From positions 107,572,001 through 107,636,000 of the forward strand of contig NC_058368.1 of the NCBI RefSeq assembly GCF_018350175.1: a stretch of 64,000 bases of DNA. The letters are read 5' to 3'. A program made the translations under genes and the position numbers. Positions 1-64,000 of the stretch are shown here, piece after piece. Position 1 is the stretch's first letter, and each line of letters starts with the position of its first letter. The notes under the pieces are model-generated. The model was not told the DNA's origin. It made no database searches and worked only from the letters and a program-made list of their open reading frames with translations. The stretch comes from Felis catus (taxonomy: Eukaryota).

Positions 1-549
1 AAAAAAATAACGCATGTGGTTTCTAAAAATAAGATAGGAAATAAGATTCTTGAACACATAAATAATGCTTTCTCATAATGAAACACATTCTTCAAGGACA
101 TTTTCTGCCCTTTTCTTCTCTTTGTGCTCTTTCTAGGCAGTGCCATTCAGCTTCACACTTCAACTCTCACTTTGCAATGGGTGAATTAAACTTCCTATCC
201 AGGCCCTGACCTCTAGACCTAAAACTGCCATCTCCGTCCTGCCTGAAATCAACGTTGTGAATTTCTGCAGTATTCTTTTACAAGACAATCAGTTGGCATC
301 ACTATTCTGTTTAAAAAATTAAACCTGTAACAAGTCATTATGCACTCTCCATTTTACTAGTTGAGGTTTTTTGAATTTTGCTCTCAGGCTGTCTTTTAAA
401 ACCTGTTTTTACCACTACCTTTCACATTTGCTATATTCCACACGGTCTCATCTTGCCATTTGTCACAGACAAATGTCGTTTCTCTTTCTGTGCCTGATCG
501 CCTTTACTCCCTAGGGCAACCATAGAGATTTGTCATTCAGTCTCTTTAA

Positions 550-945
550 GAGAAACTGCTACAGAGAGCAGAGTTAACTGAAAAGCTGCAGGAGCCAGCC
601 CTGTAACTGCTGAGGCCACATTTCCCTGGGCTACTCCCAGCCAGTGACTGATCACAGCACATAAGGAGTACTGGCTTCTTCCTGCCCTACGCAGTATTTC
701 TCAGTCTACTTTTTGGTCAGGAGCCCCTCTCCTGCCTGAGACTTTCTCAAAAGTGTGCTGTCATCTGAAGCTCTGATTACTTAATCCTCCTTCCCTCTAA
801 CCTTTCAAAAGGGGCAAGATTGCAACACAATCTCAGGCCCTCCCTGTCTACTCTTGCATTTTCACTCTTTATTCTTCGTTAGTATTCCCCCCAATAAATC
901 TCTAGCATGCGTAGACCCATATTGGTGTCTACTTCTCAAAAGAGC
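550..945 (+). mobile_element. ERVL solo LTR, LTR16-like
   Basis: 3' end CCCCCCAATAAATCTCTAGCATGCGTAGACCCATATTGGTGTCTACTTCTC resembles the LTR16 terminus. Confidence 0.7.
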
Positions 946-1735
946 TTCTCATCCTTCAAGATCAAATTCAAATGCCATTCATCAACACTTTTCCAGTTAA
1001 CTGAAACTCTTTCTTCCTCTCATGTCTCATATTCTTTCATTTCTCTTTTCATGGTATTTTGCACCTTTTAAAATTTATGAATAAGACATGTTTAACGGTA
1101 AGATGAAATAAGTCATTGTTTGCAGTCACCTAAAGGCAGCTATTCCTATCAGAGGAAGAGGGTGAACACATAGGCCAAGCTTGAGAAAGAGGTTTGGTAA
1201 CCTTAGCTTGAAAAAACGTGGGTAGGCATAAAACCAATTGGAATATTATAACCATTCATTCACATTTGACATTGTCTTGTATGATATATAAAGGTATGAT
1301 TACTTTAAAAATATTTTAATTTGCTCTTCAAGGAAAATTGACATTCCAAGGATCAGTAACAAATCAATCCTGTGTATTCTCATTCTCTTCACACACGGCA
1401 GTATGTATGCTCTACCTTGGGATGGATGATATAGGACTATAATCTTTTTAGATACCCAGATTCACATGAGGGTCTTTTCCCTTTGTTTCTTTATCTTTCT
1501 TCCCTTTTTTCTCCTCTCTCTTTGTTACCACATTCTATCCCTCTCTCCTTGTCTACTTTTCTTTCTCCCATATTTATCTCTCACCCTTATCACTTGGAGA
1601 TAAAATGCAAAGTAGCATGTACAGAGCTCAAATAGAACCATGAAAATGTACTATTAGAGCACTATGAACAAGGAGATTATATCTGGAGAAGTAACTTCAG
1701 GGGATGAACTGCAAGCTATCTGAAAGAAAAAGTTA

Positions 1736-1945
1736 GGGGTGCCTGGATGGCTCAGTTGGTTAAGCCTCCCACCTCAGCTCAGGTCTGTGGTCTCATGGTT
1801 TGTGAGTTCAAACCCTGCATTGGGCTCTGCACTGCTGATACAGAGTCTGCTTGGGATTCTCTCTCTCCCTCTGCCTGTCTTCCCTTTCCCCACTTGCACT
1901 TTCTCTCTCTCTCAAAATAAATAAATAAACTTTAAAAAGAAAAAG
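1736..1945 (+). mobile_element. CanSINE (SINEC)
   Basis: GGGGTGCCTGGATGGCTCAG head, CT tract, AATAAA/A tail. Confidence 0.9.
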
Positions 1946-2999
1946 GCATAGGAAATTTCTAGGCAAAAGTAAATGTTTATACTGATAAAATTGACAAAAA
2001 GAACTTGTAATTTGCTAGTACTGGTGAAATGTATTTCATTTAAATACATTGTATTGAAATGTATTTGGAATTTAAGTTGCAAAGAATAGGAGACAAATCT
2101 TTTATGTCATAATAATGCATCAGAAAATTTTTCCTGAGTCAGTAGTCAACTGATGAAGATTTTGTTGTTGTTTCTGTTGTGGGTTTTTTGTATTTTGTTT
2201 TGTTTATGTTGGGATCTAAATAATCAGATTTGGATTTGAGCAAAATAACTCTGATGGTGTTGTAAGGGTAAACTTGAGGAAAGGGGCTGAGTAATGCCTA
2301 CCATAATGTCCTTAGGGTGCCAGTACATGTTTGTGGGCTAGAGACTGTATATATACATGAATGGATATATAGTCAATTCATTAAGGAAGTTATTGACACC
2401 CACTGAGAATCTTAGTTTGTAAAGAGAACTCTGCCATTCAAATATTCCCAAATTATTGCCCAGTGTTTGGCTATTATCTAAAGTTGAAAATTAGTTCCTA
2501 AATTCAAGACAATTACTATGCCATATGAAAGATTGACATTCTTCATGGTTTATCAGTGGTTAAAGGAAGGTGGGAATCATGGAGTGTGAATCAAGTCAGA
2601 ACATTTTCATGGCTCAGTGTTTCATGTTAACCCACATGAGAAGATCTATTTATAATCAGGTCAGCCATGGCCTGCAAGGAACAAATCACAGAGACATTTG
2701 GAGGATTTCTTTATGTTACTTTTGGAATCTGAGGCCAAAGGACTGGCAGCATTAGTAAAGAATCCTCAAAGAAGCTTCCTACCATCCCAGCACAATTTCC
2801 TTCACCACTCATGTGCTCAAAACTGTTACGCATTTTAGAACACCTGGAGTTGCAGATAAGTATGTGACCTCAGGCCTGGGTGCCAAAGCCTGTCCATGAG
2901 ATGTGGGTGCTACCTTTTGGTGCCGAATTGGAAGCCACCCAGGAAGTATACGTCAACCTGCTTACTGAGTGGGTGCTTAGTAAACATATTTTTATTTGA

Positions 3000-3140
3000 A
3001 GATGAAATAATCCATTATTACTCCCATTTTATAGGCTTTGAAATTATAGCACAAAAAGGTTAAATAACTTGCCAGTTATCACAGAGCTAGAATGAGGTGG
3101 AGTAGGCAATAAAAAACTCAGTCTGACCAACTGCAAGGTC
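3000..3140. mobile_element. MIR remnant
   Basis: CCCATTTTATAG...AGGTTAAATAACTTGCC core. Confidence 0.55.
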
Positions 3141-3186
3141 CTTTCTTCTGTAGCATTCTCATAGTGTGATGAAAAGTGTGAATATC

Positions 3187-3621
3187 TTGACTGATGAATG
3201 GATAAAGAAGATGTGGTATATATATGCAATGGAATATTACTTGGCGATCATGGAAAATGAAATCTCGCCATTTGCAACAACATGGATGGAACTAGAGTGT
3301 ATTATATGCTAAGTCAGAGAAAGATAAATATCATATGATTTCACTCATATGATGAAACAAAACGGATGAACAGAGGGCATGGGAAGGAAAACTAAGATAA
3401 AAAGAAAGAGGGAAGCAAACCATAAGAGACTCTTAAATACAGCGAACTAACTGAGGGTTGCTGGAGGGGTGGAGGGCAGGGGGACAGACTAAACCGGTGA
3501 TGGGGAGGGCTCCTCTTGGGTGAGTACTGGGTGTTATAGGTAAGTGATGAATCACTAAATTCTACACCTGAAATCATTATTACACTGTATGTTAACTAAC
3601 TTGGATTTAAATAAAATTTTA
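3187..3621 (+). mobile_element. 5'-truncated carnivore L1 3' end with 15-bp TSD
   Basis: ORF2 C-terminus/3'UTR motifs (GATGAATGGATAAAGAAGATGTGG); TSD AAAAGTGTGAATATC at 3172-3186 and 3622-3636. Confidence 0.9.
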
Positions 3622-4505
3622 AAAAGTGTGAATATCAAACTCAGGAGTGAAAGGTACATACCTCTTGGCAGATAGGCTAAGACATCAAAGTGTGAGCTGT
3701 ATCTCAGGATCTAAAATATTAAACAAATTTAATAAAATCTATAACAATCCTTCTTACACTCATACTTTGTCTGTCATCCCACTCACACCAAATCACACAC
3801 ATATATTCTAGTAAGGACATGATTCAAAACACTTAATTTTAAATATGGTAACCTTATAAGAAAACCCTTTAGCTTATTCCAATACATAGCAAAACTTAGA
3901 GGAAAACATATGGAAATTTACCAAACTGCTTTAACATACCTGTTTTATGCAAAATAAAGAAAAATGTGCTTTGGTTTTAAAAAGCTTAATGACAGACTGA
4001 TGCTTTATAGGTCACAAGAAGGTAAATACTTCTTTAAGAGTTTTTTGAAGCTGAGAAAAGAGTCTGTTATTTAGAAACTCAAAAGAATATTACAAAGATA
4101 ACTTGCATGTTTACAAAGTAAAATTGAAGACTTTATTTTTTAAGAATGTCATTTTAATTAAGTCAAGATGTTTCAAGTACAACCCATAGTTCTGTACAAG
4201 CTTAGCAAAGGAAAATTAGGAATATAGCAATCAGTAAATGATTAATTGATGGTGAGTAAATAGTTTTATTGGTATCAGAGTTAACATCCTACTAACAATG
4301 TATTGAGAAGTCATGCTTGCTGTTTGCTTTTGTTTCCCACTGATAGTAGGCATAGTAAGTTTCATTCAGTGATTTGTTCAGCATATTTAAGTGCTTATCA
4401 TTTGCCAGACACTGATGTGGGCTGGTGCTGTGAGTAAAGCCCTGTAAACGAGAAAGCCATTATGGCTCACATTTTAGCAAAAGAGAAAGAAAAAATTTTA
4501 TTCCA

Positions 4506-4614
4506 GGAGGTGCCTGGGTGGCTCAGTTGGCTTAGGCCTCCATCTTCACCTCAGGTCATGATATCATGGTTCCTGAGTTCGAGCCCCACATCGGGCTCTC
4601 TGCTCTCAGCACAG
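4506..4614 (+). mobile_element. 3'-truncated (tailless) CanSINE
   Basis: SINE 5' half only, flanked by imperfect direct repeat AAAAATTTTATTCCA / AAGAATTTTATACCA. Confidence 0.8.
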
Positions 4615-4865
4615 AAAAGAATTTTATACCAAGATGATAGGTGGAGATAAGCGGTAAGGAGTAAGGAGGAGAGAGTGCCAGGAGAGGATACCATTTTATA
4701 TGAGACAAACAAGGCAGGCTTCTCTGACAAGGCAAAATTTGAAAAGAGGCCTGAAGCAGGTGAAGAAAAAGCCAGACATATATCAAGGGAAAATGTTTCA
4801 AGCAGAAAGAACAACAAGCACAAAAGTTCTGGGTCCTTAGTGAATTTAAGAAACAACAGGAAATT

Positions 4866-5083
4866 GGGGCACCTGGGTGGCTCAGTCAGTCAGTGTCTGA
4901 CTTTGGCTCAGGTCATGATCTCGCAGCTCATGAGTTCAAGCCCTGTGTTAGGCTGTGTGCTGACATCTCAGAGCCTGGAGACTGCTTCAGATTCTCTGAC
5001 TCTGTCTCTCTTTTCCTCTACCCCCGACTTGTGCTGTCTGTCTCTCTCAAAAATAAATAAGCGTTAAAAAAAAATTTTTTTTA
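4866..5083 (+). mobile_element. CanSINE
   Basis: Full-length; TSD-like AAGAAACAACA(A)GGAAAT. Confidence 0.92.
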
Positions 5084-6199
5084 AAGAAACAACAAGGAAA
5101 TCAAGTATGGTAGGCATGAAGTTAAAAAGGTAATGAAGCCAGATCCTCATAGGGCATGGCGGGAGCTTTGGTTTTTACTCTGAATTAGATGGGGAACCAA
5201 AAGAGGGCCTTGAGCAAAGAGTTCATAGATCTGAATTTTTCTGGAAGGTTTTCTGGCTACTGCTGCTTATAGAACAAATTATAGGGAAGCAGAGAGACTA
5301 GCAACCCACAATGTAGTTATAATGTCCTAGGCTAGCCTAAGAGTTAAGATGGTAAGAAATTTTTGGAATCTGGATATATTTTAAGGACAAGACTAATGAG
5401 ATTGGCTGTTAGGGATGTACAGCAGAAAGACAAGAATCCAGGATGGATGGAACTAAGTATTTTGGCCTGAGAAACTAGTTGAATGGAGTTACTATTTACT
5501 GACATGGAGAAGACCATGATATGAAGGTAGAAATGTCACTCTTCATTGTTGGACATTTTAAATTTAAGTGATAGATGTCCAAATGGAGATTTAATGAGAC
5601 AACTGGATACATGAGCCTGGAGTTCAGGGAAGTCCAGACTGGAAATATGAATTTGGAATTAATCAGCAAAAATTGTATTTAAAGCCAGCATATTGAATGA
5701 AATCGTAAAAGAAATAAATGTATTATATACTTCCTTATTTAAATTGATAATGTCTGGTTATCAGAAGTTTAGGCTATTTTATGTAAATTGATACTCTGGA
5801 TATTTATTTGAAGTTCTGAATGTTTAATAAGATACTCAGTAAGAATTACTTATTATAATTCAGCATTTTTACTTGTATGTTTCTGAATGAATTTTAAGCT
5901 TTTTTTGTCATGATAGATCTCAGTATCTTACATTCTCCCATAATGCTTAGCAAAATATTTGATAGGAGTTTCAGAAAGGTTTTAAACACATAAATTTTTG
6001 AATATCAACAAACCTAAATAAGAACTCGGATCATTTATTATGTTAGGCCTACAGTTTGGTGCTCTTGTTAAAATACAAATTTAAAAATATAATGTCGTTC
6101 ACACTGTAAGAGTTTCCTATTTCTTTTACTCCTTTATAGAGTACAGAAAAGTTAAGTTTGGTGGTAGAATTACAGCTGTTGCTGTTGTTGGGATATTGA

Positions 6200-6430
6200 G
6201 CCACTGTTGTTGCGACCACAGTTGTAGTAATTCATTGAACATTTAGTACATGTTATTTGACATATATCATTTCTAATTTTTACAATAATTTTACAGTAAG
6301 AGTTGTATTATGCCCACTTTACCATTTTAAATTTGAAGACTAAGAATAAAAGAAGGTGAATTATGTGTGAAGAGTTATAGGCTAACACATTGCAGAGTCT
6401 GGATTCAAACCCAGATCTTACTGGCTTGAG
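6200..6430. mobile_element. MIR remnant
   Basis: GGATTCAAACCCAGATCT core motif. Confidence 0.5.
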
Positions 6431-6498
6431 AGAAAAGAATTTTATTTTTATTTTACCATCGCCTTGATCTAAGCAGTCTACATATAAAACATACACTA

Positions 6499-6503
<5 letters not shown>

Positions 6504-6545
<42 letters not shown>

Positions 6546-6590
6546 CGAGAGAGAGAGAGAGAGACAGAGACAGAGAGAGACAGAGAGACT
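6504..6590. repeat. Compound (TG)n/(AG)n/(GACAGA)n microsatellite
   Basis: Seen directly. Confidence 0.95.
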
Positions 6591-6839
6591 GTTATATAAT
6601 AGAAAAGACATTGATTTTGAGGAAATTTGAGATAGGAAAAGAAAAAAAAAAGAAACTCAACCTTACAGAACATAGAGAACATTATCTTTATCCTTGGCAG
6701 CGTAACAGTAGCAAATGGGAAGAATTTTCTCTTTGTTCCCTAAGATTTCATAGATATGCTTCAAATTTATAATAGCCAGGTTTAGAAAGTCATCATGTTT
6801 GCTCTTATGGCTTACATTGCAGATATTGATTTAACATTT

Positions 6840-8250
6840 GCCATGCACCTAGTATGTACTACCTTCAGTGCTGGAAGCTGAAATCACAAAGATAAATAAT
6901 TCGTGGTCTCTTCTTGCAAGGAGATTCCACTTTAATAGAGGGAGACAAATGAATAACAAAAATTATAGTAAACTGTGATAAATGTTTATGTAGGAGGCAT
7001 ACACAGTTACTATATTACATCGTGGAGGGAACTGACACACTTCCTTGAGAATGTGATACCTGAACTGAATCTTGAAGGCAGGAGAATGTTAGCCAGGCCC
7101 AGAAGTACTCCTGGCACAGGGATGGCGTAAGCAAATATCTGCTCACGGAACTGTAAGCATCTTACTTTGACTAGACACGACATCAGAGGGTAGGGGTAGG
7201 GGCAGGTGGGTGGGGAGGAAGTGAGCTGATGAGTATTCAGGAAAGGTACTAGACAGGTAAATAGATGAGATTGTTCAAGTCTGGATGATTTATACTGAGG
7301 AATTTGGACTTTGGCCTTGAAGGATATCTAGCTTGAGAGTGACATGACAGGATTCGTAATTTAGGAAGCTACCTGGCTGAAGTATGTGCAATTCACCAAA
7401 GAAAGGACAAGGCCATTCATCAACAGAAAAACAGATTAGAGGGGTGCCTGGCTGGCTTAGTCGGTAGACCGTGTGACTCTTGATCTCAGAGTCGTGAGTT
7501 CAAGCCACGTGTGGGGTGTAGAGACTACTTAAAAATAAAGTCTTAAAAAAAAAAAAAGAAACTTGACATTATTTAGAAAAAAAAAAAAGTAACTCCAGGG
7601 AGCAACGATGATGGTATGCAGCAAAGAAGATGGAGACCTACAAAGCTTAGAAAGTTCAGAACTGATCAAAACTGTTGACTGGATGGGTATGAGAAAAAAG
7701 ATAAGCCCTAATTTCCAGGCTTCGGGGAAAGGAGGTGCCATGCTCTGAAAAGGCAAGTCAGGAAAAAGAGCCATTTGGAACATGAATAGTGATGAGTTAC
7801 TTTTATGTGTTGATATTGAAGAACACATGAGTTTGGTTGTATAGAGCCAGTAGCAATTGTATCTGTAAGTCTGAAGCTCAGCAGAGCAATACGGGCTAGC
7901 GTTACAAACTTAAGAGTCACAAATATTGAGATGACAATTGAAACCATGAGAATAGATGTGATCATCTCCTAAGTACGATCTAAGATCACCATCTCTAAAA
8001 AGAGGAGAAAAGACGAGCAAAGAAGGGAGGGAAGAGAAAAGAAAGGCAGTAAAAGAGAAGGCAAGAAAAGGCAAGGCAGAAGAAGAGGGTTGGGAAATCC
8101 CCACACTGAAGTAGCTTGTTAGATTCCCAAGAAGGAGTTTTTAGAAGGATATATTTGAAAACTAAAAGGAAAGTGAGAGAGAGTGGTGTCAGTGAAGAAA
8201 AGTGGAAATAATTTCAAAAAGGTTAACAAGAAGGTTAAAAATGTATCACG
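6840..8250. mobile_element. L2 remnant
   Basis: Degenerate purine-rich L2-like motifs. Confidence 0.5.
7441..7560 (+). mobile_element. Short CanSINE lacking the CT tract (tRNA-Lys-like)
   Basis: GGGGTGCCTGGCTGGCTTAGTCGGTAGA...GAGTTCAAGCC...TACTTAAAAATAAA followed by poly(A). Confidence 0.85.
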
Positions 8251-8636
8251 GATCTATCAGCTAGTTCCTCAATCTCAGGCTACGTGATCCCATCCTTGAG
8301 AACTCATGGTATGTGAAATGAATTCTCTAACAAATTATAAATACAGTAAAACTTAAATAAATTTAAATAAAATGCAAAAAATCCTGGGGAGGATAGCAAG
8401 TAGAGGATCCCTGCCTACGAAGATAGTTTTGGCTGAATTCAGTAAACCTCCGAAACAATTTGAAAATCATGAATTTAAGTTTTCAAAGTAGTTTGTATTT
8501 AGTAGAGCACTGAGGCTACTAGCTCACGTCTGGCAGTTTCCACTTCTAAGTAGAACATGTTTCCATCCTGACATTTCTCGTTGCTCTTAGGTTGACAGAA
8601 TTTTAAACCTCGATGTTTTTGCTTAGAAATATCCTA

Positions 8637-8852
8637 GGGGAGCCTGGATAGCTGAGTTGGTTAAGCGTCCAACTCCAGATCAAGTCATGATCTCATAGTT
8701 CGTGGGTTCGAGCCCTGTGTCTGGTTCTGTGCTGACAGCTCAGAGCCTGGAGCTTGCTTTGGATTCGGGGTGTGTCTCCCTCTCTCTCTCCCCTCTCCCT
8801 GCTTGTGCTTTGTCTCTCTCTCTCAAAAATAAGTAAACAGTAAAAAAAAAAA
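8637..8852 (+). mobile_element. CanSINE
   Basis: Full-length with CT tract and A tail. Confidence 0.92.
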
Positions 8853-9003
8853 TCCTAAAATTTAGACAACATTCTTATGTCAGAAATGGACTGACAGAGG
8901 AACATACAGTTAAAAAGGCCCAAGTTTTTAAAAACACCTTAACTTCTCTTGTTTCATCTCATGTTTTCAAAGACCTTTACAAATGCTTTCTCTTTCTCAG
9001 TGC

Positions 9004-9104
9004 TAGGGTGACCAACTGTCCCAGGCTGTCCAAAATTACCACTGAAAGTCATTATCTTGGATGACCACTCAACCCCAAGCAGACCAGGAAAGTCAGTTAC
9101 CCTA
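9004..9104. mobile_element. Short hAT MITE, MER96-like
   Basis: Terminal inverted repeats TAGGGTGAC...GTTACCCTA; start TAGGGTGACCAACTGTCCC. Confidence 0.6.
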
Positions 9105-10062
9105 GCAGGGTGCTGATAAAGTGTACCATAGCAGAAAATAATGGGCCTGAAAGGTAAAAAATCTGCATTGACCATTCAGTTGAATGAGTAGAAAATTAAC
9201 ACCAAAAAGTAATCCTTGATAACACAAACCAAAATAAAATCAAATGAGTGAAAAAAACATGATTTCAAAATAAAATGGTGAGAAGCAATCAAGCTACTGT
9301 TAATTATACCAGGTGTTGGTGCAAGAAGAAGTGAGAAAAATAGAGTTGTTGTTTTCCTGTATTGGCAAAATAACAAATTAGAGGCAGGGTCCAACATGGT
9401 GTTTAGACTCATCTTTCATTGGCATCATACACTATGAATTTGTTACTCATTTCCAGTTGTCGGTGTATCTTAAATGACCATTTTAATTCTTCTATCAAAT
9501 GGCTATTTAATCTTTATAATTTCCTTCAAATCTGTCAAGTGCTTCACATTGTTGTTATTTTTTCCTGTTTTCTACTTTTATCTAGGTGGGAGATCAGAAG
9601 ACAAATAGTGATATGACCTTCCTCAGGTCACCAAGGACATGGTCCCTGAGATGATGATATGGCAAAATAATTAAAGCTAAATAGAAACAGCTCTCTTTCC
9701 CATGAGGCTATAGATACTACAGTGGAGACTACAATGTTTCCATTATCATTGTGAACACATAGATCTTTTCCAATTATTCATAACATCTCAAGACCTGCCT
9801 ATAAATCTCAAACTAGCATTATTAGCAACTAAATAATTTTTATTAAGAGATACTCAGAATTTTCAATGAGTAGAAAATACCTTCTCAGTCATTAGATATC
9901 AATAATTACTTCTGATTCCCTTTAAACATATGGGATGACTCATAATTCCATGGTTCCTTAGCCCACTTGAATGAGTACCTTTCCTTGTTAAATTTTAGAC
10001 TGCCAAATATATATGACAAAGTACAGACACTTTTTTTTTCATTCCTGTGGATAAAGAGTTTT

Positions 10063-10895
10063 GGGGGGCGCCTCAGTGTTTCAGGGGACTAAGCGTCCAA
10101 CTCTTGATTTCAGCTCAGGTCATAATGTTGCAGGATTTTTTTTTACCTCAATACCTGGGGTTCGTTGTCTCGCCGCTTCCAAAAATGAACAGGTGGACAC
10201 AAAATGAGGAGCAGGCAAGTTTATTAGAGTGTAATGTCAGAATAGTATGAAGACTCTCCTTACAGAGAGGGCACATTCAAAAGTAAATCTCCCCCTACCC
10301 TTCCTCCACCCCCCCCCAACTATAGTCAAGGGTCTTTGTTTTATAAGGTTCTGGTCGCCCCCTCTTCTGTTCCCCCATGTTCCTTCTCAGGTTTTACCCT
10401 TATTGGCTGGATGACTCTAGGAGCTAGGTTGTCCATTCCTGATTAGCTCATTTCCCTTGTATGAGGGTAGTCTATGGCCATACGTTTCTTGTGGGTCATA
10501 CACACGATTTATGCTCTATTTTTAGTCAAGTCTTTTGTCAAATTCTTGAGGGAAACCTGAGGGGGAGTAAGTGGCATCTGTTACATTCTTAAGAAGAACC
10601 TTACCCCTGAGGGGGTTTGACACGTTCACACATTCCCAGAATTGTTCCAAAATATGTGTTTTCCCCCACACAGGGACTTTAGGTCATAATGTTTCCCTGT
10701 CTGCCTATTTTATCCTATCTTTTCCCTATCAGTAATCTTATGGTTTGTGGGTTTGTGAGTTCTAAGTCCAGCTTTAAGCTGTCTGCTGACAGCGTGGAGC
10801 CTGCTTGGGATTCTGTCTTTTCCTCTCTCTGCCTCTCCTCCGCTTTATCTCTGTCTCGCTCTCAAAATAAATAAAAATAAACTTAAAAAAACAAC
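10063..10895 (+). mobile_element. CanSINE split in two (10063-10125 and 10732-10895) by an LTR insertion
   Basis: SINE sequence stops at GGTCATAA and resumes GTAATCTTATGGTTTGTGG. Confidence 0.88.
10126..10731 (-). mobile_element. Solo ERV LTR (606 bp), probably ERV1 class
   Basis: TG...CA termini; 4-bp near-TSD ATAA/GTAA; minus-strand CCAAT (10406-10402), TATAAAA (10345-10339) and AATAAA (10225-10220) in the expected order. Confidence 0.85.
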
Positions 10896-11619
10896 AATAA
10901 CAATTTTTTTTTTTCAAAAATAATCCTTTCTAAGTGTTCATCCCTGGAACAAGACCATGGTTTGAGATTCGTTGTCTCCTAAGTTTGAGAGCCCAAATAA
11001 TATGCTTACAAATAGCTTTTCTTCAGCAGCTTGAATTGTAGCACAAACTTAATTTATCTCCCTTATGTTTAAATTTCTAGAATCAGCATCCAAAATTTGG
11101 TTTCCTGTTAATACAGCTAATTAGGCAAAATGCATACCCAAGCTATAGAACAAAAACCATTAAAGGTCAAATTGCATTTCATTTCAAGTTCTCCCAAATA
11201 AACTAAAATGTCATTATTTTCAGTTCCATCTTCCCTGTCTCAAATCTGAGCTATTTAAATTTCACTTAGTTAGGTTTTAATTTATAGTTTTTGCTCTATA
11301 ATCTTCATTCCTCATTTACATGTTAGCTTGGTTGCAGAGAAGTGACTAAATAATAGCAATTGTAATATTTGGAACAATGGTTTCAAAGGTAATTTGCATG
11401 TACTAATTTACTCACCATGTAGCGGACACTTGGAATATACAGGTGAATAAAGATAGCAAAATCTTTATTCTTACTTTGACATTCTCATGCATTCAAAGGT
11501 GGGGGGAGGTAAACAATAAAAAGCAAGTAAATGAATAGTACAGATAACAGATAAGTAATCTGAAGAAAATAAATGTCAATCTGCTATAGAACAGCAGTCA
11601 CAACTAAAGCACAGACGAA

Positions 11620-12500
11620 AAAACAGAAAGCTTGTTTCTAGGATAAACAAATTCTAAACTGAGTTGAAAAAATACATAAAACCTAATTGAGAAATGGCAC
11701 AGGATATGAGTAGGCAATTCACAGAACAGGAAGTTACTATTGTATATAAAAGACTGTTAGGAATTTTTCAATTCTGATAAAACAATGGCAAAGATGTGAA
11801 GAAACATGAAATGTATACATTGCTGGTGATTAGCTTAACTATTTTCAACTTATTGGTGTATCTTTTAAATTTGAATATTTATTTTTTTTTACATCCTAGC
11901 AAATCCACCAGTCGGTGTGTGCCCTAGGAAATTCTAGCATAAGGGCACAGGAAACAAGCACTTTTTTGTTCTTTGCAACATTGTTTGCAGCAGTGAAAAT
12001 TATAAACAAGCTAATTATCAAATGGGAGTGAATAAATCTTTCTTATAAGATAACATATTAGTTTAAATCAGTGGTTCCCACCCAGGGATGATTTTGCCCT
12101 CTGGGGGATATTTGGCAGTGTCTAGTGATATTTTTGGTTGTTATAACTGTAGATGAAAGTTTCTGCATTGTTGTGGTTACCACTAAGGGTGAGCATCTTT
12201 TCAGTGCATAGAGAAGCCAGGTATGCTGCTAAACATCCTAATGTGTAGGACAGCCTCCACAACAAAGAATTATAGCACCAAAATGTCAATAATGCTGAGG
12301 CTGAGAAACTCTGACTCAAACGATTAAAGTACGTTTATATGTACCAACATGAGTGTATCACAAAAGCATAATATTAAGCACAAGAGACTATTGGAGAAAA
12401 TATAGATCATATTATATATAAATTGTAAAAAAAAACCCAGACATTACTATATATCATTTATAATCATATATATTTGTTGTAACTTTTAAAAAATGTTTAT
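11620..12500 (+). mobile_element. Old L1 (L1M) 3' remnant interrupted by MER20
   Basis: Degenerate ORF2/3'UTR motifs (AAATGGCACAGGATATGAGTAGGCAATTCACAG). Confidence 0.6.
12069..12313 (+). mobile_element. MER20 (hAT-Charlie)
   Basis: CAGTGGTTCCCACCCAGGGATGATTTTGCCC...AATGTCAATAATGCTGAGGCTGAGAAACTCTG. Confidence 0.88.
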
Positions 12501-13605
12501 AGAAATGGTACACATTGACATTAGCAGTGCTTACTGAGGAAGGTATAAGAGTAAAAGAATGTTAGTGTTATTTAGCTACTTATTTCTTTAAAAAAAATAA
12601 CGTGTCTATAGCACATACAACAAAATACTCATTTTTGGTAAGTCATTGGAACATTTTTTCTAAAATTATATCTTTCCTGGTTTTGAATCCTTATAATAAT
12701 ACTTTTGTTGTTAAAATAAAAACCCAGTCATTGAATTCATGAATTACCTGAAAAAAAAAATTAAAAAGTACAAGGGAAAGAAATGATTAAAGCAGAATAA
12801 AAGAATCAGAAAAATTTTTTTTCAATACTCAGTGAAATCATTAAATAAAGTCAAGATCATCTTTTTAGAAATATGTGAATAAAATACAGTTTTGTTAAAC
12901 TTAACCAAGAAAAAAGGAAAGAAGATGTATCAGTACTAGTTGTAAAAGGGGAATGTGATACCAAGATTGTATAGGGAGATTTTGGAACACCTACAACAAA
13001 AATAAAAGGGCAAAGAATATGAATATCTAATAAAAGAGAAAATAAGTTTGGTATAATGTTAGCTCATTGATGGATCAAAAATAATGTTAAGCCATAACAT
13101 GCATTTAATAAATAATTGAAAAGTGTATATCAAGGATTTAAATATTATATAGTCATTAAAATAATGTTACAGTGGCTAAGCAGTTAAATATTATATAACT
13201 ATTAAAAATGATGTAACAATGGACAATTTTTTTAATACAGGGGAAATAAAATATTAAAAAATAAAAAATAACTAATACAGCATAATCTTAAGTATTTAAA
13301 ATAATTGTATACAAAAAATTAAAAAGCAAATATGCCTAAGTGCCAATCAGATATGCCTGTAATCGATAGAACCATGAGTAGTTTTTTCCCCTCTGCTTCT
13401 TTATAAGTTTTTGTACTTTGGATATTTTACAATACTGGCAAAAGTGTTTTAAGCTGTATTATCAGCCCTGCCTATGCAACATGAAATGTTATTATTACTC
13501 TTACTTTTGTTAACAATATTTTTATTCTGAATTGTATAAAGTCACTAAACTAATTACAACAAGTTATTTAGGGGAAAGACTTGTATGATTCAAACTCATG
13601 AAGTG

Positions 13606-14017
13606 TGACTCAGATGTTCATCTGTGAAAATGTCCCCAAATTAGCAAAAAAATACAAAACATGTTTACTATAAACATGATTGGTATAATAAGTAATGGAA
13701 AGTTCATCTTCCAGAACCACTTGTATTGAGCAGGAAGTGGGCACTGGTACTCTGTGAGACAAGCTTAAAAACCCTGTCATTGAAAGGAAGACTCCTACTG
13801 GATGAGTCATCCAGCTGTAATAAACTGTCATCACAACTGGAGATCACTGGTATAATGACCAATGATGCTGCAGAAGCTATTTTGAGGCAAAAGCAAACAG
13901 CTGTTCTATGAACTGTAAGGCTCTACCTATTTCATATTAAAGTTCCATAATCCTGAGAAGTAGAATTGGGCAGTAGACAAAAATAATGGTCCTTTATGGC
14001 ACATCCAGTGTGACTCA
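13606..14017. promoter_or_regulatory. Candidate AP-1/ETS enhancer
   Basis: TGASTCA at 13606, 13803 and 14011; CAGGAAGTG at 13731; no recognisable repeat. Confidence 0.35.
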
Positions 14018-14201
14018 CTAGGAGAGGTGACATATTTATCATTCCTTGTTCTAGAACATTGTCCATCATTCCAAACTGAGTATTATTAAAGGAGAAATAA
14101 TTTCCCAGTTTATTAGGACTATCAGAAAAAGTCACTTGGTATGAGCCTGTATACCTCTTCAAAATCAGTCAACTATTTGTTTCTTCAGAATTTGTTTTCA
14201 T

Positions 14202-14433
14202 GGGGCGCCTGGGTGGCTTAGTCGGTTGAGCGTCTGACTTCAGCTCAGGTCATGATCTCACAGTTCGTGAGTTTGAGCCCTGCATCGGGCTCTGTGCTGA
14301 CAGCTCATAGCCTGGAGCCTGCTTCAGGTTCTGTGTCTCCCTCTCTCTCTGCCTCTTCCCTGCTCATGCTCCATCTCTCTCTGTCTCTCAAAAATGAATC
14401 AATGTTTAAAAAAAATTTTTTTAATTAAAAAAA
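14202..14433 (+). mobile_element. CanSINE
   Basis: Full-length. Confidence 0.92.
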
Positions 14434-14710
14434 AATTGTTCTCTCCTTGATTTTTTTAGGCCTGCCTTTTCTTCATTCTTTTGTGTTATCATCAAACCAT
14501 ATTCGTTTCCTTCACTGTACCCTTTCTCTGGCAGTCTAATAACATGTACTTCCCTCCCCTCAGAAAAGCCTACTTCTTCTCGTCTGCTGACTTTTCTTCT
14601 CCTCATTCCCTCTTTGCCACCCTCTCTTTTCTTCTCATTGTTTCACCTATTATCTCTAGACTCACATCTACTCACTGGGACTTTACAGTATTCCAGTTAT
14701 TCCTCCAAGT

Positions 14711-14715
<5 letters not shown>

Positions 14716-14755
<40 letters not shown>
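14716..14755. repeat. (TA)n microsatellite
   Basis: Seen directly. Confidence 0.95.
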
Positions 14756-14759
<4 letters not shown>

Positions 14760-14769
14760 TATCAATTTT

Positions 14770-14905
14770 GTTCTCTCATTTAACTCAAAAATCTTATGAG
14801 GTAAGTATAATTATTCCCTTTTAATAAAAGTGAGGAAACTGAGGCACAGAAAGATCAACTTACCGTTCTCGTGTGGCATAAGTAGTTATAAGTAATAGAG
14901 CTGAG
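14770..14905. mobile_element. MIR remnant
   Basis: GAGGAAACTGAGGCACAGA core. Confidence 0.6.
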
Positions 14906-15012
14906 TTGAAGAAACTATGGAGAAGTAACATGCTTTGTGGTGAAGATGTGGGTTTTTCCACCCTGATTCCATGATTATGATGTCCAAGGTACTAATTAGT
15001 AGGTTTTCTGTT

Positions 15013-15039
<27 letters not shown>
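15013..15039. repeat. (CA)n microsatellite
   Basis: Seen directly. Confidence 0.9.
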
Positions 15040-15043
<4 letters not shown>

Positions 15044-18000
15044 GAAGGATGTTTCTTTTGATGTGTTTGACTCCCTTATTTTCCATCTGTTAGCATATGT
15101 TTAGGCCACATCTGAAGTGAAGATTCTAAAACTGATTCAGCAGGGTCTCTTCAGTATGTAACAGTCTGATGCATCAACTCTCATGTCCTTTATCATAGCT
15201 GCATTAACTGTCCTCGCCACTACTGGGATTAGGGTTCATAGGCCTAACTCATACTCTGCTTAGTCAAATAAGAGTAGCTACAGTTCATGACCTCAACCAC
15301 TTATGATCTAGAAATTATGTGTTCTAATTTACCCTTCCAAAGTTGGCATGAGTTACTGTTTTCTCAGCTTCAACTTCCAAATGTCTAGCATGACTATTAT
15401 CTGTAGATAAATGTGCTAAGTACTAATGGAAGGAAAGCAAGATATAGAAGAGACGATTCCTATACGTAGGCCATTTTTCTTCCACCAAATTCAATATTGT
15501 GGTATCCTGACAGCTATGCTTTTGTATCATATTGTGGTTTAAATTTTATTGGTCACTTTCCCTTTGGATTTATTTGTTCTTTTTATTCTGGTCTTTTTAT
15601 GTATTATTTATTATTTTCACTTCTACTGATTCTTGATTGTGCATATTATTAATGAAGCATACCATTATTATTCTAGAAAATGGATAAGGATTTCCTTCCC
15701 TACTGTTGTGTGGATAGAGTTATGTCATGGCAGGCTTCTTCTCTGGAAAGTCACCTTAAGGTGCATATGTCTGGAGCATGACACGAGACTGTGTACCTCT
15801 AAGGTGCTCTGAGGTTGGCTCTCTCAGGGCATGAGTACCCACATTAGAAGCCATTAAAGAGGAATCCTCAGGTTTTCCATCTCAGGATAAAATTCATTCT
15901 CTCACAGAGTCTGGAATAGAGGGGGAAAGGTGTGGAAACTGATATAACTGTCATTCAGAAAGACCTTTAGCTAATGGCCACTTTCTGTTCCTCTTCTTAC
16001 TTCTAGAACCATGCTCATTATTAGGATTCTGCTTGAAAGAGTTCCTGCCTTGTGTTCTCTCTTCCATTCCTCAGCTTTGTCTACAAACCAACCTTAACTC
16101 ACTTTTCTTCTTCTACAGATACATTAAAATTACTTCCTCCCAATCTTCTTGCTATTATAGGTTGATTTTCTTTTTGTGTATTTCTACAAAGTATTTTTAA
16201 GGGTGGTCACTGAAGAGTGCAAAGAAGTATTTAATGCACTTTACATCCAGTCCTCAACTTTCACATTTCATATGTTAGGTGCAACATACTCAAGGTTAAG
16301 GCAATAATATAAATATAGTGATGATAGTTCATTGTGAATGCACAACATATACAGAACTGTGATCCAAAGAACAATAGGAAAATATAAAGCATTTAAAAAT
16401 GAATCATATAAATCAAATATAAATCATAAATAAAACATATAGGGTTGACAAAGCAAGTATTTAACTTTTCCTTTTTAAGATACATTATGGGTGTCTTTGC
16501 AGCATATGTGTTCCAGCAATATGTGGAACTGGTAGCATACTGCCACACAATAATCATAAGGCAACTCCAGTTCTTTATGAAGTCATCCATAAACTGGTCA
16601 CTAGACTCATGGGTCAGGGGTTAGCGGAGACTGACTAATCCCTCGGCCTGGGAGTTATTATCTTTTTTGCCCTTTCCATTCTTTTTCTCATTTCCTACTT
16701 AGGTCGCTAAAGGGGATAAGTGAGTGAAAGTTGTGCCACCTTAGAGATAGCTGTGTGTTGTTTCTCTCAGTGCTGTCTTTGTGTTTACCTTCACATACCA
16801 TGACTCACAATAATGTAATGACTCAAGCATCAGTATAGTAAGTGCCTTCAGAATAATGAATATCTGACGCTTAATAATTAAGCAGTTCAGATGCCAGAAA
16901 TTTTTCATTTAAAGATGGTTAATTGAATAAGATATGGTAAGAAGTGTTCTAAAATTCTATCCAGGGATGGATCTTAGACCAAAACACAAACACACACATA
17001 TACATAATAAATAATAAATGGATGATCTTACATCTGAACACACACATATAATAAATGGAACTCACAATAACATAGTTTAGAATACATCACCTGTTCATTA
17101 TGGGAATTTGTGCTTCAATAATTCTCACTGAAATTATGCGTTAAAAAAACTGAGTCCCTGAATCGGCATTAGTTATTGATGTAAATATTTGAGCAGAGCC
17201 TCTATTGATATCTGTAGTGATCCATTACAAATTCCTTGTGAAAAAAAAATCAATATTTAATGGCTTTGTGAGCTTTTGTTTGGTCTCCAGAAGTCTACCA
17301 AACTGAGATCCACAGTGACCACTGGGTACCATAGCAAATATAATTTCAGACTTAAATTATTTCTATGATCATATAAATGTTTAAACACTGACTATATTTT
17401 GAATTTTTATTTTGTTTCATTGTAAATATTTATCATCATAACTCAGTTAAGCTCTGGTGGTTTAGCAGCTTAAGAAAAAGAAAAAAACAACAACAAGGAA
17501 TTATACTTCTAGTGCTAATTTTTAAAAAGCAAAGTAGGAATAAATGTTCTTTATAATGAAACTACTGCTTATATTTAAAGGGAGGACATAAATTTGTATT
17601 CAACATTGTCAGTTCTCTATTTAAATATGTACAATGATATAGTAATGCATTAACAAAAATGTTACTAATACTTTGTAGTACTCTGTAGTTTACAGAAAGA
17701 TTTAATATTATTATCTCTTTGTAAATTTTACAATAAACCTATAAGGATACATTTAAATATGTCCATTTTAGGTAGAGTTTAGTTAAGAGGAATGGTCACA
17801 CCTGAGTTTCAAAATCAGGGAATTTTTTTACTGACTAACAATCAAATAATTTTGTGTTATGTTAAAGTGGACTTTATATTGCATATCATAACCTGGCATA
17901 AATCTCAAATCTATTTATTTTTTAGTTTCCATCTAAATATTTGATACAACTTTTGGATAAACTTTCTCACGTTGTCCTGTATTAGTGAACAGAAGATAAG

Positions 18001-18396
18001 TTTTGTATCATATCATATGTTAGCATGCATGGTTCATTCCATACATATTTAAGTATCATTAGAAACATGTTTATATTAATTATATCAAACTCAAACTGTT
18101 GATTATGGCTTTCATCCTTTCACTTCCAGATGGATAATACTAAAGAATTTCTGCACCTTTCCCTAACTGGTTATCTGTGGCTGCCTTTTCTGGCACTGGC
18201 ACCTTGATTGGCCTATCAAGGTAGAGTCCTGTTCAAAAACTGAACACTTTATTGGAGCCAATTACCAATTAAATGGTAATATCTCTTCTTGAATATTTTC
18301 AGGAATGGATATTTTTTATGGTTTGCAGCATAGGATTCTGGACCTTCAGTTGAGCCCATCTTGGGAACATAGGAACCTTAAGAGAAGTTTTTGTCT

Positions 18397-18574
18397 TGGG
18401 GCATGCCTGGGTGGCTTAGTCAGTTAAATGTTCAATTCTTGGTTTCAACTCAGGTCATGATCTGATGGTTCACGGGTTTGAGCCCCACATCAGACTCCTT
18501 GTTGATGGTGCAGAGCCTGCTTGTGATTCTCTCTCTCTCCCTCTCTGCCCCTCCCTTGGTCATGCTCTCGCTCG

Positions 18575-18623
<49 letters not shown>

Positions 18624-18650
18624 AAAATAAATAAATAAACTTTAAAAAAG
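18397..18650 (+). mobile_element. CanSINE with long CT tract
   Basis: Full-length. Confidence 0.9.
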
Positions 18651-20569
18651 TTTTAGCATTGTATGTGTTTCTGTGGCCTATCCACAAGAAGTGACCTCCC
18701 ACCTCAGTAAGAAAAATTAGTTTGTTTTTTTAATTTTTAAGAAACTTATCTTTGCTGTCTATACACCTTGTGCTAGAAGTATATAAAAGAGTAAATAATG
18801 TAGAATATGTCTACACTTCACCACTTGGACAAGATCTCAACAGTGAAATGTCTTTAGGTAGTTCTTTAAAATTCCCTTGAGATAGCCTGTCTTCAGCTTA
18901 GATGATCTAGAAGACATGTTCACCACTGGCTCATCTATACCATTTCCCATTATAGCGAAAATAAAGGCAAAGGCCTTCTTTTGAAATTTTCCAGTTTCAG
19001 CTCTGAACACTGTTCTTAGCTAAAACAAACTTCTCAAGTTCTTTTGACATGTAGTTATATACAGAATTTAATCTTTTCCTGGTATAGTCTGTCTTCTCAT
19101 CTTTGTAAGATTTGCACCTAGGTATTTGGTTTAGAAAATGTGCACTATTGTACTGAAGTAGGCTCTGTCCAAATGACAGTAAAGACAGCAATGGACAGCT
19201 CCTGGGAAAAGTTTTTTTAGTGTACTTGAACTCTCAGAAAGAGAGCTAGCTGCGTTTATTCTTCCCTACATCCAAAATATTCCCCCCAAAAAACTGATCG
19301 GCCATACCTGCGTAATGCCTACTTTTCTGGATTGAACCTGTGGGAATTGGGTGCTCTCATTGAAGCTGTGGTTTCATGATGCCTTCTTTGGTGGAGACAG
19401 AGGACTCAGTGATTGTTAGTCCATTCAGATGGAAGATGAGCAGTTATAAGGAGTTAAGGAATTCTCTTACTGGAAAAAGGGGAAATGGAGGCTGACTTGT
19501 CAGAAACATTTCTGTACTCTGTGCAAACATCCTTCAAGAAGCAAGAAGTATCATCCTGTATGTGAATGCTTCCTTACTCCTGCATGTAATATCAGTCATT
19601 TGTTCTCCTGAGATGCCTGTGGAACATGTGTAAGTAAGCAGTTATCACAGCAGTGTACTATTCTGTGGACTACTCTTTTTCTCTAGACTCTAATTCTTTA
19701 AGGACAGAGGCCATTTTTTAGCCATTTCTGTATGCTCAGTGCGTCATAGTTTTTAGTACAGAATAAATCCTAAAATTGTTCCTTATGTTAGTGACATGAT
19801 AAGCCTGAGTTGTTCTGTCTTCTAGTCTTGCATGAGTTCAAAAAGGCACATTCAAGAGCAATTACTTTAGCTGTGGAAAAAAAATCTTTGTAGCAATGTG
19901 ATTTAAACATAATGGGTTTGGCTTTAAGCAATAGATGATATGAAAAATATTTCTTTATCTTTTGTAAAATAGCTCCTGATGACACAGTCCATTATGTTGA
20001 TCAATGTCTTTACTTAAAAATTTATTTGAAAGTGTATTTAAAATCTGACAGAGAAAATTACTCTTCAAATTCATTGCTAACACAAAATAGACTTCTCCTT
20101 ATCATCTTTCTGCTAAATAATGAGAAATTCAGTAATATCTGCTTTCATTTTGACTACCAAGAAATAAATAGATACAATTTAACCTTAATTGCTTTAGCCT
20201 AATGTAGGCTATTTTTTTCTGGTATAATTGTTTCCTAATCTGGTTCTCCAGTTTATCATATGTAAATATTACTCAGGGAACTTGTTAAAATACATGTTTC
20301 TATGCCCTACTCCCTGAGATTTATATACAGTCAATTATCTTGCAAATTTTGAACATCTTATTGATTCAGAAATTAGTAAATACACATGTTTTAATTCCTA
20401 TTATCCACTAAAAATGTAGGAATGAGGCACACTTCCAAACAGATACAAAGAGGGAATAATAAAGAACATGTTTCACCTAATCTAAAAGAAGGCAAGAAAA
20501 GAGAGACAAAGAAATACAATCCCCCCTGAATAATGGAAAGAGAGGACTCTTGGTATCTGAAAAGGTTCC

Positions 20570-20769
20570 CCATAGTTCCTCAAAAAATTTAAAATAGGAC
20601 TATGATCCAGCAATAGCACTACTATTTACCTGAAGAATACAAAAGCACTAATTCAAATGGATACATGCACCCTTGTGTTTATAGTAACATTATTTATAGT
20701 GGCCAAGATATGGAAGCTACCCAAGTGTCCATTGGTAGATGAATGGATAAAAGAGATATGGTATGTAAG

Positions 20770-20816
<47 letters not shown>

Positions 20817-21185
20817 GGAATATTAGTCAAAAAAAAAAAAAGAAAAGAATGAAATCTTGCTATTTGCAGTGAAATGATTGGAGCTAGATAGTATAATGCT
20901 AAGTGAAAGAAGTCAGAGAAAGACAAATAAACCATATTATTTCACTCGTGTGGAATTTAAGAAACAAAAAGGGAATGAAAAAGAGATACACACAAATCAA
21001 GAAACAGACTCAATTATAGACAACAATCTGATGGTTACCAGGGGAAGTGATGGAGATTAAGGAGTACACTTCATGTGATGAGCACCAGGTTACGTATGGG
21101 ATTGTTGAATCACTATACTGTACACCTGAAACTAATATAAGACTATATATTAATTAACTGGAATTAAAATAAAAACTTAAAAAGC
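20570..21185 (+). mobile_element. Carnivore L1 3' end with internal (CA)n
   Basis: ORF2 C-terminal remnant (DTCTLVFIVTLFIVAKIWKLPKCPLVDEWIK), 3'UTR and A tail. Confidence 0.88.
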
Positions 21186-21189
21186 CAAA

Positions 21190-22100
21190 AACAAAAATAA
21201 TATACAGAAAAGCACTATATTTTGGCAACCTGAGTGGATATTACATTTCTATAAATCAACCACTCAAAAATAAAGTTTTAAAAGCATCATTCATAATGGC
21301 AACAAAGTCACAAAATACCTAACGTTAAATTTAACAACTGTGTCTAAGACTTGGATGCATAAATTTATAACATTTTTCAGAAATAAAGCATACTAAATAA
21401 ATGGAGAGAGATCTTGTTCATGGATGGAAGACTTCTGAAGATACCAGTTTTTCTAATTTGAACTACACAGAGTAATTCCAGTAAAAACCTTGTGAGCTTT
21501 TCTTTTTCTTGGACATTGGGACATCTTTTTCTTGGACATTTCTAATAGTTTTATGGAAAATTGAAAGATCCAGTAATAGACAAGACACTTTCGATGAAGG
21601 AGGAAGTGAGGAAAGGACAAGAAGAACAAGAAGATGCGACAAGAGGAGGAGGAACGTGCCCTACTCCATTATCAGGACGTATGCAGACACAGTCAGTTTG
21701 ACATTTGACAGTGTTTGCTTGACTAATCCATGGAAAATGGAGGATTATTCAATAAAAGAAGCTTGGAAAAGTGAATTTCCATTTAGAAAAAAGGACATTA
21801 GGCCTGAACCTCACATCATGCACAAAATCAAATCCAGATGGAGTATAAAATTAAAAGTAAAAAACAAAGCTTAAACTTGAGAATATATCATTGAATATCT
21901 TTCTGACTCGAGGTAGGAAACAGTATTTTAAGCAGGCCACTAAAAAGTGCAATAATTCTAAAAGAAAATTTGATCTATTTAATTGTACTAAAATATTGTT
22001 ATGAAGAAATACCAAAAAATATATATAAAAACAAACCTCTTACTGTAATAAGATATGTTCAACAAATGCAACCAACAAACGATTAGTATCAGAAGTGAAT
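21190..22100 (+). mobile_element. Old L1 ORF2 remnant
   Basis: CTAAATAAATGGAGAGAG...TGTTCATGGATGGAAGAC; AAAATCAAATCCAGATGGA. Confidence 0.65.
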
Positions 22101-24239
22101 ATAATGGAAGCATGTAGGACCCACCAGCCTCCTGTTCTGGGTAGTGTCCCCAAGCCTGGCCTGGGTCTGAACTGGGACTCCCCAGCCACTAGAATATATC
22201 TGTCTCTGCAGTCTTTATGGCCTTCATTCTGGACCAAGGCGGTTTGACTTCTACTACCTCAAGTAGATCCTGAATGTCAAAAAGCATGTCCATTTGATGC
22301 CTTTGAGGAAAAGGAGAACTTGGGGTGACCAACACTTTCTAGAGGAAACCTCCTAAAATGACTGGTACAGGAGATGCTAAACATACTAAGAAAGTAGTTT
22401 TCTTTTTGTTTTTTGATGACTTTGCAAACAACCATTACACATTTAAGCACTGAGATGTCTCATTTGGTGTTTTATTAACTAAACCAGGTAGTGGTATGGT
22501 ATAGAAGTCTACAGGATCAACAAGCAGACCTCAAATAAGTAAATCTGGTTATCTTTCCCCATCCAGTGGGTGCAAGCATTATGGCGGGAATGCGAAAAAC
22601 TGGGTGTGTTCCCATAACAGTGTACCCCTGCGTGAACTGCTGTCCACACAGCTGACTAAAAGTCTAAATTGGATTTATCTTTCTTTACCTTTTCTGGAAA
22701 GGGTACTTGATGCCCATTTTTAAAGAGACTATGAGCTGAACAGCCAAGATTAAATCTTCATTCTGCAGCTGAGTTACTGTCTGTTTCTTTCCACTCTTGC
22801 TTTTGAGGATAGTTATGTTGTGCATAACGGCTCTGTGAGGGAGGGGGAGGGTATGGTGCCTTTCTGCCCACCCTCAAGTTCTGATTTGTAATATTTCCAA
22901 ATTATTTTGGATTTGTTACCTGATTTTTATCCCTTCTTTGATCTCTTTTATCTTTTATAATGTTCAATAACCCATATTTTAACAGAATAACCTTAAAATA
23001 AGAAAAATATTAAGAAGAAAAATTTTAAAAGGAGAAATTTTGAAAGGCTTAACTTTTCATTCCTTGAATGCTTTCCTTCAAAAATTATGTGAAGGCTAGT
23101 TGGCCAACCTCATCATCTTTCTCAAAATGAGCCTCATTAAAAAGTATCGTATGCATGGGTATCATGCCTTTTTGAAAGCATAAACATTTCTGAGCCCTTT
23201 ATTATCAAAGCATCCAAAGCAACTTGCAGTTCTCAAACTGAAATCCATTCCCCATTTGCTCTTCAAGACTTCTAAGATTTAGCCAGCAATGGATGACCCA
23301 CGAGACATGATGAGACTTCTTCCATATATATCTATTTACACACACACACATGTTTATGTGTATGGATTTTTTTTCTTTTTATCTAAGTTTCATTGTAGAA
23401 TCAGCTGCAAATCATTGGAGTTTGAGAAAACAAACACACTCCCTAGACTTTCTCCCAAAGAGAAGAAGGAAAACAAAGGCCATTTCTATAAGCTGTGGTG
23501 TAATGCAATAAACAAGGTCATGGAGCTGAGGAAGTGCTTTGTAAACTGTGAGGAGTCACATAGATGAAGGAGGTGTTTTTATCCGTAAGAAGAATCCTGC
23601 TCCTAAACTTGGCTCAGCCCCAAAGTAGTTGTCCATCTGAGGGCAAGGTTCACTAACTTCCTGGACCTGTGTTTTTGAATCTGTCAAATGAGAATTCAAC
23701 TGGCTAGAACATAGTTGATTTCCACTGTATGCCTTCAATGATCTTGGGCAGCCTAACAGGCTAGCTTTGATTATCTGTGGGTAGATGGGGGAATGATAGT
23801 GAATAACTTCTTATGTTATGTGGTGAGTATATTGTTATGGGTATTGCTCTATTGGAAATTAGTTTCATTCAGGTTAAAATAACCATCCTTTACTGTGCCT
23901 TTAATGTGCTAAGCCTGTTATACCTTATTACTTCATTTTAATCTTTAGTGACCTGCCCTTTACATATGAAGAAACCAAAGCTCAGGAACACTAAATTCAT
24001 CCAAAGTTAAACTCATCTTCTATTATTAATAGTATTATTAGGAACAAGTGTATATGAATATGTAGCAAAAGATTTTGCAGTGGGTGAAACAAAAACATAT
24101 TCCATTATAGAACAAAAATTTTAACAGTAGAAAACCATAAGAAATTCTAAGTGGGGAATTTATAATATTGCCTTCTTAAGAAATAAAAGTTTGCTTGAAT
24201 CCACTGGAAATTTTTAAGTGTGATAGGTCAACTAGCTAG

Positions 24240-24845
24240 TGAGAAAATGAATAAAAACCATATTTGTTTTGGGGGGTAAAAAGACTATAGAATTCCCACA
24301 CAAAAAGTTATTTTAAAATGGGCAAAATGTAATCAGCCATTTCATAGGAGGAACACATGTGAATAAGTGTAGAAAAAGGTGTGCAATTTCATTAGCAGTC
24401 AGAAAAATGCAAATAAAGCCACAACGCGATACCATTTTGCACCCACTAAAACAGTATTGAAAAGTTGGAACAATAATGAGGTTTGTGGAATATGTGACTT
24501 AACAGTCTTTCTTCTCAATTAGTATTCAAGTATAAATTGATAAAATTATTTGGAAAGCAGTTTGGTCTTCTCTTGTAAAATTCAATGTTCACATATTCTG
24601 TGACTTCGCAATTTCACTTATATCTATGTAGACCCCAAAGAAGCTCTCACATTTATCTTCCAGGAGACATGGAGAACAATGTTCAAAGCAACACTGTTTG
24701 TAAGATCAAAAACCTAGAAGTAACTCAAATGCCTGTCAGTAGGAGTTGATGAGTCAATGAGAGTGTGTCCATACAGTGGAATATTATGCAGCAGCAAAAA
24801 TTAATTGACTATATATCTTTATGCACAGTATGGGTGAATTCTAGA
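24240..24845 (+). mobile_element. Old L1 3' remnant
   Basis: GAAAAATGCAAATAAAGCCACAACGCGATACCATTT and related motifs. Confidence 0.7.
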
Positions 24846-25148
24846 AATGTTTATGCTGCAACAGATTTTCTGATATATTCTGTCTTTTAGCATAATGAAT
24901 ATGATGAAATTTAAGGTCACTCAATATTTTAGACATCTGGAGTTTTAATGTGTATTTTTTTGTAGTTGACGAAAACAGAAAATGACATGTGGTTGGTAAT
25001 TGTGCCTGTGCCTGGCTGGTGAATAGAATGTGGCACAACACAGAATTCTTGGTAGAGAAGAAAATATCAAGGTAATATGGCATCAGCAAAATGAACCACA
25101 GCACTCAGTTGAGGAGAGAGTCTTCATCAGAAAAGAACCATTTCTTTA

Positions 25149-25305
25149 AGATGCCTGGGTGGCTCAGTCAATTAAGCATCCACCTCTTAATTTCAGCTTA
25201 GGTCATGATCTCACAATTTTTGGGATAGGCTCTGAACTAACAGTGCTTGGGATTCTCTCCCTCTCTCTCTGACCCTCCCCCCATCTCCAAATAAAAACTT
25301 AAAGA
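25149..25305 (+). mobile_element. CanSINE (internally deleted)
   Basis: Head, CT tract and tail present. Confidence 0.85.
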
Positions 25306-25379
25306 AAATAAGCATTTTTTGAAGACTGATGTTTTATTATATAACTCTCGTATATTAAGCTGTATGTTTCCTTTAAGGT

Positions 25380-25630
25380 ATTATTTTTATTTATTTATTC
25401 TTACTGAATTATAGTTCGCATACAGTGTTCTGCTACTTTCAGGTGTACAACATAGTGCTTCATCAGTTCCATACATTTCTCAGTGCTCACTGGGATAAGT
25501 GTAATCACATCTGTCACCATGCCATGCTATTACAGTGTTATTGACTGTATTCCTCTTGCTGTAATTTTCATCCTCATGATTTATTTATTTTATATCTGGA
25601 AGTTTATATGTCTTAATCCTCTTCACCTAT
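25380..25630 (-). mobile_element. Carnivore L1 3'UTR fragment
   Basis: T-rich tail then TTTCAGGTGTACAACATAGTG. Confidence 0.75.
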
Positions 25631-25851
25631 TTATTTTAGCAAAGAATCGTGCATTAAATTGGCATATCTTTTAAACATTATACCCAGTTGGCTTTTTATA
25701 CAAAAAGAAAGAAAGAAAGAAAATCATTGTCAACATAATTATAAATCTTTAGTCAGAGTATTTTTCAATTTCAGTTGTTTTATTTTTAATGCTTTTTAAA
25801 TGTGAATAGGAAACATTAAACCATCCTTTCTTGAACTAATCTCCTATCGCT

Positions 25852-26038
25852 GCAGTTCTCCCACTTCAGCGTGCATTAGAGTCATCTGAAGGACTTATTA
25901 AAACACAGATCACTGGGCCCCATCCACAGAGTATCTGATGCAGTAGCTCTGAGGTGGGGCCTGTGAATTTGTATTTCTAACAAATTCCCACGTGATGCTG
26001 ATGCTTTTGGTTTGGGGACCACAATTTAAGAACCAATG
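25852..26038. mobile_element. MER5A (hAT-Charlie)
   Basis: TTATTAAAACACAGATCACTGGGCCCCA...TTTCTAACAAATTCCCACGTGATGCTGATGCT. Confidence 0.88.
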
Positions 26039-26325
26039 CCCATAAGTTTTTGGATTCAGATACTACTTGGCTCCTTTCTTAGAGTCTGCAGGTCATGGGT
26101 TACATGGGAGGTCATGCAGCCTGACTTCTACCTGCTGGGGGGCTCAGGCTGTCCTGTCCATGCTGTCATTGTGTATATAGAAGGAGGTTGGGTCCAGTGA
26201 TCTTTAAGTCATTTCTCTTTCAGGGTTAGTTCCAGAAGTCAGTGAATTTTCTTATCTTTTGGTATTAGCTGACACATCGTTTGCCAATATGAGTTCATAG
26301 AAACTTTGTCAACATCTAATGAGCA

Positions 26326-26545
26326 GGGGCTCCTGGGTGGCTCTGTCAGAGAAGCATCCAACTCTTGGTTTTGGATCAGGTTATGATCATGGTTCATGGG
26401 TTCAAGCCCCACGTCAGGCTCTGCACTGACAGCACAGCAACTGCCTGGGATTCTGTTTCCCTCTCCCTCTGCCACTCCCCTTCTTGCTCTCTCTCTCTGT
26501 CTCTCTCTCTGTCTCTAAAAAAATAAGTCAACATTAAAAAAAATC
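26326..26545 (+). mobile_element. CanSINE
   Basis: Full-length. Confidence 0.9.
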
Positions 26546-26769
26546 TAATTAGCTTGTGAAAATCTCTATCCATGATAAAATTCCATATTGAGATTTTTTT
26601 TAAGTTTTGATCAACATAAGTGGTACATATTTGCAAAAATACACTTAAACATTTATTAAAGGACAACTTTAAATTTTGGGAGAAAGCTAGGCAATACATT
26701 ATTTGTGATGTCGGAGTTCAGCCTAACAACATGTCAAGTACTTTTACTTTGATTCTGACAGCAATTCTT

Positions 26770-26990
26770 TTTTTTTTTTAATTTTTTTTAACGTTTTTAT
26801 TTATTTTTGAGACAGAGACAGAGCATGAACGGGGGAGGGGCAGAGAGAGAGGGAGACACAGAATCAGAAGCAGGCTCCAGGCTCTGAGCCATCAGCCCAG
26901 AGCCCGACGCAGGGCTTGAACTCACAGACTGTGAGATCCTGACCTGAGCCGAAGTCGGACGCTTAACTGACTGAGCCACCCAGGCGCCCC
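26770..26990 (-). mobile_element. Young felid CanSINE
   Basis: Near-consensus, CpGs retained; TSD TGACAGCAATTCTT at 26756-26769 and 26993-27006. Confidence 0.95.
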
Positions 26991-28126
26991 ATTGACAGCA
27001 ATTCTTAATACTGAACATAAATGCTAATGAGCCCAGGTTCAAGAATTTGTCTGGACCACAGAGATGAGCCCTGACTTGCCAACCAGATTCTAGCACAGTA
27101 GTGTAGATAACCTGAAGAGAACAATCTGGTGACAACTTTTGTAGCCTGGCTTCACTCCCCTTTGTGTTTGTTAATATAAATGAACCTGGAGGCATGAGTT
27201 TCTTACTGGGATAGAGTTACTCTGGAGGGGAAAAAAAAAAGGTATGTAGTTGAAATAATGTATTTGGGATGTTTTTACAAAGAGTTTATATTACTTCACA
27301 AACATGCTCCCTAAGCATCCATTAACATCTTTATATTTATAGATGCCATCCAGAGAAGATGAACTATTGGGTCCTTACATAGGTGTGATAAACGGCTGCA
27401 TACACAGTGATGAGAATGCAAGCTAGACCTTTAGCCATTTATTTCTGGCTTTATTGCTTGGAAGTTTCAGCCAACAATCTTTCTAATGTCTTTTAGTGAT
27501 TAAAAGTGTCTTCAGGGGACTAAAGATGATTTGAGGCTATAGAGTTCAGAATACTGATTCTTCTTTAACTGTATTTCATGCTCCTTCATTAATTTTGGTA
27601 ATAGGTTTGATAAACTCACTGCACAGTTGACATGGAACATTTTATATGACTCTTACACTGCTTGCAGACACAATTTCAAAATTATTAAAATAGAAAATAT
27701 TTTGTCCAATGAGTAGGAATTCTCTCCAGAGGAGTGACAAAAAAAATGCTTTTTTTAAAAAAATAACTAATGTGCAAGAAAAAATATATAGCAAAATTTT
27801 TTAAAAATATATATTTAAAATATATATCAATTTTTTTGTATATCAGGCACCCCAAAGTATAAAAGAAAACACCATAATTCAGTGAGTTGCCTTTTGAGCC
27901 ACTAATTGGTTCAGAAAAAGGTGTTAAAAAATTAAGAATGGATTCAGTATATCTACATCAGATTTGTCAAACAGCCCCAAATCGTTTCTTCTCAGGTGGG
28001 CAGTCCGCTACTTTTCTTCCCACTTTAGGCATGATTTAACTCAGCACCCTGGAAAAATGAAAAACATTCTTTTGGTTCCTGGCATCACCTATGAAACAGA
28101 TTTGGAGTTCATTTCCCTGTACATTA

Positions 28127-28380
28127 AAAAATTTTTTTTAATGTTTTTATTTATTTATTTTTGAGAGAGAGAGAAACAGAGTGTGAGTGGGGGAGGAGCA
28201 GAGAGAGGGAGCCACAGAATCTGAAGAAGGCTCCAAGTTTTGAGCTGTTAGCACAGAGCCCGACACAGGGTTCGAACTCAACAACTGTAAGATCATGACC
28301 TGAGCTGAAGTCAGACCTGAGCCAAAGTCAGACCTGAGCCGACGTCAGATGCTTCACCGAGTGAGCCACCCAGGTGCCCC
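28127..28380 (-). mobile_element. CanSINE with internal 17-bp triplication
   Basis: TSD-like ATTTCCCTGTACATT / ATTTCCCTGCGCATT. Confidence 0.92.
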
Positions 28381-29926
28381 TATTTCCCTGCGCATTTTAA
28401 CCTAAAGTCACTTTCACCACAGAGGGGATGCGCATGTGTGTGTATGTGTATGTATCTGTGTTGTGTATATGTGCTGTTCATATATGTGTATAAGTCTTTG
28501 CAGAAGGCCTGACCTCTGCAGTAGACTGAACCAACACAAAGCAGCATCTGTAGATTTCTATAGTTTAGTGTATATGGCAGGTGTCATACTAATCACCCTG
28601 TTAAGCAGACAGAGCGCCCCATCTTTTCCAAATAAAGTCTAGATCTCTATTAGGACCAAGGAGGGAAGAAAATATGTAAAAATAAAGTTTCCAATTGTCA
28701 TTACTTCCAGTATTAGCTTTTCTCTTTAGCCATCCTCATTGATCATGTCCTCAGCTTATGAGTGAGATACAGATGAATTTTCTAAGCTGGTGTGCACTAC
28801 TGAGGATGTGAGCTTTCAGCTCAGCATTAGGAAGTTTAATCACAGGTCCCTGATTCACATGAAGACATATATACAAATCCAAACCCTGTAGAAATTAATT
28901 AAGAACTTCAAGCAAGGTTTTAAAAAAAGGTAGTCATACCATTGCAAACAGGTCACTGTGCACTTGTACATCTGTGTGTTAGGAGCTCATGTTGATTACT
29001 GACTGTCTGTACCCAAATTTTAAAAATATCAACTTCATAGATTTGTATTTAGGAATATTTGCCATGATCTGAAGGGGAAAAAAAAAGAAAACCTATCTCT
29101 CGTAGAACAGTGGTGGAGGTTCTCTCCACTCACGTTTTGTGAGTTGGGCACCTGCTGATGCTATTTCCCACACTTTATGATTGTTTGAGTCTGTGTTAGC
29201 ACCCTCTTCCAGTCATGCCATCATCATCAATTTCGGAGCACTCCAGAACTTTCTTCACTGATATCATGGGGGCTTCACTTATGGGGAGCACCCATACAAG
29301 ATTTTCCCTACTGTTGGACTTGGGTTAACTTTTCATCACTACCGCTAATTATATAAAATTAAGATGTGTTTTCATGAACCTTGGTGCATAACATTTTCTC
29401 ACTTACTCCTCCAGAAAAAATTCCTTTACTGTATCGCATGGCATTCTACCTTTACAAAAAATTTTTACACTGTATTTATATTAGATTATGAGTAAATAAT
29501 ACGGTTCAAACTAAATATAGTTGAATTATTTATAAGTTACTTAGGCTCTCATAGTTTGTAATGCTTTCAACAGTCTATTCCAAGCACTCTTTTAACAATT
29601 TCTTCTTCCTTGTTTTGGAAATCTCTTCTCGTGGTACCAACTTCTGGCATTCCAACTCTTTTTATTATCTCTTTATATATCTACCCCAAAGTGTTGACAT
29701 GCATATGAGTGTTGTCTGAAACCCCAGGCCCTTAGAATATTAGGAAACTTGGCTTGGCCCCTAAATCACCACCATCTGGATCTGAGATATTGCTTAAGCA
29801 CTCACTTTAGTTTAAATAGTAAATAAGCTTAAAAATATTTTTTCACATGCAATTTTGGGTCACTGTTAAATCACATTGTTTTTGAATACAGGGTGATGAT
29901 ATTTGCTTTCACTTACATTGGAACCA

Positions 29927-30000
29927 TTTTTTTAAATTAAAGCTTATTTATTTATTTTGTGAAAGAGAGAGAGTGAGTGAGTTGAGGAGGGACAGAGAGA

Positions 30001-30058
<58 letters not shown>

Positions 30059-30176
30059 CCCAAGCTCCATGCTGTCAGCACAGAGCCTGACATGGGGCTC
30101 AGTCTCTCCACTGTCAGATCATGACCTGAGCCAAAATAGTCAGATGCTTAACCGACTGAGCCATCCAGGTGCCCCC
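29927..30176 (-). mobile_element. CanSINE with long (GA)n
   Basis: Full-length. Confidence 0.9.
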
Positions 30177-31273
30177 ATGGGATCACTATTTTTATGCAAA
30201 ATCATTTACTGCTTGGGTAAAGAGAATTTGAAAGTTACTAACCCATTTTTGTATTTTAAGTTAGGTGAGAATTTCATTTAAAATGGACTCCAATTAAATG
30301 GCTTCCTAATCTTCCTCAGTCACAGTTACATTATCAGTAATTGAGAAGGAGAGGGAGTAAAAAAGAAAAAGAAAACAACTAGAAATCTCTTGCTCAATAG
30401 GTTTCACTTTGTAAAAGCAAAACACCTCACTCAGCATTTTCTACACTCAGGACTGCTAAGTCATATTTCCCTCATCTCTAGAAACACAAGCAGCATCACA
30501 GGCATCCATCAGTTAAGAGCTAATTTGATCTGACATGACTCAGCCAATGAGACCTGGGATTCTCTAAAGTAGAGGAGAGGTGACAGTTGTGAATAAATAT
30601 AGAGTCATTTGAGGCATATAGGTTTTCTTAGGAACCTCATCTCACACAGTGGATGGGCAGCATTGATACCATTACTTTTTAATTATTTCCCCCAGTAGAC
30701 AGGTGTCACCTTTTAGTCTCAAATAACTCTGGATTCCATAGCCTTTCTCCTGACAGTCTTATCTTGCAGAAGTATTTGTATAGTTTAATGGACTTTTTAA
30801 TACTTCAACTGTTTTCTTTGCTTCTCTTAATCTAATTACTTATTATTTGCTACCAATGAGCACTTGTGCTTATAAACTCAATCCCTATGTGCTTGTCTGC
30901 TGCCACTCCCATCTTTGTCAAAGTTTCATTTCATTTTGCCGTTTGTGTGTGTGGTTTTTATGATGACTCATATGCTCTCCAATTACATGCTGATTATAGA
31001 TTATCAGGGACCTAGGAAGACTCTAAGTGAATTCAATCTATGGAAATTATGGTTTAAAATAGATGAAGTTTTCCTGCCCACAATATGAAGAAAATCACAT
31101 GGCAAATGATAGAAACACTTCTGCACTCAGTTTTCTTATTGAAGTTTGAGGGACAGAAATACAAGAAATTAGCAGTGAACCAGTGTTAGTGTGACCAACA
31201 TAAAAAAGATATATAAATTATTAATTTTTTAAAAATCTGACAGCACATCCTGACTACATTTCAACTGCCAATT

Positions 31274-31455
31274 GGGGGTGCCTGTGTGGCTTAGTTGGTT
31301 AAGTGTCTTACTCTTGATTTTGGCTCAGATCATGATCTCATCATTATGAGATTGAGCCATGCAACAGGCTCTGCACTGGGCAAGGAGCTGGCTTAAGATC
31401 TCCCCTACTCTGCATGCATGCATACACACTCTCTCTCAAAAAACAAAAAATAAAT

Positions 31456-31492
<37 letters not shown>
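31274..31492 (+). mobile_element. CanSINE with (CA)n in tail
   Basis: Head GGGGGTGCCTGTGTGGCTTAG; tail microsatellite. Confidence 0.88.
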
Positions 31493-31496
<4 letters not shown>

Positions 31497-32689
31497 GTGT
31501 CTATTGGATTCTATTTAATCATATCATACAAAGAATATACTCTATCAACTCTTTTCTATATAACATTCATTAAAAGCATAACCACACAACTACAAAGGAA
31601 GAGGGAAGCATAACTAAATGAGTATAATTAAAATATTATGGATTATGGTAGGTATGAAGCGTACTGGAAGAGGCCAGCGTCTAGAATGTCCTTGGTGAGG
31701 GCTTCAGACTAGGAGGAGGCAACCTCTCCAGAAGAATGTTTGAAGAGGCTAATATGATGACTATTGGACATAGGAAGTGTAGCTGAAAATAACATTATTA
31801 TTGATTTAAATCTGTATACTTAAAAGTCATCCAACCCCTCCCAAGACATAGTAATTTCTCCACATGCACATTATTTACCATCTAGGTAAATGCTTTACTG
31901 CCCAAGCAAACAAAATATAATAATGTCAGAAGGGGTTCTTCTTTATAGACATTGAATAAACTATCTGAGGACAGTCACATATAAATGTAAATGTGACTGT
32001 CATTAACCGAGAGGAAAACCCTTCTCTTTCCAAGCACCCAGTCAGCATCATATTCGCTCTTAAATTGAATCAGGAAAATTTACCTAGAATTGGAAAATTC
32101 CAATTGGAAATAGATATTTGAAGAAAGCCTAAAGTTGAAAAAGAAAAATCATGATAAACATAAAACTTGACCCCAGAGGAAGCAGAGATGTTTTAGGGAA
32201 CAGAAAATATCTTTAAATACATTTAATGACTACCCTCAGGAAGCCCCCCAAAAAAGATCAGTTCTAAAAAGATCAAGACTCTTTTTAAAAGAAACACTTC
32301 AGAAAAATAAGAAGGAATTATTAGAAATTCTTAAAACATGGTAATAAAATTAAGAGTTTGTCAATACAAGTATGGAATGGAAAATTAAGAAAATATGGTA
32401 GCTCATAAAAAGAATAAGAAAGGAAATGTGAGAGATAAGATAAACTTTTTTTAATCCCGAAGGTGCAATTATTTATTATTTAATTCCTTTAGAAAGAGTT
32501 AGTAGACAAAATTGAGTGCACAAAATTGTAAAAGATGTGTTTTTGAAGATTTTAACTGGAGCATCAGTTTTCAAGATAATTTAAGCCATTTAAAAAATTT
32601 CCTACATTCCTACTGACTTCTGTTTGTTAGTCAATGACTAAAATTTTTAGGATATCCTGCTATGGTTACTGATTAGTTTCTTTCTCCTT

Positions 32690-35115
32690 GTGCTCTGAAA
32701 TTTTACACTAATTAGGTATATGCAAACTTAAATTTTTTGTATCTTTTTTTATATAACTTTAATTATTATTGAAACTCGCTTGTTTTCCTCTGGTATTAGC
32801 TTTTCCTCAAAGTCAATATGCCTGATAGTAATATGGCTACATGGCTTTCTTTTTTTTTTAATTGAGTTTTTAAATTTTTCAGATAATTATAGATTAACAT
32901 GTAGTTGTAAGACTTCAGAGAGCTCATACACCCTCTTTCCTCATGTTACCCAACGATAAGATCTTACAAAACTATTTGTACAAAACTAAAGTGCAATATC
33001 TCTACTGATACAGACTTAGCCAAGGTACAGAATAGTTATAATTCTAGGGCACCTGGGTGGCTCAGTCAGTTAAGCAGAATAGTTATAATTCTGCCTATAT
33101 GAAAGTCTTTTGGTTATTGTTTGCAAGGTATTTTTTTCTATTCCTTCTTACTTCAAAGTTTCCATGGGTTAATGTTTTATATATACCTCATAAATAGCAT
33201 ATAGTTGGATTATAAAGACAGTTTGTCTTTCTAGCTTTAATAGTTTTATTGAGATATAAATGATAAACAATATAGTGCACAATATACACATTTAAAGTAT
33301 GTAGCCTTCTGAATTCAGACATATATGCACACGTATGAAATGAGTAACGCAAAGGTAATGAACATTTCTGACATGGTCAGAAGTTTTCTTCCTAATCTGT
33401 TTTTATTTTTGTTTGATCCTCAGACAACCACTGATCTGTTTTCTGTCACTGTAAATTAGTTTGGACCTTAAGATTTTATATATAAGAAATGATTTTTTAT
33501 AAAAGAAATCTTACATTATGCAATTTCTTTTATCTAGCTTCTTTCACTCAGCATAAATATTTTGAGACTCATACAAGTTGTTGCATGCAGTTGTCCCTTG
33601 GAGTCTATTGCATGGATATACCACATTGTGTTTATTCATTTACCTACTGAGAAATATTTGAGTTATTTTCTGTTTAGAGCTGTTGACAAATACAGCTCCT
33701 ACAAACATTCAGCCACAAATCTTTCTGTGTACACATGTTTCTTTTCTCTTGGAAAATAACTGGGAGTGGAATGGCTGGGTCCTGTGGTAGTTGTAAATTT
33801 AACTTCTTAAGAAACTGCCAAACCTCGCTCCAAATTGGTCATGCCATCTTACATTCCAACCAGAACGTCTGAGTGTCATTTTTTCCACATCCTTGTCAAA
33901 ACTTGGAATGGTCAGGCTTTTTAATTTTAAAATGTTTAATTTTAAAATGTTTAAAATGTTGTCAGTGGTATCACACTGTGGAGTTATTCTGCGTGTCTTT
34001 ATTACTGATGTTGATTTTTATATTACTTATTGCTAATTTATACATATTCTTGGTGAACTGTCCAAGTATTTTGCCCATTTAAAAATGAGTTTCAGATTTT
34101 AAAATTGTTTTTTAATGGATTTTCTTACTGAATTTTGTGAGCTTATTATAGATAGAATCCTTTATCAGATATAGAACTTGAAAATACTTCCTTTTTCGTC
34201 TCTGCCTCATATTTTCATTCCTTTAAAAAGCAAATATTTTTAACTTTGAAGTTTCCTTTATCATATATTTCTTTTATGGGCCTTGTTTTTGGTGTCATAA
34301 TTAAGAAATCTTTGCCAGAACCAGGTCACAAAGATTCTCTGCTGTTTTCTTTTAGGTTTTACATTTAGTTCTATGATCCATTTTGAGTAGATTTTTATAT
34401 ATTGAAGATATGGATTGAAGTTAATTGCTTATAGCCAGTAGATCCAGTACCATATGTTAAAAGGCTATCCTTTCTCTGTTAAATTTCTGTTGTACCTTTT
34501 AAGAAAATCAGTTGTCTATATAGGTGTGGAACTATTTCTGGAAACTTCATTTACATGCACTGATGTATTTTCTTTCTTGACGCAGATACCACACTGTCTA
34601 GATTGCCAGAGTTTTATAGTATGTCTTAAAATCAGGTAAAAGTAGTTCTTCCAACTATTTGTTTTTGAAAATTGTTTTGAATAATTGTAGGGCCTTTGAA
34701 TTTCTAGATGAATTTTAGAATGAACTCTTTAAACTCTATAAAATGTCTTGCCAAAGTTTTTATTAGGATCACATTAAACATGGATAAATTTGGAAAGAAT
34801 TTATATTTAACAATATTGAGTCTTCTGAACTCAGAATATGGTGTATCAATGTTTTGTAGTTACTAATGTAAAGATCTTGAGCATTCTTTTGTCAGATTTA
34901 TTCCACAGTGTTTCATACCCTTAATGTATTATAATTGATGTTATCTTTTCATTTCGATTTTTGTTTGTTGTTAAAATGTATAAATACAGCTGCCTTTTTT
35001 AATATGAATCTTGCATCCTGTAACATTTACCAATCACTTATTAGTTCCAGTAGCTTTTTTTAAATATATATATAATGTCAATTCTAATGGATTTTCTGCA
35101 TAGGAATCCTGTTGT
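32690..35115 (-). mobile_element. Fragmented old L1 (L1M-type) cluster
   Basis: Antisense ORF2/3'UTR motifs (GGGAGTGGAATGGCTGGGTC, TTCTTAAGAAACTGCCAAAC). Confidence 0.8.
33046..33074 (+). mobile_element. 29-bp tailless CanSINE head with perfect 18-bp TSD
   Basis: CAGAATAGTTATAATTCT at 33028-33045 and 33075-33092 flanking AGGGCACCTGGGTGGCTCAGTCAGTTAAG. Confidence 0.9.
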
Positions 35116-35391
35116 GTGTGGCAATTCAGAGGTAGAATGTAGCATTCTTGAAATAGTGGATGTCTTTAAACATGCAGACCTGAAATAGAGTCAGATAGAG
35201 CAGTGTGGTTTATGGGGCAGTATCTCCATTAACCTAAAACGTGGTATGTATAAGGTGGTATGGTAGTAGGAAAGTCAGGTTAGGATCAGTTTTCAGAAGG
35301 TCTTGACTACCAACCTAAGAAGGATATGTCACAAATATACCTTTAAAAAATGAATAAATGACAAAAAAAATTTAAAAAGTAAAAAAAAAGA

Positions 35392-35620
35392 GGGGCACGT
35401 GGGTGGCTTAGTTGATAAAGCCTCTGACTCTTGATTTTGTCCCAGATCATGATCTCTAGAGCTGTGAGATCAAGCGCCATATTGGCCTCCAAGCTGAGCG
35501 CCTGCTTAAGATTCTCTCTTCCTCGTTCTCTGCCTACCCCCTGCTCACACGCTGTCTCTCTATCATTCTGTCTCTCTCAAAAAACAAACAAAAAGAATAA
35601 AGAAAAAATAAATAAATTTA
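35392..35620 (+). mobile_element. CanSINE
   Basis: Full-length. Confidence 0.9.
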
Positions 35621-36659
35621 GGCAATTCAAGTCTGTGATCTCTTGAATATTGTTTTGGGCTACTGGAGATGACCATGGTGGATTAAATGATTTCTAAAAT
35701 GAGTAAACAGGAAAAAAAAAGTTATTACTCATGATCCTACTGACAGGAATGGAAACGTTTCATTTATTATTAAACTGCAACTTCCTTGACACTGATGATC
35801 TATCACAGGGATAGGGTCCGCTATGAAATAAAGTGACATAGAAATAAATAAACCATTGCTCATCTGTCCTAGTTACTTTTACTCACCTGGAGTTCTAGTC
35901 AGATAATGACTGATGGGCATTACTTTTGACCTTGCCATGTTTCTATAAAGAAATATCATGGACTTGTGAATTATTATTTTCAAATTGCACTTTAGTCTCT
36001 GTCCTCTGCCCCCCCCCCACCACACACATTATTACCTTCTACATGGATGGAAATATAAACTTATTGGCACATAAAAGGCAATTTGAACATGTGAAATCAT
36101 GACACTGGACCACAGTTTCTACTCTGTATCCATTTGGTATATGTCACATATTATGTTTGTCTGTAACACATTATTGTTTTTATCACTGTCACAGAAGGAA
36201 AACACGCTTAGTTTTTATTCTTAGGTCTAAAGAACTTCTGATATTTTCCCCTCAGGAAAAACGTTCTTTCTGTGTTTTGCATTTCAGGAGTGGGTCAGAA
36301 ATCTCAAGTACTTTAGAGAAGTGATTCTTTGGGTGAGAGCCAGGTCAGAGTTTGTATACTCTCGTTGTCCTTCCCATATCTGCAGCATCTGCTTATAGAG
36401 GTCAAATTATTATCATGCTATGAAGATTGTGTTTGGCTTGTATGCAGTGGTTAGAATGGCTTTGTTTTGAAATGTAAACAGGTTTTTTGTTTTGTTTTGT
36501 TTTGGTTTGGTTTGGTTTTTTTTTTTTGCATTTATGAGCATCCTGCTCTGTAATCACATTTCTTCCCTCTAGGCCCTGCTGTTGCTGCTATTATTGACCA
36601 ACTTTTTTTTGGAATATATGCCAAGTATTGTGAAAATGATTTTACATCTCTCTTCCTTA

Positions 36660-36870
36660 TACGTTGCTGTGTAATAAGTTACACTAAATTTTAGCAGCTG
36701 AAAACAATGAAATTTATTTTGTCTTGTAATTTCTGAGGGTCAGGGATCTGGGAGACATTTAGTTGGCTAGTTCTGGCTCCAGATCTCTCTTGTAGTTGGA
36801 ATAAAGCACTCAGTCAGCATTGTGGTCATTTAAAGGCCAGAGGGTCTGTTTCCAAGCTCACGTACATAAC
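36660..36870. mobile_element. MaLR LTR fragment, MLT1-like
   Basis: GTAATAAGTTACACTAAATTTTAGCAGCTGAAAACAA...TCTGAGGGTCAGGGATCTGGG. Confidence 0.7.
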
Positions 36871-37254
36871 TGGGTATCTGATTTAAGCCCCCAAAACTTT
36901 ATTAGGTATTTACTATTAATGTTCTCATATAACAAATGAGGAGACTGAGGCCTAATGAGGAATTCAACTCAAGTCTAATCCCATTATATTTAGTTTTATC
37001 AACTATGACTAAATTTCCTGGTGAATGGAAAATAATTTTGGGGTGTTAATAATAATTACTTCCTTCATTAGAGAAAACAAAATCTAAGTTTACTTTAAAG
37101 GGGGACCCAGGTCCTTCACTCATCTGGAAAAAATTATTTGGATGCTGTTGTGTTTTTAATTTTCACATTTATTCATATTATTGTGAATCCATACATGAGG
37201 TGTTCAGGATCAAAGACAGATTTCTTAGTAAGTACTTCATGGTACGTAATAAAT

Positions 37255-37757
37255 GAGTTATTCTCCCTATGCCTTATTCCCGACCCCTGGAGTGACAAGA
37301 TAAGAGCCAAGTCACTTGTCTTACCCTGGTGGCCAGACTCATCCATAGGCAAGAAAGGAGAAAATTACTTTTCTCTGCTTACAAAGTGGGGGGAGACAGA
37401 TGTCTCTTTATCTCCTAAAAGGATCTCCTTCTTGCTCTGGCCCTTTGGTATGTAAATGAAAGCTCTCTAGAAACCAGAGGTGGTTTCCAGAGACTGCCTA
37501 ACTCTTTCTTGAAACAAAACATCTAGAAAGATAGCAGTTCCAGTCTTCACGGCACATTGAAGGGTTAACATAGGAACCTAGTCTAGGTTGTAGCCATCAG
37601 CCTTCTTGTCAAGATAAGAGTTTTATTATCCTTTTGAGTCAGAGCAATTTACTAGACAAATGGCTACAGAACTAAATCTCACAGTATCTGAAGTCTCAGG
37701 GGGCTAGAGCTTTTTACTAGAAGGCTGAGAAAGTAAAGGCAATTTTATTTCTCCACA
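37255..37757 (+). mobile_element. Possible old ERV LTR
   Basis: Repeated CAAGATAAGAG motif; 3' end AGTAAAGGCAATTTTATTTCTCCACA. Confidence 0.4.
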
Positions 37758-38049
37758 GGGACCTACTGAGAGGCTGGGGGGGCCTCTCTCACTTCTGAAC
37801 AACTTTGTTTTCTCCCCCCATGTCTTTCTAATGAAAGCTTTCTGAAAGGACTTATAGACTTGTTCTTACCTATTACTTTACATATAAGAACTAATTATTT
37901 GTCTGTGCCAGGTGCATCATTTATCATCACAGCACTCCACACAAATTTTGCACATTAGTCACCTAAGTATCTGTGTTATTAATTAATTAAGATGATTAAT
38001 GACAGCTCTAGAGTGATTTCCACATCTATAACTTTCTGCATTCATCCCA

Positions 38050-38300
38050 TCTTATAAACAATAGCAATAATAATGGGAAATATTTACTTACCACTTCCTA
38101 GGTGTCAGACGCTGTTCCAGGTGTGTTACACAAGTTAATTTAATGTTAATAATCACAAAATAACCTAAGTAATGGCTCATTATTATTCCTACAACAGGTA
38201 AGGTAGAAAGTGTACGTATCTTGGCCAGGGTGAAGCACTGAGAAGTTACAGAGCTGAGATTTCGACCAGGCATTTGGCTCCACATTGCAAGTTCTTAACC
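38050..38300. mobile_element. MIR remnant
   Basis: AGAGCTGAGATTTCGACCAGGCATTTGGCTCC. Confidence 0.55.
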
Positions 38301-38339
38301 ATTGTATGAATTCGCTGTGGTTCATTATTTTATGAACAG

Positions 38340-39380
38340 ACAGTTATTTTCTACCTTCTATAAGCCAAGCACTGTTTTAGGCACTGTGAATCCATCACTG
38401 AACAAAATATTGACAGTCTTTGCATTCATAGAGCTTATTTCCTGGGTTAATGCCAGGTGGTCAAGTAAGAAAATAAAACTAAACAAATAAACAAATGTAG
38501 ATATAATATTAGATTGGTAAGTACTGTGGGAAAAATTAAACAGAGTAGGAAAATTGAGTCTAAAAGGAACTGCTATTTCAGAGTTGTGAAGGACGATATT
38601 ATTTTGTAATATCAATGCTACCCGAACTGAATAATATGATAAATTTAGTCCATCAAGAACACTTTTTTCTTTCTTTAAAATAAATTTATTTGTTTTGAGA
38701 GAGGGAGAGAGAGAGCAGGGGAGGGGCAGAGAGAGAGGGAGAGAGAAGATGCCAAACAAGCTCGGCACTGTCAGCACAGAGCCTGACATGGGGCTTGATC
38801 TCACAAAGCATGGTATCATGACGTGAGTTGAAATCAAGAGTCAGAGATACTTAACTGACTGAGCCACCCAGACACCCCCATCAAGAACATTTTTAAACAA
38901 AGTGAAGAATAGAACAAAGTCAATTTCAAAAGAAGATACCAGAGTTCATTGCATAAAGTAAACATATTTTTCATAAGATATTTCCTTTACTTTGTATACA
39001 CGTTTGTGTGTACTGAGTCATAAAGTCAGTCATGTTTCTTTCCGTGTGTCATTTAAAAAAGTGATTTTGTTGTTGTTGTTTGACATCCTGGAGAACCATC
39101 AAGGAGGCCACTGAGGCTGGTGGTCAGGGACTAGGAGAAAGTGGGTGGAAATGAAATCAGAGGTGGACATGTCCTAGAACACCTGCAAGCTCTATATGCC
39201 ATGGTACAATTTTTGGCTTTATTATAAGTGCAATGGGAAGCCATTTGAGAGTTTTGACCAGAGTAGCCATGATCTGATTTACATCTAGAATAGTCATTTT
39301 GGCCATTGTATTGATATAGATTGTATGGGAGCAAGGACTGAGCCAAAATAAAATGGAACACAGTTTCACACAGTTGAAGG
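38340..39380. mobile_element. L2 fragments interrupted by a SINE
   Basis: CCAAGCACTGTTTTAGGCACTG; GCAATGGGAAGCCATTTGAGAGTTTTGA. Confidence 0.55.
38675..38879 (-). mobile_element. CanSINE
   Basis: TSD ATCAAGAACA. Confidence 0.92.
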
Positions 39381-39543
39381 ATAGAAATGGGATAGAGAAT
39401 TTCTGATTCTTAGAATCACAGAAATAGAATTTTAGACTGAAGGTAACCTAAACATTATTTATCTAGCCTCCAATTCTCCTATCCAAATGTTTTTCCTACA
39501 AACAACTCTATTTTTACATCACTTTAAAAGATGAAGGTGTTCT

Positions 39544-39662
39544 GGGGTGCCTGGGTAGCTTAGTCAGTTGAGCATACAACCCTTGATTTTGGCTCAGGTC
39601 ATGATCCCAGGGATTGAGCCCTGTGTCAGGCCCTGCACTGACCATGGAGCCTGTTGAAGGTT

Positions 39663-39729
<67 letters not shown>

Positions 39730-39775
39730 CCCTTCAGCCCCTTTCCCCCACTCGTGCTCTTGATTTCAAAATGAA
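39544..39775 (+). mobile_element. CanSINE with (CT)n
   Basis: Full-length. Confidence 0.9.
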
Positions 39776-39849
39776 AGGGAAGGGAAGGGAAGGGAAGGGA
39801 AGGGAAGGGAAGGGAAGGGAAGGGAAGGGAAGGGAAGGGGAAGGTAGAT

Positions 39850-39900
<51 letters not shown>
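39776..39900. repeat. (GGGAA)n + (GATA)n compound microsatellite at SINE tail
   Basis: Seen directly. Confidence 0.95.
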
Positions 39901-39901
<1 letters not shown>

Positions 39902-40209
39902 ACGTGTTCTGTTTCAACTACAGAAAGGGAAACCCCACAATAGTAATAAAGTACTAAGCCCTGAATCAGGATCGTAGTTGCAAAGGGAGAAAATTTATGA
40001 GTATTACTGATGTATTTTTTCTTTTATCTTTAAAGAGCATATGACCACAAGAAGCACCCATTCATCTGAATGTCTATTAGACAAGGTATTCCTTGTCTTA
40101 ATAAAAGACAAAGGCATCATTTGACTTCTAACATTCAAAAACAGAATCTTGCAAATAGACTAGTTTACTGTAAAGGAATTGTTTAAAATTCCTTAATTTC
40201 TTGATTTGG

Positions 40210-41240
40210 TATGTCAGAAGATATGGTAGGCAAGCAAAGCAGAGGAAATTAGGAAAGACCACTCTTGTGGTTATGGCAGAGAAAGAAAAAGGGAAAGAAC
40301 AAGGAACATGAACTCCTGTCTCAAATGCCCATGATCCAGATTTTGGTCCAGAGAGGAAGAGATGTGTTAGATAAGCGAAGATGACTTACCACACACTAAA
40401 CACACCACATGCCCACACACACACCATGCACACACCAGACACCACACATCTACACGTACCTCACACACATACCACACACACTCACATACTACACTCATAC
40501 ACCACACACATACACACCCCCACCACACACACGGTCTTGAAGTCCCTGGAAAAAAGGCTCTATCATAGGCTGCTGCTGTTCCAGGCCAGGTCACGGCCAC
40601 ATCAAGCAAAACAGAGAGATTGGGCATAAGTAGAGACTTCCCATCACACACAGATGTGACCCAGAAGCAGCTGAGAGTCTGGCTGTGGCACTTACACTGG
40701 AGTGTTGATGAATTAGAGTGAGGTGCGATGATGGTGACAGGATGGACCTCTGTGGGGCCATTGGAAACCCCAGGCAGAATTCAGAAGTGTCTCTGGCCCC
40801 AATGGGAACTGAGACTGAGGGTGACAAGTAACGACTACCAAGACCTGACTAAAACAGAGAGCCCAGATTAGGATTGGAGGACGATTGTCCAGCAGGAGAA
40901 GCACATCCAAGTGAACCCTCATCCCCAAAACCAGAGAATGCTAAGGGTATCATAAGCAGGGCTTAGGACCTTCTGTACCTCTCTCAAACCATCCTGTAGT
41001 GTCGGTGAAGAAAATTCTCAGAGAATCCAAGAATTTTTATGTAAAAGAGTCTGAACATTGGTGTGTTAAGTTACTTTTAAATTAATAGGCCAAACTAAGC
41101 TTGGACTAGTTATAGATTGGTGTTTGTCCTCACTAACAGGAAGGTAATGGCTCAGGGAGAAGTCACCAGAATGTTTACTGGCAAAATAAAGTGAATTTTA
41201 TCTGTATACACAAGGTGCAGTGTAAGTTAAATATTATAAA
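40210..41240 (+). mobile_element. Possible ancient LTR (Gypsy-like/MamGyp) with internal CA-rich tract
   Basis: GC-richer block ending AAAATAAAGTGAATTTTATCTGTATACACAAGGTGCAGTGTAAG; CA-rich low complexity at 40389-40530. Confidence 0.35.
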
Positions 41241-41277
41241 AGTCTTATACAGTTTGTTACTGTTATTGGATGTCTAT

Positions 41278-41470
41278 GATTTTTTTAAATATTTATTTGT
41301 TTTTGAAGCAGGGTCGGGGGAGAGGCAGAGAGAGGAGACAGAATCCAAAGCAGGCTCCAAGCTCTGAGCTCTCAGCACAGAGCCTGATGCGGGGCTCAAA
41401 CTCACCAGCTGTGAGATCATGACCTGAGCCAAAGTCGGATGCCCAACCGACTGAGCCACCCAGTCACCCC
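41278..41470 (-). mobile_element. CanSINE
   Basis: TSD GGATGTCTAT. Confidence 0.92.
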
Positions 41471-42893
41471 GGATGTCTATAATATATATGCTTGGCCTAA
41501 CTTAAATACCACACCCCATTGCTTATTTAACAATAAAAATACAGAAAAAAAGATGCCATTATAACCCAAGAAGGTAGGAATGCCTACCTGGCCTCTTGGG
41601 GATACTTTGAGTTAGATAAATAAATAGGCTTAGGCATGGGGACAAGGGGCAGAGGGTTAAAATAAGTACATCTTCAGACCCAGATATTCGGAACGGTATC
41701 ACATACATATCTGGGAACATCTGAAGCGGGAGAAGGTTAAGAAGAGTTATTAGGAGCCTTCCACATGCCAGGGATGCCAAACGAAAGTAGCGTGGAGGTC
41801 TGGAGGGATGGGGTGTTCTGGGGGAGACATCAGTCATTAGTGACAGTTCCAAGTCTTCACAGAAGCACATGGTAGAAAATGGTGCTGGCGGTTCCCCAAA
41901 ATGGCCTTCTAGCACCATAGTCTAAGACTGGGTCTTTGCATCAGTGGAAAATGGAACCACCCTGAAAAACTACATTTTTCTTATCTTTAGGAAAGCACAT
42001 TTGAGCAGGCCACACATGATTTTAGAATTGCTACTTGCCCCTGGATCTCTCTCATTTATTAACTCCCTATCTGTTAATTAAAAATTATTGCAAGATAGAT
42101 AAAAAGTCTCAGTCTACAAGTAGAGATAAAAGACCTAATATGCAAACTCTAGATTCCTTTAATTTAATATATAAAGTGGGGAAAATTACACTGAAATATA
42201 ATCAGTAGATAAATGAATAAACATAAGTGGTTCTATCAAATTCTGTCTCTATGCATCATGTTAGTGAGAGTGAGGAAAATAAGATGATAGTGGGACTCCA
42301 ATAGAAAAAAGAGGCTGTTACCAAGAAAACAAATATTTCAACTTTATTTTCTTGTCCAAGCTTATTCACAGTTTATTTTCAGTTGAGGCAAAGCAGAAGG
42401 AAGTTGCCACAAGTCACATATTTGGACAACTCTGTTGCCTTTGATTTACTGGTTTAGTGTGTTAACAGTGAATCTCATCATTCAAAGGAAACTTTAATCT
42501 CAAAATTCATTTCCTGAGGTATCACTGTATTCAAAAACAACTCTAACTTCCTCTTCACTTTTCCTACAACTTTTCTTAATATCAAATTTCTTGTCACATT
42601 TTGGAGAGTCACATAAGGCGTCATTTCAAATTCAAAGCATTAAACTGTAATAAAATCAGAGTATCCAGTGTTCTCCATAAATGTAAAAGAATGTATATGG
42701 ACCAAGGGATCATGAAAGAAATGTTCATGGGTTTCAATTCAAGTCTTCTTACTAGAGCAAGAATAAAGAAATACAAAATCATTTGGAGAATTTACATCTT
42801 TACAGTTTTGCTAGGATGCTTTCACAGGCTGGAAAGGAAACATGGGATTTTTTTTTTTTTTTGGATATTGTGACTTCCCTCCTGTAACTAGTT

Positions 42894-42973
42894 TCACGCT
42901 GAGTGACATGTTTTCTGTGGGAATGGTCTTCTGCATTGCTCTGCCACCTTTTCCTGTTCCTCTGAAATCATAT
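42894..42973 (-). pseudogene. Exon 4 (up to first stop) of candidate pseudogene; 3' boundary unknown
   Basis: Strong acceptor CTTATTCTCCCTATTTTTCTAG; phase-1 continuation DMISEEQEKVAEQCRRPFPQKTCHSA*. Confidence 0.6.
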
Positions 42974-43321
42974 CTAGAAAAATAGGGAGAATAAGTTTGT
43001 CCTTGGTAAGAAAAATGCTATGGCTACAAAGCAGTGACATTTAAGCAAGGATCTTTAGTTAATAAATAAAAATGTTCACACTATCTCTGTGTTAAAGGAA
43101 GATGGGCAGTGTTATTTTTATTACATTTAGTATATTTTATTTAACATATTTAGTTTCATTAATATATGTTGTGTTTATTCTTTGTAATTTCTGATTTTTC
43201 TATTTATAACAGGTATCTCTGGTATGATCAGAAAAACAATTATAACATAGAATGTTAAAATAGAGAAAATTGAGAAAAATGTAATTTTTTCAATTTTCAA
43301 ATGTCTGCTTGTTTTTCTTTA

Positions 43322-43325
43322 AAGT

Positions 43326-43364
<39 letters not shown>

Positions 43365-43965
43365 TGATAAAAATATATGTATATATTTTTTCAGGAATAG
43401 AATATAGTGATGCATCACTTACATGTAACACCCATGCTCATCCCAATCAGTGTCCTCCTTAGTGCCCCTCACCCCTTCAGCCCTTCCCCTCCAACCAACA
43501 CTCCGCCAGCAACCCTCAGTTTGTTCTCTGTATGTAAGAGTTTCTCATGGTTGTCTCCCTATTTTCATATTATTTTTGTTTCTCTTCCCTTATGTTCATC
43601 TGTTTTGTATTTTCCACAAATGAGTGAAATCATATGATATTTGTCTTTCTCCGACTGACTTACTTAGTGTAATACAGTCTAGCTCCATCCACGTTGTTGC
43701 AAATGGCAAGATTCCATTCTTTTTCATTGCCGAGTAATATTCCATTGAATATATATACCACATCTTCTTTGTCCATTCATCAGTTGATGGACATTTGGGC
43801 TCCTTCCATAATTTGGCTATTGTCGATAGTGCTCTGTAAACATTGGGGTTCGTGTGCCTCTTTGAATCAGCATTTTTGTATCCTTTGGATAAATACCTAG
43901 TTGTGCAATTGCTACATCATAGAGTGGTTCTATTTTTAATTTTTTTGAGGAACCTCCACACTGTA
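43322..43965 (-). mobile_element. Carnivore L1 3' end in intron 3 of the candidate pseudogene
   Basis: (TTTA)n tail, 3'UTR and ORF2 C-terminal motifs; same type as 3187-3621. Confidence 0.88.
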
Positions 43966-44258
43966 ATTATATGTCTGTAAGAATCTAAACCAGAAACATC
44001 ACTCAAACTAATTCTTAAGGAATAAAGTCACAGTACCTAACTGGCCTTGTTCATGGCTCTTCTTAAGTTGCTTTCTGGAAGTTTCTTAATGGGTTCCAAA
44101 AGAAAAACGAGGAGATTTTAAGGGTCATAAGGTAGTTTTCTAAGTTTTAAATAGCTAACCTTTATTTTCCACCAAACAAATTAAAAATGATACACCTGTG
44201 ACTTGGTAATAAACTAAGGAAACTGTCACTGAACTCCACAGACGGACCTGAATTTGCT

Positions 44259-44383
44259 TATCTATTTATTTATCTATTTATCTATTTATCTATTTATCTA
44301 TTTATTTATCTATTTATCTATTTATTTATCTATTTATTTATCTATTTATTTATCTATCTATCTATCTATTTATTTATTTATTT
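44259..44383. repeat. (TATT/TATC)n microsatellite derived from the U7 retrocopy poly(A) tail
   Basis: Lies between the TSD and the U7 3' end. Confidence 0.9.
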
Positions 44384-44387
44384 ATGG

Positions 44388-44449
44388 AGGGGGTCTTCTG
44401 GTAAAGACCGGAAAACCTGCTAGATAAATTCTAAAAGAGCTGTAACACT
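44388..44449 (-). pseudogene. RNU7: U7 snRNA processed pseudogene (retrocopy)
   Basis: Minus strand AGTGTTACAGCTCTTTTAGAATTTATCTAGCAGGTTTTCCGGTCTTTACCAGAAGACCCCCT matches mammalian U7; A-rich tail 44259-44383; TSD TGAATTTGCT at 44249-44258 and 44450-44459. Confidence 0.93.
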
Positions 44450-44749
44450 TGAATTTGCTCTTTTAAAATGTATGTACATATGTTGCTGTTTCCCAAGGTG
44501 TTGCTGCCAGGCATTAACATTACTAAGAACTATTAAAATGCTGACTTAGCATTCTTTGTAAAACATTTCTTATGTGACCAGAGTGGAACACTCTGAACCA
44601 TACCATAATGTTTAACAAATAGCCAACAGATCATACAGTGTAAATGAAATCGTGACTAGTAATGCCTGAATGTTTTTGAATGTGATAATTTTTGAAAATT
44701 CTAGAGGCCTTCTGTACCTGATATATTCCATATTGTGTTTCTTTTCTGA

Positions 44750-44945
44750 ATTTTTTAATTTTTAAAAAATTTTTATTTTAGAGATAGAGTGCAAGCAGGG
44801 GAGAGGGGACAGAGAGAGAATCTTAAGCAGGCTCCACAGTCAGCTCCACACAGAGTCCAACATGGGGTTAAATACAACAACCACAAGATCTTGACCTGAG
44901 CTCAAATCAAGAGTCACTTAAACAACTGAGCAACCCAGGTGCCCC
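44750..44945 (-). mobile_element. CanSINE in intron 3 of the candidate pseudogene
   Basis: Full-length, diverged. Confidence 0.88.
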
Positions 44946-45295
44946 TGGGTTTCTTTTTCTAAAATTTGCTTTGCTTATCAGTATTTATAATTTAAGATAT
45001 ATTTCACTTTCCATGGGGAAAAAAATCTATAATACTTCCTTTCTAAAAGTTCAATGTACTTATATAAAGTAGAAATTCTTAAAATAGATTAATTTACCTT
45101 ATTTAAGGTTATTGAAATGTCAGAGTTGTGTATAATTTTTCTTAACTAAGACTAATGTGCAGGGTAAATACAAAAAATACACAAGTTAATTTAAGCCTCA
45201 TACTTTAAACTTCAAAGCAGTTGTCAACCAATATTTCACCTTTCAAGTAAACTAAAGTCATATTTTAGCATCCTTATAAAAAAGAAATATCTTAC

Positions 45296-45419
45296 CTTAG
45301 AATTTCTTCACATCCATATCCATAGAATAGTTTTTATAGTGATTTCCAGAATATTGGTGAAACTTTTCTAAATATTTTAAAGATTCTCTTCTAATGGAAA
45401 AAGTTTCAATCCACTTTAT
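45296..45419 (-). pseudogene. Exon 3 of candidate pseudogene (124 nt)
   Basis: Acceptor CTTTATTTTTTAG, donor AAG|GTAAGA; 40 open codons IKWIETF...DVKKF, then TAA at 45299-45297. Confidence 0.72.
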
Positions 45420-45502
45420 CTAAAAAATAAAGTTTATAATTTTAATGTTTTTATTAATGCAAGAAGTTTAAGGGAATAGTTTGTAATTTTTAGGAATCTT
45501 AC

Positions 45503-45620
45503 CTTAAATATATTTAAAGCACAGGAAAAACAACTGGAATTGGTACATTGCATTTTTTCCCTCTTTTTAAACAATCAACCAGTCAGCTTTTTAAAATTAT
45601 TATTATTAATGCAACTAGCT
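45503..45620 (-). pseudogene. Exon 2 of candidate pseudogene (118 nt)
   Basis: Acceptor TTTGATGTTTTAG, donor AAG|GTAAGA; encodes ASCINNNNFKKLTG*LFKKREKMQCTNSSCFSCALNIFK; TGA at 45577-45575. Confidence 0.7.
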
Positions 45621-45702
45621 CTAAAACATCAAACCTTGTTTATGGTTTTGTATAAACTTTAGGCAGGCTTATTAAAGAAAGTTAATAAAATAGTACACTT
45701 AC

Positions 45703-45806
45703 CTTATTTGGTGGTTATTATGAACTGTCCAAAAGAAGTTAAATGTCAATAGGAAAAATAGGTTTTTTTAAGTCTTCCTGAATATCTTGATGACTAAAGA
45801 GTGCAT
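45703..45806 (-). pseudogene. Exon 1 (coding part) of candidate pseudogene, signal-peptide-like
   Basis: ATG at 45806-45804; hydrophobic LFFLLTFNFFW; TAA at codon 13 (45770-45768); donor AAG|GTAAGT. Confidence 0.65.
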
Positions 45807-46297
45807 TTAGCAAAATGGTGGACACTCAAGCAGCCAAATGTCAAACTGCTGATGAGACTTGAATTCCACATTACAATATAAAACCAGATACAAATGGATT
45901 TTTCACTCCTGGGCTGGCCACCTCATTCCTTTGAATCAAAAAAGTGTGCTTGAGAATGGGAAATAGCTTGCTACATGATTAGCACAGAAGATCATTTATT
46001 TGAAATCTAGAGTGTTTCAGGATAGGGCAAAAGGCACAATTTTTGAAGGATGTGTTCACAATGTTAATTTAGATCTGTATTCATTTGTGAAACCATTCAG
46101 AATGTTTCTGGCCATACCTTCTACTAACATTAATCAGTGACTGCCACAGTTGTTTTAATAAAAATTGAGAAAATGGGTGATGAATTCCTGATAATTTGCA
46201 GTTAATTTATTCTGCAACTGCATTTTGTTGGATGAGCGGGGAGTTCCTAAGGGGTTACCTGGTATCTGCCTGACTTTAAAAAAATTAAGCACAAGTA

Positions 46298-46537
46298 GGG
46301 GCACCTGGGTGGGTGGCTCAGTCGGCTGAGCGTCTGACTTCAGCTCAGGTCCTGATCTCGCAATTCGTGAGTTTGAGCCCCGTGACGGGCTCTGCGCTGA
46401 CAGCTCAGAGCCTGGAGCCTGCTTCGGTTTCTGTCTCCCTCTCTGCCCCTCCCCTTCTCGTGCTCTGTCTCTTCCTCTCTCTCAAAAATAAACATAAAAA
46501 AACTTTTTTTAAATAAAAAAATAAAAATAAAAAATAA
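46298..46537 (+). mobile_element. CanSINE
   Basis: TSD TAAGCACAA. Confidence 0.93.
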
Positions 46538-48700
46538 GCACAAATATACATTCTAAAACTTTGATAGCCTTCTTCAAAAATATTTCCCCTTTATCTGTAG
46601 AACAAGAATGTTGTAATAATATTAACGTCACATAGTGAAGATTAAATGATATAATGAATGCCTGGCATAAAGACTCAATAACTATTTAGTGGATTTTTTT
46701 TTCTTCCCTCGTATAAGATCATTTGAAATCAAGAAGGCAGATACTTCTATATGTTATGCCTAACCTAGTACGGTAGATTAACAGGCGTTTGACTACTATT
46801 TTGCATTACTAAATAATATGGGGAAGTAGTATGGAGAAAAGAAACCACAGTAAAGCAGTATATATTCACTGTTAGCTATTAGTAGAATTTAGTAAACATT
46901 CTTTGGTTCTATCAACTGAAATCTTTAAAGAAGTAAACTGAGATACAGACTTTATCAATTACTTACAAATTTATAACAATAATAGCTTATCACATTAACC
47001 TTATGTTTTCCAAGTTTCTGATATTCTAAGTAAATATACACTTTACTATTTTGGGGTTACAAATTCTGGATTTGTTTCTGAGGAATAAAAATTCTCCTGT
47101 AGAACAGATGGCCTAGCTACTTGGAGTTATGGACTATAAATTCTGCAACAAATTATTACACAGGTGCATATATAACTGTAGAAAGCAATCCTGATTTATT
47201 TAGGGGCAGTTTGTCCTAGTGTGCCTCCACATACAGCTGAAAAATTTGCTGTTCCCCAAACTAGACATCAATTTCACATTTGGTTTTTAAGGCTTCTCAT
47301 AAGCTTATGCCTTTTAAGAAGAAACAAAAAAAAATTAATTAATTAATTAATTTAAAAAACCCAGGGAGAGCATTTTTTCCTTGATTGATTCTTCTAATAT
47401 ACATGTAAGCCTTGGGATTTCTAATAGATCTGTTTCACACCCTGGACATCCTCTCTAACGAAATACATTGATCGTCTATGCATTCTTCGGGAAGCTAATT
47501 TACTACCAAATGGAAATACGCATGTAAAATTACCGGAGAGAATAAAAGAGGAAAAGGTATTTTTAAAAACACAGCGTTTGATAAATACAGTAGTTCTCTG
47601 GAGGGCGAACTATCATTTGCAATCCTTTATAAATGTGTAATTCATACTGAGCTGAGTACATTTGACACCCTAGTATGATTTTCTCCCTGTGATGAATTCT
47701 TTAAGCCTCCTTTTTACCCAGATATTTTTCCATTTTATCTACTTTAACCCTAACAAAGAACATTTTCTGCTACTCAGTCATCACTTGGAGAACCATTGAC
47801 ATTTAGCCAGATATCCCAGGTTATCCCTCAATACCCAGACAAACCACTTTTGTATGGCTCTCTACAAATCATTATTCAAACCAGTCTTCCACCCCCAGTC
47901 TTCCTAAGACTTCTGTCTTGTTGCAGCTGAGGATGGATCTGCAGGTAATTCTGCAATATCTCAACTTCCCCTAATGACACATTGATTATCTTGCACTAAC
48001 TGTAATCAGAGTATTCCTTGGGGACACAACTTCCTTTTCACCTTTTTCAAGTGGAGGTTGCTTGTCCTCATATGTTACGATTTTAAGGTTGTAAAGTTAA
48101 GGTTGTTGTACACTTCAGTCGGCTTGCTATGTTCAAACCATTTCTCCTCCTGCACACTTTGAAAACATCATTCAGTTAAAGCTTACTGCAAAAGTCTTTG
48201 CCACCTGCTAATACTACTTCTTGCTATTCTGTGTTGAACTCCAGCTCACTATCTTGAGTCAGTAATGACTTTAGTATCTGGTTTATTCTTTCTCCTTACC
48301 CTGTAACTTTTCCCCTCTGATTGAACCCAACAGTCTGTTGTCTACATTTCTTTATCATATTAATGACTAAAGTAGAGAAAATTACAGAAACCTGTTGACT
48401 ACTTTCACTATTGATTTTTGAACACAAATGATCAATCAACACTAGTAATTAATCCCATCATATTTTCTCTACTCAGATTTCTAGGACTCCATCTTCACTC
48501 AATCTAGCTAGTAACTTCATTTCAATAATCTAAAATTAAATAGAAAATTTCAAATGGGAGCTTCCTCGTCTTCTGGCCAACAGATTTATTACCATCCTTT
48601 CTGCATCTGTACCCACATTCTCTGTCTTTGACTTGTTAATCATAACAAATGTAGTTTGAAGCCCATTCTTCTATTCTCTTCTTAAGAATCTATTTTCCCA

Positions 48701-48922
48701 GGGGTGCCTGAGTGGCTCAGTTAGTTGAGCGTCTGACCACCTCAGGTCATGATCTCACACTCTGTGAGTTCAAGCCCCACATGGGGCTCTGTGCTGACAG
48801 CTCAGAGCCTGGAGCCTGCTTCGGATTCTGTGTCTCCCTTTCTCTCTGCCCCTCCCCTGCTCATGTTCTGTCTCTCTCTGTCTCAAAAATAAATTTAAAA
48901 AATTTTTTTAAATTAAAAACAA
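48701..48922 (+). mobile_element. CanSINE
   Basis: TSD AATCTATTTTCCCA. Confidence 0.94.
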
Positions 48923-49049
48923 AATCTATTTTCCCAGGTTGTCCCTTGTACTTTCTCTGCTTTATTATGACATTCTCCGTATATAGCTCTCATGTCTTTC
49001 TTCCAGCAATGGATTATTTTTTCTGCCTCTTTTTCATGAAGAGTCTCTG

Positions 49050-49308
49050 ATTTCTTTCTTTTTTTTTTTTAATTTTTTTTCAACGTTTTTTATTTATTTT
49101 TGGGACAGAGAGAGACAGAGAATGAACGGGGGAGGGGCAGAGAGAGAGGGAGACGCAGAATCGGAAACAGGCTCCAGGCTCCAGGCTCTGAGCCATCAGC
49201 CCAGAGGCTCAAACTCACGGGGCTCACGCGGGGCTCAAACTCAGGGACCGCGAGATCGTGACCTGGCTGAAGTCGGACGCTTAACCGACTGCGCCACCCA
49301 GGCGCCCC
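49050..49308 (-). mobile_element. Very young felid CanSINE with internal duplications
   Basis: CpG-rich; TSD TCTGATTTCTTTCTT. Confidence 0.94.
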
Positions 49309-49409
49309 TCTGATTTCTTTCTTAAAAGGAGAGTCTGTGGTCACCTTCTCCAAATGTTCCCCTCCATTTTTCTCTCAACCCATCCCAACTGGATTTTCAC
49401 TTCCTTCCT

Positions 49410-50655
49410 TCCAGCCTAACATGTGGCCTATACTAGAAAATATTTCACATCATTTGGGGAAAATGTGTATTCTGCTGTTGGAGTGTTCTGTAAATGTCTC
49501 TTAGGTCTAATCTTTCTGTAATGTTCAAGCTTTCTGTTTCCTTATTAATCTTCTGTATGGCGGTTCTATCCATTACTAGAAGAGAGGGATTGAATTCTCC
49601 TCCTGTTTTTGTAGAGATGTCTACAAAATTTTTTCAATGTTTGCTTCATATGTTTAGGAGCTCTAAAGTTTAATGTATGTGTATTTGGGGTTATTATATC
49701 TTCTTTGTGAATTTACCTTTTTATCATTAAATAATGTCCTTTATCTCTTGTAATAGTTCTTGTCTTAAAGATTATTTTGTCTGAGATTAGAATAGCCACT
49801 TTTGCTCTCTTTTGGCTAGTATTTGCTTGGAATATCTTTTTCCATTCTTTCGCTTTCAACCTAGTATGTGCTTAAATCTAAAATAAGTTTCTTGGGGAGC
49901 CTGGGTTGCTCAGTCAGCTAAGTATCTGACCTTGATTTTGGCTCAGGTCATGATGTCACAGTTCGTGCTTGGGATTCTCTCTATTTCTCTGCCCCTTCCC
50001 GACTCCTGTTTTCTCTCTCTCTCTTTGTCTCTCTCTCTCTCTCAAAGTAAACATCTTTGTTTCTTTCCTCTCCCGCTCGAATTCTCCCAGTGCATATGTT
50101 TGTATGCTTTATGGTATCCCACTGGCCTTTTAGGTGATATTCATTTTTCTTCATTGATTTTTCTCCCTGTTCCTCAGACTAGATAATCTGAATTGACTTG
50201 CCCTCAAATTCACTGATTCTTTCTTCTTTCTGATGAAAGTAGTCTTTCTAGTAAATTTCCACTTCAGTTTTCATTTATCACTCTTTTCAGCTTAAGAATT
50301 TCTATCTGTTTTTTTTAAGAATAATTTCCATCATTTTGTTATTCTGTGTTTATTGAGATTTTAATTCTATGCTTTCCTTTATTAGAAATTCATTCCTTTG
50401 GCTCTTTGAACGTACTTAAAATTACCAATATAAGGTGTTTGTCTAATAAGTTCCTTGTCTGGATTTCTTCAGGGACATTTTCTATGTATTCTTTTATTTT
50501 TCCTCCTGTGTATGGACTATATTTTACTGTTTCTGTGTATGCCTAATAAATTTTTGTTGAACAGTGGAAAATTTGAATATTATAATGTGGTATCTCTGAA
50601 TATATGATTCTCTCCCTCCCCTATTGTTTGTTGTTGCTTCTTATTGTAGTTGTAT

Positions 50656-50686
<31 letters not shown>

Positions 50687-51560
50687 TTTGGTGACTTTCT
50701 GAACTAATTTTGTAAAATCTTTATTCTTTGTTGTGCAATGTGACCACCAAAGTTTATTCTGCTTAGTACTCAGTGAATGATTTCACAGAGATTTCCTTAA
50801 AATGCCTGGTTTCAAGATATCTAGTCCTTGAGGGGTTATTCTTTATATATTTTGGGAAAAATTTTAGCACTCAACTAGGCAGTTGATACCTCTGTCTCAA
50901 AGTCAGGAATAGTGAGAACTTTGGACCTTCTCAGGTCTTGCCCAAGCCTGCACTCAACATGGGCATATATGTAGTCTAGATTTCCAGGAATATGTCATTG
51001 CTTTTCAAAGCCCTAATTTCCCAAAGCATCACATTCCCTGGACTTTGCTGTCAACGTTTTTGGTTAGTCTATTGCTTGCCCCAGTTGTAATCCATTGCCT
51101 CAGGCAGCAGTGACTAAAACATTTGCCTGTAAATTTTTTTTTTTTTTTGACAAATGTCCACTGTAGAGGCTTTAGCATTAGATGAGTTCTGAATTATGTA
51201 AAGTGAAAACAAGCCTGTTGAGCGAGTCTTCCAGGGAGTTAGCAGATAAATTAAAATAAAAAATGAAAAGTGTTTTCAAATGAGATCTGTTTTGTTTTCT
51301 CTGAAACTGAGAATGTCAGCTGTTATTTTTAAGTCAACAGGGGATGATACTAGGCAGCCGGGGATGATACTAGGCTAAACTGAAATTCCACAAAGCTCAA
51401 TTTTCCTATTCAGATTCAGCCTTTTTTGTTAAATAAGTACTCCTCAGGTTGCTACAAGCTTTTGGTTAGTTTGCGGAGTTCTGAAATTTTTTGATAGGTT
51501 TTTTTTTTTTTTAATTGCTTCTCTGGAAGGGTAGGCTTTTGGTGTTCCATGACATTTTTG
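49410..51560 (-). mobile_element. Old L1 (ORF2 start/ORF1/5' region) remnant
   Basis: GAAAATGTGTATTCTGCTG; TTGTCTTAAAGATTATTTTGTCTGA; CTCAGACTAGATAATCT. Confidence 0.7.
49893..50052 (+). mobile_element. CanSINE (internally deleted)
   Basis: Head joined directly to the CT region. Confidence 0.85.
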
Positions 51561-51595
51561 CTCATATCCAAGAGCTTTTTAAGATTTACTTATTT

Positions 51596-51830
51596 TGGAG
51601 GGCCTGGGTGGTTCAGTTGGTTCAGCATTCAACTCTTGATTTTGGCTCAGGTCATGATCTCTTCATGAGATCAAGCACCGTGCTGGGCTCCGCACTGACC
51701 GAGTGGAGCCTGCTTTGAGTCTGTCTGTCTGTCTGTCTCTCTTTCTCTCTCTTTCTCTCTCTCTCTGCCCCTCCTCTGCTCATTTGCACTCTATCTCTCT
51801 CTCAAAATAAATAAATATTAAAAACATAAA
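51596..51830 (+). mobile_element. CanSINE
   Basis: Full-length. Confidence 0.9.
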
Positions 51831-51832
51831 AT

Positions 51833-53305
51833 TTATTTTTTACTGAACTATAATTGACCTATAAAATTGTTAGTTTCAGGTGAATAACATAATGATTTTA
51901 TGTTTATATATATATACTGCATTGTGAACTAGTCACCACAGTAATTCCAATAAGTCTCGTTAACATTTGTCACCATACATAGTTACAGAACTTTTTCTTG
52001 TGATGAGGACTTTAAAGATCTATTCTCTTAGTTACTTCCAACTATACTGTATAGAATATTGTTAACGATAGCCATCATGCTGTACATTATATCCCTATGA
52101 CTTTATAAGTAGAAGTTTTTATCTTTTAGCCCTCATTACCCATTTTAGTAATGCTCTGCCATTCACCTTGGCAACTACCTATTTGTTATCTGTATCTATG
52201 AGCTTGATTTTTTGTTTCTGTTTTTATTTTATATTCTACATATAAGCTATAGTCCTATATTTGTCTTTCTCTGTCTGACTCCTTTCACTTAGCTTAACAC
52301 CCTTATTGTCCATCTATGTTGTCAGAAATGGCAAGATTTCCTTCTTTTTATGACTAAATGATAATCCTTTGTATATATACCTCAACTTCTTTATCCATTT
52401 TTCTGTCAGTGAACACTTAGGTTATTTCCATATCTTGGCTGTCTTCAATAATGCTTCAGTGAACATGGGGCTGAATAAATCTTCTCAAGTTAGTGCTTTT
52501 TTTTTTTCAGTTAAATACTAGAAGTGGAATTGCCAGATTATATAATAGTTCTATTTTTATTTTGTGGAGGCTTCATACTGTTTTTTATAATGGCCATACC
52601 AATTTACATTTACAAAAACAGTACACAAGGATTCCCTTTTCTCCATTCTCACCAACATTTTTGATCTCTTTTTTTTAAATAACTTTTTGAATTATCTTCT
52701 TTAATAGCAACATGGTATGATACCTCATTGTAGTTTTGATTTGCGTTTTCCCTAATGATGAGTGATGTTGAGCATCTTTTCATGTGTTTGTTGGTCATCT
52801 GTATGTCTTCTTGGACAATTGTCAATTTACATGTTCTGCCCATTTTTTAATAGGATTGTTTTTTTGCTATTGAGTTATATAAGTTCGTTACATATTTTGG
52901 ATATTAATCCTTTTCAGATATATGATTTGCAGATGTTTTCTCCCATCCAGTAGGTTGCCTTTCATTTTGTTGATGGTTTCCTTTGCTGTGCAGAAGCTTT
53001 TTTTTAATTTTTAACTTTTTTGAATGTTTATTTATTTTTGAGAGAGAGAGACAGTGTGTGAGTGAGGGAGGGTCAGAGAGAAAGAGAGACACAGAATCTG
53101 AAGCAGCCTCCAGGCTCTGAGCTGTCACAATAGAGCCCGAAGCAGGGCTAGAACTCAGAAACCACAAGATCACGACCTGAGCTGAAATTGGATGATTAAC
53201 CACCTGAGCCACCTAGGCGCCCCTGTGTAGAAGCTTTTTAATTTGATGGAGTCTCATCTGTTTATTTTTGCTTTTGTTGTCTTTACTTCTGGTGTCATAT
53301 CTAAA
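51833..53305 (-). mobile_element. Carnivore L1 3' portion interrupted by a SINE
   Basis: ORF2 remnants ([21 protein letters not shown]) and 3'UTR. Confidence 0.88.
52997..53223 (-). mobile_element. CanSINE nested in L1
   Basis: TSD TGTG(C/T)AGAAGCTTTTT. Confidence 0.93.
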
Positions 53306-53379
53306 ATTGTTTGCTTTAAAATATACAGATGTGTTTTCTTTTATAGATAATTTAAGCTTTGGAAATAGAGTAATTTAAC

Positions 53380-54330
53380 TTTTAATAATAGTTTTGTTGA
53401 GATATAATTTACATACCATAAAATTCATCTGTTTTAAGTATACAATTCAATGTACAGTCATAAGGTTGTACAGTCATCCTAACAATCTAATCATAGGACA
53501 TCCTCCTCTCCTGTAGAAGAAGCCATTGGCTGTTGCCCCTCATTTTCTCCCATCTGCCTCTAAGCAGTCACTAACCAACTTTTTGTCCCTACTGATTTGC
53601 CTTTTCTGGACATTTCTTAACACTGGAATCATATAGTTCATCATCTTTTGTAATATGGTTCTTCACTTAACATGTTTCCAAGGTTTATTCATGTTTAGCA
53701 TATATCAGTACTTCATTCCTTTTTATTGCTGAATAATATTCACTTATTCATACATAAGCTGTTGTCCATTGGGCTTTTTTCCACCTTTTAGCTGTCATGA
53801 ATAATGATTCTATGAATGTTCATGTAGAAGTTTTTGCATGGATATATGTTTACATTTCTCTTCAGTATATATTTAGAAGTAGAATTGCTGGGTCGTATAA
53901 TAACACCATGTTTAAGTTTTTGAGGAATATCCAAACTATTTTCTACAGAAGCTATAACATCTTAGGTTCCCACCAGCAATTTTTGATGATTTCAATTTCT
54001 CCAGATCCTTGCTAACACTCGTTGTTTGTCATTTTGATTATTGCCGTCTTAGTGGATGTGAAGTATCACACTGTAGTTTTGGTTTGCATTTCTTAATAGA
54101 AATGATACTGAGCATCTTTTCATATACTTATTGGCCAGTTGTATATCTTTTTTGGAGACATGTTTATTAAAATTGTTGGACCATTAAACATTATTTTTGG
54201 TCTTTTTACTATTGAGTTGTAAGGGTCCTTTATGTATTCTGTTAATAAGTCCATCATCAGATACATGATTTACAAATATTTTCTACCATACTTGTGGGCT
54301 GACTTTTCACTTTCTGGACAATAGTTTTGA
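53380..54330 (-). mobile_element. L1MB-like 3' remnant
   Basis: GTTGAGATATAATTTACATACCATAAAATTCA end; antisense ORF2 motifs. Confidence 0.8.
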
Positions 54331-57300
54331 GTAGAATTATTTTATAGTTTCAAGAATAAAACAATCAATGTGTTGGCCAATAAACATTCAAAAATATACT
54401 GTGGTAAAACAAAAATATCCATTTGCCAATCTCACTTTTATGAGGTTACAGTAGAATAGCCAGGGATAGAGGATTGCTTCGTGTGTATGCTAACCTGGAG
54501 AATGTCTGGAGATTGGCATAGGATATGAGCCTCTTATTTGTCTTACATTTCACTGGGCTTCCTAGTAGAAACAGAAAAGACTTTGGAACTGGTGATAGCT
54601 TTTTTCACTTACAGGAATTAAAACTCTTGAACAAATATAAAAGGGGACAGAGGCTGCTCCTAACGATGGAGGAATTTCCTATGTGAATATTCATTTGAAC
54701 ATGAGGCAGGTAGACAAAGAGCACAATATGCCTAGCTCATTGTAAGTGCTCACTAAATGACGGCTGAGTGAATGAATGAATCAGTAAGAGTGTGTGATTT
54801 AGATTCCTTAGGGTCCTAGGCTTCTACTTGTTGCAACTTCATGACCTTGATTGTACCTAAGATTAATGTGGGCTTGAGGAACAAAAGGTGTTTCCAAACA
54901 ACCTGCAGTATCCTAAACAAGTAAGTTGCTCAGCAGCTACACAGAACAAACATTTTATTTTCTGAAGTTTGCTCTGGGCACTTAAAATTTCTGGCCTTTA
55001 AAATGTAGCAGTCTCAGTCGGGGTACTTGGTAGCTAATGCACATTAACAGACTTCCTTGATGCTCCATTTCCAGAAATGGTGAAATTCAGGATATCCTAA
55101 AAGCAAGATGTCTAAAGCAAATATAAATGGTGTGAGTTCTCATAACCAGTATGAAGACCAACTAGTGATATCCTTTGGTGTACTTGGGATGACAGTGACT
55201 GACATTATGAGAATTAAAGAGATCAAATAATTGTTTTAAACGCATAATCTTAAGCATGATACTTTCAGTGAAACACAACCTCCACTGGTAATAAATGAAT
55301 AAGGAAAATGGACCTAGTACCTTACATTCATTCCTTAAATCTTTAATAATCTGTACCACATGCCCCTTGGGAGCATATTATTTGCAGTACATCATCTCCT
55401 AAACGTCTTTTATTAAAAGTATGTGTTACTTTTGGCTTCTTCTAATGAATTGTTGATGTGGTTAAGTTACTGACACCCTGGCATTACAGTGTAAGGATGA
55501 TTGTCTCTGGGGGCTTGACTTTCTTCTGTAACTGATGTGAACAAAATGAGTAATATTTGCCTTTGTTTAAACCTATTTCTCATAAAGTTTCTTAAAACAC
55601 TGTGGTTGCATTCTACATAGATCATGTTTTTATCGATTGCCTGGTCATAGACCCACCTGTTCTAAGTGTGCAATTTGATCATTAGTCTTCTAACCAGCTG
55701 ATGGCACTCTTGAGCATGTCTGATGCAAAATGAAACTATTCTAGCTCATTAGTTCCCTATAAGAGATTTGCCCTGTAAATACCTTGAGACAGAAAGACAT
55801 GAGGCCATGGCTAAGATAAAAATTAAGAAAGTAATAGACCTGTTGGACAAATTAATGCTGCCATGCCAATGGACTGATTTTGGTTTTCCCCAACTCCAGT
55901 AGATCCTGAAGCACGGTTTCAGGAATGTATTTTTGTTTTAACTCAACCAGAACCATTGAAATGTCAGGCCAGTTAAATGTCACCTGACTAATTTGCCTGG
56001 ATGTGGCTGTGAAATTCTTCAAAATTGAATCTAATCAAGAATTGTTGAGTAGGACTATACTGTGTACATTAGGGTGTTTAAAATGTTATTACCGAAATAG
56101 TTTTTTTTATTACGTATAGTTTGTTATAATAAGGTCCTGATTTATCACATTATGTTTAGTCTCCTTTTTTGTAAGAGGATAATTGTAGTATTGCTAGAAA
56201 GGGACAATGTCAGCTAAGAAAAGCATTTCCCTCCTCAATTTTTGGAAATGTTTATAGCCAAAACAAACAAACAAACAAACAAACAAACAAAAAACACATA
56301 GTAGTATAGTTCTTACTATATGAAACACATCTTGTTATTAGCTTAGTAGATTAACTGAGCTAATACTAAAAACACATAACACTGATATTAATATTAGTAC
56401 TATTATAGATATACTATATATGGTATTATAGATACACTATTATAGACTATTCCCTTACTAAGGATCTTTATCCTCTCAGGTAATGTAAAGCCAAAATATA
56501 TTATTACACATAAAAAAAACCAGAATGGTAACACAGAAAGTTTCAGGGTTAATTTTGCCTTACAATTACATTTTATTTTTCCATTTTCACATTAAAGATT
56601 ACATACAGCAAAATGCTCAGATCTTAAGTGTACCATTCAGTATTTTGATGAATCCGCATCAATAAATAGAACATTTCCATCATTGTAGAAACTCTTTCTC
56701 ACCCTTTCCCAGTCGATCTCCCAGGATTAGCCATTAATCTCATATTTAGCCATATACATTAGTTTTGCTTATTCTAGAATTCACACAGTTGGAATCATAC
56801 ATACACACTTTTTTGTATCTGCTTATTTCATTTGACATACTATTTTCACAGTTCATCCATGTTTTTGTGTGTGTCAGTAATTCTTTCCATCTTATTACTA
56901 AGAAGTATTGGACTGTATGAATATGACATTATTATTTTTTTTTAAATCTCTTCTCTTATTGATGGTCTTCTGGGTTGTTTCCAGCTTGGGGCTATTATCA
57001 ATAAAGCTGTTATGAACATTCATGTAAAGCTACTTTGTAGATATATGCTTTGATTTCCCTTGGATAAATAGAAGCCAAATGCTTAGGAATGTTGATGAGA
57101 GGATAAATGTATGTTTAACTTTTCAAGAAAATGCCAGTTTTCTTAAAATTCTTAAAATGGTTGGAGCATTTTACACTTTGCCTTGCAATGCCTGAGGATT
57201 CCAGTTGTTCCATGTCCTTTTCAAAACTCGTGTTGTGAGTCTTTCACGTTTCCATCCATCTAGTGGGTAAGCAGTGGTATTTCATTGCAGTTTTAATTTA

Positions 57301-57396
57301 CATTTACTTGATACCTAGTGATATTGAGCGTTTTTTAAATAAATTATTGCGTACTTGACAAATAGCTTCTTTTGTGAAGGATTTAAGTCTGTTGCT

Positions 57397-57617
57397 GATT
57401 TTTGAAAATATTTATTATTTTTGAAAGAGAGAGAGAGAGAGAGACAGAGCATGAGCAGGGGAGGGGGACAAAGCGGGGGAGGCACAGAACCTGAAGCAGG
57501 GTCCAGTCTCTGAACTGTCAGCGCAGAGTCCCATGCGGGGCTTAAACCCAAGATCTGCAAAATCATGACCTGAGCCAAAGCTGGAGGTTTAACCAACTGA
57601 GCCACCCGGGCGTCCCT
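57397..57617 (-). mobile_element. CanSINE
   Basis: TSD TTGCTGATTTTT. Confidence 0.92.
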
Positions 57618-57756
57618 ATTGCTGATTTTTAAATTGGCTTGTCTTTTTAATTAGGTGATGCAGGCATCTTTTAATATTCTGCATATAATTCCTTTGCCAA
57701 TTTTATGTGTCATAAATATTTTCTTTCAGTCTGTGGTTTTTAAATGTATTTCTTGT

Positions 57757-57949
57757 TGGGGTACCTGGGTGGCTCAGTCAGTTGAGCATTGACTCTTGGT
57801 TTCAGCTCGGGTATGATCCCAGGGTCAGGGGATAGAGCCTTGCATAGGGCTCCACGCTGAGCATGAATGTGCTTAAGATTCTCTTCTCTCTCTCTCTCTC
57901 TCTCTCTGCTCCTCCCCCACTCATTCCCGCTCCAAAAAATGAAAATTTA
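57757..57949 (+). mobile_element. CanSINE (older type)
   Basis: Head, CT tract; tail interrupted by a second SINE. Confidence 0.88.
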
Positions 57950-58168
57950 GGGCCGCCTGGGTGGCTCAGTCGGTTGAGCATCCGACTTCGGCTTAGGTCA
58001 TGGTCTCGCAGTCCATGAGTTCGAGCCCTGTGTCGGGCTCTGTGATGACAGCTCGGAGCCTGGAGCCTGCTTCAGATCCTGTGTCTCCCTCTCTCTCTCT
58101 GATCCTCCCCCGTTCATGCTCTGTCTCTGTCTCAAAAATAAATAAATGTTAAAGAAAAAAAATTTTTT
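57950..58168 (+). mobile_element. Felid CanSINE inserted in the tail of the preceding SINE
   Basis: TSD AATGAAAATTTA. Confidence 0.92.
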
Positions 58169-58707
58169 AATGAAAATTTAAAAATGTATAATAAAAAAAT
58201 CTCTTTCTTGCTAGTACTTCTTAAAGAGCAAAAGGTTTTAGATTTTACCTATAGTTTTGATGAATTTTAAAAGTCTTTTACTTTTTTTATGCTTTTTACT
58301 TTCTGTGTCCTTGCCAAGAAATCTTTGTTTTTACCCCCAAGATTACAAAATTTTTCTCCTGTATTTCCTTCTAATAGCTTTATTGTTCTCTGTTTTTACA
58401 TATGATTTAATTTTGAGTGTAGTGTGAAGTAGGTGTCAAAGTTTTTTTTTTTATCCCCAATGGATATTCAGTTTTCCCACATGACTTATTAAAAAGATTT
58501 ACCTTTCTCTGTTTAATTTACTTGAGCACTTGTGTCCACAATGAAGGATCTATACATGGAATCTCTTTTCACTTCTCTTGATTTCTTGGTCTCTTCTTTT
58601 GCCAACACCCTACTCTTTTGGCAACTGTAGCTTTATAGTAAGTCTTAAAGTTAGGTAGCATAAGTCCTACATCTTTTTCTTTTTTAACAATGTTTTATCT
58701 ATTTTTC

Positions 58708-59768
58708 CTTTTTCAAAAATGTTTCCATATTTATTGAGGTATAATTGATAAAATTGTAATATATTTATTAAAAAAAATTTTTTAACGTTTTATTTATTTT
58801 TGAGACAGAGACAAAGCATGAATGGGGGAGGGGCAGAGAGAGAGGGAGACACAGAATCAGAAGCAGGCTCCAGGCTCTGAGCCATCAGCCCAGAGCCCGA
58901 CGCGGGGCTCGAACTCATGGACCGCGAGATCGTGACCTGGGCTGAAGTCGGACACTCAACCGACTGAGCCACCCAGGCGCCCCTGAATTGTAATATATTT
59001 AAAGTGTACCTCATGGTAATTTGATATACATAAACTGTGGAAAAGGATCCACCCCATGTAGTTAGTTAACACCTTTTTAACTGATTGATTGATGAGAACA
59101 TATAAGTTACACTATCTTAGCAAATTACACTTATACAGAACAGTGTTATCAACTGTAGTTACCATGTTTTATATTAGATCCTCAAAACATATTTATCTCA
59201 CAACTAAAAGTTTGCAATCTTTAATCAGTTTCACCTCATTTCACCTACCCCCCAGCTCCTGGCATCCAGTTATATGGTCTCTGTTTCTATGAGTTTGACA
59301 TTTTTTTTAAAGATTACATATATTAAGTGAGGTTGTGTAGTATTTGTCTTTCGCTTTCTAGCTTAATTCATTTAGCATAATGTCCTCCAAGTTTGAATTA
59401 TCTTTTAATACTAATAGGTATGAAGTAATATCTCATTTTGGCTTTGATTTGCATTTCTCTGATAATCAATGATGTTGAGCACCTTTTCATGTACCTGTTG
59501 GTTATTTGTATGCTTTTGCAAAAATGTTTATTCAGTTCCTCTGCCCATTTTCTAATCAGGCTTTTTTTGGTATTAAGTTTTATAATTTCTTTATATATTT
59601 TACATATTAAACTCTTAATAAATACATGCTTTGCAAATATTTTCTCCCATCCCATAAGTTACCTTTTCACTTTGTTGAAGATTTCCTTCACCATACAGAA
59701 GCTTTTGAGTTCAGTGTAATTCCATGTCTATTTTTGCTTTTGTTATCTTCGCTTTTGGTGTCCAGTAC
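58708..59768 (-). mobile_element. Carnivore L1 3' portion nested in an older L1
   Basis: TSD TGTTTTA(T/G)CTATTTTTC at 58691-58707 and 59769-59785; ORF2 remnant ([16 protein letters not shown]). Confidence 0.85.
58767..58983 (-). mobile_element. Young felid CanSINE nested in L1
   Basis: TSD AATTGTAATATATTTA. Confidence 0.94.
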
Positions 59769-60540
59769 TGTTTTAGCTATTTTTCACCCTTCACCTTTAC
59801 AGATAAAATTTCAAATTGTCCTACCAATTAAAAATGTTAATAACATCGAGTCTTCTGATTCCTGAACATAGGATTTATTCATTTATTTAAGTTTTCTCTA
59901 ATCTGTCAGGAATGTTTTAGAGTTTACCATGCAGGAATCTTATACATCATTTCTTAGTATTTTTAAATATTTCCCCTTTAGAAGTTTAAGATATTTGATG
60001 TTTTGATGCCATAATAAAATGTTTAAAATTTCATTTTCAAATGAAGGGTTGCTTGGCTTTATTTATTTATTTACTTTTGAATAGTGACTTTATGTTCTGC
60101 CACATTGCTAAATTTGATGATTACTTTTTATATTATTCTGATAACTTCCACAAGATTTTCTTCATACATAATCATATCATCTAAAAATAATGAAAATTTT
60201 TATCTTTCTAATCTCTTTGTTTCTTTTTCTGTCTTATTGCACTGATTGGGACATCTAGTTCAATACTGAATTTGGGAATGGTGAGAACAAAGATTTCATC
60301 TTGTTTTTGATGTTAAAGAGGAGTGATTATTTCACTGTTAAGTGTTACATTATGTAGAGATTTTACATAGATGCCTTTTTTGAAGTTGAGCAAGTTTTCT
60401 TCTATTCCCAGTTCTGAGAGTTTATTTTATAAATTGATGTTGTATTTGCCAAGGGCTTTTTTTCTGAAATTAATGAAATGATTGTATATTTTTCCCTTAA
60501 TGTGTTGATATAGTGGTAGTGAATTACATTAATTTTGATA

Positions 60541-60561
60541 TTTTTTTAATGTTTATTTATT

Positions 60562-60609
<48 letters not shown>

Positions 60610-60769
60610 TGACTGGGGGAGGGATAGAGAGAGAGGGAGACACAGAACTTGAAGCAAGCTCCAGGTTCTGCGCTGTCAGCCCAGAACCAGATGCGGGGCT
60701 CTAACCTGTGAACTGTGAGATCACAAAGCTGAAATGAATGCTCAACCAACTGAGCCACCCAGGCACCCC
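60541..60769 (-). mobile_element. CanSINE
   Basis: TSD ATTTTGATAT. Confidence 0.92.
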
Positions 60770-61309
60770 TGATTTTGATATGTGAAATCATGCTTTTATT
60801 CCTGGGAGAAACACAAATTGATCATGTCTTTTATACAATGCTGACTTTAGTAATATTTTGTTAAGCAGTTTTGCACTAATGTTCATGAGGGAGATTTGCT
60901 GAGGTAACTCAATTTAGCAGCTTCATATAGTGAATTAACAGAATGACTTCAGATAAAGCTGTACTCAAATACAGAATTTTCTGCTTGCTAACTAGAGACT
61001 TTAGGCAAGTTATCGTACCTTGTTGATCTTTAAGTCTTTCACAACTGAATATTTATTACTTAACGAGCTGGGACTTGAAACATATCCTTAAAATAAGAAA
61101 AGCCTAACTGTCATCACCTGTATTATTGAAACAGAACTAAACAAAAACGACTTAATGATACAAACTTTTAAAAACCTACAAAGGCCTAATAAAATTCCAT
61201 TTTTTTTTTCAAACCTTCAAGCTGGAAATTCAGCAAGGAATCAGAGCCTCTGATTTCCATCAGCTTTTTATGAACTTTTTTAAGTAAAGTTGACACGATT
61301 ACCATCAAT

Positions 61310-61533
61310 TTATTTTTATTTTTTTAATGTTTATTTATTTTGAGACAGAGAGAGACAGAGCAAAAGTGGCTGGGGGTGGGGGCTGGTAAGAGAGAGGGAG
61401 ACACAAAATCCAAAACAGGCTTCAGGCTCCAAGCTGTCAGCACAGAGCCCAATGCGAGGCTCCAACTCATGGACCGTAGGGTCATGACCTGAGCCAGTCA
61501 GAAGCTTAGCCAACTGAGCCACCCAGGCACCCC
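61310..61533 (-). mobile_element. CanSINE
   Basis: Full-length. Confidence 0.9.
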
Positions 61534-61659
61534 AGGCATCAGTTTTCAGTACTTGAATGTAACTACAATTTTCACATTTATAAGCTTGCCCAATGCCTGT
61601 TAAATTATTAATAAAACAAAATATGATAGTTTCTATTATCATTTTGTCACATGTATTCT

Positions 61660-61795
61660 TCTTTAATTTTTTTTAACATTTATTTGTTTTTGAGACGGAG
61701 AGGGTGGGGGCAGAAAGAGAAAGACAGAGGATCCAAAGCAAGCTCCACACAGAGAGTGCAGAACCCAATGTGGGGCTCAAACTACTGAACTTCAG
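61660..61795 (-). mobile_element. 5'-truncated CanSINE
   Basis: Tail and 3' body only. Confidence 0.8.
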
Positions 61796-62147
61796 TTGTC
61801 CCAAGCAGTCTCCTCTTTCCTATGCGATTTTTATTTTTCTCTCTTGGATCATTCACATCAGCTTATAATCATATTATTCCTTTCATCTGAAAAAAAAAAA
61901 AAACAAAAAAACAACCTTGTCTTGACTCCACTTTCTCTGCTAACTACCACCCCATTTCTTGGCTTTTCTTGGCAAACTGAAAGGTTGTCTTTTAGTATTG
62001 TTTCCAATTCTTCCATTTTCCCTTAAATTCACTTCAGTCTCAGTTTTCTTGTCCTGACATCATTAACTTCCACATTGCTAAATCCAGTGATTATTTTTGA
62101 ATTGTTCTTTGATTTAGTAGCAATATGTAACATAGTTGATTACTCCT

Positions 62148-62356
62148 CTTTTTTTTTTAAATACTTGTTTAATTTTGAGAGTGACAGAACAGAAGCAGAG
62201 GAGGGCCAGAGAGAGAGGGAGACACAGAATCCGAAGCAGGCTCCAGGCTCCGAGCTGTCAGCACAGAGCCCGACACGGGGCTCAAACCCACAAGCTGTGA
62301 GATCATGACCTGAGCCATATTCAGACACTTAACCGGCTGAGCCACCCAAGTGCCCC
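62148..62356 (-). mobile_element. CanSINE
   Basis: Full-length. Confidence 0.92.
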
Positions 62357-62959
62357 ATTCCTTCTCTTCGATACGGTTGTAGACCTGGCTTCTACAAACA
62401 CTTGATTTCCCGCCTCTATTTCTACCTGGTCAGCTTTGCTGCTTTTTCCCTTCTGAGTCTTTCAGTCTTGGGAAGACTCAGTTCTTTGTTCTCCTTGAAA
62501 GAGAGGACAGAGTTGTTGCATTGTGAGGACGCTACATCAAAAAACAAAACAAAACAAAACAAAAACAAAAACACTTCTTATCAAATTATTTCTTTAATGC
62601 AAACAGTACATAAGAATATAAAGTAAATCCCCAACCCAGACTTTGAGTCCCACACTCCTTAGCCTTTAACTACGTTTTTCATCTTGGATGTTCTCTCTGA
62701 AATTTACTATGAATGATGAATACAGTAACAGAGATATCCTTTTAAAATCTTTCAGTAAACCTTTAATATAATAGAACTGCATAGAGTACATTCCTTTGAA
62801 TGGGTCCATTACAATTTATGTAACCGTGAATATTTAGGACATTTCCATTTTTATTGCAAACAGTGTTATATGATTAACCTTATAAAGGTAGTTTAGACAT
62901 ATGTGTGAAATGCAGTACGCATTTTTATACGTGAAACTCTAGTTTACAGAGCACATCCA

Positions 62960-63827
62960 CAATAGATCCTCATTATTGACAAATTCTATATTTGTGAATC
63001 TACTTACTTGCTAAAATTTATTTGTAACTTCAAAATCAGTACTTACTATGTTCTTATGGTCATTTATGGACATGTGCAGTGCAGCAAAACATTAGAGTTC
63101 CCTGATGTGTCCTTTCTTAGCTGTGGTTGAAGAAGGTGATGCTCTGCTTTCTTGTTTTAGCTCTTACCCTGGAAACAAGTATCATTTCCAAGGTCTAATT
63201 AGTTCCATATTTTTTTCAGTCTTATGCTCATTGTTGGTGATTTTTGTTGTTTAAAATTGCCCCCTTAGGGGTGCCTGGATGGCTCAGTCAGTTAAACACC
63301 TGACTTTGGCTCAGGTCGTGATCTCACAGCCTATGGGTTTGAGCCCTGTGTCGGGCTCTGTGCTGACATCTCAGAGCCTGGAGCCTGCTTTGGATTCTGT
63401 GTCTCCCTCTCTCTCTGCCCCTCCCCCACTCATACTCTGTCTCTCTCTGTCTCTCAAAAAATAAACATTAAAAAAAAATTTTCAAGCATAATGCTGGAGT
63501 TCTGTCTGGTGTGCCTAAACATAAAAAGTCTGTGCTATGCCTTAGGACAAAAATACATGTGTTCGATAAATATGTTTCATTTGGACATGAGTTATAGTGT
63601 TTTTGACCATGAGTTCAATGTTAATGAATCAGCAGTATATATGTCTTTAAAGAAAAACACACATAAAACAAGATTATTTATTGATTAGATGATGAAAATA
63701 TTGGGACCAGCAGCTCACAGAAACCTAATTTTGTATTTCTCCTAGGAGCTATGATTCATTATTTGCTAATTCAATGTTTACAGAAACTTTATAGATCATA
63801 ACTACCACAAATAATGAGAATTGACTA
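62960..63827 (+). mobile_element. MER82-like (TcMar-Tigger) DNA transposon interrupted by a SINE
   Basis: TIR-like CAATAGATCCTCATTATT...AATAATGAGAATTGACT; internal GCTAAAATTTATTTGTAAC and GAGTTCAATGTTAATGAATC. Confidence 0.85.
63268..63482 (+). mobile_element. CanSINE nested in MER82
   Basis: Full-length. Confidence 0.92.
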
Positions 63828-64000
63828 TATTTACAGTTTTGATAGTAACAAAGACTATAAGCAATTTACACTCCAAACAAAATATATAAGTAGCTATTTA
63901 TTCACATTTTCACCAACAGTATATTTAAGGAAATTTTTAAATCTTTGTCAGATAGGTTCAAAAGGTATCTTACTGTTATTTTAACTGCATGTTTTCAGTT

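Follow-up and report, generated by a model that had tools for sequence, protein, structure and literature searches.

The locus described here lies on the minus strand of a 64,000 nt stretch of the cat genome (the window; C1:107,572,001-107,636,000 in a 2.43-Gb genome), within a gene desert. On one side a CHSY3-type gene ends at C1:107.309 Mb, 308 kb from the locus, and on the other a HINT1-type gene is found at C1:108.036 Mb, 419 kb away, with the locus on its proximal side. The two flanking genes are presumably CHSY3 and HINT1, names taken from their Pfam families and from known synteny. The desert between them hosts three closely spaced exon-like pieces, and the SINEs of the window resemble the CanSINEs of the cat family. 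A region of 464 kb around the locus served as background for the donor counts, the exon scan and the repeat comparison. It contains no CpG island, and its exon candidates are balanced between the strands (86 plus, 85 minus, with no strand excess), so that no long gene trail is visible. The literature found on the CHSY3-HINT1 interval describes no gene there and has nothing on a pseudogene or on the synteny of the pair. A colorectal-cancer association maps between human CHSY3 and HINT1 (PMC4741898); this is the human counterpart of the interval, and no link of the association to the present locus is shown.

A four-exon gene remnant was proposed at this position by the initial annotation. Its parts, and the features that accompany them, are as follows (window coordinates):

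45703..45806, minus strand: exon 1, 104 nt as drawn in the initial annotation; candidate 5' limit; strong donor after 45703
45621..45702, minus strand: intron 1, 82 nt, GT-AG, weak acceptor
45503..45620, minus strand: exon 2, 118 nt, with a TGA at 45577-45575
45503..45582, minus strand: copied part of exon 2, matching 87 nt on another chromosome (L002:1498-1584)
45420..45502, minus strand: intron 2, 83 nt, GT-AG; absent from copy L002
45296..45419, minus strand: exon 3, 124 nt; open for 40 codons up to a TAA (45299-45297) just short of the donor
42974..45295, minus strand: proposed intron 3, 2322 nt; carries a SINE, a U7 snRNA retro-copy and an L1 3' fragment
44721-45004: SINE in proposed intron 3
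43319-43964: L1 3' fragment in proposed intron 3
42894..42973, minus strand: proposed exon 4, 80 nt; strong acceptor; 45% GC; 0-1 stops in every frame
42377, 42348 and 42060: AATAAA downstream of proposed exon 4
41588..41720, minus strand: candidate for a rival or an additional exon, 133 nt; both splice sites strong; one frame without a stop

The AAG/GTAAG donors reported after 45703, 45503 and 45296 (the slash marks the exon-intron boundary), and the TAG acceptors reported at 45621, 45420 and 42974, were all recovered at the same positions on recomputation. The strict donor motif occurs at 16 sites in the 464 kb (both strands), and its single cluster of three is the one at this locus. Strict triple clusters are expected at 5.5e-5 per 64 kb, or about 2 per genome, and looser AG/GTRAG triple clusters at 0.011 per 64 kb, or about 410 per genome. 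The donor cluster is the strongest signal at the locus and stands far above local chance, but it is not proof on its own. With a crude splice matrix, the donors score 6.3-7.9 (7.9 for the one after 45703), and the acceptors of the two short introns score -4.2 and -2.9. The distal acceptor at 42974, described earlier as strong, does score 6.7, but it has rivals at 42828 (7.0), 44397 (5.5) and 43086 (4.1). The exon scan did not pick exon 2 or exon 3. Tandem duplication was considered as a source of the three donors and rejected, with 11 of 12 pairwise unit tests giving p > 0.2 and the remaining one 0.028.

Both ends of the model are less secure. Proposed exon 4 is so short of stops in all frames that its fit to the joined frame says little, and its choice is uncertain given the rival acceptors and the rival exon at 41720-41588. 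The latter, which may be background, is single copy in the genome and has no Pfam match; it lies inside a 120-codon open stretch. At the other end, AG acceptors are present upstream of exon 1 at 45948-45724, along with donors at 46117 and 46258 and other ATGs. The ATG at 45806 has the weak context already conceded when it was proposed, and with other ATGs upstream its choice as start is uncertain. At 45807-45926 (minus strand) the same frame runs up to an ATG at 45926 that has a better context, passing through two more stops.

Proposed intron 3 also holds a full-length U7 snRNA copy at 44389-44450 on the minus strand (Rfam RF00066, 71 bits, model positions 1-62). It is a retro-copy, flanked on both sides by a duplication of about 10 nt and with a tail (44258-44385) that has decayed to TAAA/TAGA repeats.

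When joined, the exons give 426 nt, that is, 141 codons and a TGA, with intron phases of 2, 0 and 1 and stops at codons 13, 50 and 115; codon count and stops agree with the initial annotation. The claim that these stops are few holds against whole-sequence shuffles (3 versus a mean of 10.4) but only moderately under exon-wise shuffles. With the latter, taking the best of three frames, the open frame has a P value of 0.014 when all four exons are joined, 0.022 with exons 1-3 and 0.041 with exons 2 and 3; these values are modest, and the pattern was picked after the fact. No exon is significantly open when taken singly under exon-wise shuffles (P 0.24-0.83), and in each of exons 1, 2 and 3 every frame holds at least one stop. 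Stop 13 is a TAA at 45770-45768, where a run of seven A begins, and stop 115 falls just short of the third donor; these two may be indel or boundary effects, and a later indel may also explain the phase of 1 at exon 3.

The product was suggested to be secreted. Its cysteines are indeed at codons 38, 60, 65, 68, 129 and 138 of the joined product, but none of the features behind the suggestion beats chance when compared with shuffles (hydrophobic stretch, P 0.13; six cysteines, P 0.07; two sequons, P 0.27). Secretion is possible, with no support above chance. Cysteine 60 and the sequon at 62 are further uncertain because they lie where the copy of exon 2 described next favours another frame.

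A genome search using 45250-45850 found one other place, at C18:146.328 Mb (L002), so that the DNA matches genome-wide are two, the locus itself and L002, and the locus is otherwise single copy. L002 differs from exon 2 by six substitutions in 80 sites (7.5%, 95% range 2.8-16%), and the match ends at the last base of exon 2, i.e., at the exon-2 donor. Beyond that point L002 reads ATAAA and then an A-run; ATAAA is also how exon 3 begins (its first five letters), whereas the intron starts with GTAAG. The copy is likely to be a retro-copy of spliced germ-line RNA, judging from where it ends and what follows, with one diagnostic base separating the spliced from the unspliced form. The ATAAA beside the copy can also be read as a target-site duplication, or as one G-to-A change in GTAAG, and even if it is a target-site duplication the copy still ends on the donor. 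The insert immediately follows an L1 poly(A) tail, lies between two A-runs and has AT plus nine A on both sides, which are inseparable from the host poly(A) tail. The host L1 is older than the copy, as its relatives are 81-88% alike. No other pieces of the transcript were found in about 23 kb around L002. An LTR-like insertion at L002:270-1040, seen as a gap in L1 similarity, splits the host L1.

L002 would date germ-line splicing and also offers a second, independent reading of exon 2. Compared with the copy, the window carries an extra 4 nt near 45586, a difference thinly supported by a single base next to an A-run, and lacks 4 nt at a T-run near 45530. In the frame that continues into that of exon 3, L002 reads through 31 codons without a stop (P 0.07 for a given frame); in the frame of the initial annotation it has two stops, including the TGA of codon 50. 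The two 4-nt differences cancel, so that stop 50 would vanish in the L002 state. Two histories are then similarly likely. One takes the L002 state as ancestral: exon 2 once had no stop at all, two indels that cancel each other created stop 50, and cysteine 60 and the sequon at 62 disappear. The other takes the originally proposed frame as ancestral, so that what was copied was a gene that had already died but whose RNA was still spliced. All six substitutions between the window and L002 change an amino acid in the L002 frame, and thus give no sign of selection.

Transcripts were sought in 8 of 24 listed runs, placed on 45200-46150 only, which makes this a weak test; the joint between exons 3 and 4 falls outside that region. 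No splice joints were seen in any of the eight runs, two of which were raw-read runs that gave 0 reads at 1-2% sampled. The other six, available as contigs, gave unspliced pieces running through introns 1 and 2, which may be DNA. In contigs of runs X4 and X5, from two studies, a change at 45407 produces a stop at codon 79 in exon 3. Run X4 also has a 1-nt deletion at 45509 and a further nonsense change at 45919, and two other changes in the contigs are synonymous. These variants fit neutral decay, and the contigs are of low depth. The start of one X4 contig coincides with the exon-3 donor at 45296, which hints weakly at a fork between spliced and unspliced forms.

Protein relatives were looked for widely. 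HMMER searches of 1.84 billion representatives, with a read-through that carries exons 1 and 3 in frame as the query, returned one spurious match (P0002, E 3.6e-4), a repetitive protein aligned across intron-derived read-through. Word-indexed protein searches yielded no relatives from exon 3 (0), from an alignment of three exon-2 readings (0 of 21 candidates) or from a second genomic frame (0 of 13), and all 13 matches of a metagenome pattern scan were chance. Single exons and unspliced read-throughs gave nothing significant in Pfam or PDB; the Pfam families Agd3_C and Cap4_nuclease (E about 0.05) fell far under the cut-off. A mammalian orthologue that is intact, annotated and about 60% identical would be expected to surface, if the libraries contain it. 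The initial annotation had recognised no named gene, and the protein libraries, Pfam and PDB likewise provide no homologue so far, the third genomic frame having been covered in pieces. Within the genome, neither DNA nor protein search found a paralogue, a result that applies to the best candidates, which were scored, so that a very distant paralogue could escape it. Rfam had no match on the exons. A transposon fragment, which had been named as an alternative, is opposed by the lack of repeat similarity over the exons in 464 kb and by their not being multi-copy.

Several weak leads were pursued and dropped. RPS11 (uS17), a local PDB resemblance at the loosest threshold (E about 0.1), failed because the region does not resemble the genome's own RPS11 retro-copy, either as DNA (p 0.11) or as protein (p 0.36); as a control, old true copies of RPS11 score 565-647, against 39 for the region. 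The PDB lead MAD2L2 (Rev7), also with E about 0.1, rests on one seven-residue word, and loci L070 and L071 (E about 0.9) have no DNA similarity. The short-chain helical cytokines IL3, CSF2, KK34 and IL5, which belong to the nearby 5q31 cluster and have four exons and phase-0 introns, share with the locus a four-exon structure, about 140 codons and the same chromosome arm region. A cytokine identity finds no support: the phases are 2, 0 and 1 rather than 0, Pfam and PDB give no sequence match for single exons or unspliced read-throughs, and the locus is outside the cluster, 419 kb proximal to HINT1.

On balance, the locus is rather more probably than otherwise an unprocessed pseudogene of an old, small, orphan protein-coding gene, once spliced in the germ line and now dead. 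The initial reading of an unprocessed gene remnant is supported by the splice structure, the non-repetitive and single-copy exons, the probable retro-copy L002 and the extra nonsense and indel variants. From what the DNA displays directly (splice sites, single copy, position, stops and the diverged exon-2 copy) we infer transcription, splicing, copying by L1 and the timing of death along the following lines. In the germ line, RNA polymerase II would have made a minus-strand transcript, and the major spliceosome would have removed its introns of 82 and 83 nt. An L1 reverse transcriptase may then have primed within the spliced RNA, at the A-rich junction of exons 2 and 3, and inserted a tailless, 5'-truncated copy of 87 nt into the poly(A) tail of the older L1. 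The gene would have been dead or dying at about the time of copying, with neutral decay since. At a neutral rate of 2e-9 per site per year, the 7.5% divergence (2.8-16%) would put the copying, and germ-line splicing with it, at about 7-40 million years ago.

Multi-exon unitary pseudogenes such as TMEM274P and PFN5P are known from comparative annotation (Mudge et al. 2019, PMC6886504). They have in common with the cat locus a multi-exon remnant, canonical splice sites, stops, single copy and lack of a parent, but they have an intact orthologue on record, whereas for the cat locus none was found in the protein libraries. The marks of a unitary pseudogene seen here are an exon-intron structure with canonical sites (the short-intron acceptors being weak), disabling mutations and the failure to find a functional paralogue. 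The human CHSY3-HINT1 interval presumably lies within chr5 128-136 Mb. Supplemental Data S1 of PMC6886504 mentions chr5 107 times, in no case at 128-136 Mb. L1 can produce tailless retropseudogenes by priming internally (Noll et al. 2015, PMC5322556). Like them, L002 is short, truncated at both the 5' and 3' ends, ends at an internal A-rich point and lies between A-runs; it differs in that a target-site duplication would merge with the host tail and its source locus is unannotated.

Among other explanations, a spliced long non-coding RNA, probably testis-expressed and never coding, with a low stop count that is partly luck, is rather unlikely, though the next most probable. The strong donors and L002 indicate splicing and germ-line RNA, not translation, and the want of a protein homologue in the libraries and of any significantly open single exon also speaks for it. 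It has to be set against the phase-linked frame across exons 1-3 (P 0.022) and exons without transposon sequence. Two consecutive introns of about 80 nt are commoner in old coding genes, which also counts against a non-coding origin.

We give little weight to the idea that 'exon 1' is internal and that the locus is what is left of a larger or duplicated multi-exon gene, its parent copy or remaining exons being lost or decayed beyond recognition. While the weak ATG context, the upstream acceptors (45948-45724) and donors (46117, 46258) and the failure of exon 4 to be singled out would suit such a gene, DNA and protein searches of the genome found no paralogue, and the exon candidates are evenly split (86 plus versus 85 minus in 464 kb). 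A chance arrangement in AT-rich intergenic DNA, with L002 a DNA-level or unspliced-RNA insertion that ends at the donor by accident, is improbable: the strict cluster, two near-equal minimal GT-AG introns, the linked frame (P about 0.014) and the end of the copy at a donor must all coincide, even though some 2 strict and 410 loose triple-donor clusters are expected per genome, the acceptors are weak and junction reads are missing. A living, unannotated protein-coding cat gene, with another exon structure that avoids the stops, is very improbable despite donors that are still consensus and the X4 contig that begins at 45296, given at least one stop in every frame of exons 1, 2 and 3 and the nonsense and frameshift variants in other runs.

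Within the preferred reading of a dead protein-coding gene, a bolder version may be offered, though we think it rather unlikely: that what survives in the cat family is the wreck of a vertebrate gene absent from the catalogues, perhaps for a small secreted protein, which is intact but unannotated in some other mammals or reptiles, and that L1 copied its spliced mRNA near the time of death, leaving a stray copy that keeps the last open frame. It is rare for a vertebrate gene to have no relative among about 15 billion catalogued proteins. Should there be an intact orthologue, the coordinates given here point to a gene missed by annotation; should no lineage have kept it intact, the locus is simply a further nameless fossil or non-coding spliced locus.

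Other features were noticed in the vicinity. An exon-like pair is present on the minus strand of the window at 3940-4050 and about 3661-3709, with GTATGT donors 230 nt apart, and would join in phase with one stop; the piece at 3940-4050 has no Pfam match, and the pair may be background. At L004:2575-2888 (68575-68888 in extended window coordinates, minus strand) two more exon candidates are separated by 76 nt; the first has an open frame and a strong donor, and Pfam gave no match here either. At L027:5900-6700, on the plus strand, is what we take from its translation to be a cofilin-like processed pseudogene. Decayed endogenous-retrovirus-like pieces lie at L036:9300-10000 and L037:1200-3900, where gag-, pol- and env-like translations can be made out by eye.

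Follow-up and report, generated by a model that had tools for sequence, protein, structure and literature searches.

On its minus strand, the window analysed here (the whole 64,000-nt stretch; contig C1, positions 107572001-107636000) holds the remnant of a four-exon gene. Our favoured reading, to which we give a probability of roughly 0.45, is that it is a unitary pseudogene of an unassigned, probably secreted helical protein, a disulfide-bonded ligand of ~105 amino acids (aa). The locus has introns and is disabled by a stop at codon 13, a probably frameshifted stretch in exon 2 and a stop at codon 115. It has no intact paralogue in the genome (2.43 Gb in 71 contigs, the scope of our searches there), where at least two places match exons 1-3, namely the locus and an 88-nt retro-copied piece, and at least one matches exon 4 and the untranslated region (UTR). 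The gene fossil is apparently undescribed, and its reconstruction is now better than the earlier one. In the proposed course of events, a hydrophobic leader would have taken an ancestral precursor of ~141 aa into the secretory pathway. The protein released from it, ~105 aa long, mostly alpha-helical and bearing Cys, would most likely have been an extracellular ligand. The best specific guess for its fold would be a helical-cytokine-like one, but it can be placed in no known cytokine family. The present locus could make no full protein, and any transcript from it would be non-coding.

Structure of the four-exon remnant

The initial annotation gave intron phases of 2, 0 and 1, and these are borne out on the sequence: all introns are GT-AG, and the reading frames join across the exon borders without a frameshift (Table 1). 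The closing C-x8-C and the mature region of ~105 aa that it described are likewise both present in the reconstructed product of 141 codons. Exon 1 encodes a basic N-terminus followed by a 13-residue hydrophobic stretch, either a signal peptide or a signal anchor. Exon 4 is the least certain exon, having been picked among several nearby acceptors, with further strong ones at 43086, 43001, 42828 and downstream. Starting from an upstream ATG with every intron in phase 0 puts 7-8 stops into exon 2, and this reading was rejected for that reason.

Table 1. Features of the four-exon locus, in positions of the window
Feature	Position	Strand	Description
TATA-like hexamer	45875..45880	-	~70 nt 5' of the ATG; identified by consensus match alone
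Exon 1, coding part from ATG	45703..45806	-	104 nt; donor AG|GTAAGT, phase 2
TAA at codon 13	45768-45770	-	in-frame stop in exon 1
Intron 1	45621..45702	-	82 nt, GT-AG
Exon 2	45503..45620	-	118 nt; donor phase 0; putative helix A, extended loop and start of next helix
Probably frameshifted stretch	45526..45586	-	bounded by two compensating 4-nt indels relative to retro-copy L002; contains the TGA
TGA at codon 50	45575-45577	-	in-frame stop in exon 2
Intron 2	45420..45502	-	83 nt, GT-AG
Exon 3	45296..45419	-	124 nt; open for 40 codons; donor phase 1
TAA at codon 115	45297-45299	-	in-frame stop in exon 3
Intron 3	42974..45295	-	2322 nt, GT-AG; microsatellites at 43325-43365 and 44258-44385
Exon 4, coding part	42894..42973	-	80 nt including TGA; end of last helix, C-x8-C
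Two AATAAA signals	42343..42377	-	~520-550 nt past the stop; putative 3' end

Splice sites were ranked with a matrix built on general consensus frequencies. On this scale the three donors rank 2, 7 and 7 among 3065 minus-strand GT sites, and the acceptors are moderate (ranks 729, 448 and 97 of 4431). The heptamer AGGTAAG occurs seven times on both strands together, and three of these occurrences fall within 410 nt on one strand (P about 0.0007). Exons 1-3 contain three stops, whereas shuffled sequences average 9.5 (P=0.026 for the best of three frames), and stop depletion strengthens to P=0.006 with the exon-2 frame of the retro-copy described below.

These exons may instead belong to a different or larger gene, encoding a type II membrane or intracellular protein, in which exon 1 would be internal or exon 4 not the last; we consider this unlikely. 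Basic residues ahead of the hydrophobic stretch would suit a signal anchor as well, an AG lies 13 nt past the ATG, the other acceptors near exon 4 are strong, and the phases match no cytokine gene that we read. However, that internal AG scores ~0 bits as an acceptor (rank 1383 of 4431), and the TATA-like hexamer upstream and the two AATAAA signals downstream frame a compact gene. A word-indexed protein search with exon 2, covering lengths of 73-2000 aa, also returned no candidate, a weak negative because about half of the query is probably out of frame.

Several other elements were seen around the locus. The top-scoring internal-exon candidate of the window lies at 41588-41799 on the minus strand, 1.1 kb further along than exon 4, with two acceptors (41799 and 41720) and a donor at 41587; it could be a chance feature or an alternative exon on the downstream side. 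In 45880-45965 (minus strand), which precedes the TATA-like hexamer, TTTCC motifs and others that look AP-1-like and TCF-like were picked out by eye. Intron 3 contains pieces that are presumably LINE- and SINE-like. Among the 24 runs listed, 20 contain part of the stretch and 5 are recorded as RNA (shares 0.13-0.38), which gave no expression evidence.

A probable older frame of exon 2 and the search for relatives

A retro-copy of 88 nt of exon 2, L002, lies on a different chromosome (contig C18, 146327950-146328037). It differs from exon 2 by six substitutions in 77 nt (7.8%, 95% interval 2.9-17%) and by two 4-nt indels of opposite sign, one near 45586-45579 and the other at the T run 45530-45526. 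The exon-2 part of the copy translates without a stop. Exon 2 has four possible indel states, of which that of the copy alone is stop-free. Because L002 reads open with two compensating indels, the TGA in exon 2 and ~21 codons of the earlier peptide are probably a frameshift artefact. A comparably open stretch arises by chance in 23% of shuffles, so it is likely rather than certain that the L002 state is the older one. Should this older frame be correct, the shifted frame would account for the TGA and for two of the three exon-2 cysteines that lie close together; a C-T-x3-C likeness to IL-9 and TSLP falls in this same probably frameshifted stretch.

All six substitutions between the locus and L002 change residues in the open frame, and there is therefore no sign of purifying selection. 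Taking 1.5-2 substitutions per billion site-years per lineage as the neutral rate in carnivores, L002 would have originated roughly 7-55 million years ago, with exon 2 still open at that time. The match of the copy to exon 2 stops at the donor, and the next 5 nt are those that begin exon 3; the copy aligns with a score of 132 to a spliced template and 125 to the genomic one. We do not take this as proof of splicing: no target-site duplication was found where we looked for one around L002, and the copy is suggestive only. In the surrounding sequence (C18:146327500-146328050, positions 1050-1600 of L002), a LINE-like 3' end, which we take to be a LINE-1 3' tail, is followed by an A run, the 88 nt of exon 2 and a second A run, a layout with the shape of a 3' transduction or a template switch. 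The corresponding site at the present locus has no LINE and only a TTTT/AAAAA target-like motif.

Relatives of the gene were sought in several libraries. Pfam returned no family for queries from the locus (four queries, then three), and none of 56 candidates was confirmed in a word-indexed protein search with the exon 1 and exon 3 frame over lengths of 93-298 aa. The ESM Atlas gave no match to exon 3, and among PDB sequences exon 3 found nothing below E=0.7 and the L002 peptide found nothing. In metagenome and viral contigs, 0/263 and 0/16 pattern matches were confirmed, and a DNA pattern matched nowhere. The two large protein searches used the exon-2 frame as it stands. Two apparent hits were discarded: the single match among 1.84 billion representatives was a tandem-repeat sequence, an artefact of an X-rich query, and caspase-7 (PDB sequences, E=0.046) aligned in two separate pieces, one of them within the shifted stretch.

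As a control, a 41-aa TSLP exon recovered 58/58 candidates from mammals, with identities as low as 56%; its 98% identity to the cheetah protein marks the genome as that of a felid. Had an orthologue of 93-298 aa been annotated, with ordinary carnivore identity in exon 1 or exon 3, it would thus probably have appeared. Since the control works while the locus gives no homologue, in other species too the gene has escaped annotation, diverged strongly or died. Within the same genome, searches for IL5, GM-CSF, IL15, IL4, TSLP and IL7, and for Flt3 ligand, SCF, CSF-1 and IL34, never listed the locus; these were loose first looks, and the negative is correspondingly weak.

The absence of a protein relative from any library, in spite of a working control, is also what a spliced long non-coding RNA would give, one that never coded and whose frame and helices arose by chance. 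Near-perfect donors in a gene whose frame has stops would fit such an RNA, as would substitutions relative to L002 that are all non-synonymous. We nevertheless regard it as distinctly unlikely, given the stop depletion (P=0.006-0.026), the open frame of an independent older copy of exon 2, and a helical periodicity that improves in that older frame.

Helical character and likeness to cytokines

The initial annotation had divided the mature region into four amphipathic segments and read them as a short-chain four-helix cytokine. We scored the segments against shuffles, with seven real cytokines as the comparison range. All four are present as written, but only segments C (P=0.024) and D (P=0.048) beat the shuffles, while A (P=0.18) and B (P=0.46) fail. 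The probably frameshifted stretch of exon 2 takes in the end of segment A, the loop and the beginning of segment B. The combined four-segment score has P=0.041 as is and P=0.0055 in the older exon-2 frame; the latter lies within the range of the real cytokines (P 0-0.06), and of 275 decoys, stop-poor translations drawn from the window, 2.5% score higher. Helix A has a hydrophobic moment of 0.80 in the older frame, and segment B is weak (0.39-0.42). A pattern of this kind fits any helical protein.

Single-sequence AlphaFold predicted one long helix for exon 3 alone (pLDDT 79) and, at low confidence, a helix-loop-helix for exon 2 in its probably shifted frame (pLDDT 63); Foldseek returned no matches to the latter model. 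The leader is atypical, basic with a long N-region and interrupted by the stop at codon 13 within the reconstructed frame, and its hydrophobic window reaches 1.85, compared with 2.0-2.8 in six cytokine leaders of the same genome.

For direct comparison we used a panel of 12 sequences, 11 cytokine proteins assembled from the same genome and one fetched TSLP. After correction no member matches (family-wise P 0.27 and 0.36). Apart from IL3 and the IL3-like protein, true paralogue pairs reach z of only -0.6 to 4.1; because they mostly fail as well, the alignment tests neither support nor exclude kinship. The proposed helix-D F-L echo survives as a motif, VKKF-x-D being identical in IL5 and F-L recurring in IL15 and IL4, but not as a local match (P=0.32). 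In the older frame, VPxP is followed by C-x3-IF, as in the loop and helix B of IL5, and helix A ends in L-x-D-x-L and is followed by Y-x-V-x-V, as in FLT3LG; none of these likenesses is significant. Two further matches were set aside. A global match to CSF2 (z 3.3-4.5) was an end-to-end overlap of unrelated parts, and a TSLP profile (47/58 proteins) placed the as-is query at shuffle level (28%), scored the reversed query higher and was null for its IL7 control.

The cytokine identity thus stays a lead. The decayed small gene, the hydrophobic leader and the helical, Cys-bearing product are supported, whereas cytokine gene structure fails and no match remains after correction. A four-helix cytokine, whether unassigned or from a known family, is a tentative reading that we hold to be on the unlikely side. 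By analogy with earlier cases, the locus may represent an undescribed helical cytokine with an exon layout of its own, dead in cats and intact but unannotated in some other mammals or amniotes, a proposition that we regard as doubtful.

A true paralogue of IL-3/IL-5/CSF2/KK34 or of CSF1/KITLG/FLT3LG seems to us improbable, more so than a non-coding RNA. The locus shares a chromosome arm with CSF2 and IL5, the IL5-like and FLT3LG-like motifs would fit, and KITLG comes out on top of the panel under each of the four alignment settings (z 2.2-3.0; P 0.01-0.04 when taken alone). Yet neither family-wise value is significant, global alignment to IL5 gives P=0.62, FLT3LG is matched equally well by a reversed query (P=0.015), and BLASTP of exon 3 against KITLG exon 4 gives no alignment. 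A three-sequence CSF1/KITLG/FLT3LG profile gives P=0.31, but the profile is poorly aligned and its FLT3LG-KITLG control is not significant either. Set beside the ectodomain stretches taken from FLT3LG and KITLG, the product is also ~30-45 residues shorter, and the gene has no short phase-0 AB-loop exon. Finally, splice-like motifs arranged by chance in AT-rich DNA are a very improbable source of the whole structure: the region was chosen post hoc from a 64-kb window and its acceptors are moderate, but donor clustering and stop depletion together speak against it.

Genomic setting and comparison with known systems

On contig C1, family searches placed the end of a CHGN-family gene at 107.309 Mb, a spliced HIT-family gene at 108.036 Mb, CSF2 at 108.82 Mb and IL5 at 109.27 Mb. 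From human synteny, we take the first two to be CHSY3 and HINT1. The four-exon locus lies ~305 kb from the former and ~420 kb from the latter, with CSF2 1.2 Mb and IL5 1.65 Mb away. It sits in the CHSY3-HINT1 interval, beyond HINT1 and outside the extended TH2 locus. In the dog and cattle gene lists (PMC9897549, PMC7655849), the gene order is consistent with the CHSY3/HINT1 reading; between these two genes the cattle list has no protein-coding gene, and the dog list has two unplaced LOC entries within the wider interval. The literature covered, which left out most subscription journals, describes no gene in this interval. A human colorectal-cancer association has reportedly been mapped between CHSY3 and HINT1 (PMC4741898), which gives the interval some wider interest.

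The locus supplies exact exon borders, the synteny anchors CHSY3 and HINT1 and a corrected exon-2 frame. With these, a lookup in whole-genome alignments can show whether there is a lost secreted ligand at all; should an open frame survive in no species, the locus would be a gene fossil of the ordinary, old kind or else a non-coding RNA.

Gene structure gave the firm test of family membership. We read the internal introns of ten cytokine genes in the same genome, leaving out IL2, IL9 and IL21. In every one the introns within the bundle are in phase 0, and a loop exon of 33-63 nt is present in each except IL7 (81 nt); the four-exon locus has neither feature. The coding exons read were 144/33/129 in IL5, 159/42/126 in CSF2, 153/33/138 in the KK34-like gene, 159/36/93/36 in IL3, 111/54/144 in FLT3LG, 114/63/171/160 in KITLG, 63/171 in CSF1, 135/48/126 in IL4, 45/138 in IL15 and 81/132 in IL7. 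On this ground the locus belongs neither with the IL-2/IL-4/IL-5 nor with the CSF1/KITLG/FLT3LG families.

It is rare for a new vertebrate cytokine to come to light, and the recent ones have been genes that were missed before, whole in some mammals but disrupted in others. IL-15L is reportedly such a case, a cytokine overlooked by annotation that is intact in some mammals and pseudogenised in others. The report of a KK34-type gene (PMC4690019) describes the same combination for a cytokine directly downstream of IL-3 and GM-CSF, distinct from the four-exon locus. We observed an intact four-exon gene for a cytokine-like protein of 150 aa just downstream of CSF2 (C1:108827238 to about 108828890, plus strand; z ~4 against CSF2), which is probably KK34, the name following from the position given in that report (PMC4690019). 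An intact five-exon, phase-0 IL3-like paralogue of 160 aa also lies head to head with IL3, 6 kb upstream of it (C1:108803535 to about 108801960, minus strand; z 13-16 against IL3).

Among known systems, the IL-2/IL-4/IL-15/IL-7/TSLP group resembles the locus product in size and in the helix-D F-x motif; it differs in the phase-0 introns inside the bundle of IL4, IL15 and IL7, and neither such bundle introns nor a short AB-loop exon is found at the locus. CSF1, KITLG and FLT3LG share with it an N-terminal Cys, a Cys before the next helix, a C-terminal Cys pair and, in the older frame, a Y-x-V-x-V strand after helix A, with KITLG as the top, non-significant panel match. They carry a transmembrane tail, phase-0 loop exons of 54-63 nt, a B-C exon of 144-171 nt and a phase-1 intron following helix D, whereas the locus product is shorter and tailless, and introns interrupt its predicted helices, including a phase-1 intron inside the last. 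The IL-3/IL-5/CSF2/KK34 group resembles the locus in lying 1.2-1.65 Mb off on the same chromosome, in four coding exons with short introns, in a precursor of 134-160 aa (141 at the locus) with a leader and helical body, and, for IL5, in the helix-D motif. In that group, however, helix A is in exon 1, the second exon has 33-42 nt and the introns are phase 0, while the locus has exons of 104/118/124/80 nt with phases 2, 0 and 1, no significant alignment and few AU-rich elements (one ATTTA in the 3' UTR, against six in CSF2 and three in IL5). The KK34-type gene itself has the phase-0 cytokine exon layout and adjoins CSF2, and the four-exon locus does neither.
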